Assembly: GCA_963675595.2 (NCBI GenBank) | Contig: CAXXLZ010000001.1 | Location: 1,216,001-1,280,000 of the forward strand | Length of the DNA stretch: 64,000 nucleotides | Source of the DNA: Thermodesulfobacteriota bacterium | GTDB taxonomy: Bacteria > Desulfobacterota > Desulfarculia > JACQYL01 | Reading direction: 5' to 3' | Shown: piece after piece, positions 1-64,000 of the stretch | How positions within the stretch are numbered: the stretch's first letter is position 1 | Layout of the letters: each line of letters starts with the position of its first letter | Program-made: the position numbers and the translations under genes | Notes under the pieces: model-generated | Told to the model about the DNA's origin: nothing | The model's input: only the letters and a program-made list of their open reading frames with translations | Database searches by the model: none

Positions 1-94
1 ATGTGAAAATTGCTACTTGCTCCGTAAACTCTTATCGAGTCCTCCCCTTTTAATTCCCTAGCCCCATAGGTTGGTCTGCGAGCGCCCTTCCACC

Positions 95-232
95 AGGCTG
101 TTGAAAAACGCGATCTGCAGCGTTGCACTTCATCCCTGGTCACTGTGACGTGCTCTATGTACCTATCATTCCTCGGGATTTGTGCTCCTTGCATCCAACA
201 GCCCGCCGCAACCGGCCCTTTTTTCAGCGAGC
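95..232. repeat. MITE-like dispersed repeat, copy 1
   Basis: Starts AGGCTGTTGAAAAACGCGATCTGCAGCG and aligns by eye over ~100 nt with 21669-21790; ends TTTTTTCAGCGAGC (imperfect inverted terminus). Confidence 0.75.
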
Positions 233-660
233 GGCTACGGGCGACTGCAAACTCGAAATCGCCCTCAGGGTCGAAATGTTCTTCGGTGATGCTCCCCGAA
301 TTTCGCCGCATGAAACCGGTGTTCCCTACCAGTAATACGGTATCGTCACGATCGACCCGCAACCTGTCCTTTCCGTGATTGAAGACCCGTCCGGCCCAGA
401 TTGCTCTTGATGGTACAATTCCGAGTGGGGCTAGAACCCGTTCCGCATGGAGGTTCGAGAAACCATGCCGACGGCACCGGCTCCCTGAAACGCTTAGCAG
501 AGACTCCTCCTTTAAAGCGGAAGATGGCCTTTTCTCCCGCTTGATTCGACTCTCGTGCTCCACCCCGGCGCCCTGAAAGATTCCGGCCTGGAGGGGGGTG
601 AAGAGAGAAGCTCCGAAGAGGCGTGATGGGGCGGTGAGGGAGTTTCGCAACGATTTTCGG

Positions 661-677
661 TATTGGTCTTACCAAAA
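661..677. promoter_or_regulatory. FadR-subfamily (PdhR/LldR-type) operator
   Basis: TATTGGT-CTT-ACCAAAA matches AATTGGTnnnACCAATT, ~190 nt upstream of a FadR-type regulator; palindrome GTATTGCAATAC at 689-700. Confidence 0.6.
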
Positions 678-863
678 TGCCAAGTTTGGTATTGCAATAC
701 AATTTCGATTCATGCTCTACTGTCCATGTGGATTTATTCGTTAATTCAGGAGGGTAAGAGAAGACTCAAATATTGGCTAATTGATCGGATGGCTATAATT
801 TCGGACCAATGAGGCGGGGTTCCGGGAGATATCCCCCAGGAAGGAACTCGCTGGAGACGAGTC

Positions 864-1634
864 GTGCAAGCCCGATATGGAAAGATTCAAGCCAAGCGCT
901 TTTCCGACCAAGTCTTCGAGCATATTAGAGACCTGGTGTTTCAAGGAGATCTCGAACCGGGGCAACAACTGCTCCCCGAACGGGAACTGGCAAAGGCCAT
1001 GGGAGTCAGTCGTCCCACGATCCGGGAGGCGGTTCGAAGGTTGGTGGATCGCGGCCTTCTGGAACATCGGCAGGGTCGCGGAACCTTCGTCAGGGACCCC
1101 GAATCGGCTCGGATCGCCAACCCGCTCAGCCTGATGCTGGACGACAATGCCCCCACTCTCGCCGAACTCATGGATGTTCGCCTGGGGCTGGAGTGCAATT
1201 CCGCCATGCTTGCGGCCCGGCATTCCACCGCCGAGGATGTGGCCAAGATCGAGGAGAGCCACAATGAAATGCGATCGAGTCATACCAAAGGTGTTCTACC
1301 CTTCACGCAGGAGGCCCGTTTTCATGTGGCCATCGCTTATGCCGGGAGGAATATGCTCCAGGTTCATCTGGTCAAATACCTCAACGATTTGATCGAAGGG
1401 GTGCTGGAAAACGGCGAGGAATCGTTGTTCGACTCTCCCGCAATCGTGAATTCGGTGTTCTCTCAGCACGAGAAGATTCTGGAGGCCATCCGTTCTCACG
1501 ATGCTTTGGCCGCCTTCCACGCCATGCGCACACACGTCGCTTCTTCCATCGATTCCATTGCGACACGTTCCCTTCTCCTAGCGAGAAAAGGGCGTGTTTC
1601 CCCAATGGGAACGTTGAGAGAGGATACGGGATGA
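864..1634 (+). CDS. GntR/FadR-family transcriptional regulator (LldR/PdhR-like)
   Basis: wHTH LLPERELAKAMGVSRPTIREAV...GRGTFV; FCD domain with FH...N and H motifs. Confidence 0.93.
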   Translation: MQARYGKIQAKRFSDQVFEHIRDLVFQGDLEPGQQLLPERELAKAMGVSRPTIREAVRRLVDRGLLEHRQGRGTFVRDPESARIANPLSLMLDDNAPTLAELMDVRLGLECNSAMLAARHSTAEDVAKIEESHNEMRSSHTKGVLPFTQEARFHVAIAYAGRNMLQVHLVKYLNDLIEGVLENGEESLFDSPAIVNSVFSQHEKILEAIRSHDALAAFHAMRTHVASSIDSIATRSLLLARKGRVSPMGTLREDTG

Positions 1635-1748
1635 ATGAGCAAGGATCTCTGTGGGTGGGATTTGAAATGTTCGGGGAGAAGGCGAAGCGATCCGTACTGC
1701 TCTCCCGCGCTGCGCATACACTGGAATTAATTCGGGAGCATTTGACGA

Positions 1749-2507
1749 ATGCATATTCTGCTGACGAATGATGATGGAATCCATGCACCGGGGATACTCG
1801 CTTTGGTGAAGGGCCTTGAAGACTCACACCGGCTTTCGGTGATCGCTCCGGAGCAGGAGCAAAGCGCCGTGGGGCATGCCATAACTTTGCTGCAACCCAT
1901 CAGGGTCAAATCCGTTTCCGTGGGCAACGGAGTCGTTGCCCATGCAGTGTCCGGGACGCCCGCAGACTGCGTGAAAATCGGAATCGAGGAGATCGTGGAA
2001 GCCCCCCCGGACTTGGTCATCAGCGGCATCAACCTCGGCGCCAATGCGGGGATTGACGCCCTTTATTCGGGAACCGTGTCCGCCGCCACTGAAGCCGCCA
2101 TTATGGGAGTGCCCGCGTTGGCGGTTTCTTTGGACACTTTCAGCAACCCGGATTTCGGCCCGGCCGTCCGTTTCGTCGCGGGCCTTTTGACCCGGTTTCA
2201 CACTCGCTCTTTTCCTCCCCACACGGCCGTCAACATCAACGTACCCGCCCTTCCCTACGACGCAATCCAAGGTGCGAAGATCACGCGACACGGCAGTTCC
2301 AGGCTGAAGGAAAGATTCGATCGTCGGGTCGATCCCAGAGGAAACGTGTACTACTGGCAGACGGGCGACGTGCCTTTATTGAACCTGGAACCGGATACCG
2401 ACCGGGACGCATTGAATCGGGGATACATTTCCATTACGCCGATCCAATACGACCTTACGGCCTATCATGCTTTGGACGCACTGAAGAGTTGGGATATTCC
2501 TTTTTAG
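1749..2507 (+). CDS. surE: 5'/3'-nucleotidase SurE
   Basis: ILLTNDDG, GTPADCV, SGINLGAN, YSGTVSAA, ISITP motifs. Confidence 0.97.
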   Translation: MHILLTNDDGIHAPGILALVKGLEDSHRLSVIAPEQEQSAVGHAITLLQPIRVKSVSVGNGVVAHAVSGTPADCVKIGIEEIVEAPPDLVISGINLGANAGIDALYSGTVSAATEAAIMGVPALAVSLDTFSNPDFGPAVRFVAGLLTRFHTRSFPPHTAVNINVPALPYDAIQGAKITRHGSSRLKERFDRRVDPRGNVYYWQTGDVPLLNLEPDTDRDALNRGYISITPIQYDLTAYHALDALKSWDIPF

Positions 2508-2534
2508 AGTCTTGCTGCCGGGGCCGCTTTGCCG

Positions 2535-2563
2535 TTGACAGTATGGATGTGGGTGGATAGCAT
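2535..2563 (+). promoter_or_regulatory. sigma70-like promoter
   Basis: TTGACA-N17-TAGCAT upstream of GNAT/acuA genes. Confidence 0.6.
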
Positions 2564-2595
2564 GCTTTGCCATTGAGCGGTGGAGATTGGAAGCC

Positions 2596-3156
2596 ATGCA
2601 GACCAAGTACCCCAAAGAAGTGATTTTGAAGGATGGGTCGGAAGCCGTTCTGAGGCCTCTGGAAGAAAGAGACGCCGAGGCCTTGCTTCAGTTCTACCGG
2701 TCCATACCGCCGGCCGAGCGGTGGTATATGAAGGAAGACGCCGCGGACCCCTCCATCATCAAGAAGTGGACCGATCGGATGGACCCATACCGGATGTTTT
2801 CCATCGTCGCTTGGACGGATGATGGTATCGTGGCCCATGCAACCCTGATACGCAATGTCTTCGGCGGAATGAAGCACGGGGGACATCTGAGGATCATGGT
2901 GTCTCCGGATTTCAGGAGAAAGCGGTTGGGAACCTGGATGCTGCTCGACTTGATCCGAAGGGCCATGGATTCCGGGTTGGAGCGTCTTCGTTCCGAATTT
3001 GTGGTGGGAGCCGAAGATGCGGCGATCGAGGCGGCCTACAAATTGGACTTCTACAAGGCCGGTGTGCTGACCGACTATGTGAAGGATCAGGACGGGAATT
3101 ACCACGATTACCAGATCATGGTGAAACATCTCCACACGGAGTGGAGTGATTTCTGA
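2596..3156 (+). CDS. GNAT-family N-acetyltransferase
   Basis: LKDGSEAVLRPL start, motif A VSPDFRRKRLGTWML; start set at ATG 2596 (ORF track TTG 2587). Confidence 0.85.
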   Translation: MQTKYPKEVILKDGSEAVLRPLEERDAEALLQFYRSIPPAERWYMKEDAADPSIIKKWTDRMDPYRMFSIVAWTDDGIVAHATLIRNVFGGMKHGGHLRIMVSPDFRRKRLGTWMLLDLIRRAMDSGLERLRSEFVVGAEDAAIEAAYKLDFYKAGVLTDYVKDQDGNYHDYQIMVKHLHTEWSDF

Positions 3157-3814
3157 CAGCTCACCGACGATGGAGCCTCCTTCTTCCTCAAATCGCCTCC
3201 AATGGAGCACTCCTCTCGGCACCCTGACCGTCCGTTCTTTCCGTCACCCGGATGAGATTTCGGCCTTTCGGTTTCCGGAATCGTTCGGCCGGTTCGCTCG
3301 CTACCATCCCATCATCTCCGACGAAAAGACGCTCGTCCGAAAGGCCTCCAAGACCGACACCGCCATCACCCTGGCTTTGACATCGGAGCAGACCATCGTG
3401 GGTTTGGCCGTACTCGAACGACCCGACCCGGGGGAACGGTGGAGCCGAGTGGGCGAAGGGCTCGTATTGGAGGTTTCGGTCATCGAAGTTGATCGAGATT
3501 GGAGGTCCCATGGAGTGGCCGACCGGCTGTTGACGCTTCTACTGGACCTGCCCTCCCTGGAAGAGCGGATCCTGTATATGGTAGGCTATTCCTGGACTTG
3601 GGATCTCGACTTCCGCCCCAAAACCGCCATGCAGTACAGAAATATGCTCATGAACCTCTTTGCTCGTCACGGATTTTCATCGCTGCAAACCAACGAACCC
3701 AATATTTGCTTAAGACCGGAAAACCTCTTTATGGCGCGGATCGGTGATCGTGTGCCGGAGGAGGCGCGTAAGAAATTCAAAATGGTGCGTTTCAATCTGG
3801 ATTTGTACCAGTGA
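3146..3814 (+). CDS. acuA: AcuA-like protein lysine acetyltransferase
   Basis: IEVDRDWRSHGVA, YSWTWDL, TNEPNICLRPENLFMARIG resemble AcuA YxWHWDL...DEPEIxxHPANxLMARIG. Confidence 0.8.
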   Translation: MISDSSPTMEPPSSSNRLQWSTPLGTLTVRSFRHPDEISAFRFPESFGRFARYHPIISDEKTLVRKASKTDTAITLALTSEQTIVGLAVLERPDPGERWSRVGEGLVLEVSVIEVDRDWRSHGVADRLLTLLLDLPSLEERILYMVGYSWTWDLDFRPKTAMQYRNMLMNLFARHGFSSLQTNEPNICLRPENLFMARIGDRVPEEARKKFKMVRFNLDLYQ

Positions 3815-3939
3815 AGCATTCCATCCGATTCACTCCGGACTCTCCCGATGATTGGTCCCTCTCGAGCCGTTGGCGGTCGATTCAAGTTCACTGCAGGCGC
3901 CATTGCCGGGGCTGATATTTCACAACCACGGATATTTCC

Positions 3940-4620
3940 TTGAATCGGCCTATGGATTCCTCTCGAAAATCGTCAGGAAGATTCAACCCCGTTGTGGAGT
4001 TCTCCCGTAGCTTGGAGGACGGAATCGACTTCTGGAGGCTGGACCCGCCCCCCGGTTTTCTGGAACAATGCGCCCTTTATTACACAAGACTGGAACACTG
4101 GAACCGAACGTTCCGCGTCATCGGTTTTCGATCGCCCACGGATGCCGCCACAAAGCTTTTTCTGGATTCGCTCGCTCCGGCTCACCAAATTCCATCCAAT
4201 GCCGTCGTCTTGGACATCGGTTCGGGTGCCGGCTTTCCCGGAATGGTTCTCAAACTGTTTCGTCCCGATTTGCATGTTTGTCTGGTGGACGCCACAAGAA
4301 AAAAGGTCAATTTTCTGAAGGAGATGCGTTTGGAGCTGGGGTTGTCGGGACTTGAAGCGTTTCATCTTCGTTTAGGGGCCGACGCAATAGAGCCGCCCCG
4401 CAGAGGTTCCTTCGACGTGGTGATCAGCAAAGCGGTGGGTCCGGTGGGAACCCTCATGGACCTGAGCCGTCCTTACCTGCGTCCTTCGGGGTTCTGCATT
4501 CTCATGAGGGGCTCCAACGTGGGAGACGCCATAAACACCGCAGACGCGGCCCTCATCAGCGTGATTCCCTATGAGCTTCCTCAAGGCGTGGGTTCACGGA
4601 ACCTGCTTCTGGTTCGATGA
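3940..4620 (+). CDS. rsmG: 16S rRNA m7G527 methyltransferase RsmG (GidB)
   Basis: WN...FLDSL, LDIGSGAGFPG, KKVNFL, FDVVISKAV; start may be ATG 3952. Confidence 0.92.
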   Translation: MNRPMDSSRKSSGRFNPVVEFSRSLEDGIDFWRLDPPPGFLEQCALYYTRLEHWNRTFRVIGFRSPTDAATKLFLDSLAPAHQIPSNAVVLDIGSGAGFPGMVLKLFRPDLHVCLVDATRKKVNFLKEMRLELGLSGLEAFHLRLGADAIEPPRRGSFDVVISKAVGPVGTLMDLSRPYLRPSGFCILMRGSNVGDAINTADAALISVIPYELPQGVGSRNLLLVR

Positions 4621-4678
4621 TCGCGGCAGCCGTCCCGGCGTCAATTGGATGGGGGGGGGCGGTGAAAACCAGGAAATC

Positions 4679-5521
4679 TCAGCAACCAAGAAAGCGTGCC
4701 AGGTTTTCGCCGCAAATCAATCGGATCTGTTCCCGGCTCAGTCCGGCTTCCGCCATTTCCTTGAAGTATCTTGAAGGTGGAAGGAGCGGGAAGTCGCTTC
4801 CGAATACGATGCGTTCCGCGCCGCAAATACGAACGGCGGTCTGATAGACTTCGGGGCGATAAAGGTAGGGAGAAGCGGCCGTATCGTACATTACGTGGCT
4901 CATGGTTTGAGGCACCTCCTTCTTCATTAGTTCATAGAAGAGTATGCCTCCTCCCCAATGAGCGAGGATCACCGGGATGGGCGTTAGAAATCGAAGAAGC
5001 TCGTATAATGCGCGCAGGGTCATTCGGGCTTTGCCCGGATAGACGTGTCCGACGGTTTCGTTGGCGTGGAGAAGCAACGGCACTTCGTGGCGTTCAAGTA
5101 CCTCACGAATCGGGGTCATGATGTCCACCAGCTCCGAACCGTCGGGCTCGCCCTGGTAGAATGCAAGCTCCCCCACGCCTTTCAGTCCGGCCCTAAGGCA
5201 ACGGTCCAGCTCTTCCGCCCCCTGAGGACTGCCGGCGTGGATGCATGCGAACCCGATGAGGCGGTTGGGGTATTTGGTCACGGCCTCGATGACATAGTCG
5301 TTGGCTCGCGAGGCCGTTTCCGGTGAACGCCAGGGAAAGCCGAAGGTGATCGCCTTGTCGACGCCTTGTTCGTCCATCATGGCCACAAGCTCCTCCGCGG
5401 AAACCATTTTCGACTTTTCGCTTCTGTATATGGCCTGAAAGGCGTCCTCGCCGTCCATGAATTGGGAGCGGTCTTCGCGAACCTCGGGGAAAAAGATGTG
5501 AGTGTGGGCATCGATGATCAT
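4679..5521 (-). CDS. Amidohydrolase family 2 protein
   Basis: IIDAHTH, LKGVGEL, LLLH, ILAHWGGG, YDTA, FGSDFP. Confidence 0.9.
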   Translation of the reverse strand: MIIDAHTHIFFPEVREDRSQFMDGEDAFQAIYRSEKSKMVSAEELVAMMDEQGVDKAITFGFPWRSPETASRANDYVIEAVTKYPNRLIGFACIHAGSPQGAEELDRCLRAGLKGVGELAFYQGEPDGSELVDIMTPIREVLERHEVPLLLHANETVGHVYPGKARMTLRALYELLRFLTPIPVILAHWGGGILFYELMKKEVPQTMSHVMYDTAASPYLYRPEVYQTAVRICGAERIVFGSDFPLLPPSRYFKEMAEAGLSREQIRLICGENLARFLGC

Positions 5522-5729
5522 GTTCCGCCTCCTTGGAGCTTTTCGGCTTGTATCCGGGACAATGAATCTTCCGTATCACGCCCGGAGGTTTGAGGCAACC
5601 GAGAACTCCCCCAGGTCCTTGTCCAAGCATGGTGGCGGTTGCGTCGCTTATCGGCGGCCCTCGATTGCTTTGACACCCGGGACGAAATCGAATATAGAAA
5701 ACAAATTAAGAAAGATCCGGGCCCCGACC

Positions 5730-6131
5730 ATGGAACAAACGACACTCATGAACAATGACGAAATGGAGTACCGGGTCGGGAGGAATGAGGATCCTTTTGA
5801 TTTGGTAATCGATAAGTGGGAGCGAATTCGTCGCTTTCTGGGCTCCGCTTTTTCGAGGGACGACTACGTTCTCGCCCTTCATGCAGTTCACGTCGCAATT
5901 CCCTTTTGCAGAGAGTACGGGTCGCAAGGCAACTGTCACAAGTGCCCGATCCACGGCTTATGCCGTGAAGAGGGACCTGCGGGAGAAAGCCTCTGGGAAG
6001 GTCTTTACCGGCTTTTCCAGGCATACGCATGGGGAGGGGATCTTCTACCCCGGGAGCCGATTCTGATGTATACGGGACGGTTTCTCGAAGCTCTCACGGA
6101 AGCGAAGAATACGGCTGGCGCATCGCACTGA
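5730..6131 (+). CDS. Hypothetical protein with C-x8-C-x2-CP-x4-C cluster (possible Fe-S)
   Basis: C-terminal part of ORF 5502-6131; start placed at ATG 5730 downstream of TTGACA (5670); FCREYGSQGNCHKCPIHGLC. Confidence 0.65.
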   Translation: MEQTTLMNNDEMEYRVGRNEDPFDLVIDKWERIRRFLGSAFSRDDYVLALHAVHVAIPFCREYGSQGNCHKCPIHGLCREEGPAGESLWEGLYRLFQAYAWGGDLLPREPILMYTGRFLEALTEAKNTAGASH

Positions 6132-6183
6132 TCTGCCTGAGCGTGGACGCGCCGATACTGTGTATGAATCCGATGGACGATTT

Positions 6184-6354
6184 ATGAAATGCCCTTTGTG
6201 TTCGGGAAAGGTCACTGTGTGCAGAAAGTGACGTTCCGTCTCCTTTCGCTGCATGGACTGCGGCGCCGAATATTCACTAGGCCAACTGATTCGAAACACG
6301 GATGAAGATGTGGAACAACTGCTTGCCTCCATTCGTGTGGACCGTTTCGACTGA
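6184..6354 (+). CDS. Small dual-CxxC probable selenoprotein (in-frame UGA at codon 16)
   Basis: MKCPLCSGKVTVCRK[TGA 6229-6231]RSVSFRCMDCGAEYSLGQLIRNTDEDVEQLLASIRVDRFD; fills the gap before purL; hairpin 3' of the UGA. Confidence 0.8.
6247..6265 (+). promoter_or_regulatory. Putative bacterial SECIS hairpin
   Basis: CGCTGCA-TGGAC-TGCGGCG: 7-bp stem (one G-U), first loop G 24 nt after the UGA. Confidence 0.6.
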
Positions 6355-6380
6355 TTCAATCTCCCTTTTTGGACGCGACG

Positions 6381-9374
6381 ATGCATTACCGAATTGAAAT
6401 CGCACTGAAGCCTCACCTGTTTGACGCCGAAGGCATGCAGATCGCCAAAAAAGCCGGTGATTATCTGGGGTTGGAAGTCTCAAACGTACGATCCATCTCC
6501 GTACTCACCTTCGACGTCGGTTTTTCCTCGGATCAAATGGAACGCGCGAGGTCGGAGCTGTTCACCAATCCGGTGACCCAGATATCCTCCTTTTCTCCTT
6601 TGGCCGAGAATTTCGACTGGATTTTGTGGGTGGGACTTCGCCCGGGAGTGCGCGATAACCCGGGCGCCACCGCTCGTGAGGCTTTGGAGGATCTTTTGGA
6701 CGTGCGGCTCGGCCCCCGGGAAGGAGTCTATGCTTCCCGGATGTACGCCGTTCGCGGTCCCTTGGGGCTTTCCGACGCTCGAAAAATGGCCGGTGAGCTG
6801 CTGGCCAACGACATCATACAACAGTGGAAGGTGTTCTCCGGAGATGAATGGGATCCGTCCACGGGCATCGGATTCATCATTCCCAAAGTGCGTCTGGATC
6901 ACACACCCAAAGTGGCGGTCATACCCGTTGGGGCGACCGAGGAACTGCAGCGGACCAGCATCGAACGCAACCTGGCCTTAAATCCAAGAGACATCCCCAC
7001 GATTCGGAATTACTTCCTGGACTCGAGGGTGCTGGAGGAAAGAAAAAAAGTCGGTTTGGCCGAGCCCACGGACGTGGAGATCGAATACATTTCGCAGGCC
7101 AGAAGCGATCACTGCAATCACAATACCTTTCATGGTCTTTTCCACTACGTGGATCTGGAGTCGGGCGAACGCTCGATTGTGAACGACTTGTTCAAGAGCT
7201 GCATTCAAAGGCCCACCCTGGAAATTCAGAAGGAAAAGCCTTGGGTGATTTCCGTGCTGTGGGACAATGCCGGCGTCGCCGCACTGGATGAGGAGTTCTA
7301 CTACACGATCACCGGCGAGACGCACAACAGTCCTTCGAACATGGAAGCCTACGGGGGTTCGCTGACGGGCATCGTGGGCGTTTACCGCGACCCCATGGGG
7401 ACCGGGCTGGGTTCGAGATTGGCGGCGGGCATGTACGGATTTTGTGTGGGACATCGGGACTATGACGGCCCGTTGAAACCCCGCCTGCATCCGCGCCGAT
7501 TGTTGGACGGCGTCATCGAAGGAGTTCGAGACGGCGGAAACAAAAGCGGGATCCCCACTCCGTACGGTGCGGTCTACTTTCACGACGGTTACATCGGCAA
7601 GTGCTTGGTTTTCGTCACCGCCATAGGTGTCATGCCCGCGCGGGTGAGCGGTCGGGAGTCGGAAAAGAAAAAGACTTCGCCCGGAGACCTCATCGTCATG
7701 GTGGGGGGACGTGTGGGTAAGGACGGGATCCACGGCGTTACCGCGGCTTCGGAAGGATTCAGTGAATCCACGCCGGCTGGTCATGTGCAGATCGGGGACC
7801 CGTATACTCAGAAGAAAATGCACGATTTCCTGTTGGAGGCAAGAGACGAGGGACTCATCCGGTTCATTACGGACAATGGCGGCGGCGGCCTATCCTCCTC
7901 CATAGGTGAGTCCGCGCGGTTCAGCGGCGGATGCGAAGTGGATTTGGACAAAGTACCGCTGAAATACGAGGGGTTGGACCAGTGGGAAATCTGGGTTTCC
8001 GAGTCCCAGGAACGGATGACCGTAGCCGTTTTGCCCGAGCACGAAGCGCGTTTTATGGAGCTCAGTCGGAAACATGCGGTGGAAAGCACGGTGATCGGAC
8101 GTTACGATTCCGGCGGCAAACTCCATATCAGATATAACGGCGAGACGTGCGCCTATGTCGACATGACGTTTCTGGAGAGCGAGTTTCCCCAATGGGAGTT
8201 CGAAGCCGAGTGGAGGTCCCCGCGACTTCGAGGTTTCACGGAGCCGGTCTTAGGTCCCGTGACGGATACCGAAGGGTTTCTCCTCCATATGTTGTCTCGT
8301 CCCAATATAGCAGATAAGGGGTGGATCACGCGGCAGTACGACCATGAGGTGCAGGGAACCAGCGTTATCAAGCCTCTGGTGGGTCGGAAATGCGATGTTC
8401 CATCGGATGCCTTCGTGATTCGGCCGGTGTTGGAAAGGCATGTGGGACTTGCGGCGGGACAGGCCGTCAATCCCGCCTTGTCGGCCATCGACGCATACCA
8501 TATGACCACCAACGTCATCGATGAAGCGGTAAGGCGAATCCTGGCCGTGGGAGCGGACCCGGAACGTATCGGAGGTGTGGATAATTTCTGCTGGCCCAAT
8601 ATCCAGTTCCATCCCACGGACAATCCGGACGGAAAATTCAAAGCGGCCCAACTGGTGCGCGCCAACTGGGCGCTGAGGGATATCTGCTTGTCGTACCGAA
8701 TTCCGCTTCTCTCCGGTAAGGATTCCATGTACATCGACGGCATGATCGAGGGTCCTTTCGGCCGGCGCCGCAAGATCTCCGGGCCCGAGACGCTGCAATT
8801 CACCGCGAGCGGGACGGTGCCCGATGTCCGTCGTTGCACGACCATGGATTTCAAGTTCCCCGGCGACTTGATTTACGTGGTCGGTCTGACGAGAGATGAA
8901 CTGGGCGGGTCCGAGTTTTACGACATACACGGGGACCATGGATTGAACGTTCCCGTGGTACGTCCCGATGAATTCCTCCCGGCTTACCGTGCCTTGCACG
9001 AGGCTATCCTGAAAGAACTGACACCGTCCGTTCATGGGATTTACCGTGGCGGCCTCGCCGTGCATCTCGCCCTGTGCTGCATGGGCGGCGAACTAGGAGC
9101 GGATTTCGATCTGGACGGCTTGCCTGCAGAGGGAGGGCTCAAGGACGACGTGCTCTTGTATTCGGAAAGCGCCGGTCGATTCATTCTGACCGTGGCACCC
9201 GACCGACAACGTGAATTCGAAAGGCTGTTCAGGGGGATTCCCTGTTTTCTCGCGGGACACGTTACATCCGAGGATTTCCTGACCATTCGGGGAGCTCACG
9301 GCAGAGTTCTGCTCCGTGTTCCAGTATCTGATTTGAAATCCTCCTGGAAATCTCCGTTTGGAGGGCTGATCTGA
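6381..9374 (+). CDS. purL: FGAM synthase PurL with N-terminal PurS-like domains
   Basis: SDHCNHNTF, ETHNSPS, GRVGKDGIHG, DNGGGGLSS, SESQERM, DNFCW, SGKDS, YSESAGRF. Confidence 0.96.
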   Translation: MHYRIEIALKPHLFDAEGMQIAKKAGDYLGLEVSNVRSISVLTFDVGFSSDQMERARSELFTNPVTQISSFSPLAENFDWILWVGLRPGVRDNPGATAREALEDLLDVRLGPREGVYASRMYAVRGPLGLSDARKMAGELLANDIIQQWKVFSGDEWDPSTGIGFIIPKVRLDHTPKVAVIPVGATEELQRTSIERNLALNPRDIPTIRNYFLDSRVLEERKKVGLAEPTDVEIEYISQARSDHCNHNTFHGLFHYVDLESGERSIVNDLFKSCIQRPTLEIQKEKPWVISVLWDNAGVAALDEEFYYTITGETHNSPSNMEAYGGSLTGIVGVYRDPMGTGLGSRLAAGMYGFCVGHRDYDGPLKPRLHPRRLLDGVIEGVRDGGNKSGIPTPYGAVYFHDGYIGKCLVFVTAIGVMPARVSGRESEKKKTSPGDLIVMVGGRVGKDGIHGVTAASEGFSESTPAGHVQIGDPYTQKKMHDFLLEARDEGLIRFITDNGGGGLSSSIGESARFSGGCEVDLDKVPLKYEGLDQWEIWVSESQERMTVAVLPEHEARFMELSRKHAVESTVIGRYDSGGKLHIRYNGETCAYVDMTFLESEFPQWEFEAEWRSPRLRGFTEPVLGPVTDTEGFLLHMLSRPNIADKGWITRQYDHEVQGTSVIKPLVGRKCDVPSDAFVIRPVLERHVGLAAGQAVNPALSAIDAYHMTTNVIDEAVRRILAVGADPERIGGVDNFCWPNIQFHPTDNPDGKFKAAQLVRANWALRDICLSYRIPLLSGKDSMYIDGMIEGPFGRRRKISGPETLQFTASGTVPDVRRCTTMDFKFPGDLIYVVGLTRDELGGSEFYDIHGDHGLNVPVVRPDEFLPAYRALHEAILKELTPSVHGIYRGGLAVHLALCCMGGELGADFDLDGLPAEGGLKDDVLLYSESAGRFILTVAPDRQREFERLFRGIPCFLAGHVTSEDFLTIRGAHGRVLLRVPVSDLKSSWKSPFGGLI

Positions 9375-10213
9375 TGACCGCACCTGTTCGAGCTCTGGTC
9401 CTGACGGGTTATGGTATCAACTGTGATCATGAAACCGCATACGCTCTCAGACTGGCGGGAGCCGCTCCGGAGCGGGTCCACATCAACGAGCTGACGGGGC
9501 CCACGGGAGACCGCGGCAAGAAGCTCGCCGATCATCATATGTTGGTCTTCGACGGTGGATTCAGTTGGGGGGACGATCACGGCGCCGGTGTTCTTCTGGC
9601 GGCCCGCCTAAGAACCCACATAGGGGAGGAAATCCTTCGTTTTTTGGCTGACGGAAAACTGGTGTTGGGCATCTGCAACGGCTTTCAGGCTCTGGTCAAT
9701 CTGGGTTTGCTTCCCGGAATCGCCGGAGATTACACGAAACGGTCGGTGGCTCTGACCTGGAACGACTGTGGAAACTTCCAGGACCGATGGGTTCGCATGA
9801 CCGTGAATTCGCAATCTCCCTGCGTTTTCACTCAAGGCTTCACCGAACTGGAACTGCCGATTCGACATGGCGAGGGGAAGCTCGTGGCGGAGGAAAGCAT
9901 CCTGGACCACATGGAAACCGAGGGGCAGATCGTGCTGCAATATGCCCGCGAGGACGGTTCCCTCGCCGGAGGTGTCTTTCCGGACAATCCCAACGGCTCT
10001 CTGCGCGACGTGGCGGGAATCTGCGATCCCACGGGAAGAGTATTCGGCTTAATGCCCCACCCCGAAGCCTATAATCACCTGACGAACCATCCCCGATGGA
10101 CGTGGGATGCGGAGCTGAGGCGGCGAAGAGGTGAGGCCCTCACCTCCGAGGAGGGCATCGGCATACAGCTCCTGCGCAACGGGGTGGAATACATCAAGCG
10201 AAACCTCATATAG
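9374..10213 (+). CDS. purQ: FGAM synthase glutaminase subunit PurQ
   Basis: GYGINCD, GGFSWGD, LGICNGFQ, HGEG, NPNGS, GLMPHPE. Confidence 0.96.
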   Translation: MTAPVRALVLTGYGINCDHETAYALRLAGAAPERVHINELTGPTGDRGKKLADHHMLVFDGGFSWGDDHGAGVLLAARLRTHIGEEILRFLADGKLVLGICNGFQALVNLGLLPGIAGDYTKRSVALTWNDCGNFQDRWVRMTVNSQSPCVFTQGFTELELPIRHGEGKLVAEESILDHMETEGQIVLQYAREDGSLAGGVFPDNPNGSLRDVAGICDPTGRVFGLMPHPEAYNHLTNHPRWTWDAELRRRRGEALTSEEGIGIQLLRNGVEYIKRNLI

Positions 10214-10231
10214 TTTTTCGGGAGGTATGAC

Positions 10232-10954
10232 ATGTCCGCCAATACCCTCACTTTTTGGGGCCATGCGTTTTTTGAGATCATCACCGCGCCGGGCAAACGA
10301 ATCCTGTTGGATCCATGGGTTGTGGGCAATCCCCTTTGTCCATTGGAAGGCATCGAAGACCTGAATCCGGACCTTGTACTGGTGACCCACGATCATGCGG
10401 ATCACGTGGGACAAGCGGGAGAGATCGTCGGACAAAGCAATGCCGTGCTCATCGCCAACGTGGAAACCGCTGCGCGAATCATGCGGGATTCCGAACTCCC
10501 ACCGGAACGGGTTCTCTTCGGGGGCTACGGAATGAACATTGGGGCCACGGTGGAAATCGACGGCATTCGTGTGACCCAGACTCAAGCCTTCCATTCCTCG
10601 AGCACCGGAGTCGCAACCGGATACATCATCCGTCTCGAGGACGGCGCCACTGTTTACCACGCCGGCGACACGGGATTGTTTGCGAGCATGAAGGTTCTCG
10701 CGGAAACTCACGGAATCGACACGGCCTTGCTTCCCATCGGAAACGTGTTCACCATGGATTCGGTCCAGGCCCTCAAGGCCGTGGAACTCATCCAACCCAA
10801 GCTGGTGATCCCGATGCATTACGGAACGTTTCCGATCTTGACTTCCACCCCGGACGAATTCATCGCGGGCGTCGAGAAAGAGTTTACCCAGGTGGAGGCA
10901 ATGGGGCTCAAACCGGGGGAAAGCATTGAAGTCCTTGGAAAGTCAATGAAATAA
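10232..10954 (+). CDS. Metal-dependent hydrolase, metallo-beta-lactamase fold (UPF0173-like)
   Basis: GHA, LLDPW, THDHADH, YHAGDT, LPIG, IPMHYGTF. Confidence 0.9.
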   Translation: MSANTLTFWGHAFFEIITAPGKRILLDPWVVGNPLCPLEGIEDLNPDLVLVTHDHADHVGQAGEIVGQSNAVLIANVETAARIMRDSELPPERVLFGGYGMNIGATVEIDGIRVTQTQAFHSSSTGVATGYIIRLEDGATVYHAGDTGLFASMKVLAETHGIDTALLPIGNVFTMDSVQALKAVELIQPKLVIPMHYGTFPILTSTPDEFIAGVEKEFTQVEAMGLKPGESIEVLGKSMK

Positions 10955-10988
10955 AGACATCCGATACACGGGCGATCTTTCGTATCCG

Positions 10989-12893
10989 GTGATTCCGATG
11001 TTTTCAAATCTCGTCAGACCTGAGAGATTCCTCGAAGTTTTGGCCCTCTTAGGTCTTTTTCTCTTCTGCCCCCTACCCTACCTTGTGGCGGGTACTCCTC
11101 CCGCACCCGAATCGCAGTTGTATGATGCGGTCAAGTCGCTTCCCGGACTCACGACCCGGCGGATCCAAGAATTGTCCGCAGACCTGAGGCGGAGTTTTTC
11201 CAAAGAAGTCGGGACGGGCGAAACCTTTTCCAACGAGGAACTGGAACTGGTGGGCTCCGTTGTTGACTACGGTCTGTTCAACGAAGTGGATTCCAGGATT
11301 ATCTCGTTGGCGGCGCGGAAAGCATGGGCCGCAAGTAAATTGGGCGCCCCGACCGAAGAGCTGGAAGAACTTTCCGAGGTACTCTTTATGCTTCCGGGCG
11401 CCGGCGTGGCAGAGGTCGCGGCGGCCTCCGGAGCACTCCGGACTTTCAAATCATCTCCCGTGCCCGCATCCGTGTATACCGAGGTGATCAATCATGCTTT
11501 GGAACGTTCCTGGAGACCGGTCGAGATACAGGGAGTGTCCCGAGGCATCGTCCATGCCGTGGAACTGGGATTGAATCCGGAGAAAGCCGCTCTATCCATG
11601 ATGATTCGTGTGGATCAGGGATTGGACGGCGTCTCTATGGAGCGCATGGTTGAAGAAGAACTCTCTTTCATTCGGAGCCTCGAACAGCCTCTCACATCTT
11701 CGTCTCCCGGTGATTTCGAGTCGTCTGCAGGCTCCCTCCCGGCCGGTGTTGCGGCCTTTCAGGGGATGGGCACGGCCATTGAAGCGGGTGTGCCCTCTCA
11801 GCTTGCCGCGGAGGTCGCCCAGGCGGCAATTGAGCGTCACTGGTCGGGGGAGGCAATCCGGGCCATATTCGAAGGTTTGATCCGGGCACGGAGGCTCGGC
11901 CTGACTTTGGAGAGGTTGGCCGTGGCTTTCATGATCCGAATGGATCAAGGACTTGAAGGGGTCCCTCCGCGCCGGATGGTGGAGGAAGAAGTGGAGTTCG
12001 TCCGTGGGATGGAAGCGGAAAAACTGAAAAGACTCCACAAATTTCAAAAACCCATTCGGGACGAGGTTTCTTACGATGTCTCTCGTTACGATAGAGCTTT
12101 TCCGGAGCTGAGAAGCGGAAGAAGAGGGCTTGATGCGGAACTCGCATCGATCCGGCTTGAGGATGCCCGAATCAGTCTCCAGAGGGAAGGAGAAGAGGAG
12201 GCCGTGGAGGAGACTGGAATTCCGGACTCCACTCCTCCCTCCGCGGGACCGGAAGCCGCGTCGAAAGAAGCCGAAGTCGACGCCGGTCCACCGCCGACGA
12301 CCGGCGAGGACGAAGGCAAAGCGCGGTCGGAGAAGACATTGGTGGATGAGGGAGCTGAGGGCGCCGGGACCCCTGAAGCCGATCAGCCGGAACAACGGAA
12401 AGTACAAGTCGAAACCGACGTCGACAAGGCTGTTGAAGCTCCCCCTCCCCCCCGGTTCGTCTCCGCCGTCCCCGACGACCTTGTGGGGCAAGTCTACGGC
12501 GAGCCTGCAAAGGACTCCGCCGAGTCCTTCATGGTTCCTCCCCCTTCAACACCTTACCGATGGGGAGGGAACACCCGAAGGGGTGTGGACTGCTCCGGAT
12601 TCACCAAGACGATCTTTCAGGAGCAGGGAATTCTCATCCCACGGGTATCCCGCCAACAAGCCGAGATGGGCGCTCCGGTGGATATCGACTCTCTGCGCTT
12701 CGGTGACTTGGTGTTTTTCAACAAAGGGGGAAAAGGACGAATCACCCATGTGGGCATGTATTACGGAAACGGGAAATTTGCCCACGCGACCTGCAGCAAG
12801 GGGGTCACGATCAGTCGATTCTTCAAAAACTACTATCAGACCCGCTTCGTCTGCGCGAGACGTATTACGCGCGTCGTATTCGTTGAGCCGTAG
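10989..12893 (+). CDS. Secreted NlpC/P60 (C40) peptidase with duplicated helical domain and acidic linker
   Basis: Hydrophobic N-terminal signal; TPYRWGG, VDCSGF, GDLVFF, HVGMY, FAHA. Confidence 0.85.
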   Translation: MIPMFSNLVRPERFLEVLALLGLFLFCPLPYLVAGTPPAPESQLYDAVKSLPGLTTRRIQELSADLRRSFSKEVGTGETFSNEELELVGSVVDYGLFNEVDSRIISLAARKAWAASKLGAPTEELEELSEVLFMLPGAGVAEVAAASGALRTFKSSPVPASVYTEVINHALERSWRPVEIQGVSRGIVHAVELGLNPEKAALSMMIRVDQGLDGVSMERMVEEELSFIRSLEQPLTSSSPGDFESSAGSLPAGVAAFQGMGTAIEAGVPSQLAAEVAQAAIERHWSGEAIRAIFEGLIRARRLGLTLERLAVAFMIRMDQGLEGVPPRRMVEEEVEFVRGMEAEKLKRLHKFQKPIRDEVSYDVSRYDRAFPELRSGRRGLDAELASIRLEDARISLQREGEEEAVEETGIPDSTPPSAGPEAASKEAEVDAGPPPTTGEDEGKARSEKTLVDEGAEGAGTPEADQPEQRKVQVETDVDKAVEAPPPPRFVSAVPDDLVGQVYGEPAKDSAESFMVPPPSTPYRWGGNTRRGVDCSGFTKTIFQEQGILIPRVSRQQAEMGAPVDIDSLRFGDLVFFNKGGKGRITHVGMYYGNGKFAHATCSKGVTISRFFKNYYQTRFVCARRITRVVFVEP

Positions 12894-12990
12894 TCCGATC
12901 CGACGAGGTCGAAGAATTCCGGTCGGCTACCCGTCCCCCTCTCCCACCAGAGGTTTCCCGTTTTGTAGGTGGTTCCTTGTGAGGATCGGC

Positions 12991-14976
12991 TTACCAATCG
13001 GGAGCCGGAAACACCGGAGACAGGACGTAGTTTTCCGTGGCGCCCGATGTAGGAGTCAATTGCATCACATACTGATTCCCGCTGCTAGGGGAAACGGTGA
13101 GGGAATATCCCTTACCGGCGAGGTCGGACGGGACATCCAGAGATGTGGCCGCGTCTGGGACCAGAAAAACCGTCCACTTAACCAAGTCCGGCGTGAAAAT
13201 CAATATGGCCGAGCCCACCTCGTAATTTTGCATGTAGAGGTTGTTGGGAGCGGTTCCCGCAGCCTCCTTGTAGATTCCGTCTCCCCACGGCGAATTCGCC
13301 GAAGCGGCGAAAACCCTTTGCAGGGACCATGTGGACGACGTCCCGTCGCCGTAATCCAAGGTCGCGGCCGCCGAGTCGTCGCTCAGGAAGTGAAGACTTA
13401 GAGTGCGGCCCATTCCCGTCAGGTCCTGGAATTGACTGACCCCGTCCGCCCAGTCGGAATCGATGAAAACGTACCACTTCGCCAGATCCGGAGTCAGAAT
13501 GACCAGGACCGAGCCCGCAGTGTACGTCTGGATATACGCGTTGATGGTCACAGCGGCGTCTTTGAACAATCCGTCCACTTTCGTGGCTTGCCCTGCCGGA
13601 ACTACGTTGATGGTCACATCGTCCGTCGCTTTGTTCCCCGAGGAGTCGGTAACCGTCACTCGGAACACGAGCGTCGCGGTATCGGCGGGAGCGGTGAAAG
13701 ATGATCGAATTTCGTCGGGATCGGACAAAATGACCGCCGTGCCCGCCGTCTGCAGCCATCCATAACTCACAATGTCATTGTCCGGATCGCTGGAGGCGGA
13801 TGCATCCAATTGCACCACGGACTCCGGAAAGACGGTCAGGTCGGGGCCGGCATCCGCTACGGGGGGCTCTCCCGTTATGCTTTGTACGATCGTCACACCT
13901 ACCGAATCCGTTGACGAAAGGCCGTCGGGATCCGTAACCGTCAACCGGAAATACAGGACCGTTCCCGAAAGGCCTGCGAGGGGAGCCGTAAACGTGGGCG
14001 TGGAGGCGGTGGCGTCGGAGAGGATCACGAGGACCCCACCCGTTTGTTCCCAAAAGAACGTCAGAGAATCCCCGTCCGGATCCGAAGAGCCGGAACCGTC
14101 CAGTTGGACCGTCGAATTTTGCGCCGCCGTGAAATCCGTTCCCGCATTCGCTGTAGGCGGTTGGTTTTCGGAGTCCTGCACCACCTCGACCTGCATTTCG
14201 TCGGAGTCCGACAGGCCCCCGTCATCCGTAACCGTGATGCGGAAATCCATTGAAGACCCCTCCGCCTCTACTTGGGGAGCGGTGAAACTCGCACTGACGG
14301 TACTCGCGTTGTTCAGTTGTACGGAAGGCCCAGCGATCTGTTCCCACAGGTAGGCAACGATGGCGCCGTCGGAATCCGTACTGCCCGATCCGTCCAATGT
14401 TACTTGGGAGCCCGAAACCACCGTCCTGTCCGGACCGGCCGCGGCGACGGGCGGAAGATTACCCGATGGATCCACCAGCAGGGCGTCCCCAATGGTGTCT
14501 ACGACCAATGGCGTTCCCTTGGAGACCAGGACCTGGACGTCGTTGAGGTCCAACAGACCACCCTCTTGAGAGATAACGGTGAAGGAGACCGTGGCCAAGG
14601 TGCCCGAGCCGTTGGGACCTGCCGGATCTTTCGGATAGCCGACGGCGGAAAACAGGACGTAGCCTTCGTCGTCCTCGACAACCGGAAACGGAAGAGTCGA
14701 TTTCCCGGTGCTTCCCAGGAAAGGCCCCAAAGTCACTTGATCTTCCCCCGTTACGGAAACCACACCCGGGTCGTAATCGATTCGGAATTCGAATCCTCCC
14801 AGGTCCGTAACGCCCTCGATGACGACATCCACATCGAAGGAGCTTTGCGCCGCCGGCAGGATGACCGAGGCCGGTTCCAGGCGTACGGTCAAAGCACATA
14901 CGGATCCAGCCCCCATCCAGAGAAGAAGCATGAGGAGACAAAGCCCTCGGACAACCCAAGGTTGGAAGAATTTCAT
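12991..14976 (-). CDS. Secreted cohesin + 3x PKD/Ig-like + tandem unknown C-terminal domain protein
   Basis: Signal peptide; cohesin-like VDVVIEGVTDLGGFEFRIDYDP...GSGTLATVSF; three PP(V/T)A(A/N/D)AG.D..LD(G/A)S.S.D modules. Confidence 0.85.
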   Translation of the reverse strand: MKFFQPWVVRGLCLLMLLLWMGAGSVCALTVRLEPASVILPAAQSSFDVDVVIEGVTDLGGFEFRIDYDPGVVSVTGEDQVTLGPFLGSTGKSTLPFPVVEDDEGYVLFSAVGYPKDPAGPNGSGTLATVSFTVISQEGGLLDLNDVQVLVSKGTPLVVDTIGDALLVDPSGNLPPVAAAGPDRTVVSGSQVTLDGSGSTDSDGAIVAYLWEQIAGPSVQLNNASTVSASFTAPQVEAEGSSMDFRITVTDDGGLSDSDEMQVEVVQDSENQPPTANAGTDFTAAQNSTVQLDGSGSSDPDGDSLTFFWEQTGGVLVILSDATASTPTFTAPLAGLSGTVLYFRLTVTDPDGLSSTDSVGVTIVQSITGEPPVADAGPDLTVFPESVVQLDASASSDPDNDIVSYGWLQTAGTAVILSDPDEIRSSFTAPADTATLVFRVTVTDSSGNKATDDVTINVVPAGQATKVDGLFKDAAVTINAYIQTYTAGSVLVILTPDLAKWYVFIDSDWADGVSQFQDLTGMGRTLSLHFLSDDSAAATLDYGDGTSSTWSLQRVFAASANSPWGDGIYKEAAGTAPNNLYMQNYEVGSAILIFTPDLVKWTVFLVPDAATSLDVPSDLAGKGYSLTVSPSSGNQYVMQLTPTSGATENYVLSPVFPAPDW

Positions 14977-15345
14977 ACGCTGGTACTCCCTTGGACGGGA
15001 AAACGCCGGAAACCGACACCGGAGCCGATACGCCGAGCAAACAATGCGAGGTGAATAACCGTCAGGATATCATCTCCACCGACTTGAGGCAATCACATCC
15101 CTTCCGGTCACTTCGCCTCCCGTAACGGACAGGCGCGGGTTCGAAGCGGCAAAGCGGAGCCCTCCGGATACGTTCATTCCCTTTACCCACGAAATGCTTT
15201 CTGCTATAGAATCCGCGCATTCGTCGACCTAACTCACACCATCGGCCGACGGCCGGCGGACTCCCGAGATCGAGTGAAGCGCGTTCTTCCGAACCGTCTT
15301 GAATCGGTACTCCATACTTTGCCCTCGAAAAGGTAGTAAAAAAAC

Positions 15346-16914
15346 ATGAACATCCCGTTTATCTTAGAAAAAGCGCTCGAATTATACGCCGACAAGGAAG
15401 CCGTGGTATGCAGAGACCATCGCTTCACCTACCAGGCCTTTGCCGAAAGAACTTTCGGTCTCGCCCGTTTTCTCAAATCCCTCGGAGTGAGAAAAGGTGA
15501 TCGCCTGGCGATTCTTCATCAGAACAGTCACGAATATATCGAGACCTATTTTGCCTCCGCCCGGCTCGGAGCGGTACTGAACCCTTTGAATTTTCGCCTT
15601 TCCCCGCTGGAGCTTGCCTTCATTCTGAACGATTCCAGCGCGAAGGTACTGGTGGCCGCACCTCGATTCGCTGCTCAAGTGCAGGCATTGGCCGGCCTGG
15701 AAACCGTGGTTGAGCATATCGTTTGGACTGAGGAAGAAGCCCCGTCGGGCCGCTTCGCCTCGCACGACTATGAGAAAGCCGTCGGCGCTCACGTCGGGGA
15801 TCCCCTTGAGGTTCCACCCATGTCCGACGACGATCTCGCTCATCTCTATTACACCAGTGGGACCACGGGGAAACCCAAAGGGGTGATGTTGACCCATAAG
15901 AATGTTTGCACCCATGCCCTGTGCACTATCGGCGAACTCGGTCTAAGGGATGCGGACCATTGGATTCATGCCGCTCCCCTTTTCCATCTGGCCGACGCCT
16001 GGGCCTCTTTCGCCATCACCTGGGTAGGCGGCAAGCATGTCATCGTTCCGGATTTCAAGCCGGAGGAGGTGCTTCGCACCATCGAGGGGGAACGTGTGAC
16101 CATTACCAACATGGTGCCGACCATGTTGAATCTTCTGGTCAATACTCCCGGGGTCGAGGGGTGCGACTTCTCGAGCCTGAGAGCCATACTCAGCGGCGGC
16201 GCTCCCATCGCCCCGGAGGTGGTTCGGAAGATCATGGCCACCTTCAAATGCGACTACATCCAGACGTACGGCATGACCGAAACGAGCCCCTACCTGACGC
16301 TCTCGATCCTCAAAGAGGAACTCGAGCATCTGCCCGAAGAGGAGCGTTTCGTCTACAAAGCGAAGACCGGTAGGCCTTTTATCGGGGTTCTCCTCAAGGT
16401 GGTCAGGGAAGACGGCTCCGGCATCGCTCCGGACGGTCGGGAGGTGGGTGAAATCATAGTCAAAGGAGATTCGGTGACGCCCGGCTATTGGAATCGCCCC
16501 GATGAAACCGCCAAAGCTCTGCGGGATGGATGGCTTCATACAGGGGATTTGGCCGTCTTGGACACCGAGGGTTATGTGAATATCGTGGACCGCAAGAAGG
16601 ACATGATCATCACGGGCGGCGAAAACGTGTACTCGGTTGAAGTGGAATACGTTCTCTACACGCACCCGGCGGTACTCGAGGCGGCGGTCATCGGCGTACC
16701 CGACCCGAAGTGGGGCGAGGCCGTTCAGGCCTTTGTGGTGTTGAAAGAGGGTCAAGACTTACACGAGGAAGAGCTGATCCGGCACTGCAAGGAGCGGATC
16801 GCAAGCTATAAGGCGCCCAAGTCGGTCTTGTTCGTAAGTGAACTGCCGAAAACGGGATCGGGAAAAATCTATAAGAAGGGCCTCCGGGAACCGGCCTCGG
16901 CAACGCCGGCGTGA
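15346..16914 (+). CDS. Long-chain acyl-CoA synthetase (AMP-binding, FadD-like)
   Basis: YTSGTTGKPKG, YGMTE, GWLHTGD, IVDRKKDMIITGGENV, PKTGSGKI. Confidence 0.93.
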   Translation: MNIPFILEKALELYADKEAVVCRDHRFTYQAFAERTFGLARFLKSLGVRKGDRLAILHQNSHEYIETYFASARLGAVLNPLNFRLSPLELAFILNDSSAKVLVAAPRFAAQVQALAGLETVVEHIVWTEEEAPSGRFASHDYEKAVGAHVGDPLEVPPMSDDDLAHLYYTSGTTGKPKGVMLTHKNVCTHALCTIGELGLRDADHWIHAAPLFHLADAWASFAITWVGGKHVIVPDFKPEEVLRTIEGERVTITNMVPTMLNLLVNTPGVEGCDFSSLRAILSGGAPIAPEVVRKIMATFKCDYIQTYGMTETSPYLTLSILKEELEHLPEEERFVYKAKTGRPFIGVLLKVVREDGSGIAPDGREVGEIIVKGDSVTPGYWNRPDETAKALRDGWLHTGDLAVLDTEGYVNIVDRKKDMIITGGENVYSVEVEYVLYTHPAVLEAAVIGVPDPKWGEAVQAFVVLKEGQDLHEEELIRHCKERIASYKAPKSVLFVSELPKTGSGKIYKKGLREPASATPA

Positions 16915-16935
16915 ACCCCGCCGAAGATATGTTCC

Positions 16936-16964
16936 GAGGAAAGGGCGGCATCCGCCCTTTCCTC
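16936..16964. terminator. Hairpin between convergent genes, probable bidirectional terminator
   Basis: GAGGAAAGGGCGG-CAT-CCGCCCTTTCCTC, perfect 13-bp stem. Confidence 0.75.
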
Positions 16965-16977
16965 TTCTCGAATTCCT

Positions 16978-18399
16978 TTACTGAGTGATTCGTATGTTCG
17001 GATACAGCCCTTTTAGTTCGCCTTCTCGGTAGGGTTGGATCAAATTGAAAGAGATGTTCCGCCCCTTTTGGGCGTGCCCCACACTCGCTTCGGACTCGTA
17101 GTATGCTCCGTTGGCCTCCAAGATGTGTTCGATCCGACGCTGAAACGCCCTCACGAACTTGGAGCCGTCGCCCGAGAAAGTCATTCTTCCGCGATTCAAA
17201 GTGCCTTTGACTGCAGCGAGCTTTTCCACCCCGATGGTATGTTCCTTCAGGTCTTCGGCGTTTCGGATGTAGCCCCATACAAAACTGTTGGGGGGCACCT
17301 CCACCGGTTCCACCAAATCGATGATCGTATGCGGCATCACAATGCATTCCTCGCCGATGCTCAAGGGTGCATCTTCTCCCCCACGCAGAAAAGAGTTGAA
17401 CCCCACGAAGGTCTTCTCCCCCAGGCGAGCATTGAATATCTTTCCACCATGGGCGGTTACGTTATATCCTTCGAGGCGTGAGTCAATAATATAGCAGTTT
17501 TCCTGGGCGTTGGAACCGATGCCCAAGGCGGCGTTTTCAAGATAGGCGCGCTGGCACACGAGAACTTTTTCTCCAATGCTGCATTGTCCCTTGATTCGCG
17601 CATAACGGCTCAGAGAAGAGCTCGAAGGAACCCCCGGGGGAGGCTGGAGATTGACCTTATCGAACAATTCCTCGAAATCCTTTTTACAGGTTTCGACGAA
17701 CTCCATGAAAAACCCTTCCGGGTCCCGGCCCGGTTCCAACCGGATGTAGTCTTCGAGGACTTCCCGGGGAATCAGATATCGGAACTCGAAGTCATTTCCC
17801 GATCGGATCCAGATTCGCCCCGCCTCCACAACGGAGTGGGCGAGTTCTCCCACCTGAACATAGGCGAAGTCGCCGATCACGCTGTCATGCAGGGTGGTCA
17901 GGTCAACCGTGCTGAAAGGCCCCAAAAAGCTGCCTTCCGTCGGCGCCCCGTGAATGTTCGCGTAGGGCATGGACACGGTGTTTTGAATGAGGAACTCTTC
18001 CGGGCTCTCCGGATCATGTGAGTTGTTGTGCACCAGGGTCTTGGTGAGGAAGCTGTCCCTGATGCGAATAACCTCATCCTCGTGAAGCGGTATACTAAGC
18101 CCTTCGAAAGCAAAGGTTTCGCCTCGACTCTTCAACTCGTCGCCGCGGATATCGCTTTTATAGACCAGAGAGTGGCTCACCAGGCATTTCCCCAGGAAAT
18201 AACTGCCTGCCACATTCGATCGGTGAAAATGGAAGTCCAGCGGGTGCGTAGCCGTAAGACCGTAGAAAGCGTAAAATTTGAGCAGCTTGTCATTGGGGAT
18301 CAAATGGCGGATGTAGGGTCCCACGTCAAAAGCGGGTTCCCGCAGATTCACATTCACTCGATCAATGATTCGATCGATGAGTTTTTCAATTTGGTTCAT
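16978..18399 (-). CDS. Hexapeptide-repeat (left-handed beta-helix) protein, gamma-carbonic anhydrase/acyltransferase-like
   Basis: Hexapeptide-like runs (ANIHGAPTEGSFLGPFSTVD; AHGGKIFNARLGEKTFVGFNS...IGEECIVMPHTII). Confidence 0.7.
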   Translation of the reverse strand: MNQIEKLIDRIIDRVNVNLREPAFDVGPYIRHLIPNDKLLKFYAFYGLTATHPLDFHFHRSNVAGSYFLGKCLVSHSLVYKSDIRGDELKSRGETFAFEGLSIPLHEDEVIRIRDSFLTKTLVHNNSHDPESPEEFLIQNTVSMPYANIHGAPTEGSFLGPFSTVDLTTLHDSVIGDFAYVQVGELAHSVVEAGRIWIRSGNDFEFRYLIPREVLEDYIRLEPGRDPEGFFMEFVETCKKDFEELFDKVNLQPPPGVPSSSSLSRYARIKGQCSIGEKVLVCQRAYLENAALGIGSNAQENCYIIDSRLEGYNVTAHGGKIFNARLGEKTFVGFNSFLRGGEDAPLSIGEECIVMPHTIIDLVEPVEVPPNSFVWGYIRNAEDLKEHTIGVEKLAAVKGTLNRGRMTFSGDGSKFVRAFQRRIEHILEANGAYYESEASVGHAQKGRNISFNLIQPYREGELKGLYPNIRITQ

Positions 18400-18696
18400 G
18401 CTGTCTCCCTAAGGCATGTTTCGCCGTGTTTCCATCTGATTTTACTTTTCCGTGTTTCACGTTTATCTTCGTCCGAAAGCGTTTTCAACTCCAATCGGTC
18501 CCACCCGCACACAAGGGGAGGCGAAATTTCCAAGATTGAAAATTCGTCCCGAATATTCCTCCGAATGAACGGAACAAGGGGTCCCTCGGCACCTCACTTC
18601 CTTTCGTCTTTTCGGCATCATCGGCATTGTTCGTTGTGCCTTCCCAGAGGAGCCTTTGTAACTCCTTAAGATTCAACCATTTTTAGTGGGCTCGCC

Positions 18697-18725
18697 TTGA
18701 CCGACCACAAGCCTGTGTCTATATT
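18697..18725 (+). promoter_or_regulatory. sigma70-like promoter
   Basis: TTGACC-N17-TATATT upstream of the M16 pair. Confidence 0.65.
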
Positions 18726-18835
18726 ATTAAAATTTACCGGGTAACGAGATTTCACGACCCTACTCGGTGTGGCCGAATCCCGGAGCGATGGAAGTACCGA
18801 AATTCGATCTAATCTTTGGACCTATGGAAGCCCTG

Positions 18836-20098
18836 ATGTCCCAACACCTTCAAGTCCCAACGAGTTTCACGTTGCCCAATGGAATCCGGGTATGCGCCGA
18901 ACATTTCAAAGGTGCGCGATCTTTCTCTCTCTGCCTCAAGTTCTTGAGCGGCGCCGCGGAGGAACCGGAAGATAAGCTCGGCCTTGCCACAGTCATGGAG
19001 GGTTCTATTTTTAAAGGCACCTCTAGAAGAACGGCCGCCCAGCTGTTCGATTCCCTGGATGCGCTGGGGGTGGAGCGTGACGCCGGGGTCTCCGCTGAAT
19101 CCATCACCTTCCACCTGAGCACGCTTCCCGACCGGGCGGAGGAAGCACTGAAGATTTATCGGGAAATATTGGAGGAGGCCTCCTTTCCGGAGGAAGAAGT
19201 GGCGACGGCCCGGCGCCTGGCCCTCGAAAGGATCGCCGGCATCGATGACAAACCCAGAAGCAAACTGGCTTTGATGGTTATGGAAGCGGCTTTGGGCAGG
19301 CCGTTGGGAAGACCCGTGCCGGGGACCCGGGAAACCGTGGAAGGCATCGATCCTTCCGAGCTGCGCGAATTCCTTGGTCGCTCCCTTTTCCCTGCGGGCA
19401 TGATCGTTACAGCCGCCGGTGGAATGGATCCGGACGAAGTCTTCCGAATGGTGGAATCCGCATTTGGTGATTGGTCGCGGCCGGGAGTCGTACCCTCGCC
19501 GCATCCGGTTGAAGTGAGGCCCGGGGTCACGCACGAACTCAAGGAAAGCGAACAGGCTCACATCGCCGTGGTCTATCCGGGACCTTCAAGGGGTGCGGAG
19601 GACTACTATTCCGCACAAATCGCGGCCGGAGTGCTGTCGGGCAGCGGGTCCAGCAGGCTGTTCACGGAGGTTCGAGAGAAGCGAGGCCTCGTATATCACG
19701 TGGGCACGGGCTACCACCCATTTCGTGACGGCGCTGTTATGGTGCTTTACGCCGGCACCCGCGCAGATCGAACGGAGGAGACTTTGAAAGTGTGTTTGCA
19801 GGAAATTCGTCGACTCGCCGGGGATATCTCCGACGAGGAGGTGGAACGCGCTCGCTCGGTAAGTTTAGGAAGATTGCTCACGGTGGGAGAACTGGCCGGA
19901 GCGCGCGCGTCCGCTCTCGCGGACGACCTTGCTTTGATCGGACGCGCTAGATCCATCGACGAGATCGTCGAACAGGTCAAGTCCGTGGACACGGCTCAGG
20001 CCATGCGGGCGGCGGAGCGCTATCGACCCGAGCCTTATCGAGTCGCCGTCTTGGGACCCGTTTCCCCTCTTTTTGAAGGGGAGCGAACCAATGACTGA
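18836..20098 (+). CDS. M16 peptidase, non-catalytic subunit
   Basis: LPNGIRV, FKGT, SSRLFTEVREKRGLVY; HxxEH absent (LATVMEG); start uncertain (18824/18836). Confidence 0.88.
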   Translation: MSQHLQVPTSFTLPNGIRVCAEHFKGARSFSLCLKFLSGAAEEPEDKLGLATVMEGSIFKGTSRRTAAQLFDSLDALGVERDAGVSAESITFHLSTLPDRAEEALKIYREILEEASFPEEEVATARRLALERIAGIDDKPRSKLALMVMEAALGRPLGRPVPGTRETVEGIDPSELREFLGRSLFPAGMIVTAAGGMDPDEVFRMVESAFGDWSRPGVVPSPHPVEVRPGVTHELKESEQAHIAVVYPGPSRGAEDYYSAQIAAGVLSGSGSSRLFTEVREKRGLVYHVGTGYHPFRDGAVMVLYAGTRADRTEETLKVCLQEIRRLAGDISDEEVERARSVSLGRLLTVGELAGARASALADDLALIGRARSIDEIVEQVKSVDTAQAMRAAERYRPEPYRVAVLGPVSPLFEGERTND

Positions 20099-21326
20099 GA
20101 ATTCTTTTTGGAGAACCACGTTGGACAACGGATTATCCGTTGTCTTGGAAACCATTCCGCGGTTGCGATCCACCGCGGTCGGCTATCTTGTGCGAACCGG
20201 CTCCCGAAATGAACCCAGGCGGTTAGCCGGTATGTCTCATTTTCTTGAACACATGAGTTTCAAGGGCACATCCAAGCGAACCTGGGATCAGATCAACAAG
20301 GACGTGGACGCCTTGGGCGCTCTGTGGAACGCCTACACATGGTGGGAGGGTACGGCCTACTTCCACTGGGTGCAGGCGGAACGGGTCGCCGACTCCATTG
20401 AGATCCTTTCGGACATGATGAGACCGAGCCTCCTCCGCGAGGATTTCGACACGGAAAAGAATGTAATCCTCGAAGAGATTGCGATGTACAATGACAATCC
20501 ATCGGCGCTCATCGCGGACCATTTGATTCAGGTGATATATGGTGACCACCCTCTGGGGACGTCGGTTCTGGGCACCAAAGAAACCGTGTCCGCCATTCGG
20601 CACGAGGACCTGGTGGGATACCATGCCCGACGATACGCTCCGGAGGACATGGTTTTCGTGGCCACGGGGGCCGTCGATCGGGACGCGATCCTGGAGACGG
20701 TGGAGCGATATACCGGTTCTTGGCGAGAGAAGGCCGACGAGCAAAGCCGGCCCGAGCCCCCCTTTCTAACCGGCACCCACGTGATTCATCGCCCCACGGT
20801 CAGCCGTCAACATTTGGCCATGGCTTGGCGCGGCCCTGAGACGGGCTCTTCGGATGAGCCTGTGGCAAGGGTTCTAGCACGTTATCTTGGAGATCGAGAG
20901 AACAGCCGCCTTTACTGGGCGGTGAAGCAAAAGGGCTTGGTGGAGCGGGTCGGGGCCTCTCACTTCGGATTCAAGGACAGCGGCTTTCTTTATGTGCATG
21001 CTTCTTCCGGGCCCGAAAACTCAAGACGGGTTTATGATCTGATCCGTGAGGAACTGCTCAAGGCTCACCGGGCGGTGGACGAAGACGCACTCGAACGATC
21101 GCGTACGAAAGCGGTTTCCGCTCTTGTGCGAGAGGCGGAGAACGGCTTGAATCGCTGGATGCAGCTTGCGGAGAGGGAAAGCGCCGGAGCAACGGTCAAG
21201 ACGATCCGGATGAGCATCAATGAAATCGAAGAGGTAACCCCGGATCGTATTCGGCAGTATCTAGATGAATTCCCTCTCTCCGAGGATCCCGCGCTGGTTT
21301 CATTGGGACCTTTGGAGCGATTCTGA
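20091..21326 (+). CDS. M16 zinc peptidase, catalytic subunit
   Basis: LDNGL, GSRNE, SHFLEHMSFKGT (HxxEH), EKNVILEEI. Confidence 0.92.
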   Translation: MTENSFWRTTLDNGLSVVLETIPRLRSTAVGYLVRTGSRNEPRRLAGMSHFLEHMSFKGTSKRTWDQINKDVDALGALWNAYTWWEGTAYFHWVQAERVADSIEILSDMMRPSLLREDFDTEKNVILEEIAMYNDNPSALIADHLIQVIYGDHPLGTSVLGTKETVSAIRHEDLVGYHARRYAPEDMVFVATGAVDRDAILETVERYTGSWREKADEQSRPEPPFLTGTHVIHRPTVSRQHLAMAWRGPETGSSDEPVARVLARYLGDRENSRLYWAVKQKGLVERVGASHFGFKDSGFLYVHASSGPENSRRVYDLIREELLKAHRAVDEDALERSRTKAVSALVREAENGLNRWMQLAERESAGATVKTIRMSINEIEEVTPDRIRQYLDEFPLSEDPALVSLGPLERF

Positions 21327-21357
21327 AACGTCACACGAAGGGGCGACAAACCTTCCC

Positions 21358-21669
21358 ATGATTGATAAGTCCGTGGTGGTCGAGGCGCTGCTCGAGCGTT
21401 TGGACAAACTCGAGGTAGGCCATTGCCTCGATGTGAGAACGTACAAGAGGAACCGATCCGTCGTTTTGATCAAGACGGGAGAGTCGGATTATCACATCAT
21501 TGAGGATGGATTTTGTCGAGAAGAGTTCACCGTGGATTCTCGGAGGTTAAAGCGTACCATCAAAGAACTGCTGAAAAAGGAATTCCCTCGAAGCAGAAAG
21601 GTACGAGTCTATGCCCTGGGCCCATGCGACCCGGTGAAGTTTTCAAGAACACCAAGGAAGACCATATGA
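21358..21669 (+). CDS. Hypothetical protein
   Basis: MIDKSVVVEALL...TYKRNRSV...EDGF...KEFPRSRKVRVY; compact protein-like ORF following the M16 pair. Confidence 0.7.
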   Translation: MIDKSVVVEALLERLDKLEVGHCLDVRTYKRNRSVVLIKTGESDYHIIEDGFCREEFTVDSRRLKRTIKELLKKEFPRSRKVRVYALGPCDPVKFSRTPRKTI

Positions 21670-21790
21670 GGCTGTTGAAAGGCGCGATTTGCGGCGAGGC
21701 GCTTCATTACTCGTCACTCCGACGTACTCCCATGTACGCCTCTCGTTCCTCGGAATTTGCGCGCCTTGGATCTCATCGTTTTTCAACAGC
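21669..21790. repeat. MITE-like dispersed repeat, copy 2
   Basis: Perfect 10-bp terminal inverted repeat GCTGTTGAAA (21671-80)/TTTCAACAGC (21781-90); interior similar to copy 1. Confidence 0.8.
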
Positions 21791-21853
21791 TTTCAACAAT
21801 CCGACTTTTCCACGGGCCGATATGAGACCGGTCCCACGATGCGAAGCAACCAT

Positions 21854-22969
21854 ATGAGCGCCAAAGTGATTTCCATTGTGGGCGCGCGCCCTCAGTTCAT
21901 CAAGGCGGCGATGGTTTCCGGAAGAATCCGAAGTCGTCCGGGACTGGAGGAACTGCTTCTTCATACGGGGCAACATTACGACGACAATCTTTCCCGTGTC
22001 TTTTTTGAAGAGTTGGAGATTCCGGAGCCTGACTGGAACTTGGGCGTGGGGTCCGGTTCCCACGGGTACCAGACCGCACGCATGCTGGAAGGCATCGAAG
22101 GGATCATCCTGAAAGAGCACCCCGAAATGGTGCTTGTCTATGGAGACACGAATTCGACCCTGGCGGGCGCCTTGGCCGCAGCGAAACTCCACGTTCCCGT
22201 CGCTCACGTCGAAGCGGGACTGCGATCCTTCAATCGACGGATGCCCGAGGAAGTGAACCGGGTGATGGCGGACCATCTCTCCGATCTTCTGTTCGCTCCC
22301 ACGAAAAAGGCCGTGGAGAACCTGCAAAAAGAGGGCATGGCCCAAGAGAATGTCTTGTTCGTCGGGGACGTGATGTATGACGCGGCGCTGCACTTCGGAA
22401 ACAAAGCCGAAATGAACGGCGGCATAGCGGCAAGACTCGCCCTTCGAAAAGACGAATATATCCTCGTGACCATTCACCGCGCGGAGAACACGGACGATGC
22501 CGAACGCCTCACCGCCGTGGTGGAGGGGCTTTGCGATATCGCAGAGGAGATATCCGTTGTCTGGCCTCTGCATCCCAGGACCGCCGCTGCACTGTCTCGT
22601 TTGCGTCTGCTTGAACATGCAAAACGTCGACTGCGGGTGATAGACCCCGTCGGATATCTGGATATGTGCGTTTTGGAGAAGAACGCGAACGTTATTGTGA
22701 CCGATTCCGGAGGAATTCAGAAGGAGGCATTTTTCCACGGGGTGCCTTGCGTCACATTACGTGATGAAACGGAATGGGTGGAATTGGTGGAATTGGGCTG
22801 GAATCGGGTGGCGCGGCCGACCTCGGCCTCGGCGATCCGTCGCGCGGTCCGATCGGCGGAGCCTCCGCTCCCCACCGCCGAAATGCCCTATGGAAACGGT
22901 GATGCCGCGGATCGAATCGCTCAAGCCGTCGAGCAAAGGCTCAGCAACGGTCCCGCCCCCGGGGCCTAA
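21854..22969 (+). CDS. wecB: UDP-N-acetylglucosamine 2-epimerase (non-hydrolysing)
   Basis: GARPQFIK, HTGQHYD, YGDTNS, HVEAGLRS, MPEE, TDSGGIQKEA; start ATG 21854 (longer ORF reads through the repeat). Confidence 0.95.
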   Translation: MSAKVISIVGARPQFIKAAMVSGRIRSRPGLEELLLHTGQHYDDNLSRVFFEELEIPEPDWNLGVGSGSHGYQTARMLEGIEGIILKEHPEMVLVYGDTNSTLAGALAAAKLHVPVAHVEAGLRSFNRRMPEEVNRVMADHLSDLLFAPTKKAVENLQKEGMAQENVLFVGDVMYDAALHFGNKAEMNGGIAARLALRKDEYILVTIHRAENTDDAERLTAVVEGLCDIAEEISVVWPLHPRTAAALSRLRLLEHAKRRLRVIDPVGYLDMCVLEKNANVIVTDSGGIQKEAFFHGVPCVTLRDETEWVELVELGWNRVARPTSASAIRRAVRSAEPPLPTAEMPYGNGDAADRIAQAVEQRLSNGPAPGA

Positions 22970-22998
22970 ACCGAGGAAATCTGAAATGGAGGTATGCC

Positions 22999-23571
22999 AT
23001 GAAACGATTATTAGGGATTACCGCTCTGTGCTTCTTGTGTCTTTGCCTGTTTGGAGGCTCGGTGAGCCTTGCCGGGTCACAAGAAACCTTGCCGACCTTG
23101 GCCGTGTTTCCGAGCTGGCTCCCGGGTGAAGCGGGCGCCTTCGGTCATTTCCTGACCAACTCACTTTATGACATCCTGGACGGTTACGAGCGCTTTCAAC
23201 CCGTCTATAGCGCATATCCCGGTGACGGCCGCTATGACACCGCACCGTTACCGAAAGGACTCATTCCTCCGGACCTCCGCGACAAGCTTTGGGAAAAGAA
23301 GAGTTTTCTCACCCCGTATCGACCCAACGCGAATTTGGTGTACCAGCTCGGAGAAAAGCTCGGAGTGGACGCGGTGATCATGTACTCGTTGGTCATTACG
23401 GGCGGGGGACGCGACCAACTCACCGCCTATCTGTTCGATATCCAAAAGCGACGAGAAATCTCCCGATACGTGACCGACGAACTCAAACACAACTATACCG
23501 GAGAGATCGCGCCCGTGGCTCTGACCAACAAGCTGCGGGGCGTCACCGACTACGTGCTTCTGCGTTACTGA
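22999..23571 (+). CDS. Secreted hypothetical protein (possibly CsgG/TolB-N-like alpha/beta fold)
   Basis: GGAGG RBS, signal peptide, LAVFP...LGEKLGVDAVI...AYLFD pattern. Confidence 0.65.
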   Translation: MKRLLGITALCFLCLCLFGGSVSLAGSQETLPTLAVFPSWLPGEAGAFGHFLTNSLYDILDGYERFQPVYSAYPGDGRYDTAPLPKGLIPPDLRDKLWEKKSFLTPYRPNANLVYQLGEKLGVDAVIMYSLVITGGGRDQLTAYLFDIQKRREISRYVTDELKHNYTGEIAPVALTNKLRGVTDYVLLRY

Positions 23572-23671
23572 GTCATGCTCGGAAGACCTGTCGGCCCGAA
23601 AAAGTGCGAATCATGATCGCTCCAGTTATTAGGATCGGTTTCGAGGTTTGGTCTTCCCCCTTCACGGGTCC

Positions 23672-26600
23672 TCATTGAGGCAGTGTACCCATCACTGAAA
23701 TACTCACGGCTCGACTTCTACTGTTTTCGGGGTTTGGGTCGAGGGTGTCCGACTCGACCACTGCCGTGTTAATGATGGAACCCGAAGGAGAATCGGGACT
23801 CACTTTGCCTCGGATCAAAACCAGTTTGGTGGTACCGGAAAGGATCGTACCCAGACTCATGGAACCCGATATGCGGTTCCAGGAGGCGCCTCCATCCAGA
23901 GAAGCTTCCGGTTGAAGCAAACGGGGCGGCAGTCGGTCCGTCAGTTTCACTTGCAGAGCATCCGAAGGACCCCGATTCTCCACCGATATCGTGTAAAGAA
24001 CGGACTCTCCGGCGGCCACTTCCCGAACGGAGGCCGACTTGGTTAGTTGCAGATCGGCTTCTGATACAATATTCAGAACCACCGGGTCGGATAGGTTGTT
24101 CTCCGGACGAATGTCGCGAGTGGCGGAAGAAATCTCCGAACGACTCTCAATGCGACCCGTGGCTTTCGGGTCCAAAGCGGCTTGAATCAAAGCGTAACGT
24201 GATTGACCGACTTCGATCCGGCCCAGGGCGGCCCCCCGGTCCAAAGGTCGCCAGTTCGCTCCTCCGTCCGTAGAGTACTTTGGGTCCACAAGGGAGGGAG
24301 AACTCTCATGCTTAAGGAAGAGCTCTTCCGCCACACACGGTCCATGATTATAAATCACCACGGTATAGGTAATCCGGTCTCCGGAACGGACGGGGTCCGG
24401 AGCGCCGGTCATGGTGACGCCCAAATCGGCTATGGTTTCCACTCGAGTTGCGGCCTCGGCTCGATTGTTTCGGATGTTGGGGTCTATTGTGGTCGAACGG
24501 ACTTCCACGCGGTTTTTCAAAGAGAGGGTCGCAGCGGGAGATACCGTTGCACGCAGTCGGACAGCGGTCGATGACATCGCCGGAATCGTCCCCAATTTCA
24601 TGGAACCGGCCCATCTCCTCCAAGCGGATTCCTTTCCCACCTTGAACTCCGGATCCTGAAGGGCCGAAGGCAGGTCATCGAGAATCACTGCGTCCTGGGC
24701 ATCTGAGGGGCCCAGGTTCTCCACAATCAAGTCGTACTCCAGAGTCCGGGTGACCTCCACCGGATCGGGCTTTCCAGTGATCTTGATGGAAAGGTCGGCC
24801 GCGGTATTTACTTTGACGGCCATGATTCCCGAAGAATTGTCTTGGGCTCGGGCCTCCTCGGTGGCCGATATCACGGCCACGGTGTAGGGTATGGCTCCTT
24901 GAGGAGCCGAGGCATCGACCTCGCCGCGGATTTTGACCCGAACCCCCTCCCCCGCCTTCACGAGTCTAATTCGAGCGGAACCTCTCCAGGGGCTCCAGTT
25001 TTCGCCTTCGTCCAAGGAAAATTCCGGATCCTTCACTCGGCCTTCCGGAAACTCATCTTCAGCGACCACATCTCTCGCATCCGATGGTCCGTTATTTCGG
25101 ATCTCGAACGCGAATTCCACCATCTCGCCCGCGTTCGCCTGCGGTGCCATGTCCGCCGGATGGATGGAGAGGTCGCTGACGGCCTTAACCTGAGTCAGTC
25201 GTTCCCTGGAGTCATTGTTGCCCGGATTGGGGTCGGACGTCGTTGATTCCACCCGGATTCCGGATTTCAATTCTTCGAGCCGACCGGCGGGAACCACTCC
25301 TCGGACCTCAATATCCCGCGTCTGCCCGGCTTCCAGGGTTCCTATGTCCAGGGCGCCGTTCCACGGCTCCCAGCGCCCGTCATGACCGATCCTGCAAAGA
25401 GGGGCGGACAGTAGACCCGCACTCCGATCTTTAACCACAACCCCGCGCGCATCCGAAGCGCCGTGGTTGACCACTCGGAGGCGGCGAAGCAGAAAGGTCC
25501 CTGCTGTGATGGGGTTCGGATGGGTCGTTTCTTCCGCAGAAAGGTCCGCTTCCGTGGCCACCCGCGAAACCAACTCCATGGTGTCGTTTTTCGGGTTGCC
25601 GTCCGCTGCCGCTGAGGAGACGGACATCTTACGGGATATCCTGGAAATTGCGCCCGCGGACACGACACCGCGTACCAGAATTTCAGCCGCGGCTTTGGCG
25701 GGCAATAAGTCCATGCGCGTCGACCCTTTCCAGGGCGACCACGTGTCGCCGCCGTCCGAAGAGAATTCGGCGTTCGACAAGGGAGCGACTTCAACGTCTT
25801 TGATGGCGACGTTCCTCGCATCGGAAGGTCCCTCATTCTTGACCATCACCCGGAATACCACGGTTCCGCCCGCAACTACGGGATCATGATCCGCCGTTAC
25901 CAGGATGGACAGATCGGCTTCGGCGTGAACCGCCGGAACCAGAGAGAGCGAGTTGTTTCTTGACACGGGATCGGGATTGTCCGAGGCAACCGACACGTTG
26001 AACGCCATCGGAAGCTGTGTGGAGGTATCGACCAGACCCCGGATTCGAAATTCCCGCTTTTCCCCCGCAGCGACTCCGCCGAGAAACCCAGGAGCTCCGG
26101 GATCCATCCAGGTACCGCCGTTGTCCAGAGAGATCAGCGTATTTTTCAACTGCGACGGAAGTTCACAGCCGATCCCGACCTTATCCGCATCCGAGGGGCC
26201 TAAATTCTTCGCCTCCAGTACGAACTCGAATTCCTCGCCGGGGACCAACGGATCGGTCCCACCCACCTTAAGCACGGCCATGTCGGAACTACGCTCGATC
26301 GTCGTTCTTACTAAGGCCGAAGAGTTGTTGGAAGAGTTCGTGTCTCTTGTTTCGGCTCCCACGTTCACCGAATTCGTCACAGTCCCGGACGCCGAAGGAT
26401 CAATCAGTCCACGAAGTCGAAATTCCAGCGACTTACCGGCGGGGATTGTTCCCAACTCGGCCCGTCCGGGGAAGCTGATCCATTTGTCGGTTCCGGATAA
26501 GACTATTTCGGGTTTTCTGAAAATAGGTGCAAGCTCGTCTGTGAGAGTGACCCCCAAAGCGTCCGACGGGCCTTGGTTCGCGATGGAAATCAAATATTCG

Positions 26601-29600
26601 AAAATATCTCCCGCCGCCGCCGGCTCACGGGAGCCTTCCATCTGTACGGAGAGATCGGCGACGGATTCCAGTTCCGTTCGAATACGAGCCGTACTGTTTT
26701 CGGAGTCGGGGTCATCGGTATCGGCTCTCACCGTGTAAGCCTTCTCGAATCCAGTCTTCCTGGAAGATGGAATCGGGCAACGAAATCGAACCCATCTGGC
26801 CTCGCCGGCTCTGACAGTGCCCAGATTGGGCCGCTCTTGGAATGGACGCCAAGTCTCTCCGTCTCCGAGCGCGAACTCGGTGGTGCTTATCTCCGACGCA
26901 CTGTCTTCTTCCACTATACAGTCGCGGGCATCGGACGGACCCAAGTTCTCAATCCGCATCCGGTAGACCACGCTTGATCCGGCAACGACGCGCTCTTGAT
27001 CCTGTGAGATGGAAGCCGCAAGGTCGGCCCGAATCGAGACATCGATCTTCCCTTCCCAAAGGTTGTTGTCTTCCCGGGGATCGGGAACTTGTGATTCCAC
27101 TCTCACTCGGTAGTCGAGCGTCTGGTCCGCCGACGAATCCACCGCGGACCGCATGAGGAACTTCCTCGACTGGAGTACGGATAATTCCCCCAAAGATGCC
27201 GAATCGTCAAAACCTTGCCAAGTGTCGCCTCCGTCCGTCGAGATTTCCATTTGAGAAATACGGTCGGAAACGGGCGTCATCACCACGACACCGGAAGCAT
27301 GAGAAGGTCCGGAGTTGAGCACCGTGAATTCATACTGAAGTGTGAGCCCCGCAACAGCGGAAGTCGGTCCGTCTGTGCGCGTCAACGACAAATCGGCGAG
27401 ACGCGCCAAAGGTCCGGTTGACATGACCAGGTCGTTGCCGGACAATTCCATGCCTTCGTTCTCGGAGGACGGTTTCAGCTCCAAGGATACCGAACCCACG
27501 GAGTCCGGCGGCACCCGGCCTTCAATCTTCAGATCGACGATGCCTCCAACGGGCAGATTGGGTATGTTGATCTTTTTGTCCAGCGGCTCCCAGTTTCCCT
27601 CCGGAAGTCGGTAACGGGCTCCTTGCAGCGCTGTTCCCGCATTGGTGTTGAGTGCCACGCCCCCGGCATCCGAGGGGCCCGAATTTCCAATTCGAACGAG
27701 AAATTCCGCCGGACGACCCGCAACTCCGGACTCGGGAGCCTGAACGAGTTCCAGAGCAATTTGGGATTTTGAAACTATCGGAGCCTGGATTAGGTAAAGG
27801 TTGTTTTCCGGATTTGTATCCTCGATCGAGGATGCGACTTCGAAACGTCTCAGAGCCTTGCCGGACGCGGAAGAAGGGACAGGGCTGCGCATCGGAAGAC
27901 TCAAAGTCTCGGCCGGTGCCATATCCCCCAGCTCAAGCTCCCCAACAAGCGCAGTCCAGGTGATCCCGCCGTCCCTGGAAACCTGAAGTTCGACTCCTGC
28001 ATCTTCGGGATGATGGATCAGAACCACGCCGGGCGCGCCGGACGGACCGGCGTTGGTGACTTTGATCACAGCCTCCAGGTCTTTGCCTGCCGGTATTCCG
28101 CCGGAATCCACCGTCGCGATTACCGAGAGGTCGGCTTTGGCGACAACGCGCGTGGCACCGTGTGCATGATTGTTCTCCAAGATGGGGTCTCGGGTTTTGG
28201 AGATGACTTCGACCGATTGGGCGACGTCTTCCACCACCGTTCCGTCCAGGATGCCCCATGCCGGAATCTTCACCAACGCATCGGCGCGGACATTGCCCAA
28301 GGAAACGGCCCCTTCCCATTTCCGCCAGGTTTTTCCTTGGTCGGGAGAGTATTGGACTTGTCGAACCGTTTCGGGCCACCTCGCGTTCAGCAACACTTCA
28401 TCAGCGTCCGAAGGACCGTTGTTACTCACGGTTATGGTATAGGAAGCCCGCTCTCCGGCGACGAAGGGTGCCGTGGGCGTCCAAAGCAGTACACTGACGT
28501 CCGCCTCCACCGACACGGGGATGGACGAAGAGTCCACCTTGTCGTTGGATGCGATGGAGTCCGACGTAGCCGCCGATACCAGGAACGCTCCCGAAAGCTC
28601 GTCCTTGGTCCGGGAGGGCACCCTGCCCCGTATGACGATTTCTCGAACGCCCCCGGCGTCGAGACTTCCCAACTCCAGGGTACCGGACGAGGGTTCCCAA
28701 TTATCTCCTCCGTCTATGGATGCTTTTGCTCGCTCCAGCAACCCAAGGGGCTCATAACTTAGACCGACCCCCATCGCGTCGGAAGGACCGAGGTTGGAGA
28801 CTCGCAGCCGATATTCCGTTTCATCGCCCGCCAAGACCGCATCCGGAGCATGAAGCAGTTCCAGACTCAGGTCCGCCCTGGCCTCAATTTGAGTACCCAA
28901 GACGAACCGATCATTCTCCTTATCCGGGTCCGGCGTGGCGGACGAATGGATCCGGGCTTCGTAGGTCAGAAGTCCGGATGCAGCAGGATCGATACGACCT
29001 TGAAGCAATAGTTCACGAATCTCCCCGGATGGCATGACGTCGAAGTTCAACATTCCAGGCCATGGAAGCCAAGTGGAACCGCCGTCAACGGAAATCTCCG
29101 GCCGGCTGAGCCGTTCCGGGGCATTGTCCCTAAGGGTTACATTGGCGGCGTTGGAGGGCCCCCTATTTTCCAAGATGATCCGATAGGATATCTCGTTCCC
29201 GGCGATGTTTGTTTCTTTGACCGACTCGATCCCGATTCTGAGATCGGCGGTTTCAACGACGCCGATTTCCATGATTGCTGCGTCGTTTTCTTCGTTTACT
29301 TCCGGAGTCTCGGAACCGATGACGACCTTTCCCACCAACGGGTCGCGGCGCGAAGGCTCAATGAGGCCTCGGAAAAGAATCCTTTTCTCGTCCTTGGCCG
29401 CGATGCGGTCGACACGAATGCGCTCGTCATTTACCGGATTCCATGTGACGCCGTCGTCCATTGACACCAGCGGGTTTCGAATACCCTCCGGCATTGCGGC
29501 TTGGACCCAAACCTCCTTCGCATCCGAAGGCCCCTCGTTGTAGGCTGTGAGATCCCATGCGAACTCATCACCCGCGACGGCGGAATCCGAAAGTGCGCTT

Positions 29601-32600
29601 TGCGAGGCGCGCAAATCCGCCTTGGCTTCAACCACGGTTCGTTCCAGACCCGCCCGGTTGTTTTCCTCATTCGGATCGTCCACCTTCGAGAAGACTTTGG
29701 CCGTATTCAGAATCAGACCCGTCGCCCTGGGGTCCACGGTCCCGCGTATACGCACCTCTTTCTTGGAGTGAGCCGTCAATGCGTCGAAAGACGCGGTTCC
29801 CTCCCAAGGCTTCCAGGTTTTTCCTTCATCCAGAGAGTACACGGGGTCCGGAATTTGGGCCGGTATCTCGGCCTTCATCTCGACGGCGGAAGCATCGGAA
29901 GGTCCTGCGTTGACCACCGCTGCAACGAGGGAGAGCTCCTCGCCCGCCGTCACGGGATCGGGAGCATCCGACAGAGTCACCGTCAGATCGGCAAGTCGCC
30001 CAACGGGCAGACTCAATGGTCCGGCGATGTTGTTGTCCACATCCGTATCCTTGGTATGGGCAACGGCCCTGATACGGTATGCGGGAATCACACCTGCATT
30101 GGATGAGAGTGGGCACCGCACCTTGAAGGATTCCGTAGCTCCCGCTTGGACGGTGCCGAGGGACAGCGGCCCCGTCCAAGCCTTCCACGCGCCGGACTCC
30201 GCATCCCGGTATTCCAACGCCTTCTGGTCGGACGGAATTTCGAGCTGCAGTGAGACGTCCCGGGCATCCGAAGGCCCTTCATTGATCAAGGACAGGAGAT
30301 ACTCAAAACTCTCCCCGGAAATCACACGTTGAGGGAGCCCGGACGATCGGAGTGAAATATCCGCATCCCGATCGACCTTTGTCCTCAAAGCGACCACTCC
30401 TTGTTCCTTTGCGACGCTCGCGGCTGAATCCGATTTCAGACCGAAACGGGCTTCAATGGGCTCTGATTCGGAAGAAAGAACCGTCCCTCGGATGGTCAGC
30501 GTCATTTCGGTCCCAACGGGCAGTGTTCCCAGACCGACGGCCGTTTTCCAGGGAGTCCACGTGACGCCGCCGTCGAGAGAATATTGGGCGCTCTTGAACG
30601 ACCCCGGCAGGGAAGACTCCAACACGGCATTCCGCGCATCCGACGGTCCCTTGTTCACCGCGTGCACGGTGTAGGTCAGCGGCGTGCCCGCGATTACCGG
30701 ATCCGTGTCGGCGACGACGGTCCAATCAAGCACGGAGACATTCTTCGTCTCAGCCTTTACGGAAAAATCATTGTTGGTCGCCAGGGGATCGTCCGTCTCC
30801 GACGCAACCGAGACGGAGCTCTGGAATTCGCCCAATGCCGACGGCGACACACGACTTCTCAGAAGTAATCGTTTTGTTTCCCCCGGTTTTAGGTCCCCCA
30901 AGGCATCCTGCATGGGCCACGGCTTCCAGCTGTTACCGTGATCAAGCGAATAGACGGGATCCAAGGCAGAGTCGGGGAATCGACCCAAGACCCGCACGCC
31001 ACGCGCGTTTGAAGGTCCCGCGTTGCCCACGGCCAAGTCATATTCCAGTTGTCGTCCCGCTACTATGACACCGGGAGTCATTTCGAGCTGCAATCCGAGG
31101 TCCGCTTCCGCTTTCACCGGGACTTGAACCGGCAGATGGTTGTTGTCGCGCGTCGGGTCTTCCGTCGCCGTGTTCACACGTCCTTGGCTGTAGACTCCTT
31201 CTAAAGCGGAGGGAGATACGACGCTTCTGAAGGATATCCGTTTGCTTTGCCCCGGTTCCATATTTCCAAGGGGGATACTGTCGTTCCATGGCTCCCAGGA
31301 CTTCCCCTCATTCAAAGAAAACTCCGATCCGGAAAGTTCTCCGGCGAAAGTGAAGTCCAATGAAACCTCATCAGCATCGGACGGACCCCGATTTTCCACT
31401 TCGAGGGCAAACTCCAGGTCCCTCCCGGCGATCGCCGCGGCGGGCTTCCCAGCACTGATCAGAGCAACGTCGGCGCTGGCTGTCAGCGGTGTCACCAACC
31501 TTCCACTGGAATTGTTCGACGGATCGGGATCCTTGGATCGTCCCCGAGCTTGGGCCGTCCCCGCAATGCTTCCCCTGGCGGAAGGCGCCACAAGGGCCCG
31601 AATCAGCAAGGTTCTGCTTTTCAGGGCCGGAATGAGAGGAAGGGTCGAGGCTCCGGACCAAGGTCGCCAAGTCTTCCCTCCGTCTTCCGAGTATTCCGGC
31701 TTCCGGAATTCAGATGTGAGACGGTCCTCCAATCGAACATCATCCGCGTCGGAGGGACCAAGGTTGGCCACTTCGATCTCGTAGGTCACCTCGCTTCCGG
31801 CCACGGCTTTTTCCTGAGCCGTCTTCTTTTTGACCAGGATATCCGCCTCTCGGATCACTTGAGTCTGCACGACGGAAAAACCGTCGGATATGCGGGGGTC
31901 AAAGGTTTCCAGGCCGACCGCTCTAAGGTCCACCCGGACGAAGCCCGCTGCGGAAGGCGCCACTTGTCCCCGAATTTGGAGGCTCTTCTTCGCCCCTTTC
32001 CTGATTCGACCAAGCTCAACGGGGCCATTCCAGGGATTCCACACCGCGCCTCCGTCCAGGGAGAACTCCGGATGCTGCAGATCCACGGGCGGCCTGCCTC
32101 TCAGTTCCGTCTCGTCCGATTCAGAGGGGCCCTGATTCGTCACGGTTATCGCATAGGTCAAACGGTGTTGTCCGCCCGCCACAACCGGTTGCGGTGTAGC
32201 TGTGGCAGCCAGCTGCAGGTTGGCGTGAGGCGTGATGTTCCGGTAAAGGTGCAGAGGCGAAAAAGCCCAAGGCCACGCGTGAATGGATACCGGATCCGGG
32301 TCCCCATCTCCGTCGAAGTCTGCGACGGTAACCGAATTCGCGCCTTGGGATCCCCCGTCGAAAAAAAGATGCGGCTCCCACTCCGTTCCTTGCCCGGTCA
32401 AGTTTTCGTACCACCACACGCTGTCCGTAAGCCAATTGGCGGCAAGCACGTCAAGGTAACCGTCCGAATCCAAATCCGCCGCCACGATGTGTTTAGGCCC
32501 CCCGCTTTCCTCTCCGGAGGCTACGACATGCTGTTCCCAAGGCTTTTTCTCCTTGAGTCGATTGCCGTACCAGACAACCTTATCGGCAGTGTAAAGCGCC

Positions 32601-33421
32601 GCCAGGACATCGACTGCGTCGTCTCCGTCCACATCTCCCACGGCCAGAGAAACGGGACCCATGGCATGCGTCTCGTCCACGAGATGCACCGTCCACGAAT
32701 TCCCTTTTCCGTCTTTGTTTTCGATCCAAACAATCCGATTCTTGTCTCCGAGTCCCGCCGGAACATCAATGTCGCCATCCCCGTCAATGTCGGCGGTGAC
32801 CAAGGTGTCGACTTCCCCGTTGAGCTTGGCGATCAAATGGGAACGGGGCTCGTGTGCGGGATTTCCGTGGTTCTCGAACCAGACAATCGTGTTCGAGCCT
32901 TTGAGCGCCACGACGGCATCCGGCAGACCGTCGCCGTTGATATCCGCCGCCGAAGAAGCGTTCGTGCGTCCTCCGGATTCGAGCAACGGCGCTTTCGTCC
33001 ACTCTTCGGACTTTCCCCCGTTGATGAACCAGCAGAGGGAGTCTTCATCCGGTGATGAAACCAAGATGTCGACCAAGCCGTCCCGGTTCATGTCGGCGGG
33101 GACCACGCTCGTAATCTTACCCGTTCCCTCGTAGATCTGGTGCACGGGCCATGGGGTATCGGCAGAGTCGGAACCCGGATTGGCGAACCAATACACGCTT
33201 CCCCAGCCCAATCCGACGATGATGTCCTGCAGTCCGTTTCCATCTACGTCCGCCGCCGCCAGACTCTCCAACGTGTCAAACTGCTTGGAGAAAACGGTTT
33301 CAGCTTTTGAGAACTCGGCACCGGCCGGAGCTTGGGCGACCACGCCCCCCAACACGAGAGCATGAAGGATGAGAGAGATTACAACCAGCCGTACAACGGC
33401 GGTGTGCATGCAATGCTTCAT
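23672..33421 (-). CDS. Giant secreted protein: FG-GAP/VCBS propeller + 23 DUF11 (Ig-like) repeats
   Basis: Signal peptide; D(V/M/I/L/F)(D/N)xDG..D repeats; 23 units AD(L/V)...AG....(Y/F)...N.GPSDA...DP...NN; start ATG 33421 with GGAG RBS. Confidence 0.92.
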   Translation of the reverse strand: MKHCMHTAVVRLVVISLILHALVLGGVVAQAPAGAEFSKAETVFSKQFDTLESLAAADVDGNGLQDIIVGLGWGSVYWFANPGSDSADTPWPVHQIYEGTGKITSVVPADMNRDGLVDILVSSPDEDSLCWFINGGKSEEWTKAPLLESGGRTNASSAADINGDGLPDAVVALKGSNTIVWFENHGNPAHEPRSHLIAKLNGEVDTLVTADIDGDGDIDVPAGLGDKNRIVWIENKDGKGNSWTVHLVDETHAMGPVSLAVGDVDGDDAVDVLAALYTADKVVWYGNRLKEKKPWEQHVVASGEESGGPKHIVAADLDSDGYLDVLAANWLTDSVWWYENLTGQGTEWEPHLFFDGGSQGANSVTVADFDGDGDPDPVSIHAWPWAFSPLHLYRNITPHANLQLAATATPQPVVAGGQHRLTYAITVTNQGPSESDETELRGRPPVDLQHPEFSLDGGAVWNPWNGPVELGRIRKGAKKSLQIRGQVAPSAAGFVRVDLRAVGLETFDPRISDGFSVVQTQVIREADILVKKKTAQEKAVAGSEVTYEIEVANLGPSDADDVRLEDRLTSEFRKPEYSEDGGKTWRPWSGASTLPLIPALKSRTLLIRALVAPSARGSIAGTAQARGRSKDPDPSNNSSGRLVTPLTASADVALISAGKPAAAIAGRDLEFALEVENRGPSDADEVSLDFTFAGELSGSEFSLNEGKSWEPWNDSIPLGNMEPGQSKRISFRSVVSPSALEGVYSQGRVNTATEDPTRDNNHLPVQVPVKAEADLGLQLEMTPGVIVAGRQLEYDLAVGNAGPSNARGVRVLGRFPDSALDPVYSLDHGNSWKPWPMQDALGDLKPGETKRLLLRSRVSPSALGEFQSSVSVASETDDPLATNNDFSVKAETKNVSVLDWTVVADTDPVIAGTPLTYTVHAVNKGPSDARNAVLESSLPGSFKSAQYSLDGGVTWTPWKTAVGLGTLPVGTEMTLTIRGTVLSSESEPIEARFGLKSDSAASVAKEQGVVALRTKVDRDADISLRSSGLPQRVISGESFEYLLSLINEGPSDARDVSLQLEIPSDQKALEYRDAESGAWKAWTGPLSLGTVQAGATESFKVRCPLSSNAGVIPAYRIRAVAHTKDTDVDNNIAGPLSLPVGRLADLTVTLSDAPDPVTAGEELSLVAAVVNAGPSDASAVEMKAEIPAQIPDPVYSLDEGKTWKPWEGTASFDALTAHSKKEVRIRGTVDPRATGLILNTAKVFSKVDDPNEENNRAGLERTVVEAKADLRASQSALSDSAVAGDEFAWDLTAYNEGPSDAKEVWVQAAMPEGIRNPLVSMDDGVTWNPVNDERIRVDRIAAKDEKRILFRGLIEPSRRDPLVGKVVIGSETPEVNEENDAAIMEIGVVETADLRIGIESVKETNIAGNEISYRIILENRGPSNAANVTLRDNAPERLSRPEISVDGGSTWLPWPGMLNFDVMPSGEIRELLLQGRIDPAASGLLTYEARIHSSATPDPDKENDRFVLGTQIEARADLSLELLHAPDAVLAGDETEYRLRVSNLGPSDAMGVGLSYEPLGLLERAKASIDGGDNWEPSSGTLELGSLDAGGVREIVIRGRVPSRTKDELSGAFLVSAATSDSIASNDKVDSSSIPVSVEADVSVLLWTPTAPFVAGERASYTITVSNNGPSDADEVLLNARWPETVRQVQYSPDQGKTWRKWEGAVSLGNVRADALVKIPAWGILDGTVVEDVAQSVEVISKTRDPILENNHAHGATRVVAKADLSVIATVDSGGIPAGKDLEAVIKVTNAGPSGAPGVVLIHHPEDAGVELQVSRDGGITWTALVGELELGDMAPAETLSLPMRSPVPSSASGKALRRFEVASSIEDTNPENNLYLIQAPIVSKSQIALELVQAPESGVAGRPAEFLVRIGNSGPSDAGGVALNTNAGTALQGARYRLPEGNWEPLDKKINIPNLPVGGIVDLKIEGRVPPDSVGSVSLELKPSSENEGMELSGNDLVMSTGPLARLADLSLTRTDGPTSAVAGLTLQYEFTVLNSGPSHASGVVVMTPVSDRISQMEISTDGGDTWQGFDDSASLGELSVLQSRKFLMRSAVDSSADQTLDYRVRVESQVPDPREDNNLWEGKIDVSIRADLAASISQDQERVVAGSSVVYRMRIENLGPSDARDCIVEEDSASEISTTEFALGDGETWRPFQERPNLGTVRAGEARWVRFRCPIPSSRKTGFEKAYTVRADTDDPDSENSTARIRTELESVADLSVQMEGSREPAAAGDIFEYLISIANQGPSDALGVTLTDELAPIFRKPEIVLSGTDKWISFPGRAELGTIPAGKSLEFRLRGLIDPSASGTVTNSVNVGAETRDTNSSNNSSALVRTTIERSSDMAVLKVGGTDPLVPGEEFEFVLEAKNLGPSDADKVGIGCELPSQLKNTLISLDNGGTWMDPGAPGFLGGVAAGEKREFRIRGLVDTSTQLPMAFNVSVASDNPDPVSRNNSLSLVPAVHAEADLSILVTADHDPVVAGGTVVFRVMVKNEGPSDARNVAIKDVEVAPLSNAEFSSDGGDTWSPWKGSTRMDLLPAKAAAEILVRGVVSAGAISRISRKMSVSSAAADGNPKNDTMELVSRVATEADLSAEETTHPNPITAGTFLLRRLRVVNHGASDARGVVVKDRSAGLLSAPLCRIGHDGRWEPWNGALDIGTLEAGQTRDIEVRGVVPAGRLEELKSGIRVESTTSDPNPGNNDSRERLTQVKAVSDLSIHPADMAPQANAGEMVEFAFEIRNNGPSDARDVVAEDEFPEGRVKDPEFSLDEGENWSPWRGSARIRLVKAGEGVRVKIRGEVDASAPQGAIPYTVAVISATEEARAQDNSSGIMAVKVNTAADLSIKITGKPDPVEVTRTLEYDLIVENLGPSDAQDAVILDDLPSALQDPEFKVGKESAWRRWAGSMKLGTIPAMSSTAVRLRATVSPAATLSLKNRVEVRSTTIDPNIRNNRAEAATRVETIADLGVTMTGAPDPVRSGDRITYTVVIYNHGPCVAEELFLKHESSPSLVDPKYSTDGGANWRPLDRGAALGRIEVGQSRYALIQAALDPKATGRIESRSEISSATRDIRPENNLSDPVVLNIVSEADLQLTKSASVREVAAGESVLYTISVENRGPSDALQVKLTDRLPPRLLQPEASLDGGASWNRISGSMSLGTILSGTTKLVLIRGKVSPDSPSGSIINTAVVESDTLDPNPENSRSRAVSISVMGTLPQ

Positions 33422-33919
33422 ATGAAACTCCGTGGTGATCTCCGGAAGCTGTGAACCGACATTCCGGGAGAAAAAGGGGCGGCATGATGAAGGCTTTGTT
33501 TTCAAAGCCGTCCTCCGGCCGGTATGGATGTAATGGCGATGGTGGGGGGTATGAACATAGATGACTCGATCGCCGATGAATTCATGAAACCGCGCGGGCT
33601 TGACCGTATCTCCGAGGGAGGAGAGGTTGAGGAGAATTCAATTCTAATACATGAATATGTACCTAAAATCGCTTTGTTGCGCAAGACGTATGAGAAGACA
33701 AAGCGGTCACCGTGCGCCATATCGTTTTGAAATTACAGTCGATTCAAGGGGGGGTGAAACGAGCGCTCGGACCGGCTTGGATTCTTCTTCATCCACAGGC
33801 ACGGGTCGAACAAGGGATGTCCGGCCATGGTGTGGAAGAGGACGGAAACGGCCGTCCCGGCGCAGCCGATCCGCGCGGCTTCGGCAGATTCTCGGGGACA
33901 AGGCAAGGAATGCGACGAT

Positions 33920-35095
33920 CTATCCGTTGGAGCAGCCGCAAGAGGATCCGGAGGAACAGGAGGAATTGATTTGGGAGTCCTGCGAATGAAGTCCGTGCGG
34001 ACCGGTTCGATGGGCGCTTTCATCCCGGCCTGGAAAACGGGAGACAATCTTCCGCCGAACGGGGTTCACCGAGATCAGCAGCAGCAATACGGCTCCGAGC
34101 ACACCCAGCTCATGGGGAACCAGCTCGGCCGCCTTTCCCAGGACCGCTCTCGCCGAGATCCCTAAAGATGAGTAGATGGAGTCCAGCGCCAAACCACTGA
34201 GCACGGCCACCAGGGAAAGGGACGCCAGGTAAATCGCCGTCCCCCGTTTTCCCAAGACGCTCGGCAAAACGGTGAGAGAGGTTATGTTGGTGGCCGGGCC
34301 GACCAGCAGGAAGACCAAGGCCGCTCCGGGGCTTACTCCTTTGAGGAGAAAAGTGGCCGCTATGGGAGTCGATGCGGTGGCGCAAATATAGAAAGGGATC
34401 CCGATAACCAACATGATCATCATGGATCCGAGTCCTCCTCCAAGATGGGCGGACGCCAATTCCATCGGCAGCAGGACGGAAATGACGCCGGCCAACAGCA
34501 GGCCCGTGAAGAACCAAACGGCCAAGTCGCCCCAGACTTCCCCAAATGCGTAAACCAGACCCGCCTTAACCTGTTGCCGGAAGGACCGACCGCCTTGGTG
34601 CGCCTCGGATGAACAGTCCGTTCCGTTGCAGCACGAATCCACAGACCGGCTCAAATCGAAGAGGGGGATCGGGGTTTTGGCGGGAGGATGGAGCAGGTTC
34701 TCGGTGATCCCTGCAGTCACGGCGGCTGCGAAAGCGGCACCCGGACGGGCCACGGTCATGATGGGATCCATCAACGCGTAAGTGAGGGCGATGGAGTCCA
34801 CACCGGACTCCGGAGTGGAGATGAGAAAGGAGGCAACGGCTCCGTTGTTGGCCCCCTGTTTCTTGAGAGAAGCGGCTGCGGGCAGCACGCCGCAAGAGCA
34901 CAACGGCAACGGGACCCCTAAAAGTGCGGCTTTGAACACCGAAGAAAAACGCCCCGATCCCAAGTGTCCGGCTACCGTGGAAGGCTTAAGAAAGACTTTG
35001 AGCATCCCGGCCGCCACAATGCCGAAAATCACGTAGACGGATGAATCTGAAAGGATGTGCCAGGACTCCGAAAGAACGGCCGTGAAATAGTGCAT
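33920..35095 (-). CDS. DUF318/ArsP-family permease (SO_0444-type metal efflux transporter)
   Basis: PLPLCSCGVLP, FLISTPESGVDS, PFYICATASTP, FLLVGPATN; Cys/His-rich loop and tail. Confidence 0.88.
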   Translation of the reverse strand: MHYFTAVLSESWHILSDSSVYVIFGIVAAGMLKVFLKPSTVAGHLGSGRFSSVFKAALLGVPLPLCSCGVLPAAASLKKQGANNGAVASFLISTPESGVDSIALTYALMDPIMTVARPGAAFAAAVTAGITENLLHPPAKTPIPLFDLSRSVDSCCNGTDCSSEAHQGGRSFRQQVKAGLVYAFGEVWGDLAVWFFTGLLLAGVISVLLPMELASAHLGGGLGSMMIMLVIGIPFYICATASTPIAATFLLKGVSPGAALVFLLVGPATNITSLTVLPSVLGKRGTAIYLASLSLVAVLSGLALDSIYSSLGISARAVLGKAAELVPHELGVLGAVLLLLISVNPVRRKIVSRFPGRDESAHRTGPHGLHSQDSQINSSCSSGSSCGCSNG

Positions 35096-35169
35096 GCGGT
35101 GCTCACTTGCGCTTTTGCTTCAATTAAAGGACGAATGAACCTTGAAGGCGCCCTCAAAGTTATGAACGA

Positions 35170-35213
35170 TTGAACATATGCTCAAATATAGGCGAGTCCC
35201 CCGCCTCTGTCAA
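35170..35213 (-). promoter_or_regulatory. sigma70 promoter with adjacent ArsR/SmtB-type operator
   Basis: Minus strand TTGACA(35213-08)-N17-TATATT(35190-85), followed by near-palindrome TTGAACAT/ATGCTCAA (35170-35185). Confidence 0.75.
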
Positions 35214-35320
35214 GCGCTTCATCGCTCCCACACCGAATACCTCGATCCTGGAAAACGGCGATTGGACGGCGCGGTGGAGGCCGCGCGGCCCCTCTCATGC
35301 GAAAGTACGAGAAGTCTTGT

Positions 35321-36241
35321 TCATCCGATCATCGACAACGCTCCGGGCAGAAGCTCGAATCTTGCCGGCAGTTCGCCCACGGCCTCTCCGTCCATTTCTA
35401 TGAACGCTTTGGCGGAGGATCGCGCTTCCAGACAACGGATTTCACTGTAACGCACTCTCGGATGATGCAAATAGGTGCCGGCCCGAAACGCAGGAAGATA
35501 TCGAAGTGCTTCCACTAGGCCAAAGGAGCCGATTTCGATCATGGAAAGGCTTCCGCTGTTCAATTCCGCGTGGGGCGCCGCCTTGATTCCACCTCCGTAA
35601 TATCGCCCGTTTCCCAAAATCACGTCGAACAGGAGACGTTTTTCTTCCTTTTCACCGTCGATGCGCAATGTGATTTCACGGGTCCGATAGGTGAACAGGG
35701 TCATCAGAATCGCCCATAGAAAAGCGAGTCCGCCTCCCATTCTTTTGGTGGTTCTCGTCACCCGCTCAACTACGGCGCCCCCGGCACCGAAATCCGTCAC
35801 GTTCAGAAAGAACCGTGTGGCGCTTCGGCCGGAAAAGTCGATGAAGTCGGCTTTGCCCACGTCGATTCGTTTTGTGAGCCCTTGATTGATTGCATGAATC
35901 AACGAGTTCGGATTGTCGGCGCCTCCCAGCGTTTTCGCAAAGTCACCGCAAGTGCCCACGCTGAAAATGCCGACCGCCGCGCCAACGGCTTCCCTCCCCC
36001 CGCCCTCGAAGAAACCGTTGAGCACCTCGTTGAGCGTCCCGTCACCACCGACGCCCACAACCCGGTGTGCTCCCTCTCTCACCGCGTTGGCCGCGAGGTC
36101 CCACGCGTGACCCTGATTTCGGGAAAAAACGGTGTGAAAAGGGCGATGTAATTCCCTTTTCAGCCGACTCTCCAAACCGGGCCAGATGCGACCCGTCCTA
36201 CCACAACCCGCAGCGGGATTTACGATGAACACGACTTCCAT
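35321..36241 (-). CDS. Diacylglycerol kinase family lipid kinase (YegS/BmrU-like)
   Basis: IVNPAAG, GGDGTLNEV, GTCGDFAK, NGRYYGGG, DGE. Confidence 0.92.
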   Translation of the reverse strand: MEVVFIVNPAAGCGRTGRIWPGLESRLKRELHRPFHTVFSRNQGHAWDLAANAVREGAHRVVGVGGDGTLNEVLNGFFEGGGREAVGAAVGIFSVGTCGDFAKTLGGADNPNSLIHAINQGLTKRIDVGKADFIDFSGRSATRFFLNVTDFGAGGAVVERVTRTTKRMGGGLAFLWAILMTLFTYRTREITLRIDGEKEEKRLLFDVILGNGRYYGGGIKAAPHAELNSGSLSMIEIGSFGLVEALRYLPAFRAGTYLHHPRVRYSEIRCLEARSSAKAFIEMDGEAVGELPARFELLPGALSMIG

Positions 36242-36325
36242 AGACTTCTCTTGACGGGCTCAACAGAAAGATACGGTGAAGTACGCAGAAGATGGGAACG
36301 AAGCAATGACGTTAAGCGGCGATTA

Positions 36326-37435
36326 TTATGATTTTGCCCGCATCACCTCACTTAGGGCGTTGATGAGAAGCTCGTTTTCCGAGTGGTTCCTGACGGCGAC
36401 GCGGATGTAATCTTTGCCGACCCCCCTAAAAGAAGCGCAGTCTCGAACCAGTATCTTCCTGCGGGACATGGCTTCGGAGATTTCGTGAGAGTCCCGGCCG
36501 GGCGCCGAAATGCGGATCAATAGATAATTGGCTTCCGAGGGGTGGCAGATGAGTGAGGGGATGTCGGAGGCGATCTTGCCGAGCATCCACTCCCGCTCCG
36601 CTTCAATTGAGGCGACGCTCCGTCTCACATAATCATCCTGAGTCATGCAATAGAAACCGGCTTCATGAGCAAGAACATTCACCGTCCACGGTTCCATACG
36701 CATGCCGAGATCCCGGACCCAATCCGGATGGGACACCAACCATCCTAAACGGAGCCCCGGGAGGGCATAGATCTTGGTCACGGATCGGAGCACGATGAGG
36801 TTCTTGGAAACGGCGGCGGTACGAATCCATGATTCGCGTCGAGTAAACTCGATGAAGGCCTCGTCGAGAACCAGAATGCGGCTTGAACCCTCGATTTGGT
36901 GCACGAGTTCATGAAGCAGATCCTCGGGTATCGATTGTCCCGTGGGATTGCCCGGATTGGCCATCCAAAGAGTCCTTGCACCCGGGGCAACCAATCGGTC
37001 CAATATTTCATCGGTAAAGGGCCACGGAGGCTCGGACTCGGGAAACACATATTCCACCGGCCGTCCGGCCAGGAGAGCCGCGTTCTCGTATTCCCCGAAG
37101 GCGGGACCGGCGATACGAACCGTGCCCTCCCCCAAAGCTTTCGGAAGCAAATAGATGAAACTGGTGGAGCCGTTGCCCACGAGCACGGAACCGCGGGGAA
37201 GGCCGTGGTGCGCTTCCAAGGCCGCGGCCAAGCTCTCGGCTCCCATCTCCGGATAGTGGATCACTCGGTCGAAATGCTCGAAAAGGTGTTCTCTCAAACC
37301 TTCGGGAGGGCCCGACGGATTAATGCTCGCACTGAAGTCATGAATTTCTTCCGGAGGAACGCCCAACTCACGGGCCACGGCGAACACTCTGCCGCCGTGG
37401 AAGCGGTTCAGCGAGTATAGATCGTGTTTCATCAA
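36326..37435 (-). CDS. cobD: Threonine-phosphate decarboxylase
   Basis: HGG, DFSASINP, GNGS, NPGNPTG, DEAF, RSVTKIYALPGLRLG; adjacent to cbiB. Confidence 0.9.
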   Translation of the reverse strand: MMKHDLYSLNRFHGGRVFAVARELGVPPEEIHDFSASINPSGPPEGLREHLFEHFDRVIHYPEMGAESLAAALEAHHGLPRGSVLVGNGSTSFIYLLPKALGEGTVRIAGPAFGEYENAALLAGRPVEYVFPESEPPWPFTDEILDRLVAPGARTLWMANPGNPTGQSIPEDLLHELVHQIEGSSRILVLDEAFIEFTRRESWIRTAAVSKNLIVLRSVTKIYALPGLRLGWLVSHPDWVRDLGMRMEPWTVNVLAHEAGFYCMTQDDYVRRSVASIEAEREWMLGKIASDIPSLICHPSEANYLLIRISAPGRDSHEISEAMSRRKILVRDCASFRGVGKDYIRVAVRNHSENELLINALSEVMRAKS

Positions 37436-38376
37436 ATCATCCTGTATGTACTGGCGAGTATGACCATGAGCACCGAAGCCACAAAAAGCACATGTTCCGC
37501 CTCCTGCACACGATCCGTGTCCAGGGGATGCACCGCGTCACCGATATAGGGCTTGTCCGACAAGAGTCCTTGATAATAGGAGGGACCTCCCAGACGTACT
37601 CCCAACGCCCCGGCCATTGCCGCCTCGGGCCTGCCGGCGTTGGGGCTCTTGTGTTTGTCCCCGTCCCTTCTGAAGATTTTCCATGCGGAAACCGGGTCCA
37701 ATCGCAACACATAGGCGGCGCCTGCGATCAGTAATGCGGTGAGTCTTGCCGGTACATAATTCAGTACATCGTCCATTCGCGCACTAAACCACCCGAGGTG
37801 AAGATACCTCTCGTTCTTGTAGCCCAGCATGGAATCCAGCGTGCTGGCCGCTTTGTAGGCCATGGCCAAAGGTACGCCCCCGAGCGCCAAATAAAACAGA
37901 GGGGCGATTACGCCGTCCGACAGGTTTTCCGCCACGGTTTCGATGACCGCGCGCAACACCGCGTCCGCATCCAGCTCGGCGGTATCTCGGCCCACAATCA
38001 TGGACAGCCGCTCCCTGGCGCCGGTCAGGTCATCGGCCTTCAACGCTTTAACAACGCTCCACGACTGCAAATACAGGTCACGAACCGCAATGGTGGTGTA
38101 GGCTAGAACGACCGATGCCAGAATACCGAACCACTCGGCCGCTGCAAAACAGATGGCGAGAATGATTGTGGTGATCACCAATACAGCAAGGACGATGCTG
38201 AGTGACAGGATGACCCCGCCCCATCGCAGCTTTCGCTCGCTTCGAGCCCAAGATCGGACCCAGGCCTCCATTTTGTCGACAATATAACCGATGCCCCGAA
38301 CCGGATGAGGCGCCCACTGGGGGTCGCCTACGATCAGATCCAAAACAAACGCACACCATATCATGCCAAAAGACAA
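37432..38376 (-). CDS. cbiB: Adenosylcobinamide-phosphate synthase CbiB
   Basis: GDP..HPV, IVGRDT, ETVAENLSDGVIAP, TLDSMLGY, SPNAG.PEAAMAGAL. Confidence 0.95.
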   Translation of the reverse strand: MSFGMIWCAFVLDLIVGDPQWAPHPVRGIGYIVDKMEAWVRSWARSERKLRWGGVILSLSIVLAVLVITTIILAICFAAAEWFGILASVVLAYTTIAVRDLYLQSWSVVKALKADDLTGARERLSMIVGRDTAELDADAVLRAVIETVAENLSDGVIAPLFYLALGGVPLAMAYKAASTLDSMLGYKNERYLHLGWFSARMDDVLNYVPARLTALLIAGAAYVLRLDPVSAWKIFRRDGDKHKSPNAGRPEAAMAGALGVRLGGPSYYQGLLSDKPYIGDAVHPLDTDRVQEAEHVLFVASVLMVILASTYRMI

Positions 38377-38574
38377 AGGTGATCCTCCTCGCGTTGTCTG
38401 ATTCGAGCAAGAGACTGATACGGCCCTGATTCAGGGAGAATGGGCTCCCCATATCACAAGGAGGAGCCAAAAGAAAGACTAATAGATAGGGCAAGTACCG
38501 AACGGACACGTCAAGCGGGAAATTCCCCCCGCCACGCCTAGGACTTGGAAAATCGGCGGAATGACCGGGCGTTT

Positions 38575-39105
38575 TTAGATGATTACGCCGGTGAGCAACA
38601 AAACCAAACCGGAGGACAACAATCCGGTGATAAAGCAGAGATAGGCCCAACGAATGAAGCGATACTTCTTGCGGGCGAGGAACATTCCAAGTCCGTACAC
38701 TTCACGGATTTGGACCTGGTACGCCAGGTTTGGATCGTTGAGAATTTCTTCCATGGACGACTCAAACTCCTGATAGCTCAGCCGTGTGAAGTCTCCGAAA
38801 AACAACGGATTGAAGCTTGGACTATGAGGGTCCGGGACATCGTTCTCTTTCGCCTTTGTCCGAATCTTCGGCATGGTGGAATAGGCTGCGAGAAGGATGG
38901 TGAGGAGGCAGAAAAACATCATCGTAATCGAAGCCCATTTGAGAGTCGGATCAAGCACATATCGCAGGGAAAGAGTGAGCACCACGGAAGACATGGTGAG
39001 AAGCATGTTCGCCTTCATATCCGCCATGGAACTGAGTTGGACATGATGCATGCGAGTCTGCCTCATCATGTGATCGAAATGAGCTCCGGGTTGTTTAATT
39101 TTCAT
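38575..39105 (-). CDS. Pycsar effector-family (DUF5706/PycTM-like) membrane protein
   Basis: LSSMADMKANMLL, 2 TM helices then P, NPLFFGDF, LARKKYRFIRWAY, C-terminal TM; GGAGG RBS. Confidence 0.8.
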   Translation of the reverse strand: MKIKQPGAHFDHMMRQTRMHHVQLSSMADMKANMLLTMSSVVLTLSLRYVLDPTLKWASITMMFFCLLTILLAAYSTMPKIRTKAKENDVPDPHSPSFNPLFFGDFTRLSYQEFESSMEEILNDPNLAYQVQIREVYGLGMFLARKKYRFIRWAYLCFITGLLSSGLVLLLTGVII

Positions 39106-39436
39106 AATATCCTCCCACGTGGAACCGTCGCCGGTTCACGGTATCGTAGCCGTGGCCGCTGCTCCGAATCGCTGATCTTTGATCGGGAACATACCCCCAT
39201 CGGAGTCGCCATCTCAATACCCGGGAGCCGATTTCCATTTGTTGCAGTGTTTGTGTGAGAATTCGGAGATGGAGGATGAGGTTCGTGGTGCTTCCGGGGA
39301 GCAATTCGTGGAAAGGGAGCCGGAGCGCCCGCCCCCAACTTGCCGGCTCGGTTCGTCGCTCGGGCCTCGAACAAACGGTTGGGCGCAGCTTCATTTCTAA
39401 TGGTATTTAGGGAGTATACCAAGTCGGTATGTGAAC

Positions 39437-39466
39437 TTGACTTCCACCCCGAGACAAGCATAGGAT
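39437..39466 (+). promoter_or_regulatory. sigma70-like promoter
   Basis: TTGACT-N18-TAGGAT 60 nt upstream of the PKD gene. Confidence 0.45.
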
Positions 39467-39525
39467 AAACGTTAAGTTATGTTGCCCCGTGCCTTGAACG
39501 GCAGGGTCCAGCCTTGGAGGGAGCC

Positions 39526-41049
39526 ATGAAGAAGGGATTGAGGATTGTTTGGGTGGGTTTGATGCTCGGCATCTTTTTGGTCGCAGGCCATGCCTCGGCT
39601 CAAATGGTGGGTTACCAGGGAATCTGGAAGGAAGAAGGACCTACGCCCGGTCACAACTTCTATATCCAGCATTACCTTCAGGGAACTTCCACGGTGGTCG
39701 TCTATACCCAGGATGCCGAGACGTATTTCGCATTCCTTTCCACCATTTCTTCCAACACGTTCAACACGCCTTCTCTGGACCCAGGACAAGCTCGCAGCAT
39801 TCAGATCGCTTTCAGCTCTCCCATTACCGCCGTGGCCACGATCACGGACAACACTCAGAACCCCCCGGCAAGCACGACCGTAAACATCGTCCGGGTGTTT
39901 CAGGCGGAAGTAACGGATCATTCCGGAATATGGAAGGACGGTACCGGACTGTTTAATATCTACGTGCAGGACTATACCGAGAACTCCACCATTATCATCT
40001 ACACGTTCGATGCGGTTCACTTCGAGGCTTTTCTAAGCACGTTGTCCGGTAATACGTTTTCCGCAATCAATCTCGGAGACGGACAGGAGAATATGACCAC
40101 GGTTTTTTCCACGGCCAACCAGGCCACCGTGAACGTTACTCCCGTCTCAATGCCGTCCATTACACCGTCTGCCAATAACTTTTCCTACGCCATGACAAAG
40201 ACTTTCTATCCCACTCCCGTGCCCGAGGCTTCTTTCTCCGCAGCACCGCGAGCGGGAAACGCGCCTCTGGACGTCTTTTTCGTGGACCAGTCCACCGGAA
40301 CCGTGGAAACGTATTTGTGGAGTTTCGGAGACGGCGGCACCAGCACGTTCAAGAACCCCGATCATTCCTACGCAGCGGCGGGCACCTATGATGTGTCGCT
40401 GACGGTAAGCAACCTCAGCGGCTCGGCATCCTTGACGCAAGCGGGATTTGTCACGGTTGCGGTTGCCGGCACGCCGCCTACCGCGAACTTCAGCGTTGCT
40501 CCCGGTGTGGGGACTGCGCCTTTGTTGGTCAATTTCACCGATCTTTCCACCGGATCTCCCACGTCTTGGAGCTGGAATTTCGGCGATTCCGGGGATCCCA
40601 ATTCGGTGGACAGCACAGCCCAAAATCCGTCCCACACCTACACAAACACGGGGATGTACACCGTCAAGCTTACGGCGACCAATGCGAGCGGCTCCAACAC
40701 CCTGACCTCCGCGGGCGGCGTAAGCGTGGTTTCGGCTCCAAGCGGTACCTTGACGGCGGATTTCAACGCGACCACGGTGACCGTGGGCACCGCTCCACTG
40801 GCGGTGACTTTTCAGGATCAGTCCACCGGCGGCGTCACCTCCTGGGCGTGGAACTTCGGAGATGCGGGAGATCCGAACATCGTGCAAAGTAACTCGGCGA
40901 ATCCCACACATGTGTTCACAGTCGTCGGCACTTATGACGTGAAACTCACCGTGAGCGACGGATCGTCCACCGATTCGAAGTCGCAATCGTCTTATGTCAC
41001 GGTAAACCCGGGCTCCTCCACCGCCACCATGGGGTATCGAGGCTTCTGA
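39526..41049 (+). CDS. Secreted Ser/Thr-rich protein: tandem unknown N-terminal domain + 3x PKD
   Basis: Signal peptide ...HASA; three G.APL.V.F.D.STG...W(S/N)FGD...NP.H...G.Y.V.LT units; GGAGG RBS. Confidence 0.9.
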   Translation: MKKGLRIVWVGLMLGIFLVAGHASAQMVGYQGIWKEEGPTPGHNFYIQHYLQGTSTVVVYTQDAETYFAFLSTISSNTFNTPSLDPGQARSIQIAFSSPITAVATITDNTQNPPASTTVNIVRVFQAEVTDHSGIWKDGTGLFNIYVQDYTENSTIIIYTFDAVHFEAFLSTLSGNTFSAINLGDGQENMTTVFSTANQATVNVTPVSMPSITPSANNFSYAMTKTFYPTPVPEASFSAAPRAGNAPLDVFFVDQSTGTVETYLWSFGDGGTSTFKNPDHSYAAAGTYDVSLTVSNLSGSASLTQAGFVTVAVAGTPPTANFSVAPGVGTAPLLVNFTDLSTGSPTSWSWNFGDSGDPNSVDSTAQNPSHTYTNTGMYTVKLTATNASGSNTLTSAGGVSVVSAPSGTLTADFNATTVTVGTAPLAVTFQDQSTGGVTSWAWNFGDAGDPNIVQSNSANPTHVFTVVGTYDVKLTVSDGSSTDSKSQSSYVTVNPGSSTATMGYRGF

Positions 41050-41058
41050 GTTCTTGGG

Positions 41059-41113
41059 GGCGGACGAACTCGAAGAACATCCGTTCATTCCGAGTTCGTT
41101 CCGCCTTTATTTT
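41059..41113 (+). terminator. Putative intrinsic terminator
   Basis: GGCGGA-CGAACTCG...CGAGTTCG-T-TCCGCC stem followed by TTTATTTT. Confidence 0.6.
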
Positions 41114-41138
41114 CCCCTCTACCCACCGTGCTTCTTCC

Positions 41139-43043
41139 TTGACTCCTTTTCTGCAAGCCGATAGCGTTCCGGATGCCGATACGCGGCCGGCCGGCCCGAT
41201 GGGAAGCGGCGCGCTCTTTTCCGTTTGCATTCTGCTCTTGTCGGCCGCCGCGGTGCGCCTCCTTTTCTTCACCTCTCTCACCGGATCGGACGCAGCGCTC
41301 GCCCTCAGCGCTTTCGGAATGGAAGACGCCTCGCCTGTCACCCGAAGTCCGCTGCCGGCCTGGATTCTGCTCAAGGCCCTCGGTCACCTCTCCCCTTCCC
41401 CCCTTGCCGTTTGGCTTCCCTTTCTATGTCTCTCTCTTATGCAGATTTTCGGAGTCTTCCTCATCGCCTCGCGAATGTTTTCATCACGGTGGATCGGGTG
41501 GGTCTCAGGTCTGTACTGTGCCGCGTTTGCGCCCGATATCTTCTCCTCTACCCATGTGGCGGGAGAGCTCATCGCGGGGAGTCTGGTTACTCTGACCATG
41601 GCGTGCCTTGTGTTCGCCCGTGCGGTCCTTCCGGCAAAATCTCCCAGGCTCCTCTTGGCCTGCACATTGATGCTCGGGATATCATGCATGGCAAGTCCAT
41701 GGGGACTGCTGCTTCTTGCTTGCCCGGGATACGTCCTTTTCATGAAATTCCGCTCGGCAGGGGCGTCCAAGTTGGGATCGGCCGGCTTTGCCCTATCCTG
41801 GATCTGCCTGCCTGCGGCGTTGGCGTTCCTTCTCGCGCATTTGGGTGGAGTGACCCTCCTTCCGATTTCGATGAATTCTTCCAGCCCTTCCTCGTCTCTT
41901 CTTCCTCCTTGGATGTTCTTGTTCGCTCTTTGCATGGCTCTCCCTGCGGTCGCCCCGGGATTCAGACATGCGTGGCCGGTGGTCTGGCTTCTCCTTCCCG
42001 CAGCTCTGGGCACAGGATTGGAACTGCTGATGGGGACCCGATCGCCAGTACGAATGGACTTGTCGCAACTCGCGGCGCTCAGCGCTCCCGCCGCTCTGGT
42101 CGCCGGGATAGGCTCGTTCAGGATTAAAGAAACGGCACGGCGAGGAAAGACTCTGCTCGGAACGGGCATGGTGGTCGTTTTGGTGTTTGCCTGCGCAGCC
42201 GATTGGGGGACTTTGGGAAAGCGGCAGACGGACGACGGAGCGGGCACCCTCTTCGCGGCCGATATTGCCGCCTTTCTTTCGCGGCGTGCGGAACCATATC
42301 CGGTGTGGGTTGAGTCGGCCCTGCGAAGCTCCTTGGCGCTCCAGCTCGGATCCGATTTCGCGAGAGTGCGTTCCCCCATTCCTGAAACCCGGCTAAAAAA
42401 CATTGAGGGTTTCGTGGTTTATTCCGGAAGCACCGACGATCGAGAGCTGATGGTCCTGCCAGGGAACATCCGGGAGGCTCCCGGCACGCTCGTCGCGGCG
42501 TACAGGAGCGATCGTGCGTATGCTTCGGTGATGTTGGCAAAGGAAGGGCTTCGAAAAAGCACGCCCACCTTTGCCGAAACCAAGTCTTCTTCGGTGAGGT
42601 TGGCCGAGACGATCATCGGAGCGGGGCGGCCCGAGTACGTTTGCTATCTCCAGCCCGTACTGTTCCGTCGCTGCCGCCTTCGAAACTTCTTCGATTCCGG
42701 AACGGGCGGCGAAGGGCTGCGGCTGGGGGGGAACGATTTTTCGTATGGTCTGAAAATGCGTTCCAACACATCGGTCACCTACCGGATCGCCGGGAAGTAC
42801 AAGGGATTTGAAGCATGGGTCGGACTTGACGACGACGAGACGCGTACAACAAAAATCGTCTACTTCACCGTGCACGGCGACCGGACGTTGCTGGCCGGAA
42901 GTCCATGGTTGCGGGGCGGCGATCCCCCATGGAAATTATGGGCGGATCTGGCCGGCGTGCATGAGCTCAGGCTGACCGTGGTGAACCGCGGAGACGTGTT
43001 CCAGACATCCCACGCAAGTTGGGGCAACGCTTTGGTCTACTGA
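41139..43043 (+). CDS. GT-C-like (ArnT/PMT) membrane protein fused to C-terminal NPCBM/NEW2 domain
   Basis: Many TM helices; C-terminal FSYGLKMRSNTSVTY...FEAWVGLDD...YFTVHGD...LRLTV...HASWGNA. Confidence 0.72.
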   Translation: MTPFLQADSVPDADTRPAGPMGSGALFSVCILLLSAAAVRLLFFTSLTGSDAALALSAFGMEDASPVTRSPLPAWILLKALGHLSPSPLAVWLPFLCLSLMQIFGVFLIASRMFSSRWIGWVSGLYCAAFAPDIFSSTHVAGELIAGSLVTLTMACLVFARAVLPAKSPRLLLACTLMLGISCMASPWGLLLLACPGYVLFMKFRSAGASKLGSAGFALSWICLPAALAFLLAHLGGVTLLPISMNSSSPSSSLLPPWMFLFALCMALPAVAPGFRHAWPVVWLLLPAALGTGLELLMGTRSPVRMDLSQLAALSAPAALVAGIGSFRIKETARRGKTLLGTGMVVVLVFACAADWGTLGKRQTDDGAGTLFAADIAAFLSRRAEPYPVWVESALRSSLALQLGSDFARVRSPIPETRLKNIEGFVVYSGSTDDRELMVLPGNIREAPGTLVAAYRSDRAYASVMLAKEGLRKSTPTFAETKSSSVRLAETIIGAGRPEYVCYLQPVLFRRCRLRNFFDSGTGGEGLRLGGNDFSYGLKMRSNTSVTYRIAGKYKGFEAWVGLDDDETRTTKIVYFTVHGDRTLLAGSPWLRGGDPPWKLWADLAGVHELRLTVVNRGDVFQTSHASWGNALVY

Positions 43044-44575
43044 CTCGGAGTCGCGCCTTGCGACCCGGAGCCGCCGGTCTCTCCCGCGGGGGAGATATTC
43101 GTGGGGGGAGAATCGAGAGGAAGAAACGGGAACGCTTTGTGATGGCCGAGTTGGTGCTCTATTCTGCCAAGGAGGGCCTCCGGATCGCCGATGATTCGTT
43201 TTTCTTGTCCACTGATCCGGACCGTATTCAACCGGTCTCCGCCCGGTAGCCGGAGACAGAATTCCGGATCGCCGAAAAGCGCTCTTCCATCCACCATAAG
43301 CAGCGCGATGTCTTGAGGCGACGTGTTCATCAGGTCCAGGTAAGGATCGCAGGTCTTTTTTTTCAGCAGCAGCACATCGGCCGGACAGTTCGGGTTGAGT
43401 CCTCCGATAACGCCCCCCATTCTCAGGACGGTGGCCGCATCAATCGTAACCATTCGGAAGATACGCTCCGGCTCGAGTTCAGGAAACGTTTTGGCGGCCA
43501 TTCGCATTTCTTCGAAAAGGCTGGTTCCCCCCGTCAATGCTCCATCCGTGGCCAAGGCCACCGTGACACCCAAGTCGAGTACCATGGGGATTCGGGGAGT
43601 TGAACCGTATAAGTGAAGATTGGAGGAAGGACACCATACCAATGACGCGCCGCGTTGGGCCGCAAGCTTCCAACCGTCGGTTGTGAATCCCAAAGCGTGC
43701 ACCAACACCGTATTACTCCGGAGGACTCCCGCCTGATCCAAGGCGTTCAGTTCCCGGGCCATGCGTGCGGTCTTTCCTTCGCCCACGTGAATGAAGTAGG
43801 GCTGGAGGCCTTTGGTTCTGTCAAAGTCCGAAGCGAGGAACTGCTTGTCGACGAAAACCGAATGGCTATGGCTGAACATATCGAGCATTCGAACCGGGTA
43901 GCCGTATAGATAAAGCTTCTTTCGATTCTCGATGAATACTTCAACGGTGCCCACGCCGCTCAACACTTGCTTGTAGAACGTAAGAGCCAATCGATCTTTA
44001 AGGTTGATCTCCGAGCTTTCCTTTTCCGAGGGATCGGCCTCCTTCCATCGCGCCTTCATCCATTGAATATAATCGCCGTACTCGCGCCGCGTTACGCGTG
44101 GATACCAGTTGTAGAAAGGGTGGTCATGGGCGTTGATGAGCGCCGGGTAAATGCGGTAGCCTGAACAGGGAATCACGGAAACCGAGGAGGATTGTTCGCC
44201 GGTGTCCGGAAGAGCGGTCCGGATGCGGGTTCCTGAGATGAACAGATCGGTCCTTCTCACTCCTTTTTCGGGGTAGACCAGTTCCGCGCCCTCAAAAACG
44301 ATTTTTCCCCGCTGCATCTCCTCTTTGCGGTAACCGTCATTGAAGTAATACATATGCCGAAACCGGCCTCGGCTTGCCGATTTCGCAGCACGGGAATCCG
44401 TTTCGGGCTTTTCCCATGACCGGGCGAAATCGTGCGGACCCGGAAACGGGAGGAGACAACATAGAAACAGGAAAAAAACGAGTCGCAACCTACGGTTGCG
44501 GCGAGGGTGCATCGCTGGAGGAAATGGTGGAATCCGCTTCGGCTTGAACAAGTTCAGCGCATGGAAAATCTTCAT
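43037..44575 (-). CDS. Metal-dependent amidohydrolase/deaminase with N-terminal hydrophobic extension
   Basis: PALINAHDH, IHVGEG, VLVHA, WCPSSN, ALATD, ADVLL; start uncertain. Confidence 0.85.
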   Translation of the reverse strand: MKIFHALNLFKPKRIPPFPPAMHPRRNRRLRLVFFLFLCCLLPFPGPHDFARSWEKPETDSRAAKSASRGRFRHMYYFNDGYRKEEMQRGKIVFEGAELVYPEKGVRRTDLFISGTRIRTALPDTGEQSSSVSVIPCSGYRIYPALINAHDHPFYNWYPRVTRREYGDYIQWMKARWKEADPSEKESSEINLKDRLALTFYKQVLSGVGTVEVFIENRKKLYLYGYPVRMLDMFSHSHSVFVDKQFLASDFDRTKGLQPYFIHVGEGKTARMARELNALDQAGVLRSNTVLVHALGFTTDGWKLAAQRGASLVWCPSSNLHLYGSTPRIPMVLDLGVTVALATDGALTGGTSLFEEMRMAAKTFPELEPERIFRMVTIDAATVLRMGGVIGGLNPNCPADVLLLKKKTCDPYLDLMNTSPQDIALLMVDGRALFGDPEFCLRLPGGDRLNTVRISGQEKRIIGDPEALLGRIEHQLGHHKAFPFLPLDSPPTNISPAGETGGSGSQGATPSQ

Positions 44576-44626
44576 GCCGTATCCCTTGACCGCTGTCGGG
44601 CGGCGTCGTTATCATTGCGCCGGTCA

Positions 44627-44740
44627 ATGAAAAGGCTTGTCATGGCATGGGGGCCGGGCCCGCTCGACGCCCTGCGCCTTGCGTCTCGCCGTTTTTCACC
44701 GGCCTGCAGTAGATCCACTTTTTCAACGAGCCTTTTTCAT
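44627..44740. repeat. Possible degenerate third copy of the MITE-like repeat
   Basis: GCGCCTTGCGTCTCGCCGTTTTTCACC resembles the 3' end of copy 2; flanks ATGAAAAGGCTTG / CGAGCCTTTTTCAT. Confidence 0.4.
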
Positions 44741-44832
44741 CAGTCCCTGGGCGACTCCGCTTCAAAAGGTCCGCTCATTCATTTGCCCAACGGCCGTTCC
44801 GGAGAATGTCCGGCCCAAAGAGAGTTGGTTGT

Positions 44833-45555
44833 ATGCCTTTTCCGACCAAGGAGTTCGCTGCTTGGAAGAATTCCTTCCTGCAGCGCAAGTCCTTCTGCAC
44901 CATGGACCGTCGTCCGTTTTATGCCGTGGCCGGACGGTATCTGCCTCGCGACTCGGAGGCTACCGTAATCGATATCGGTTCCGGAACGGGCGGTTTTGCC
45001 GAATACCTCGATCTGAAGACTAGGTTTCGACACCTCCACTTGTTGGACGGCAATCCCGTAACCGTGGAACGGCTAAAATCCGGATTTCCCAACGTCCACC
45101 ATTATGAGGCCCCTGGCCGATTACCTTTCGAGACCTCGTCGGTGGATTACATTCACTGCAGCCACCTTATTGAACACCTTGACTCCGATCAATGTTACAG
45201 GTTTCTGCAGGAATCGGACCGCGTTCTGGGCGTCGGCGGCATATTGGCCGTCAGTGCGCCCATGCTCTGGCAGAAATTCTATGACGATTTGAGTCATGTA
45301 CGACCTTATAACCCGGAAATGTTACAGAACTATCTCGTAAGAGATCCGGGGCAACGGTCCGGAGCCCCCATTTCTGACCGTTACCGGATTCTAGAGCTTG
45401 TGTACCGCTACCGTGCGCACGGAGTGGACACGGGCTGGGGGTCCAGTCTCCTCCCTTTGGATTTTCTTATCAAGGCATTGGCTTATTGCCTCCACCTCAT
45501 ACGAATTCATCGGTGCGAGAAGAACGGTTACACTCTGGTTTTAAAGAAGTCGTGA
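44833..45555 (+). CDS. Class I SAM-dependent methyltransferase
   Basis: VIDIGSGTG, LPFETSSVDYIHCSHLIEHL, FYDDLSHVRPY. Confidence 0.9.
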   Translation: MPFPTKEFAAWKNSFLQRKSFCTMDRRPFYAVAGRYLPRDSEATVIDIGSGTGGFAEYLDLKTRFRHLHLLDGNPVTVERLKSGFPNVHHYEAPGRLPFETSSVDYIHCSHLIEHLDSDQCYRFLQESDRVLGVGGILAVSAPMLWQKFYDDLSHVRPYNPEMLQNYLVRDPGQRSGAPISDRYRILELVYRYRAHGVDTGWGSSLLPLDFLIKALAYCLHLIRIHRCEKNGYTLVLKKS

Positions 45556-45646
45556 CTTTCCTTCCTGATCGGCAAGTCCACGCACGCTTCGGCTCCGCAA
45601 GCGACGGCCCCCGAGTTACCGGGAGCCGTTATCTTCATTGAATTCA

Positions 45647-46768
45647 TCATTCGCCGTCCGCAGGCCGTTTCGGTGCCGCTTCACCGCCGTGGGCCCTTCC
45701 CGAGAGCGGCTCTGAAAGCGGCCGTCTCCTCAAGAGCGCGGGAACGGCGCGTCGTTTCCCGGACATGACTTGTACCAGATACTCCGCGAAAAGCCCCCCG
45801 GAGAGACAAAAAGGGACCATGAGGATCAGAGGATAATGGGACCATTTGGTGGGCCAAACCAGGAGAAAGCCCGTGGCGAGGGCGAGCCAAACTGCATAGA
45901 TTCTCTCGCGCTTCCAGAGCAGACCTAAGCCGCAAAGCCCGCAAACAAAGATCAAAATGTCCAGATTCACCAAGCGCGGCGGCTCCAACACGAGGCGCTT
46001 CAAATCGAACAGATAAACCAACGGCTGATACCATGGGAAAAAGGTTCCGGCCACGTAATCGCTTTTTCCGTAGTCATAATGAAAGAGAAAAGAACCGGCG
46101 ACTTCCGGGGCGCTTCTGGCCCACCACACCGGATTCAGCAGAAGAAAGGCCGTCAGAAACACAACGGCGAAACGGAAGGAAGCACGCGCACGGTCTTCCG
46201 AATTCCGGAGGACGAACCATCCCAGTGCAACGATCGTCATGACAAAGGCGTACTTGGACGCCAAGGCGGCAGCGGCGGCCAAGGCCGAGGCGTAAAGCCA
46301 GGGAGAAAGGCGCCGCCCGCTCTTCTGGTAACACCAAACGGCCAAAAAGGAGAAGAGCATGGGAATCGAATCCAGGTACGCCAGTCCGTTGAACTTCACC
46401 GGGATGTTGTGAAGCGCCAGAGCAAGGCCGGCGAAAGGATTCATCCAGGCAAGGAGCGTAACGCAGGCCGTACCGAACGCAACGCTGAGCAACCGGATTA
46501 CGATTCGGCTTCTTTCCGGATCATCCGTCGAGCCGGTCAGAAGGACCGAGGCGGCGAAGAGGTATTTGGCCAACACGGGATGCATGTAGTTTTGGCGGGC
46601 GGTAAAAAGCCTTTCGTAGGCGCCCTCGTCAATCCAGCGGGCATAGTTGTCCGCGACCCGGATATAGACGTGTTCATCGAAAGTCCATGGGTTGTACAGC
46701 GCGGTCCGTAGTCTCAAGGAAAGTGCGGTGAGGGTGATCAGCAACACGATCAGAAACCGTTTGGACAT
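45647..46768 (-). CDS. GT-C fold glycosyltransferase (GT39/GT83-like)
   Basis: TFDEHVY after TM1, HPVLAKYLF, YLD, ALASKY, multiple TMs. Confidence 0.8.
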   Translation of the reverse strand: MSKRFLIVLLITLTALSLRLRTALYNPWTFDEHVYIRVADNYARWIDEGAYERLFTARQNYMHPVLAKYLFAASVLLTGSTDDPERSRIVIRLLSVAFGTACVTLLAWMNPFAGLALALHNIPVKFNGLAYLDSIPMLFSFLAVWCYQKSGRRLSPWLYASALAAAAALASKYAFVMTIVALGWFVLRNSEDRARASFRFAVVFLTAFLLLNPVWWARSAPEVAGSFLFHYDYGKSDYVAGTFFPWYQPLVYLFDLKRLVLEPPRLVNLDILIFVCGLCGLGLLWKRERIYAVWLALATGFLLVWPTKWSHYPLILMVPFCLSGGLFAEYLVQVMSGKRRAVPALLRRRPLSEPLSGRAHGGEAAPKRPADGE

Positions 46769-46990
46769 GAGCCGGATTTCCTCCTACTGCATGTGAAACC
46801 AACTGGATGGGATTGGGGAATCCCGAACTCGGCGTCCGCCGCCCGCCCTACAAGAAACGGCACCGTCAAGCGTCCGGCCGGCAGGGTTGCGCTTCCCGAC
46901 ATCCTGAAATCGGCCGTTGAATTCAAAAAGACGATGGGGCATGTCGTCGTGATCGTTGCTTTCCCGATCCGAGCGTGCTATCTGCTCCGC

Positions 46991-48325
46991 ATGAAGCGCC
47001 TGCTGATGATCTCTTACTGCGGGCCCCCCAATGCCGCAGTGCCCGGCAAACGGATGGCGTGGTTCGCCCGTCATCTGCAAACCTACCAATGGAAACCGGT
47101 CCTGCTGTCGGCACATCCCCGGTATGGGGAAATCAGTGACCCATTTCTTGCGGAGCAGTTTCCTTCGGGCGCCGCCCTGCACCACACCCGCTCTTTCGAA
47201 CCTTTTCGAACCTGCCGACTCGACACGGTCTCCGGGCTTCCGGATTATTCCATGAACGGCATGAAGTGCTTGGGATCACTGGCTTTGCGTCGTTTACTCT
47301 CGAGTTGTTACCCCATCCGTGAACCCCAGTGGGGTTGGAACCGGTTCGCGCTTCGCAGAGCTCGACAACTGCATCGACGAACACCCTTTTCCGCGATGCT
47401 TGTTTCGGTCCCTCCCTTTTCTTCCTCACAAATCGGTCCCATACTCAAGAGAGAGCTGGGGCTCCCCTACGTCCTGGATTATCGCGATCCCTGGCATCAG
47501 ATGAGCAACGGAAAAATTACGGGGTTCGTGCAGGCGCCTTGGAAATCCATCAGGCTTCGCATGCATGTTCACCTGGAGAATGCCGCCATCAAAGAAGCCG
47601 ACGGTATTATAGCCGCTTCTCCGGCCATTGCCGAGCAGTTCCTCGAACGACTGCCCTCAGACTTTCATGACAGGATTACCACCATCACCAACTCCTTCGA
47701 TCCGGAGATCATAGACGGAATCCGTCCCAAAAAGGAGACTTGCCTTACCATCATCCATGGAGGGTCCCTCCATGGTCCGAGGATCGAATGCATGTTGCTT
47801 CTGCATGCGCTGGGAGAACTCATTGAGGAAGGAAAGACCTCTCCGGATCTGTTTCAGGTGCTTCTGTTCCCCGGTACCTTGCCCGATCTCCAAAAAGGCC
47901 GGGCACTTCGCGGCTTGTTCCGTCGATTTCCGAGACTGGAAGGAAGAGTCCGCATGATGCCCTACTTCGGATACGAGCGTTACCTCGAGTATCTGAAGGG
48001 CGCCGATTTACTCGTATTGGCGTCCGGCGTCATGATGCAAATGATCTTGGCGAAGTTCTTCGACTACCTGGGTGTGAACAAACCCGTTCTGGCCCTTGCG
48101 GCGCCCGGAAGCGCCATGGAGAGGATTATGGATGAAACCGGGGCGGGTTGGGTGATCTCCCCCGGCCGAACGGATCTTCTCAAATCCGCGCTTCTACGAT
48201 GTCTGAACGGTGAATCCCCGATACGGCCTTCGGAGTCGGACGCACGCTTAGCCTATACCGCCTCCGTGACCACGAAGAAACTTGCCGCGTTCCTCGACCG
48301 TGTCACCGTGGGAAACCGACGGTGA
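46991..48325 (+). CDS. GT4-like glycosyltransferase
   Basis: MKRLLMISY..PP, PPFSS, VLDYRDPW, ITNSFD, KFFDYL; start ATG 46991. Confidence 0.85.
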   Translation: MKRLLMISYCGPPNAAVPGKRMAWFARHLQTYQWKPVLLSAHPRYGEISDPFLAEQFPSGAALHHTRSFEPFRTCRLDTVSGLPDYSMNGMKCLGSLALRRLLSSCYPIREPQWGWNRFALRRARQLHRRTPFSAMLVSVPPFSSSQIGPILKRELGLPYVLDYRDPWHQMSNGKITGFVQAPWKSIRLRMHVHLENAAIKEADGIIAASPAIAEQFLERLPSDFHDRITTITNSFDPEIIDGIRPKKETCLTIIHGGSLHGPRIECMLLLHALGELIEEGKTSPDLFQVLLFPGTLPDLQKGRALRGLFRRFPRLEGRVRMMPYFGYERYLEYLKGADLLVLASGVMMQMILAKFFDYLGVNKPVLALAAPGSAMERIMDETGAGWVISPGRTDLLKSALLRCLNGESPIRPSESDARLAYTASVTTKKLAAFLDRVTVGNRR

Positions 48326-49824
48326 ACAAATTGGGATGGGAGAATCTTCTCCGGAAAAGCCGGGATCGGCTGTCGCAATGGATGCCTCGAGGTTCTCTTC
48401 GAGAATCGACCATCCTGGGAGGCTTTTGGAGGCTCTTTTCTCTGGCTCTTTCCGGAGTGCTGGGCATGGCCTCCGGCATCATTCTGGCTCGTTTGCTTTC
48501 TCCGGAAATCTTCGGGATGGTGGGCCTCCCACTGGCCTTTTTGTCCATATTGGACGGCGTGACCAACACGGGTGTATGGCAGGCTTTGATTCAACGGAAG
48601 AATGATCTCGAACCCTGCCTGGACTCCGCATGGACTCTCCAAGTTCTGAGGGGCTTGCTGCTGGCAAGCGTCACTTTCGTCTCCGCTCCCGTCGCGGCCG
48701 ATTTCTTCGGCAACCCGGACCTGACTCTTCTGTTCAGGGTCCTTGCCTTTACCTTTCTCATCAGAGGCGTTTCCAGCATCGCCATGGTCAATCTGACCAG
48801 AACCATGCAGTTTCGACGACTTACCTGGTTCGATCAGTTAAGCGGTATCGTCTCCTCTCTGGGGAAGATCGCTCTGGTCCTGGTGATGAGAAACGTCTGG
48901 GCTCTCGTGTGGTCCAGCTTGTTCAGCGCCTGCGTCCGAACCGGCGCCTCCTATGTGTTCGCACCAAGAAGACATCGTTTCGCATGGGAAGCGACGGTTG
49001 TTATGACGCTTCTGAAGTTCGGGAAATACATCTGGGGAGCGGGCGTGGCCTATTATCTGATTACCGGGGGGGACCGCTTGGTGATCGGGCGTATTGCGGG
49101 GCAGGAGGAACTAGGCCTGTATCTCTTCGCACTCACCTTGGCGTTCATTCCGGCAAAATACGCCACGAACATCATATCCCAGGTGACATTCCCCGCCTTT
49201 TCCATTATTCAAGGCAATCCGGAACGTTTGAGAGCGGCCTTCCAACGCGTATTCTTCTGGACCAACCTCGCCATCCTCCCTTTCGCAGGCTTTCTGTTCG
49301 TTCTCGGCCCGGACTTGATTCGTTGGGTGTATGGGGAGCAGTGGATGGGATCCCTTCCCTTGCTCAGAATTCTTCTTCCCGCAGGCATCGCTTCCGCCGT
49401 CTCCGCAGTGACATTTCCGGTGCTGAGGGCCGTAAACAGACCCGGTCTCGATTTCAGAATGAATCTGACGTATCTGGTGTTCGCCGCTGGTTTGATTGTG
49501 CCCGCCACCAAGACTTGGGGGGTCGTGGGCGCGGCCGTGGTCATGAGCCTCGGCGCCGTGCTGCGCGCCTTGGTCGGCTTTTTGTCTCTTCGGGGAGCCA
49601 TATCATTGCGTCTGTCTCATCCGTTGGGACTGTTCTGCCTGATCGGAGCAATAACCTTGGCTGCGGCGGGACTGACTGCGGCGTTGCGGTCCCTGCTGCA
49701 CACCGCGGCCTGGTGGACGTCGTGTCTGAGTTTGGCAGGAGGAGTGGCGGCGTATCTGACCGGCGCGGGGTGCCTGTTCTTTTTTAGAAGGCGGGGGCCG
49801 GCTCAAGCGAACGGCAATCCATGA
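48322..49824 (+). CDS. Wzx-type oligosaccharide flippase (WzxC-like)
   Basis: ILARLLSPEIFG, ALIQR, VWALV, DRLVIGR...LGLY, VTFPAFS; many TMs. Confidence 0.9.
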   Translation: MNKLGWENLLRKSRDRLSQWMPRGSLRESTILGGFWRLFSLALSGVLGMASGIILARLLSPEIFGMVGLPLAFLSILDGVTNTGVWQALIQRKNDLEPCLDSAWTLQVLRGLLLASVTFVSAPVAADFFGNPDLTLLFRVLAFTFLIRGVSSIAMVNLTRTMQFRRLTWFDQLSGIVSSLGKIALVLVMRNVWALVWSSLFSACVRTGASYVFAPRRHRFAWEATVVMTLLKFGKYIWGAGVAYYLITGGDRLVIGRIAGQEELGLYLFALTLAFIPAKYATNIISQVTFPAFSIIQGNPERLRAAFQRVFFWTNLAILPFAGFLFVLGPDLIRWVYGEQWMGSLPLLRILLPAGIASAVSAVTFPVLRAVNRPGLDFRMNLTYLVFAAGLIVPATKTWGVVGAAVVMSLGAVLRALVGFLSLRGAISLRLSHPLGLFCLIGAITLAAAGLTAALRSLLHTAAWWTSCLSLAGGVAAYLTGAGCLFFFRRRGPAQANGNP

Positions 49825-50825
49825 GTGTTACCTTAGGCGTCATTACCCGAAACAGACCCCGGCATTTGGCGCAATGCCTCAGAAGCATCGCGACCCAAAC
49901 AAGGCTTCCCGATGCCCTGATCCTGGTCAACAACGGTTCGCGGCCGATTCCCCGGTCCGTTCTTGACGAATTACCTCGAAATCTGCCGCTGACGCTCATC
50001 TCCGAGACCACTCCGAGCATTCCCCTCAGCCGAAACCTCTGTCTTCGGGCTTGCGGTACGGACTTATTGGCCTTCACCGACGACGACTGCATCGCCCCCG
50101 CCCAGTGGCTGGACAAAGTTTGGCAATCCGTGGGGAACTTCCCGGAAGCGGCGGCGGTTGGGGGGCACGTGATGAACGGCGGGCATGGAATCCTTGGGGA
50201 AGCCAATCAGATTCTCTGGGAAAGTTGGCTCGCCGCATATCGTGTGGAACGCCGCGAAGGCGGAAGGGACATCCGTTTTCGACGTCCCCGGCTGATTCCG
50301 TCGCTGTTGAAACGGGAGGCGGAAGTTCGAAGCCTCTTCACCGCCAACGTGTGCTATCGCGTGGAACGTCTTGCGATGTTCGGCGGGTTTGACGAGTCAC
50401 TGCTTACGATGTCCGATGAAGAGTTGCATTGGCGTATGACTCAAGCCGGGGAGAGCCTCCGCTACATTCCGAACAACCCGGTGATCCACGTCCACAGAGG
50501 AACGTTTCGTGCCTTCATCGCGCAACATTTCCGCTACGGCATCGGTTTCCACCAGACCAGGACGCTGCATCCGGACATGCCGGGCAGGCTTCCGGGGACC
50601 TTGGGAAGAATGGTCCTCGCCTCCCCCGTCCTCGCCCTTGCGGGGCCGATGTTCCTGACGGCTTCTCGGCGTTTGGGACCTCGGACTCCGGCCTTGCTCG
50701 CCCTGATGTGGGCGGCGGACGCGGCTTTCAGGGCAGGTGTCGTTCACGCGGCACGGAAGAACGCGCGAAGATGTCGATCGCGCGTCCCGGTTTCTCCAAC
50801 TCTACCCGCAGACCTCGCGGAATAG
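49821..50825 (+). CDS. GT2 glycosyltransferase
   Basis: VITRNRP, SRN, AFTDDDC, GGFDE, DEEL, RYG.G. Confidence 0.88.
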   Translation: MSVTLGVITRNRPRHLAQCLRSIATQTRLPDALILVNNGSRPIPRSVLDELPRNLPLTLISETTPSIPLSRNLCLRACGTDLLAFTDDDCIAPAQWLDKVWQSVGNFPEAAAVGGHVMNGGHGILGEANQILWESWLAAYRVERREGGRDIRFRRPRLIPSLLKREAEVRSLFTANVCYRVERLAMFGGFDESLLTMSDEELHWRMTQAGESLRYIPNNPVIHVHRGTFRAFIAQHFRYGIGFHQTRTLHPDMPGRLPGTLGRMVLASPVLALAGPMFLTASRRLGPRTPALLALMWAADAAFRAGVVHAARKNARRCRSRVPVSPTLPADLAE

Positions 50826-52737
50826 GCCTCCAACTCGGAAGCGGCTCATGGAAGCCGGTCACTGCGTGCACGAAACCGCTCACCGTTTGTGCGGCAACTT
50901 CTCTAAGGGGAAGAAAGATCATCTCACAAGGTCCGAGCGCCGTACTCCATCGTTCCAGGTAGTCGTAACGAAAGGCCGTCTCGTTTCCGCGCCGTGCATC
51001 GAAGTCTTCTCCGGCTATCGGACGAGTCACCGAGGATGCTTCATCCCACCCGGAAAAAAGCCTGAATACGGCGGGACGCCACCACACCGACCGTTGCGTG
51101 CGGTTTTCCACACGGTCCCAGAAAAGGACGACGGGCGGGTCCAAACACAGCAGAAGACTCCGGTGCAAAACGACTCGTTGTTTTCGACGTGAGCCGGTAA
51201 TTCGGTACGGCATTTTGCCGATACCCAACCTCCGCACCACTGGTTCCAGTCGAAAAAAAACAGCCGGTCGAGTCCGAAGCAATCGTGTGATTCGACCCTG
51301 CACAATGCGCCATGAGTTGACGCCGTGCAAAACCCCCGTCCCCTGTATCAGCGTTACTCCGTCCGCAGGCGTATCCACGGACACATCCCGCCACGTATAG
51401 GGATGGTGCGTTTTACCATCAACGATCAGAAGCGGAAGGAAACCCGGGCTCCTGATGGCTTCCCTGGGACGGGGAGGCGCCGGAGGAGGCGGAACCAGGT
51501 CTCGCCCCTTCACCCGGAAGGCATAAAGATTCATTCCCGAAAACCGGGGATCCAGCTCGAATTCCGGATAGGTCTCCCGGCCCTGAAGGGAAACCGCGAG
51601 ATGGACATCGCCGGAACGGCAGAGAACGAATCCGGCTTGCTCATAGACTCGGCATCCGGAAGCCGGAGTGATGTCGGCCCGATCCGTATCCAAGACCGTT
51701 TCTCCGCCAAGCGCGGGGTCCAAAAGCAAGGCGGCCGCTATGGCGTTATATACGGTATGGTGCATGTAGAAATCCCAGGATCCACGGTCTCTCCCTCTGG
51801 ATCCGGGATTCAGAGCCAGCGTGCCGTCTTCCGATTTCAACCCGCATAGATGGGACAAGATTCGTGGGATGATTGCTCTGATTTGGGCGCATGCTCCCTG
51901 ATTTTCCGGGTCTGGAAAATCGGACGTCCGAAGAACCAGGCCTTCCAGCGCGCAAAGAGCCGTGGCGGCCCCAAAAATACTGTGGTTGCTCCTGCCGTAA
52001 CAGGCGAATTTGCCGGAATCGTCGAACCACGGCAGCAACGCTTCGATGCCTTTTCGTGCGGCGATGCGCACCCGTTCGTCATTCAGCAATCCGAGACATT
52101 TCCACAGGAAGAAGCAGGTGGCCGCCTGATAGGCCGGCGGGGTCATTGGGCGCGTAGACTCGGATTCATTCTTTCGCGGGAAGTCGGAAAAGAGGCCGTC
52201 GGAGTCCTGCCAAGCGAGAGTCTCCCGGAGGAGCACTCCCCTCGCCTGCGTCGAGAATTCGGGCCGTTTTCTCAAATGTCCGAGGAGAAGCAGATCCAGG
52301 GCCTTCAGAGTGATCCAGTTATTCCCGTGCGGCGTGAAAGGACCTGAATCGAACCGTGGCTCAATGAGCCCGTCCAGCTTACCACCAATGGAGGCACGGA
52401 CGCTCGATGGCAGAGCATCGACGCCGTCCAGTTCCAGTCTCGCCGAAATCAAGGCGAACTGAACGAATTCCCGATGCCCTTTCCTCTGCTCCGGAAGAGC
52501 GATCAGATAGTCGAGTACTCTCTCCGGATGGGAAAGGAATTCCGTTTCACCGGTTCGGGCGATGAGACGCAGGATCGCCAAAACGTAGAAGGCGTGCGCG
52601 CAGTTCCCGTCGGGAGTGGGCGCTTCATCCCAATGGTCGAACAAGGTACCGGAAGGAAGCAGGCTGTCGGATAGGCCGCGGCAGATGCCCTCTCCCAAAC
52701 CACTCCTGGAACCGGTCGTTTCCGAGGGAGTCCGCAA
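50728..52737 (-). CDS. Hypothetical protein (alpha/alpha-toroid-like N-terminus, beta-rich C-terminus)
   Basis: Long ORF in the minus-strand operon; GNNW, QDSDGLFSDFP, YGRSN, YMHHTVYN; overlaps GT2 3' end by 98 nt. Confidence 0.65.
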   Translation of the reverse strand: MRTPSETTGSRSGLGEGICRGLSDSLLPSGTLFDHWDEAPTPDGNCAHAFYVLAILRLIARTGETEFLSHPERVLDYLIALPEQRKGHREFVQFALISARLELDGVDALPSSVRASIGGKLDGLIEPRFDSGPFTPHGNNWITLKALDLLLLGHLRKRPEFSTQARGVLLRETLAWQDSDGLFSDFPRKNESESTRPMTPPAYQAATCFFLWKCLGLLNDERVRIAARKGIEALLPWFDDSGKFACYGRSNHSIFGAATALCALEGLVLRTSDFPDPENQGACAQIRAIIPRILSHLCGLKSEDGTLALNPGSRGRDRGSWDFYMHHTVYNAIAAALLLDPALGGETVLDTDRADITPASGCRVYEQAGFVLCRSGDVHLAVSLQGRETYPEFELDPRFSGMNLYAFRVKGRDLVPPPPAPPRPREAIRSPGFLPLLIVDGKTHHPYTWRDVSVDTPADGVTLIQGTGVLHGVNSWRIVQGRITRLLRTRPAVFFRLEPVVRRLGIGKMPYRITGSRRKQRVVLHRSLLLCLDPPVVLFWDRVENRTQRSVWWRPAVFRLFSGWDEASSVTRPIAGEDFDARRGNETAFRYDYLERWSTALGPCEMIFLPLREVAAQTVSGFVHAVTGFHEPLPSWRPIPRGLRVELEKPGRAIDIFARSSVPRERHLP

Positions 52738-52743
52738 AGTCCT

Positions 52744-53850
52744 TCACCAAGATCCGATTTTCCGGTTGATGAAGGGCATGGAGCAGGCGCCGCGGCGAAG
52801 GCGGGGAGCGTGGTATCGTACCAGGGCTCTCGGAAGGGCGAGCCAGGGCCTGAGTGTGGGAAACCGTCCACTTTCGGCTTCTCGGTCTTCTACGGGCACC
52901 GAGCAGACGGCGCAAGGCTGCGGCAGTCCCTGGGAGGGGTCCAGAAGCCGCCTTCTCAAGTCACGCATTCGCGGGCCGTTCCAGACTTCATCCAGCGATT
53001 GTTCGTTAAGGTCCCCCGCGACGTATTCGTTTCGATAGTCCTGAAAACAGGCGGCCGCCTTTCCGTCCCAGGACACGAACAGCCCGGTGAAAGGCCTCAG
53101 ACAGGCACGGGAATAAACGGCACTGCGAGAGGATTCGATGGCTTTCCGCGATATGCCGCCGACTTCCGCCAGGTCGTTCACATAAGAACCCGTGGCGTGA
53201 ATGGGAGAAACGAAAATCCGATCCACGGGCAGCCCCCTGAAGCGATCCAGAAAAGCGGGGTCCGGGTCCGGATCGTAAGCACGGTCTTCGAATACCCTGA
53301 GGATCTTGACGGCCACCATGGGCCGGGAAAGGCCGAGCCTTTTCTTGAGCTCAAGAAATCCGAGAATATTTGCAAGAGTTTTCTCGTAACTTGCACCGAC
53401 ATGGGACTTTTCGTACTCTTCAGGAAATTCGCTGTCAAAACTGATCATCAGATTATCCAGCCCACTTTCGAGCAGAGCACGGGCACGGCCTCCCCGAAGC
53501 AGGGTGGCGTTGGTGTGCAGAAATGTTTGTGGAATTCCCGCTTGTTTTGCTTTGTGGATCCATGCGGGCAGTCGAGGATGCAATAATGCTTCTCCGCATC
53601 CGTTGAGCGTCAGATGAAACACACGGCCCGCGGCTTGTTCGAGGATTCTTAGGTAGAGCTCCTCCGTCATGGAACCCAACGGCCGGTTCAGTCCGTAATG
53701 ATGAGCGCACTTGACGCACCGGAGATTGCATCGGTTGGTGGACTCTACCCATAGTGAGACGGGTGGGACGCAACGCGTGCGTCCGTTCCGGAAACGCCTG
53801 TACGCCGAGTGGTTTCGGTAAAGATATTGCACGGTCTTCAGCAATTCCAT
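52744..53850 (-). CDS. Radical SAM protein with SPASM/twitch domain
   Basis: CNLRCVKC; GEALLHP; CLRPF...WDGKAAAC.QD...GDL..QSLDEVWNG...CAVC. Confidence 0.92.
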   Translation of the reverse strand: MELLKTVQYLYRNHSAYRRFRNGRTRCVPPVSLWVESTNRCNLRCVKCAHHYGLNRPLGSMTEELYLRILEQAAGRVFHLTLNGCGEALLHPRLPAWIHKAKQAGIPQTFLHTNATLLRGGRARALLESGLDNLMISFDSEFPEEYEKSHVGASYEKTLANILGFLELKKRLGLSRPMVAVKILRVFEDRAYDPDPDPAFLDRFRGLPVDRIFVSPIHATGSYVNDLAEVGGISRKAIESSRSAVYSRACLRPFTGLFVSWDGKAAACFQDYRNEYVAGDLNEQSLDEVWNGPRMRDLRRRLLDPSQGLPQPCAVCSVPVEDREAESGRFPTLRPWLALPRALVRYHAPRLRRGACSMPFINRKIGSW

Positions 53851-53853
53851 GTT

Positions 53854-54903
53854 CTAGACACCGTCCCGAGGAGACCACGCTCTCCTTTTTCGCTTGGTGG
53901 AATTTTCTTGGCGGACCATACGGTTCTTCCTCATCCAATCCGCCAGCCGGCGTATGCCCGTCGCGGGATCCACCTTGGGTTCAAAGCCGAGTTCGAGTCG
54001 CGCACGTCCAATATCATAGTAGCGATCACGGGTTGCCAAGTCCAACTGAAGCGTGGTGGGCAGGGATCCCACTCCCGGAAGACGGAGCCCGGTCCGACTA
54101 CGGATATGGTACGCCGCATCCCCGACCATCGCAGGGCCGCGCAGCGCCCAGACGGGAATCGGCAGGCACGCTCCCCGCAATCCGAGAGCGGCCCTTATTT
54201 CGAAAACCAGTTCCTCCAAGGTGCAGGGCCTTGGACCGGCCAGGAGATGGCTTCCACCGTCGGACCTTCCGTGAATAGCGGCCAGGAGCAAACCTTCCGC
54301 CACGTCGGACAGCTCCACGAGATGCAGGCGGTTCTTTCCGTTTCCCGGAAACACGCCAAAACGGCGGGAGCACAAACGGGTCAAACCCACGGCGAAGCCG
54401 GAAGACTCACCGGGACCGTAAACCATGGCGGGCCGCACAATGCACGCCGGCAGCCCGAGTTTCCTCACGGCGCGCAGGACCACCCTCTCTCCCAGGAGTT
54501 TGGAAAAATGATAACGCCCAACGGGATTCATGGGCGAGGATTCTCGGATGGGAAGCCGGGACGGCCAACCGTGCACGCCGACACTGCTCACATGGACGAA
54601 TTTCCGGGCTTCCGAACGCAGGGCCAACTCGATCACACGTGAGGTGAGGACCACGTTGGCGCGAACGTAATCCACCAATGGTTTGGGTTCTTTCTCCCTC
54701 AGTCCCGCCAAGTGAACCCATATGGCGTGAGCCGGCAAATCGCGTGCTTCCGGTTGCTTATCATTGGAAAATGCATAGTCCTCCGGCCGTACCCTCAGCT
54801 TCACCACCGGGAACCCGTTTCGGGTCAGTCGGTCGCAAAACGCCGCACCGATGAATCCCGAAGCCCCCGTGACCACGAAAACCGTGTTATCGGAAGATTT
54901 CAT
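53854..54903 (-). CDS. NAD-dependent epimerase/dehydratase
   Basis: VTGASGFIG, HLAG, HVSS, YHFSK (YxxxK), RP.MVYGPG; start ATG 54903. Confidence 0.9.
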   Translation of the reverse strand: MKSSDNTVFVVTGASGFIGAAFCDRLTRNGFPVVKLRVRPEDYAFSNDKQPEARDLPAHAIWVHLAGLREKEPKPLVDYVRANVVLTSRVIELALRSEARKFVHVSSVGVHGWPSRLPIRESSPMNPVGRYHFSKLLGERVVLRAVRKLGLPACIVRPAMVYGPGESSGFAVGLTRLCSRRFGVFPGNGKNRLHLVELSDVAEGLLLAAIHGRSDGGSHLLAGPRPCTLEELVFEIRAALGLRGACLPIPVWALRGPAMVGDAAYHIRSRTGLRLPGVGSLPTTLQLDLATRDRYYDIGRARLELGFEPKVDPATGIRRLADWMRKNRMVRQENSTKRKRRAWSPRDGV

Positions 54904-55642
54904 AAACCAGGTAGCGATGGTGAGCCCAAAGGCTTTTGAATTTCTCCGGAAAGCCGTCTTCAAGGAAAGAAAGTCGGCGCACGATGGTCTTCTGAGACGG
55001 CGCTTCGCCCTTCAGAAAATCCAGGGTACTCCATCTCCAGACGCGAGACCGTCGCCCGACGTTCCCCGGAAGCCGCTCCTTGATCGCAAATCCCGTATCG
55101 GGCCAAGGAGGACAATCCAGAAATCCCTGTTCCACGACTGCACCCGGCAATTGTTCCAGGATCCGCAAAACATGGCCGAAGGGCAATCCTCCGCCTTTCT
55201 TGTTGAGGCCCATTTTGTGACACACGCTCTCATTGGGCTGAATGATCAGCAGTATCCTCCCGCAAATGCGGTACAGGTCGCGTACGGTTTTCTCCGCGTC
55301 GCTACCCTGCCCCACTCCGTGGAAACTCAAAACAATATCAAAAGCCCCGTCCCTGAACGGTAGAGGCGGCTCGGATTGTGTCACCAAAACCGTACCTCTC
55401 AGAAGCCTCCACAGGCGTGCGGCTTCTTGTGCCGTTCGGTACGATGGATCCGCCTGCACCACGGGGATTCCCCGAGAGACGAACCGCACGGGATTGGGTC
55501 CCGAAAGACCGGACATTCGCCCCAAAGGCGTTTCGAGCACCGAGCGGAAGCGATATTTTTCATCCAACCGGTCAATGAGCTTCCAAAGCCTGTGACGTTC
55601 GTATACGGTGCCCAGCCCCTCTTCACGTTCCAAGAGGTCCAT
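54887..55642 (-). CDS. Class I methyltransferase-like protein
   Basis: EGLGTVYER, LPFRDGAFDIVLSF, DCPPWPD; start ATG 55642 after GAGG. Confidence 0.7.
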   Translation of the reverse strand: MDLLEREEGLGTVYERHRLWKLIDRLDEKYRFRSVLETPLGRMSGLSGPNPVRFVSRGIPVVQADPSYRTAQEAARLWRLLRGTVLVTQSEPPLPFRDGAFDIVLSFHGVGQGSDAEKTVRDLYRICGRILLIIQPNESVCHKMGLNKKGGGLPFGHVLRILEQLPGAVVEQGFLDCPPWPDTGFAIKERLPGNVGRRSRVWRWSTLDFLKGEAPSQKTIVRRLSFLEDGFPEKFKSLWAHHRYLVYEIFR

Positions 55643-55644
55643 GC

Positions 55645-56841
55645 TCACAGTTTCCTCGACCGGCCCATACTCAGGGCGGCCAATTGAACCACGGCGCGGG
55701 GATCGAGCACCATACCGGTGAAAAACGCATTGGCCATATGACAGGAACATGCCGCCGTTTCCAACATCCTGCGCGTTTGTCGGGCTCGGACCCCATTCCA
55801 CAGTTGCGAAAAGTCGAAATTGTGCTCGGACAATCGGCCCATGGGGTCACCCCGAACACAGCAGGCCGAAACGGCCCCATCGGCATCCACGTGGGCGGAG
55901 AGCCTCCCCGCCCTGCACGGCGGGCGTTTTATTCCTCCGCGGAAGGCTCCGAGCATGAAAGAATAATAGAACAGTCGGGCCGCCCTGGACAATCGTACGA
56001 CCCCTCGGGCTTCAGCCCTTTCGAGGTCTCGGATGAGAAACGGCATCACTTGCCTGAGTTCGCGGTCTTCAGGTACGGATTCAAAGCCCTGGTTGGCCAG
56101 CTCCCAGCGCTCTTGCGCGGGCTCCACAATGAGTTGGTCCGCCCCCAGTTGCCGAAGTCTAGGGAGAATCGAAGGAAGGCGATGAAGGTTCAACCTCGAA
56201 ATCACCAGGTGAACGCCCACGTTGAGGTTATTCGGCGCCTCACGCTTGAGATTTCTCACCAGAGAAGAGGCTGCTCGGAATACTCCCTCTTTTCCCCGGA
56301 TTTGGTCGTGAAGCTCACCGACTTCATCCAAAGAGACATTCACAGTGAAGGCGGTTTTCGGATGTTTCAAAGCCAAGCCGCGCATGATTTCCCCGGTTCG
56401 GGGAACCGTTCCGTTGGTGGCGACATTTACCAGCACGGGGCGGCAAGTTGCGCAGAATTGTGAAATGATCTCCCGGAGGTCTTCTCTGAGAAAGGGTTCC
56501 CCACCGGTGAAGGTGATCCACGGGACCCCGAGCTTCAGAGAGGCGGCCAGTCGGGACAGTTCGTCCGGCGACAGGTCCGATCCTCTCCGTGTGTGGATTC
56601 CACAGGTGGGGCACGTGAGGTTGCACCGACGTGTCACGCTCACCGTCAGACTGAGAGGCAAAGGAGTCCATGCCGAATTGAGGAAAACGGCGTGGCGGAC
56701 AATCTTGCGGCTCAATCCGAGGATGCGTGGGATGAGATGTAGAGACGGCGTTTGGATGAGTCGATCCTCCGCCACACCTTGTGAGATCGGCCCCTTGTCA
56801 GATCCAACCATCCCAGGAAACGGGCCCAACCTTCCAAGCAT
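55645..56841 (-). CDS. Radical SAM protein with SPASM domain
   Basis: CNLTCPTC, TGGEPFLR, VSLD, HDQIRG, CRAG...DADG.V..CC...CSC; true start probably downstream of 56841. Confidence 0.9.
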   Translation of the reverse strand: MLGRLGPFPGMVGSDKGPISQGVAEDRLIQTPSLHLIPRILGLSRKIVRHAVFLNSAWTPLPLSLTVSVTRRCNLTCPTCGIHTRRGSDLSPDELSRLAASLKLGVPWITFTGGEPFLREDLREIISQFCATCRPVLVNVATNGTVPRTGEIMRGLALKHPKTAFTVNVSLDEVGELHDQIRGKEGVFRAASSLVRNLKREAPNNLNVGVHLVISRLNLHRLPSILPRLRQLGADQLIVEPAQERWELANQGFESVPEDRELRQVMPFLIRDLERAEARGVVRLSRAARLFYYSFMLGAFRGGIKRPPCRAGRLSAHVDADGAVSACCVRGDPMGRLSEHNFDFSQLWNGVRARQTRRMLETAACSCHMANAFFTGMVLDPRAVVQLAALSMGRSRKL

Positions 56842-57620
56842 ACGGCTGCGGGCGCTACCGCAGGTAATCCTTCAGGATGTTCTTTAAGTTCTTCCTTGAG
56901 GGCGACGAGAATCCGGAATAAGCCGGTGGTCGATACCCGATAACCGGTCCGTTTTTCGAGCTCGGCATGGCCGAATTGGATTCGCCTCCGTTGCTCTATG
57001 AAATCGCGAACGGTGGTGGGGCCATGATTGAACACGACTGCTTGCGGAACGTAAACGAGCTTGAGACCTCGTGCAACGTGAAGCTGTTCCAGACAGGCCT
57101 CGTCCACACAAGTATTCTCATCCAAATGAACGATGGCGTCTTTGAAGGCGATGATTTCACCGAGCTTTGGATCTCCGTGAGCCAGTCGGTGGTGAAGCCT
57201 CCACTGAAGATGCACCACCCGGTTGATAAGACCCACATGCGGATTAAGGGGCACGGGTCTTCCTCCGGTCATGCCCACCTTGGGATCCGCCAGGGGCTCC
57301 GTCAGTCGCGCAACGGCATCTCGAGGAAGGAGAAGGTCCGCACCCAGCACGATACGAATCTTCTCTTCCGCGTGCTTCAGAAATAGATTGATTGCGGTCG
57401 CTTTGCCCGATCGGGTCGGCTGTACCAGGACTTGAATCCGGGAGTCCTGTTGCGCGATCTCTTGGACCGCCGCGATGGTGCCGTCGGTACACCCGCCCGC
57501 CACAACCAGTATTTGGGAAATCCTTCCCGCGGGGATCCGCTGATCAAGAAGCGACCGTAGGAGACTTCGTATGTTTTGTTCTTCGTTGTGCGCCATGACT
57601 CCGACGCTTATGTACCGCAT
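56712..57620 (-). CDS. GT2 glycosyltransferase
   Basis: ISVGVMAHNEE, CTDGT, GKATAIN, DE, QRRRI; start ATG 57620. Confidence 0.88.
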   Translation of the reverse strand: MRYISVGVMAHNEEQNIRSLLRSLLDQRIPAGRISQILVVAGGCTDGTIAAVQEIAQQDSRIQVLVQPTRSGKATAINLFLKHAEEKIRIVLGADLLLPRDAVARLTEPLADPKVGMTGGRPVPLNPHVGLINRVVHLQWRLHHRLAHGDPKLGEIIAFKDAIVHLDENTCVDEACLEQLHVARGLKLVYVPQAVVFNHGPTTVRDFIEQRRRIQFGHAELEKRTGYRVSTTGLFRILVALKEELKEHPEGLPAVAPAAVCLEGWARFLGWLDLTRGRSHKVWRRIDSSKRRLYISSHASSD

Positions 57621-58341
57621 ACGATAGGAAGCTCCATCGGGGGAATTGAAGCGCGAGGACCAGGCGGACCGCTTCAAGGATCATCCCCGTGTTGAGTTTG
57701 GAATTTCCCCTGACCCGGTCCACGAAGCGGATGGGGACCTCTCTCATCCGGAACCCTCTTCGGCGGGCGAGGTAATTCACCTCCACTTGAAATACATATC
57801 CCAAGGACTGGAGGTTCTCCAGATCAATGGCCTCGAGTACTTCCCTGCGAAAACACTTGAAACCCGAGGTCGCATCCGTGCAATAGTCGCCGGTGACGCT
57901 GCGGACGAACCAGGTGGCCATCTTACTGAGTGCCAGGCGATAAGGGGCCCAGTTTACGGTGCCGCCTCCGGTAATATACCTGGAACCCACGACGAAATCG
58001 CAACCTTCCAATGCGTTCAACAGGTCGGGAATCTGAGAGGGGTCGTGGGAAAAGTCTGCGTCCATCTGGATGATCTTACGGTAGCCCGCGTCCAACACCC
58101 GTTTGAAAGCTTGAGCATAGGCACGGCCCAGTCCGGTCCTCCAAGGACGATGAAAGACTCGCACGTGGGGAAGTCTTTCGGCGATTTGATCCGCCAGTTC
58201 CCCCGTGCCGTCGGGTGAACGGTCGTCCACGATAAGCACGTCCAGCGGGAGTTCCAATCGTGAAACGGCCTCCACGATGGGAACCAGGTTCGCCCTCTCA
58301 TTGAACGTCGGAATAACCACGACCGTGTCGTTGATTCTCAG
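57544..58341 (-). CDS. Polyprenol-phosphate mannose synthase (Ppm1/Dpm1-like GT2)
   Basis: VIPTFNE, VDDRSPDGT, GLGRAY, QMDADFSHDP, GSRY, DATSGFKCFRR, EVPIRFVDR..G.SK; possible CTG start at 58341. Confidence 0.92.
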   Translation of the reverse strand: MRINDTVVVIPTFNERANLVPIVEAVSRLELPLDVLIVDDRSPDGTGELADQIAERLPHVRVFHRPWRTGLGRAYAQAFKRVLDAGYRKIIQMDADFSHDPSQIPDLLNALEGCDFVVGSRYITGGGTVNWAPYRLALSKMATWFVRSVTGDYCTDATSGFKCFRREVLEAIDLENLQSLGYVFQVEVNYLARRRGFRMREVPIRFVDRVRGNSKLNTGMILEAVRLVLALQFPRWSFLSYAVHKRRSHGAQRRTKHTKSPTVAS

Positions 58342-58621
58342 AGTCGCCTCCTGCGCGCATCGAAATGTTGTGATCGTTCGATCGCCTAGTTACATAGTAT
58401 ACCTAAAAGAACGTGATAGGAAGGGTGTCAAGTTGACTTGCTCGCCGAACCTTTGTACAAGCCGGCATGTAACCCTTCCAACATTGGCGACTTCGGGGCG
58501 ATATTAGACCGGAACCGGCCGAACGACCTTTGTGGGCGGTGGGGTGCCGAACGTCCTCGTCCCTTCCCTGGGGTTTTCGGTCGGGGCAAACTTAAGCCGT
58601 GGAGGATATTTCCAAAGCCGT

Positions 58622-59875
58622 ATGGGCCACCCGGAAGTACATAGCCTCCTCACCATCGGCCTTTTGCTCGTTGTGGGACACCTTTGCGGGCTGGCGGCAA
58701 ACGCGGTGAAATTGCCGCGAGTCACGGGATACATTACTGCAGGTCTTCTTCTGTCGCCCACCGTCACCGGACTTCTCGCAAGGCACCGGGTCGAATCTCT
58801 CCTCCCCTTGATCACCGACATGACGCTGGGCATCATAGCCTTCGCCATCGGAGCCAGCCTTCTGGTCTCTCGAGTACGCGCGTTGGGCAAGTCCATTCTC
58901 TGGATTACCCTCACCGAAAGCGTCGGGGCCCTGTTGCTGTCGTCCCTTGCTTTGTGGCTCGCGGCTCCGGCTTCACCATTGCTCAGCAGCCACGGCAGCG
59001 GAACCCTGCTCGGCATGATTCTCGTGGTGGGCGCGGTGTCCGTCCCCACCGCGCCGGCCGCCGTGCTGGCCGTGGTGCACGAAATCCGAGCCGATGGTCC
59101 CGTTACTACGACTCTGTTGGGGATCGTGGCCCTGGACGACGCTTTGGGCCTGATGCTGTTCTCCGGGACGGTCGCCGCCGCAACGCTTCTCGGCGAAGTG
59201 TCGGGCCCAACCCAAGTAGGGGCCGTGACGGTGCTGAAGGAAATCTGCGGAGCCGTCATCAGCGGAGCCATCGGGGGATTGATTCTTGAGCGGGTGATAC
59301 GAACCGCAAGACGACCCGAAGTGCACCTGGTCGCAGTGCTGGGATTTGTCTTCCTGCAGGTGGGATTTTGCACCATGTATGGGATTTCGCCTCTCTTGGC
59401 GAACATGGTCATGGGGTTCACCATCACCAATCGAATGCAGCATGCGGACGAATTGCTTCAACAGATGGAGATTCTGGAAGAGCCCATGTACTGCCTGTTT
59501 TTCGCGCTTGCAGGTGCACATTTCAATCTCGGAGTCCTGACTTCCTCGATTATTCTCACCATAGCCTTGCTGGTGGGCAGGTTTGCGGGTAAGATTCTGG
59601 GCACGGTTGCCGGTGGAAAGATATCCCATGCTCCGGCTCAAGTCAGAAAGTACCTGGGTTTGACTCTTCTGCCACAGGCCGGGCTTTCTTTGGGACTGAT
59701 CTTTCTGGCCAGACCCGTGCTTCCGGAAGGCGTGTACGACGTCCTGCTCAACGCCATGCTCGCCTCGATCATCCTAAACGAATTTATCTCCCCGCCCCTG
59801 CTTAAATGGGCCATCGGGTCGGCGGGAGAAAGCGGAACCTCCTCCAATAATCGCACTTTTCCAACGAGCTGTTGA
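58622..59875 (+). CDS. Cation:proton antiporter (CPA2/Na+/H+ exchanger family)
   Basis: LPRVTGY, TAPAA, VALDD, FFALAG, LLPQAG, NEFISP; many TMs. Confidence 0.9.
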   Translation: MGHPEVHSLLTIGLLLVVGHLCGLAANAVKLPRVTGYITAGLLLSPTVTGLLARHRVESLLPLITDMTLGIIAFAIGASLLVSRVRALGKSILWITLTESVGALLLSSLALWLAAPASPLLSSHGSGTLLGMILVVGAVSVPTAPAAVLAVVHEIRADGPVTTTLLGIVALDDALGLMLFSGTVAAATLLGEVSGPTQVGAVTVLKEICGAVISGAIGGLILERVIRTARRPEVHLVAVLGFVFLQVGFCTMYGISPLLANMVMGFTITNRMQHADELLQQMEILEEPMYCLFFALAGAHFNLGVLTSSIILTIALLVGRFAGKILGTVAGGKISHAPAQVRKYLGLTLLPQAGLSLGLIFLARPVLPEGVYDVLLNAMLASIILNEFISPPLLKWAIGSAGESGTSSNNRTFPTSC

Positions 59876-59878
59876 GAA

Positions 59879-60349
59879 ATGATCATCAAGAACGTGGTTG
59901 AATCCATCGGAAACCGGGAAATTCCCTTCGTACGATCCGGCAGTGATATAGATGAAGTGATCGACGTGATGGTGCGTTCATGCCACACGCGAATCGTTTA
60001 CGTTTTGGACGAAGAAGACCGGCTGCTGGGATACATTGAAATCGGCAGTCTGCTGAGGCATCTTTTCCCTCACCTTTATGAAGGGAAAATCCACTCTCAC
60101 GGCCTGCTGCGAAGAATCACGGTGGAGACCGCGGAACAGTTGATGACAAAAGCCAAGCTTACCGCGGGACTCGACGAGACGGTGGACGAGGTCCTGCAAC
60201 GAATGGCTCTCACCGGAAAAAAGGAAATCGCCGTTCTTGACGCGGAAGGTAGGATTCTTGCCGACATCAATGCGGTGGACCTGCTGCGCTATTTTCATTT
60301 GGATCATTGCAGGTCCGGGCTTCGACAGGCTGAAACGGAGGCTATCTAA
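59879..60349 (+). CDS. CBS-domain pair protein
   Basis: YVLDEEDRLLGYI and IAVLDAEGRILADI CBS motifs; 3 nt after the antiporter. Confidence 0.85.
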   Translation: MIIKNVVESIGNREIPFVRSGSDIDEVIDVMVRSCHTRIVYVLDEEDRLLGYIEIGSLLRHLFPHLYEGKIHSHGLLRRITVETAEQLMTKAKLTAGLDETVDEVLQRMALTGKKEIAVLDAEGRILADINAVDLLRYFHLDHCRSGLRQAETEAI

Positions 60350-60543
60350 ACCGGGGCGGGCGGCGAAGGTCGGGGTTGCTCGAAACCCTTATCGCCCAAA
60401 TCACTTGCCTCGACCCTGAGATTGCCCTATTCTCGTTGCCTTACCGGTTCTCTCAGGTCCGGAGACGGCCGGCTTGGCAGCCCCCCCGACCCCATTCCCG
60501 GTCCTTCCCAGTGTCGGGCCGGCAACACCGAACAGGCTTGCGG

Positions 60544-61938
60544 ATGGATTTGCCCATCATTCAAACTCCCATTGCGCCTCGCTGGGTATGGATGGAGGAA
60601 GTCACCTATTCCCACATCCCCATCGCAACGCTCATCACCGCTTTTCTGCTGCTGGCCCCCATCTACGAAACCATCGGCTATTTGAGGAAAGACCCACGCT
60701 TCGACCGACTGGCGAAAAGCATGGTGTTTTTCACCATGATCCTGTATTCCCCGGGCGCCGCTCTGGGCACGGGCATTCCCATGTTCATCATCGGGTTGTG
60801 GCCGGAATTCTGGTCCCGTTGGTCCAACCTGTTCTTCTGGCCGCTTATGGGCCAGTTCATGTTCTTTCTTCTTGATGTAATCTTTCTATTCTTCTTCTAC
60901 TACCTGATGTGGGAGAAACTGGCCGACCGCAAACCACTCCACATCTTTTTCGGCTTTCTCTCCGCACTTTTCGGCATATTGATCCAGCTCGTTTGGGACA
61001 GTCTCGGCGGGTACATGACCACGCCCAGTGTGCCGCTACCCATGGTAAACGAGCCCGTGGGCTGGTCCGCGGCGGCCTTTTTCAATCCCAGTTTCCCTTA
61101 TCTTTTCGCGCATCGTTTCTTCGCCAACATCAGTTACACGATGCTCCTGCTCGGAGGCGTTTTCGCATTGAAGTATATGAGGCAGAAGGATCCGCAGGAA
61201 AAAGCCTATTTTGGATTCGCGGCGGACCTGACGTTTACCATCGGATTTCTATGCTTCTTCGTGATGCCCTTCGTGGGCTGGAATTTCGCCCGCGTGCTTC
61301 AAGAAGAGTCCCCCGTGGTTTTTCACGCGATCATGGGAGGGCACGCCTCTCCCTACTTTGTCGTTAAGATGGGATTGATTGCTTTCCTGGTTTCGTTCGG
61401 AGGCGCCTATCTGTTCATGAGACACCGAAACCGGGCGGTCTTGGCGTTTATCACCGCCGGTATTGCGGGGATTTACTATATACTCCACGTGCACCCTCCG
61501 CTGCACTGGATTCCCGGTGGACCAACGGTTTGGAGAGTGAGCTACACCGTGGTGCTCGCTGGTCTTCTGATCTTTTTTTGGACCCGAAAACGAAAAGGAG
61601 AGGAAGAGAGCGCAAGCCGACCGCGGCTCATGTTTCTCGTGGGCCTGGCCGCGTTCTTCGCCTTTGCCCTGGGGGGGTTCACGCGTGAACGGGCTCGACA
61701 GCCCTACAACGTCTACGGACAACTGGTGAAGTCCGAAGTGCTTCCCCTGGAGGCGGACCGTTGGCTCACTTATGAAAAATGCATCATGTGTCATCACCAA
61801 AGCCCGGCTGAGTTCGAGCGCTATAAGCCCAAAGACTGGGTCGCGCGTGTAAAGACGGAACGTGATCGTCCCGGTGTGAACATCTCCGATGAGGAGGCGG
61901 AACGGATTACCCGTTTTCTTCAGGAGAATTACCGTTGA
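60544..61938 (+). CDS. Cytochrome bd subunit I (CydA)-like protein with C-terminal cytochrome c (CIMCH)
   Basis: TM1 His (YSHIP), FDRLAK, PGAALGTG, GYMTTP, FFNPS...HR, RERARQPY; CxxCH at 61780-61794. Confidence 0.85.
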   Translation: MDLPIIQTPIAPRWVWMEEVTYSHIPIATLITAFLLLAPIYETIGYLRKDPRFDRLAKSMVFFTMILYSPGAALGTGIPMFIIGLWPEFWSRWSNLFFWPLMGQFMFFLLDVIFLFFFYYLMWEKLADRKPLHIFFGFLSALFGILIQLVWDSLGGYMTTPSVPLPMVNEPVGWSAAAFFNPSFPYLFAHRFFANISYTMLLLGGVFALKYMRQKDPQEKAYFGFAADLTFTIGFLCFFVMPFVGWNFARVLQEESPVVFHAIMGGHASPYFVVKMGLIAFLVSFGGAYLFMRHRNRAVLAFITAGIAGIYYILHVHPPLHWIPGGPTVWRVSYTVVLAGLLIFFWTRKRKGEEESASRPRLMFLVGLAAFFAFALGGFTRERARQPYNVYGQLVKSEVLPLEADRWLTYEKCIMCHHQSPAEFERYKPKDWVARVKTERDRPGVNISDEEAERITRFLQENYR

Positions 61939-63398
61939 ACCATATTGAGTTTCCAATCCTGGGCGCCAAATGGGCCATCGGGTCCATTGCGCTTTTCCAC
62001 ACGGCCGTGGCCTCCCTGGCCATCGGGTTCGCCTTTTTTGTGGCCGTGGCCGAGATCATGGGCTACGTGCACAAGAACAGGCAGTACGACCTATTGGCCA
62101 AACGGGTTCAACTCATTCACGTCTGCATCTACAACATCGGTACGATCAACGCCATAGGCCTGGTTTTCGCTCTTTCCGGGCTTTTCCCTCAGTTCTGGAG
62201 CCAGATTTTCGTACAATTCTATTGGCCGCTCATCGTCGAAGAGTTTCTTTTCTTTCTGTTGGCCACCACTCTCACGTTCCACTACTTCTTCTGGGACCGC
62301 CTTTGGGGGCACAAGAAGCTCCATATCTTCATGGGAGTGTTATTGACTCCCATGTTCTTTCTCCAGTTCTACATCATCAACGGTTTGGGCGGGTTCATGC
62401 TCACCCAGGGAGTGGGCGAGGCGGAACTGTCCTTGCGCACCGGCATCTTGGGTTGGGACCGATTGGGTTTCTACAACCCTTCCTTTCTGATGCTGACCCT
62501 TCATAGGACATTGGCGAATTTCGCCTACGGGAGCTTCGGCGTTGCGGGCATCTGCGGGGCCATGCTGTACCTGACCAACCGTCCCAAGGTGAAGGCATTC
62601 TACGAGGAGGGCGGGCGCCTTGCCTTCTATGTGGCTTTTGCCGCTTTTCTATCCCTGCCCATCATCGGCTATTTCTACGCCCATGTGCTAAGAACCCAGG
62701 CCAACGAGGCCTTCGTCAACTTGATGTGGGGGAGAGGCGACGTGGTCGCCGGCGGTGTGGATTGGTGGTGGGTGAAACATATCCTGGTGGCTTCCATGCT
62801 GGGTATGTGCCTGACCTACTTCATGCGCACATCCGATGATAAGCGCCCTTTCAACATTCCGAACATCATGGTGATCAGCGTAGCCGGATTCTACATCATG
62901 TTCTATCTGGCCATGGGTATGATCATGACCTGGGCCTTCTTCTGGTGGATGCTGGCCTTCGGCATCGGCGGGGCCTGCTTGAGCGGCCATCTACTGAGCT
63001 ATCATCAAGGGTCCGGGCGGGGCGTATACCTTCTCATCGGCATTCTCTCCTTCGCCACCGTGTTGCTGGGAGGATACGCCAGGGAATCCGCAAGACCCAG
63101 GTTTGTGGATCGCATATCCCATTACGACCAAGTGTTCGTGCCCGAAGACAGACAGCCCTATCTTATGCTGCCCCTGAAACCGACCACAGAGGCGGCGACG
63201 GTTATGAAAGAGCCGGTGGGCGCCGGAGAGCTGATTCGAAAAAAGTGCACCGGATGCCATACCCTGGACCGAATCAAAAACTACCCAAGAACCAATTGGG
63301 ACACGGTGGTGCGGCAAATGGAGGTCTACGGAGCCCGTCTTTCCGACAAGGAACGGGAACTCGTGACGGCCCATCTGAAAGAAGGAAAACCTCTCTGA
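61935..63398 (+). CDS. Second CydA-like protein with C-terminal cytochrome c (CTGCH)
   Basis: TM1 His (LFHTA), YDLLAK, GFMLT, FYNPS...HR, RESARPR; CxxCH at 63246-63260; 4-nt overlap with previous gene. Confidence 0.85.
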   Translation: MNHIEFPILGAKWAIGSIALFHTAVASLAIGFAFFVAVAEIMGYVHKNRQYDLLAKRVQLIHVCIYNIGTINAIGLVFALSGLFPQFWSQIFVQFYWPLIVEEFLFFLLATTLTFHYFFWDRLWGHKKLHIFMGVLLTPMFFLQFYIINGLGGFMLTQGVGEAELSLRTGILGWDRLGFYNPSFLMLTLHRTLANFAYGSFGVAGICGAMLYLTNRPKVKAFYEEGGRLAFYVAFAAFLSLPIIGYFYAHVLRTQANEAFVNLMWGRGDVVAGGVDWWWVKHILVASMLGMCLTYFMRTSDDKRPFNIPNIMVISVAGFYIMFYLAMGMIMTWAFFWWMLAFGIGGACLSGHLLSYHQGSGRGVYLLIGILSFATVLLGGYARESARPRFVDRISHYDQVFVPEDRQPYLMLPLKPTTEAATVMKEPVGAGELIRKKCTGCHTLDRIKNYPRTNWDTVVRQMEVYGARLSDKERELVTAHLKEGKPL

Positions 63399-63411
63399 CG
63401 CTAAGGACGGT

Positions 63412-63747
63412 ATGAGCGACGAGGCCGAAAACCGGCGGCAGGAGACAGCGGAACAGGAATCTCATGAGGATTCGCCGGACAAGTCTCCCCACGAAGGGGC
63501 GACGGAGCCCCAGACCGAGGGGAATTCCGACGCGGACTCCAAGGAGCAATCCACGAGTCCGGGCGCAGCCACAAAGGAGGTCCCGGGGGGCCCTGCGTGG
63601 GAGGCCGAAATCGATGTCTATCCACTGCGCGAGGCAACTGAAGATGCCAAATGGGCCGTCAGGACCGTCTGGATATGGATCGGCTTTGCCTTGGTCGCCA
63701 TGGGGTTCATCCTGGTCTTGCTGATATTGGGCGCGATGCACGACTAG
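63412..63747 (+). CDS. Small single-TM protein with acidic low-complexity N-terminus
   Basis: AAGGA RBS; acidic stretch then EIDVYPLREA.ED.KWAV..VW and a hydrophobic helix. Confidence 0.7.
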   Translation: MSDEAENRRQETAEQESHEDSPDKSPHEGATEPQTEGNSDADSKEQSTSPGAATKEVPGGPAWEAEIDVYPLREATEDAKWAVRTVWIWIGFALVAMGFILVLLILGAMHD

Positions 63748-63891
63748 TAATCACTTCCATGCCTGACCCGGCCGCTTGCCGCGGAGCTCAAAGGAGAATC
63801 GAGAGAGGGCTTGAAGGGGAACATGCAGGCCTGTTTGCGGATCGAAACCGCGGAAGATCGCACGACTTTTAGCCGCCTCTCAAATCCATTC

Positions 63892-64000
63892 ATGTTTCTC
63901 TTCAAAGGTAAATTTTGGCTTACGGTCCTCAAGGTCCTCTTCCTGGCATTTGTGGGAGCCATGCTTCTGGTGCAAATCCCGGAGTTGCGCTACGATCTGG
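63892..64000 (+). CDS. Partial membrane protein (runs off window)
   Basis: MFLFKGKFWLTVLKVLFLAFVGAMLLVQIPELRYDL...; in-frame alternative ATG at 63823. Confidence 0.5.
   Translation, partial: MFLFKGKFWLTVLKVLFLAFVGAMLLVQIPELRYDL

Follow-up and report, generated by a model that had tools for sequence, protein, structure and literature searches.

The small gene and its family

The window, by which we mean the whole stretch of 64,000 nucleotides analyzed here, contains a small gene that ordinary ORF calling splits at a UGA codon. Recognizing its frame rescues the gene. The ORF listing under translation table 11 gives fragments only at this locus (6253-6354, and 6189-6305 in another frame), and the gene therefore appears as a gap. 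The features of the region are as follows.

3940-4620: rsmG
4679-5521, minus strand: amidohydrolase gene
5502-6131, plus strand: ORF without a Pfam or NCBIfam family (two homologues likewise), directly upstream of the small gene
6184-6354, plus strand: predicted selenoprotein coding sequence of 56 residues, translated with TGA as U, stop TGA 6352-6354 included; family NF041197 / OS_HP3
6229-6231, plus strand: UGA predicted to be read as selenocysteine, residue 16; the TGA/Cys column among 51 loci
6247-6265, plus strand: SECIS-like hairpin of -9.4 kcal/mol, with a 7-bp stem (G-U pair included) and a 5-nt loop with two G
6381-9374, plus strand: neighboring purS-purL fusion (FGAM synthase subunit); PurL models match residues 232-997
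9374-10213, plus strand: purQ, overlapping the purSL stop

Read on the plus strand from ATG 6184, the frame runs through MKCPLCSGKVTVCRK to the TGA at 6229-6231 and is followed by 40 further codons and the TGA stop at 6352-6354. The choice of ATG 6184 as start agrees with the homologues, many of which begin two residues ahead of the first Cys. Translation with TGA as U confirmed what a sequence-only reading of this DNA had proposed, namely a frame that opens at ATG 6184, crosses an in-frame TGA and stays open to 6354, and the two CxxC knuckles that it had placed on either side of this TGA are C3-x2-C6 and C23-x2-C26. The string C13-R-K-U16 adds a CxxU in the window protein. The distance of 26 nt to purL, also given in that reading, holds for the purL ATG at 6381, which is supported by homology: the ORF listing stretches purL to TTG 6369, and the homologues align from the Met at 6381.

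Contigs from three runs and three studies, one of which (run X1) may be the window's own source, span 6100-6450 in one piece each, and no change at the TGA is itemized. The itemized changes within the ORF lie at 6216, 6240 and 6286, two of them 3' of the TGA. They fall on third or first codon positions and leave Thr, Val and Leu unchanged; this synonymy, with codons read by eye, covers the itemized changes only, as one contig (run X4, record 4) has seven differing letters in the stretch, four of which are itemized.

Downstream, the purS-purL fusion of about 997 residues carries a PurS domain at its N-terminus (PF02700, E 1.8e-10), followed by a linker. The PurL equivalog models match this protein below their cut-offs. 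Upstream, the ORF at 5502-6131 is conserved in three of four relatives of the order from about residue 77, so that its true start is probably an internal Met. It contains a four-Cys cluster of the form C-x8-C-x2-C-x5-C, and one homologue gives a sub-threshold match to the endonuclease III iron-sulfur loop (E 0.012). An Rfam scan of 5300-6600 with E values up to 1 returned no match, and hence no riboswitch or catalogued element lies ahead of purL.

With U read as C, the small protein matches NCBIfam NF041197 over profile positions 1-53 of 53 (E 1.3e-15, 57.3 bits against a curated cut-off of 40). This model is named CxxC_Se_CxxC, 'dual CXXC motif small (seleno)protein', and the resemblance to this family that had been noted from the sequence is thus a full-length match above cut-off. 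A six-frame search of the 6.79-Mb genome with TGA read through gave 47.8 bits at the locus, the sole above-cut-off NF041197 match. No Pfam family reaches its threshold for the window protein. Lar_restr_allev (PF14354) scores 25.4 bits against a threshold of 28.6, and Zn_ribbon_6 (PF07191) stays at 20 bits against 25, with a match restricted to profile positions 31-56 of 67.

The family has been in print for some time. As OS_HP3 it was defined from the Olavius symbiont metagenome (Zhang et al., 2007; PMC1976440); the passages of that paper devoted to it describe two selenoproteins with predicted SECIS elements, at that time without a Cys homologue, and give no function. The table of a 2026 review (PMC13188914) lists the family with the motif RxU and assigns a further entry, 'Hypothetical protein DW, GxU', to the same model. 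In the relevant part of a 2025 paper, the OS_HP3 of one Desulfosarcina strain is the single known selenoprotein that its predictor missed (PMC12013277). NCBI also uses the NF041197 family name for Cys-containing homologues. The window protein shows the traits of this family: a size of about 55 residues, two CxxC knuckles, a central Sec/Cys column with R14-K15-U16 (RxU), and a hairpin past the UGA. It has Val in place of a frequent Cys four residues from the end of the C-terminal motif and it possesses Cys13, but nothing that defines the family differs; what is peculiar to the window's order is the purSL neighborhood. The gene is therefore an ordinary member of a family published in 2007 and contained in NCBI naming models, and not a new one. 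Because the family is known and named, the gene itself adds one more member only. What the analysis adds is the lack of a conserved partner, a SECIS-like element that is built from knuckle codons and sits in a shifted register in one clade, and a predicted position of the Sec residue.

The UGA column and the downstream hairpin

Recoding of the UGA presupposes a genome that can insert selenocysteine, and the presence of the sel genes had been named as a check. Indeed, selA (621 bits), selB (404 bits) and selD (386 bits) were all found above cut-off, and a tRNA-SeC (anticodon tca) is also present. The selD gene (L008, G000:C2:3334045-3337962) likewise carries an in-frame TGA and is a selenoprotein gene in its own right.

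We then compared the column across genomes. Among 61 related genomes the family occurs in six, each time with one in-frame TGA. An evenly drawn sample of the phylum comprised 401 genomes, of which 94 match at E <=1e-4. Matches in 76 of them are above cut-off, 53 with one in-frame TGA and 23 with none, while none of 14 control genomes matched NF041197. The small protein is widespread. Many genomes of the phylum sample also carry a weaker class of NF041197 match, with E values of about 1e-9 to 1e-4 and coverage from model position 1 to 42-51; it nearly always has one TGA and is often a second copy per genome. This class is absent from the window's genome and may correspond to the GxU entry of the 2026 review table (PMC13188914), 'hypothetical protein DW'.

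For the detailed comparison, 50 loci, about one per genus, were combined with the window to give a set of 51. The column at residue 16 is TGA in 42 of these and Cys in nine, which answers whether homologues have Sec or Cys at this position. C3, C6, U/C16, C23 and C26 are the sole invariant columns of the 51-sequence alignment. Conservation continues 3' of the TGA, with an aromatic residue at position 30, Asp40, Glu44, Leu47 and a terminal D-R-[LIF], so that the impression of a protein-like frame beyond the TGA was well founded. One member, L090 (G014:C1:2054691-2062843, approximately 3992-4153), has C-x-C rather than C-x-x-C as its first knuckle and still scores 56 bits.

The CxxU motif, on which the sequence-only reading had laid weight, fared less uniformly. 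The string is present in the window protein as C13-R-K-U16; as a family motif it does not hold, since 12 of 42 Sec forms and none of the nine Cys forms have Cys13. The conserved family string is [RK]-x-U-[RK]. A conserved CxxU pair is thus missing and the predicted fold is a zinc ribbon rather than a thioredoxin, and the protein does not belong with the thioredoxin-like CxxU/CxxC proteins.

These observations bear on the alternative of an ordinary stop or an error at the TGA, leaving a 15-residue peptide and an unrelated 33-codon ORF (6253-6354), or a pseudogene. The ORF listing under table 11, with nothing but fragments (6189-6305 in another frame and 6253-6354), speaks for such a reading. 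Nevertheless, the TGA column recurs in 42 genera and aligns to Cys in nine others, the full-length HMM match runs across it, the independent contigs of three studies show no itemized change there, and a SECIS-like hairpin as well as the complete Sec machinery are present. We consider a stop or an error highly improbable. From the sequence comparisons we conclude, with a probability of roughly 0.88, that 6184-6354 is a genuine 56-residue NF041197 selenoprotein gene with its UGA recoded to Sec. The UGA at 6229-6231 would be decoded by the genome's own SelA/SelB/SelD/tRNA-Sec system.

In SECIS elements of the fdhF type a hairpin follows the UGA at a short distance and exposes a G in a small apical loop. 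The hairpin at 6247-6265, for which a G-containing loop and SECIS-like spacing had been claimed from the sequence, was recovered at exactly this location and with -9.4 kcal/mol. Its stem begins 18 nt past the U of the UGA and consists of the codons for Arg22-Cys23 and Cys26-Gly27-Ala28. The hairpin of selD in the same genome starts at +15 after the TGA and has a stem of 7 bp and a loop of 5 nt whose first letter is G. The family element thus resembles bacterial SECIS elements such as those of fdhF and of this selD in starting 15-20 nt past the UGA and in its small apical loop with a G, but differs from them in that the codons for the second zinc knuckle form its stem and that the register in one clade is shifted upstream by about 6 nt.

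A plain fold of 6226-6290 did not stand out from shuffled sequences (z 0.08; 101 of 200 shuffles fold equally well). It was replaced by a comparison with the Cys forms and with all TGA contexts of the window, using the best ungapped hairpin within 50 nt past the codon. Across the 1904 TGA triplets of the window this best hairpin has a mean of -3.66 kcal/mol; 61 triplets (3.2%) have an equally stable ungapped downstream hairpin, and 31 (1.6%) have one at +10 to +25 whose loop contains a G. The mean is -9.78 kcal/mol for the Sec forms (n=42), with 31 of 42 at or below -7.5, compared to -4.74 kcal/mol for the Cys forms (n=9), with two of nine at or below this value.

In the 42 Sec forms, helix columns 19-24 with 32-37 are paired in 83.7% of cells. 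Shuffles reach 77.0 +/- 1.3% (none of 500 attains 83.7%), and slid partners give 17.5-56.7%. Cells altered on both sides of the helix number 15, against 5.5 +/- 2.0; in this test the sequences are related, the structure was derived from the same sequences and Cys codons dictate two of the six pairs. As invariant Cys codons make up part of the hairpin, the constraints from coding and from RNA are intertwined here. Two observations help to separate them. First, all seven members linked to fabD (L046, L049, L050, L062, L063, L068 and L074) place the hairpin about 6 nt upstream of the usual register and close it with a GGU(G) loop, which argues for selection on the RNA structure rather than for a by-product of coding. 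Second, Gly27, whose codon pairs with the Arg22-Cys23 codons, is found in 29 of 42 Sec forms and in three of nine Cys forms, and this enrichment speaks for selection on the RNA itself. The hairpin at 6247-6265 would serve as the recoding signal, built from the codons of the second CxxC knuckle. A SECIS-like element within a zinc knuckle, the shifted register of one clade and the Gly27 enrichment together make this a small, clean case of an RNA signal shaping a protein motif.

Gene neighborhoods across the phylum

The position of the small gene ahead of purL had suggested a functional link to purine synthesis. According to this proposal, a selenium- or redox-responsive zinc-ribbon sensor or carrier would act on purine synthesis through FGAM synthase (PurSL-PurQ) and be co-transcribed with it. 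The arrangement in the window is in line with such a link: the gene is on the same strand, 26 nt ahead of purSL, and neither a promoter- nor a terminator-like site was found in a scan of 5400-6500, a weak result given that shuffles yield about one. From strand, gap and the missing terminator-like site, one transcription unit comprising the small gene and purSL is plausible. Four other genomes of the window's order have the small gene directly ahead of purSL, and the order amidohydrolase (minus strand), upstream ORF, small gene, purSL, purQ is kept in these relatives (n=4; upstream ORF in three of four). Furthermore, another clade has the gene after pyrE, which also belongs to nucleotide synthesis.

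Beyond this order the picture is different. The adjacency to purL is restricted to five of 51 loci, all from the window's order and never outside it, and shared descent alone predicts a conserved gene order among close relatives. The synteny check on the proposed link thus turned out negative outside the order, and elsewhere the gene stands next to unrelated housekeeping genes. Already in a genome of the same class and another family, a gene of the cystathionine gamma-synthase family lies downstream of it. In seven loci fabD is directly upstream on the same strand, with gcvH, moaA and murA further upstream. Seven loci have a divergent Obg-like GTPase gene, most of them with a convergent alaS downstream and several with rpoD nearby, and three to four have a divergent argJ with truA downstream. 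The gene pyrE is directly upstream in six of 51 loci (12 of the 36 loci of the first set); these pyrE-linked members are all Cys forms and end in I-[IV]-Y-D. Single neighbors comprise asd, def, rlmE, meaB, a modA-like gene, a dnaQ-like exonuclease, a heptosyltransferase, an MFS transporter, a double-cubane reductase, a LuxR-type regulator and a cystathionine gamma-synthase-family gene. Neighbor names were taken from one representative per cluster and from 20 of the 31 unclustered same-strand neighbors. Among the annotated neighbors of the 51 loci we found no common partner or pathway. In the case of L014 / L094 (G004), the adjacent purL aligns in several pieces and different frames; this assembly is 71% complete, and the pieces may reflect an assembly error or a disrupted gene.

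The adjacency to purL, confined to one order, is best read as inherited synteny, and a sensor or carrier acting on purine synthesis appears improbable to us. Without a conserved partner across 51 genera, the position next to purL is unusable for assigning a purine role. A combined reading would save part of the link: the selenoprotein could have been recruited in the window's order as a selenium-dependent accessory factor of FGAM synthase, while the family as a whole would act as a portable zinc-ribbon module and serve PyrE, FabD or PurSL with its exposed Sec, depending on the clade. If the recruitment were real, a shared mRNA with the PurS-PurL fusion and PurQ would let purine synthesis respond to the selenium or redox state. 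We regard the two parts taken together as very unlikely. The reading that we prefer is a general housekeeping factor that is not specific to purines, and the location ahead of purSL-purQ would then be synteny inherited within one order.

Predicted fold and the role of residue 16

AlphaFold2 was run on the 51-sequence alignment and returned a model with a mean pLDDT of 73.8 (83-89 for residues 1-30, below 50 for the last three). The model has strands at 9-15, 18-23 and 29-31 and helices at 32-38 and 40-48. The product is accordingly predicted to consist of a zinc ribbon of three strands, then an acidic helix and finally a flexible tail, and the zinc ribbon proposed from the sequence has its counterpart in this model. 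C3, C6, C23 and C26 probably hold one metal ion. Residue 16 is found in a two-residue turn between two long predicted strands of seven residues each. Deduced from the secondary structure alone, this hairpin turn places it at the far end from the metal site and exposed to solvent. Its flanks are basic, with R/K14 in 38 and R/K17 in 39 of the 42 Sec forms. An invariant Sec/Cys at a predicted exposed, basic hairpin turn provides a concrete residue and geometry for testing.

Searches for related structures led to generic small zinc-ribbon or beta folds only. Foldseek against the PDB gave no match at E <=0.001, the best being ZifS (8yoz) at E 0.21, and VIA-align against 48,161 chains gave none at Z >=5 (best Z 3.6). 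A literature search on ZifS/TTHA0897 turned up only materials-science papers. Fused or longer relatives at E <=0.001 were not found among 8000 scored candidates, which is weak evidence. Generic zinc ribbons, namely Lar (PF14354), HVO_2753, ECs_2282, LysW, RNA polymerase ribbons and ZifS (8yoz), share the predicted three strands and two knuckles with the small protein. However, these matches are weak and reach neither a family threshold nor a significant structural score, and the invariant Sec/Cys at the hairpin turn is absent from all of them.

A sequence profile search against the PDB gave two weak leads, and these concern the main alternative for residue 16, in which Sec16 is a metal ligand and not a free redox center. 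In that case C3, C6, U16 and C23 would be the ligands with which the protein binds or traffics a metal (Zn, Fe, Ni or a soft metal), and C26 would be a fifth or an alternative one. Among PDB sequences the nickel chaperone HypA matches best, with its zinc domain (3a43_A, E 1.4e-4). In the YfgJ-like proteins 2jrp_A (E 1.9e-4) and 2jne_A (E 6.8e-3), the four Cys of the second ribbon align with C3, C6, C16 and C23 at identical spacing, C-x2-C-x9-C-x6-C, and this keeps a role of residue 16 as metal ligand alive. Some Cys homologues carry a precomputed PF07191 match, and five invariant Cys/Sec residues are one above the need of a zinc ribbon. On the other hand, the AlphaFold model puts residue 16 at a turn far from both knuckles, the PDB matches are weak and driven by Cys, and the window protein remains at 20 bits on PF07191, below the threshold of 25. 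It also differs from the PF07191 proteins in having a single and not a double ribbon, a second CxxC knuckle and a C-terminal acidic helix. We know of no Sec forms of YfgJ. Taken together, a metal-ligand role of Sec16, with the ligand set given above, seems rather unlikely.

We tentatively favor a reactive redox or transfer center, formed by the exposed selenolate, as the most likely working mode, although the odds for it are below even. The selenolate would bond transiently to a partner through a selenenylsulfide or persulfide-type linkage. For many members, a Cys of the protein's own flexible C-terminal tail could take the place of this partner. Extra Cys that might resolve a selenenylsulfide are common without being universal: among the 42 Sec forms C13 is present in 12, C52 in 17 and C50 in six. 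The window protein has C13 only of these three, and its order relatives L091, L092 and L094 have none.
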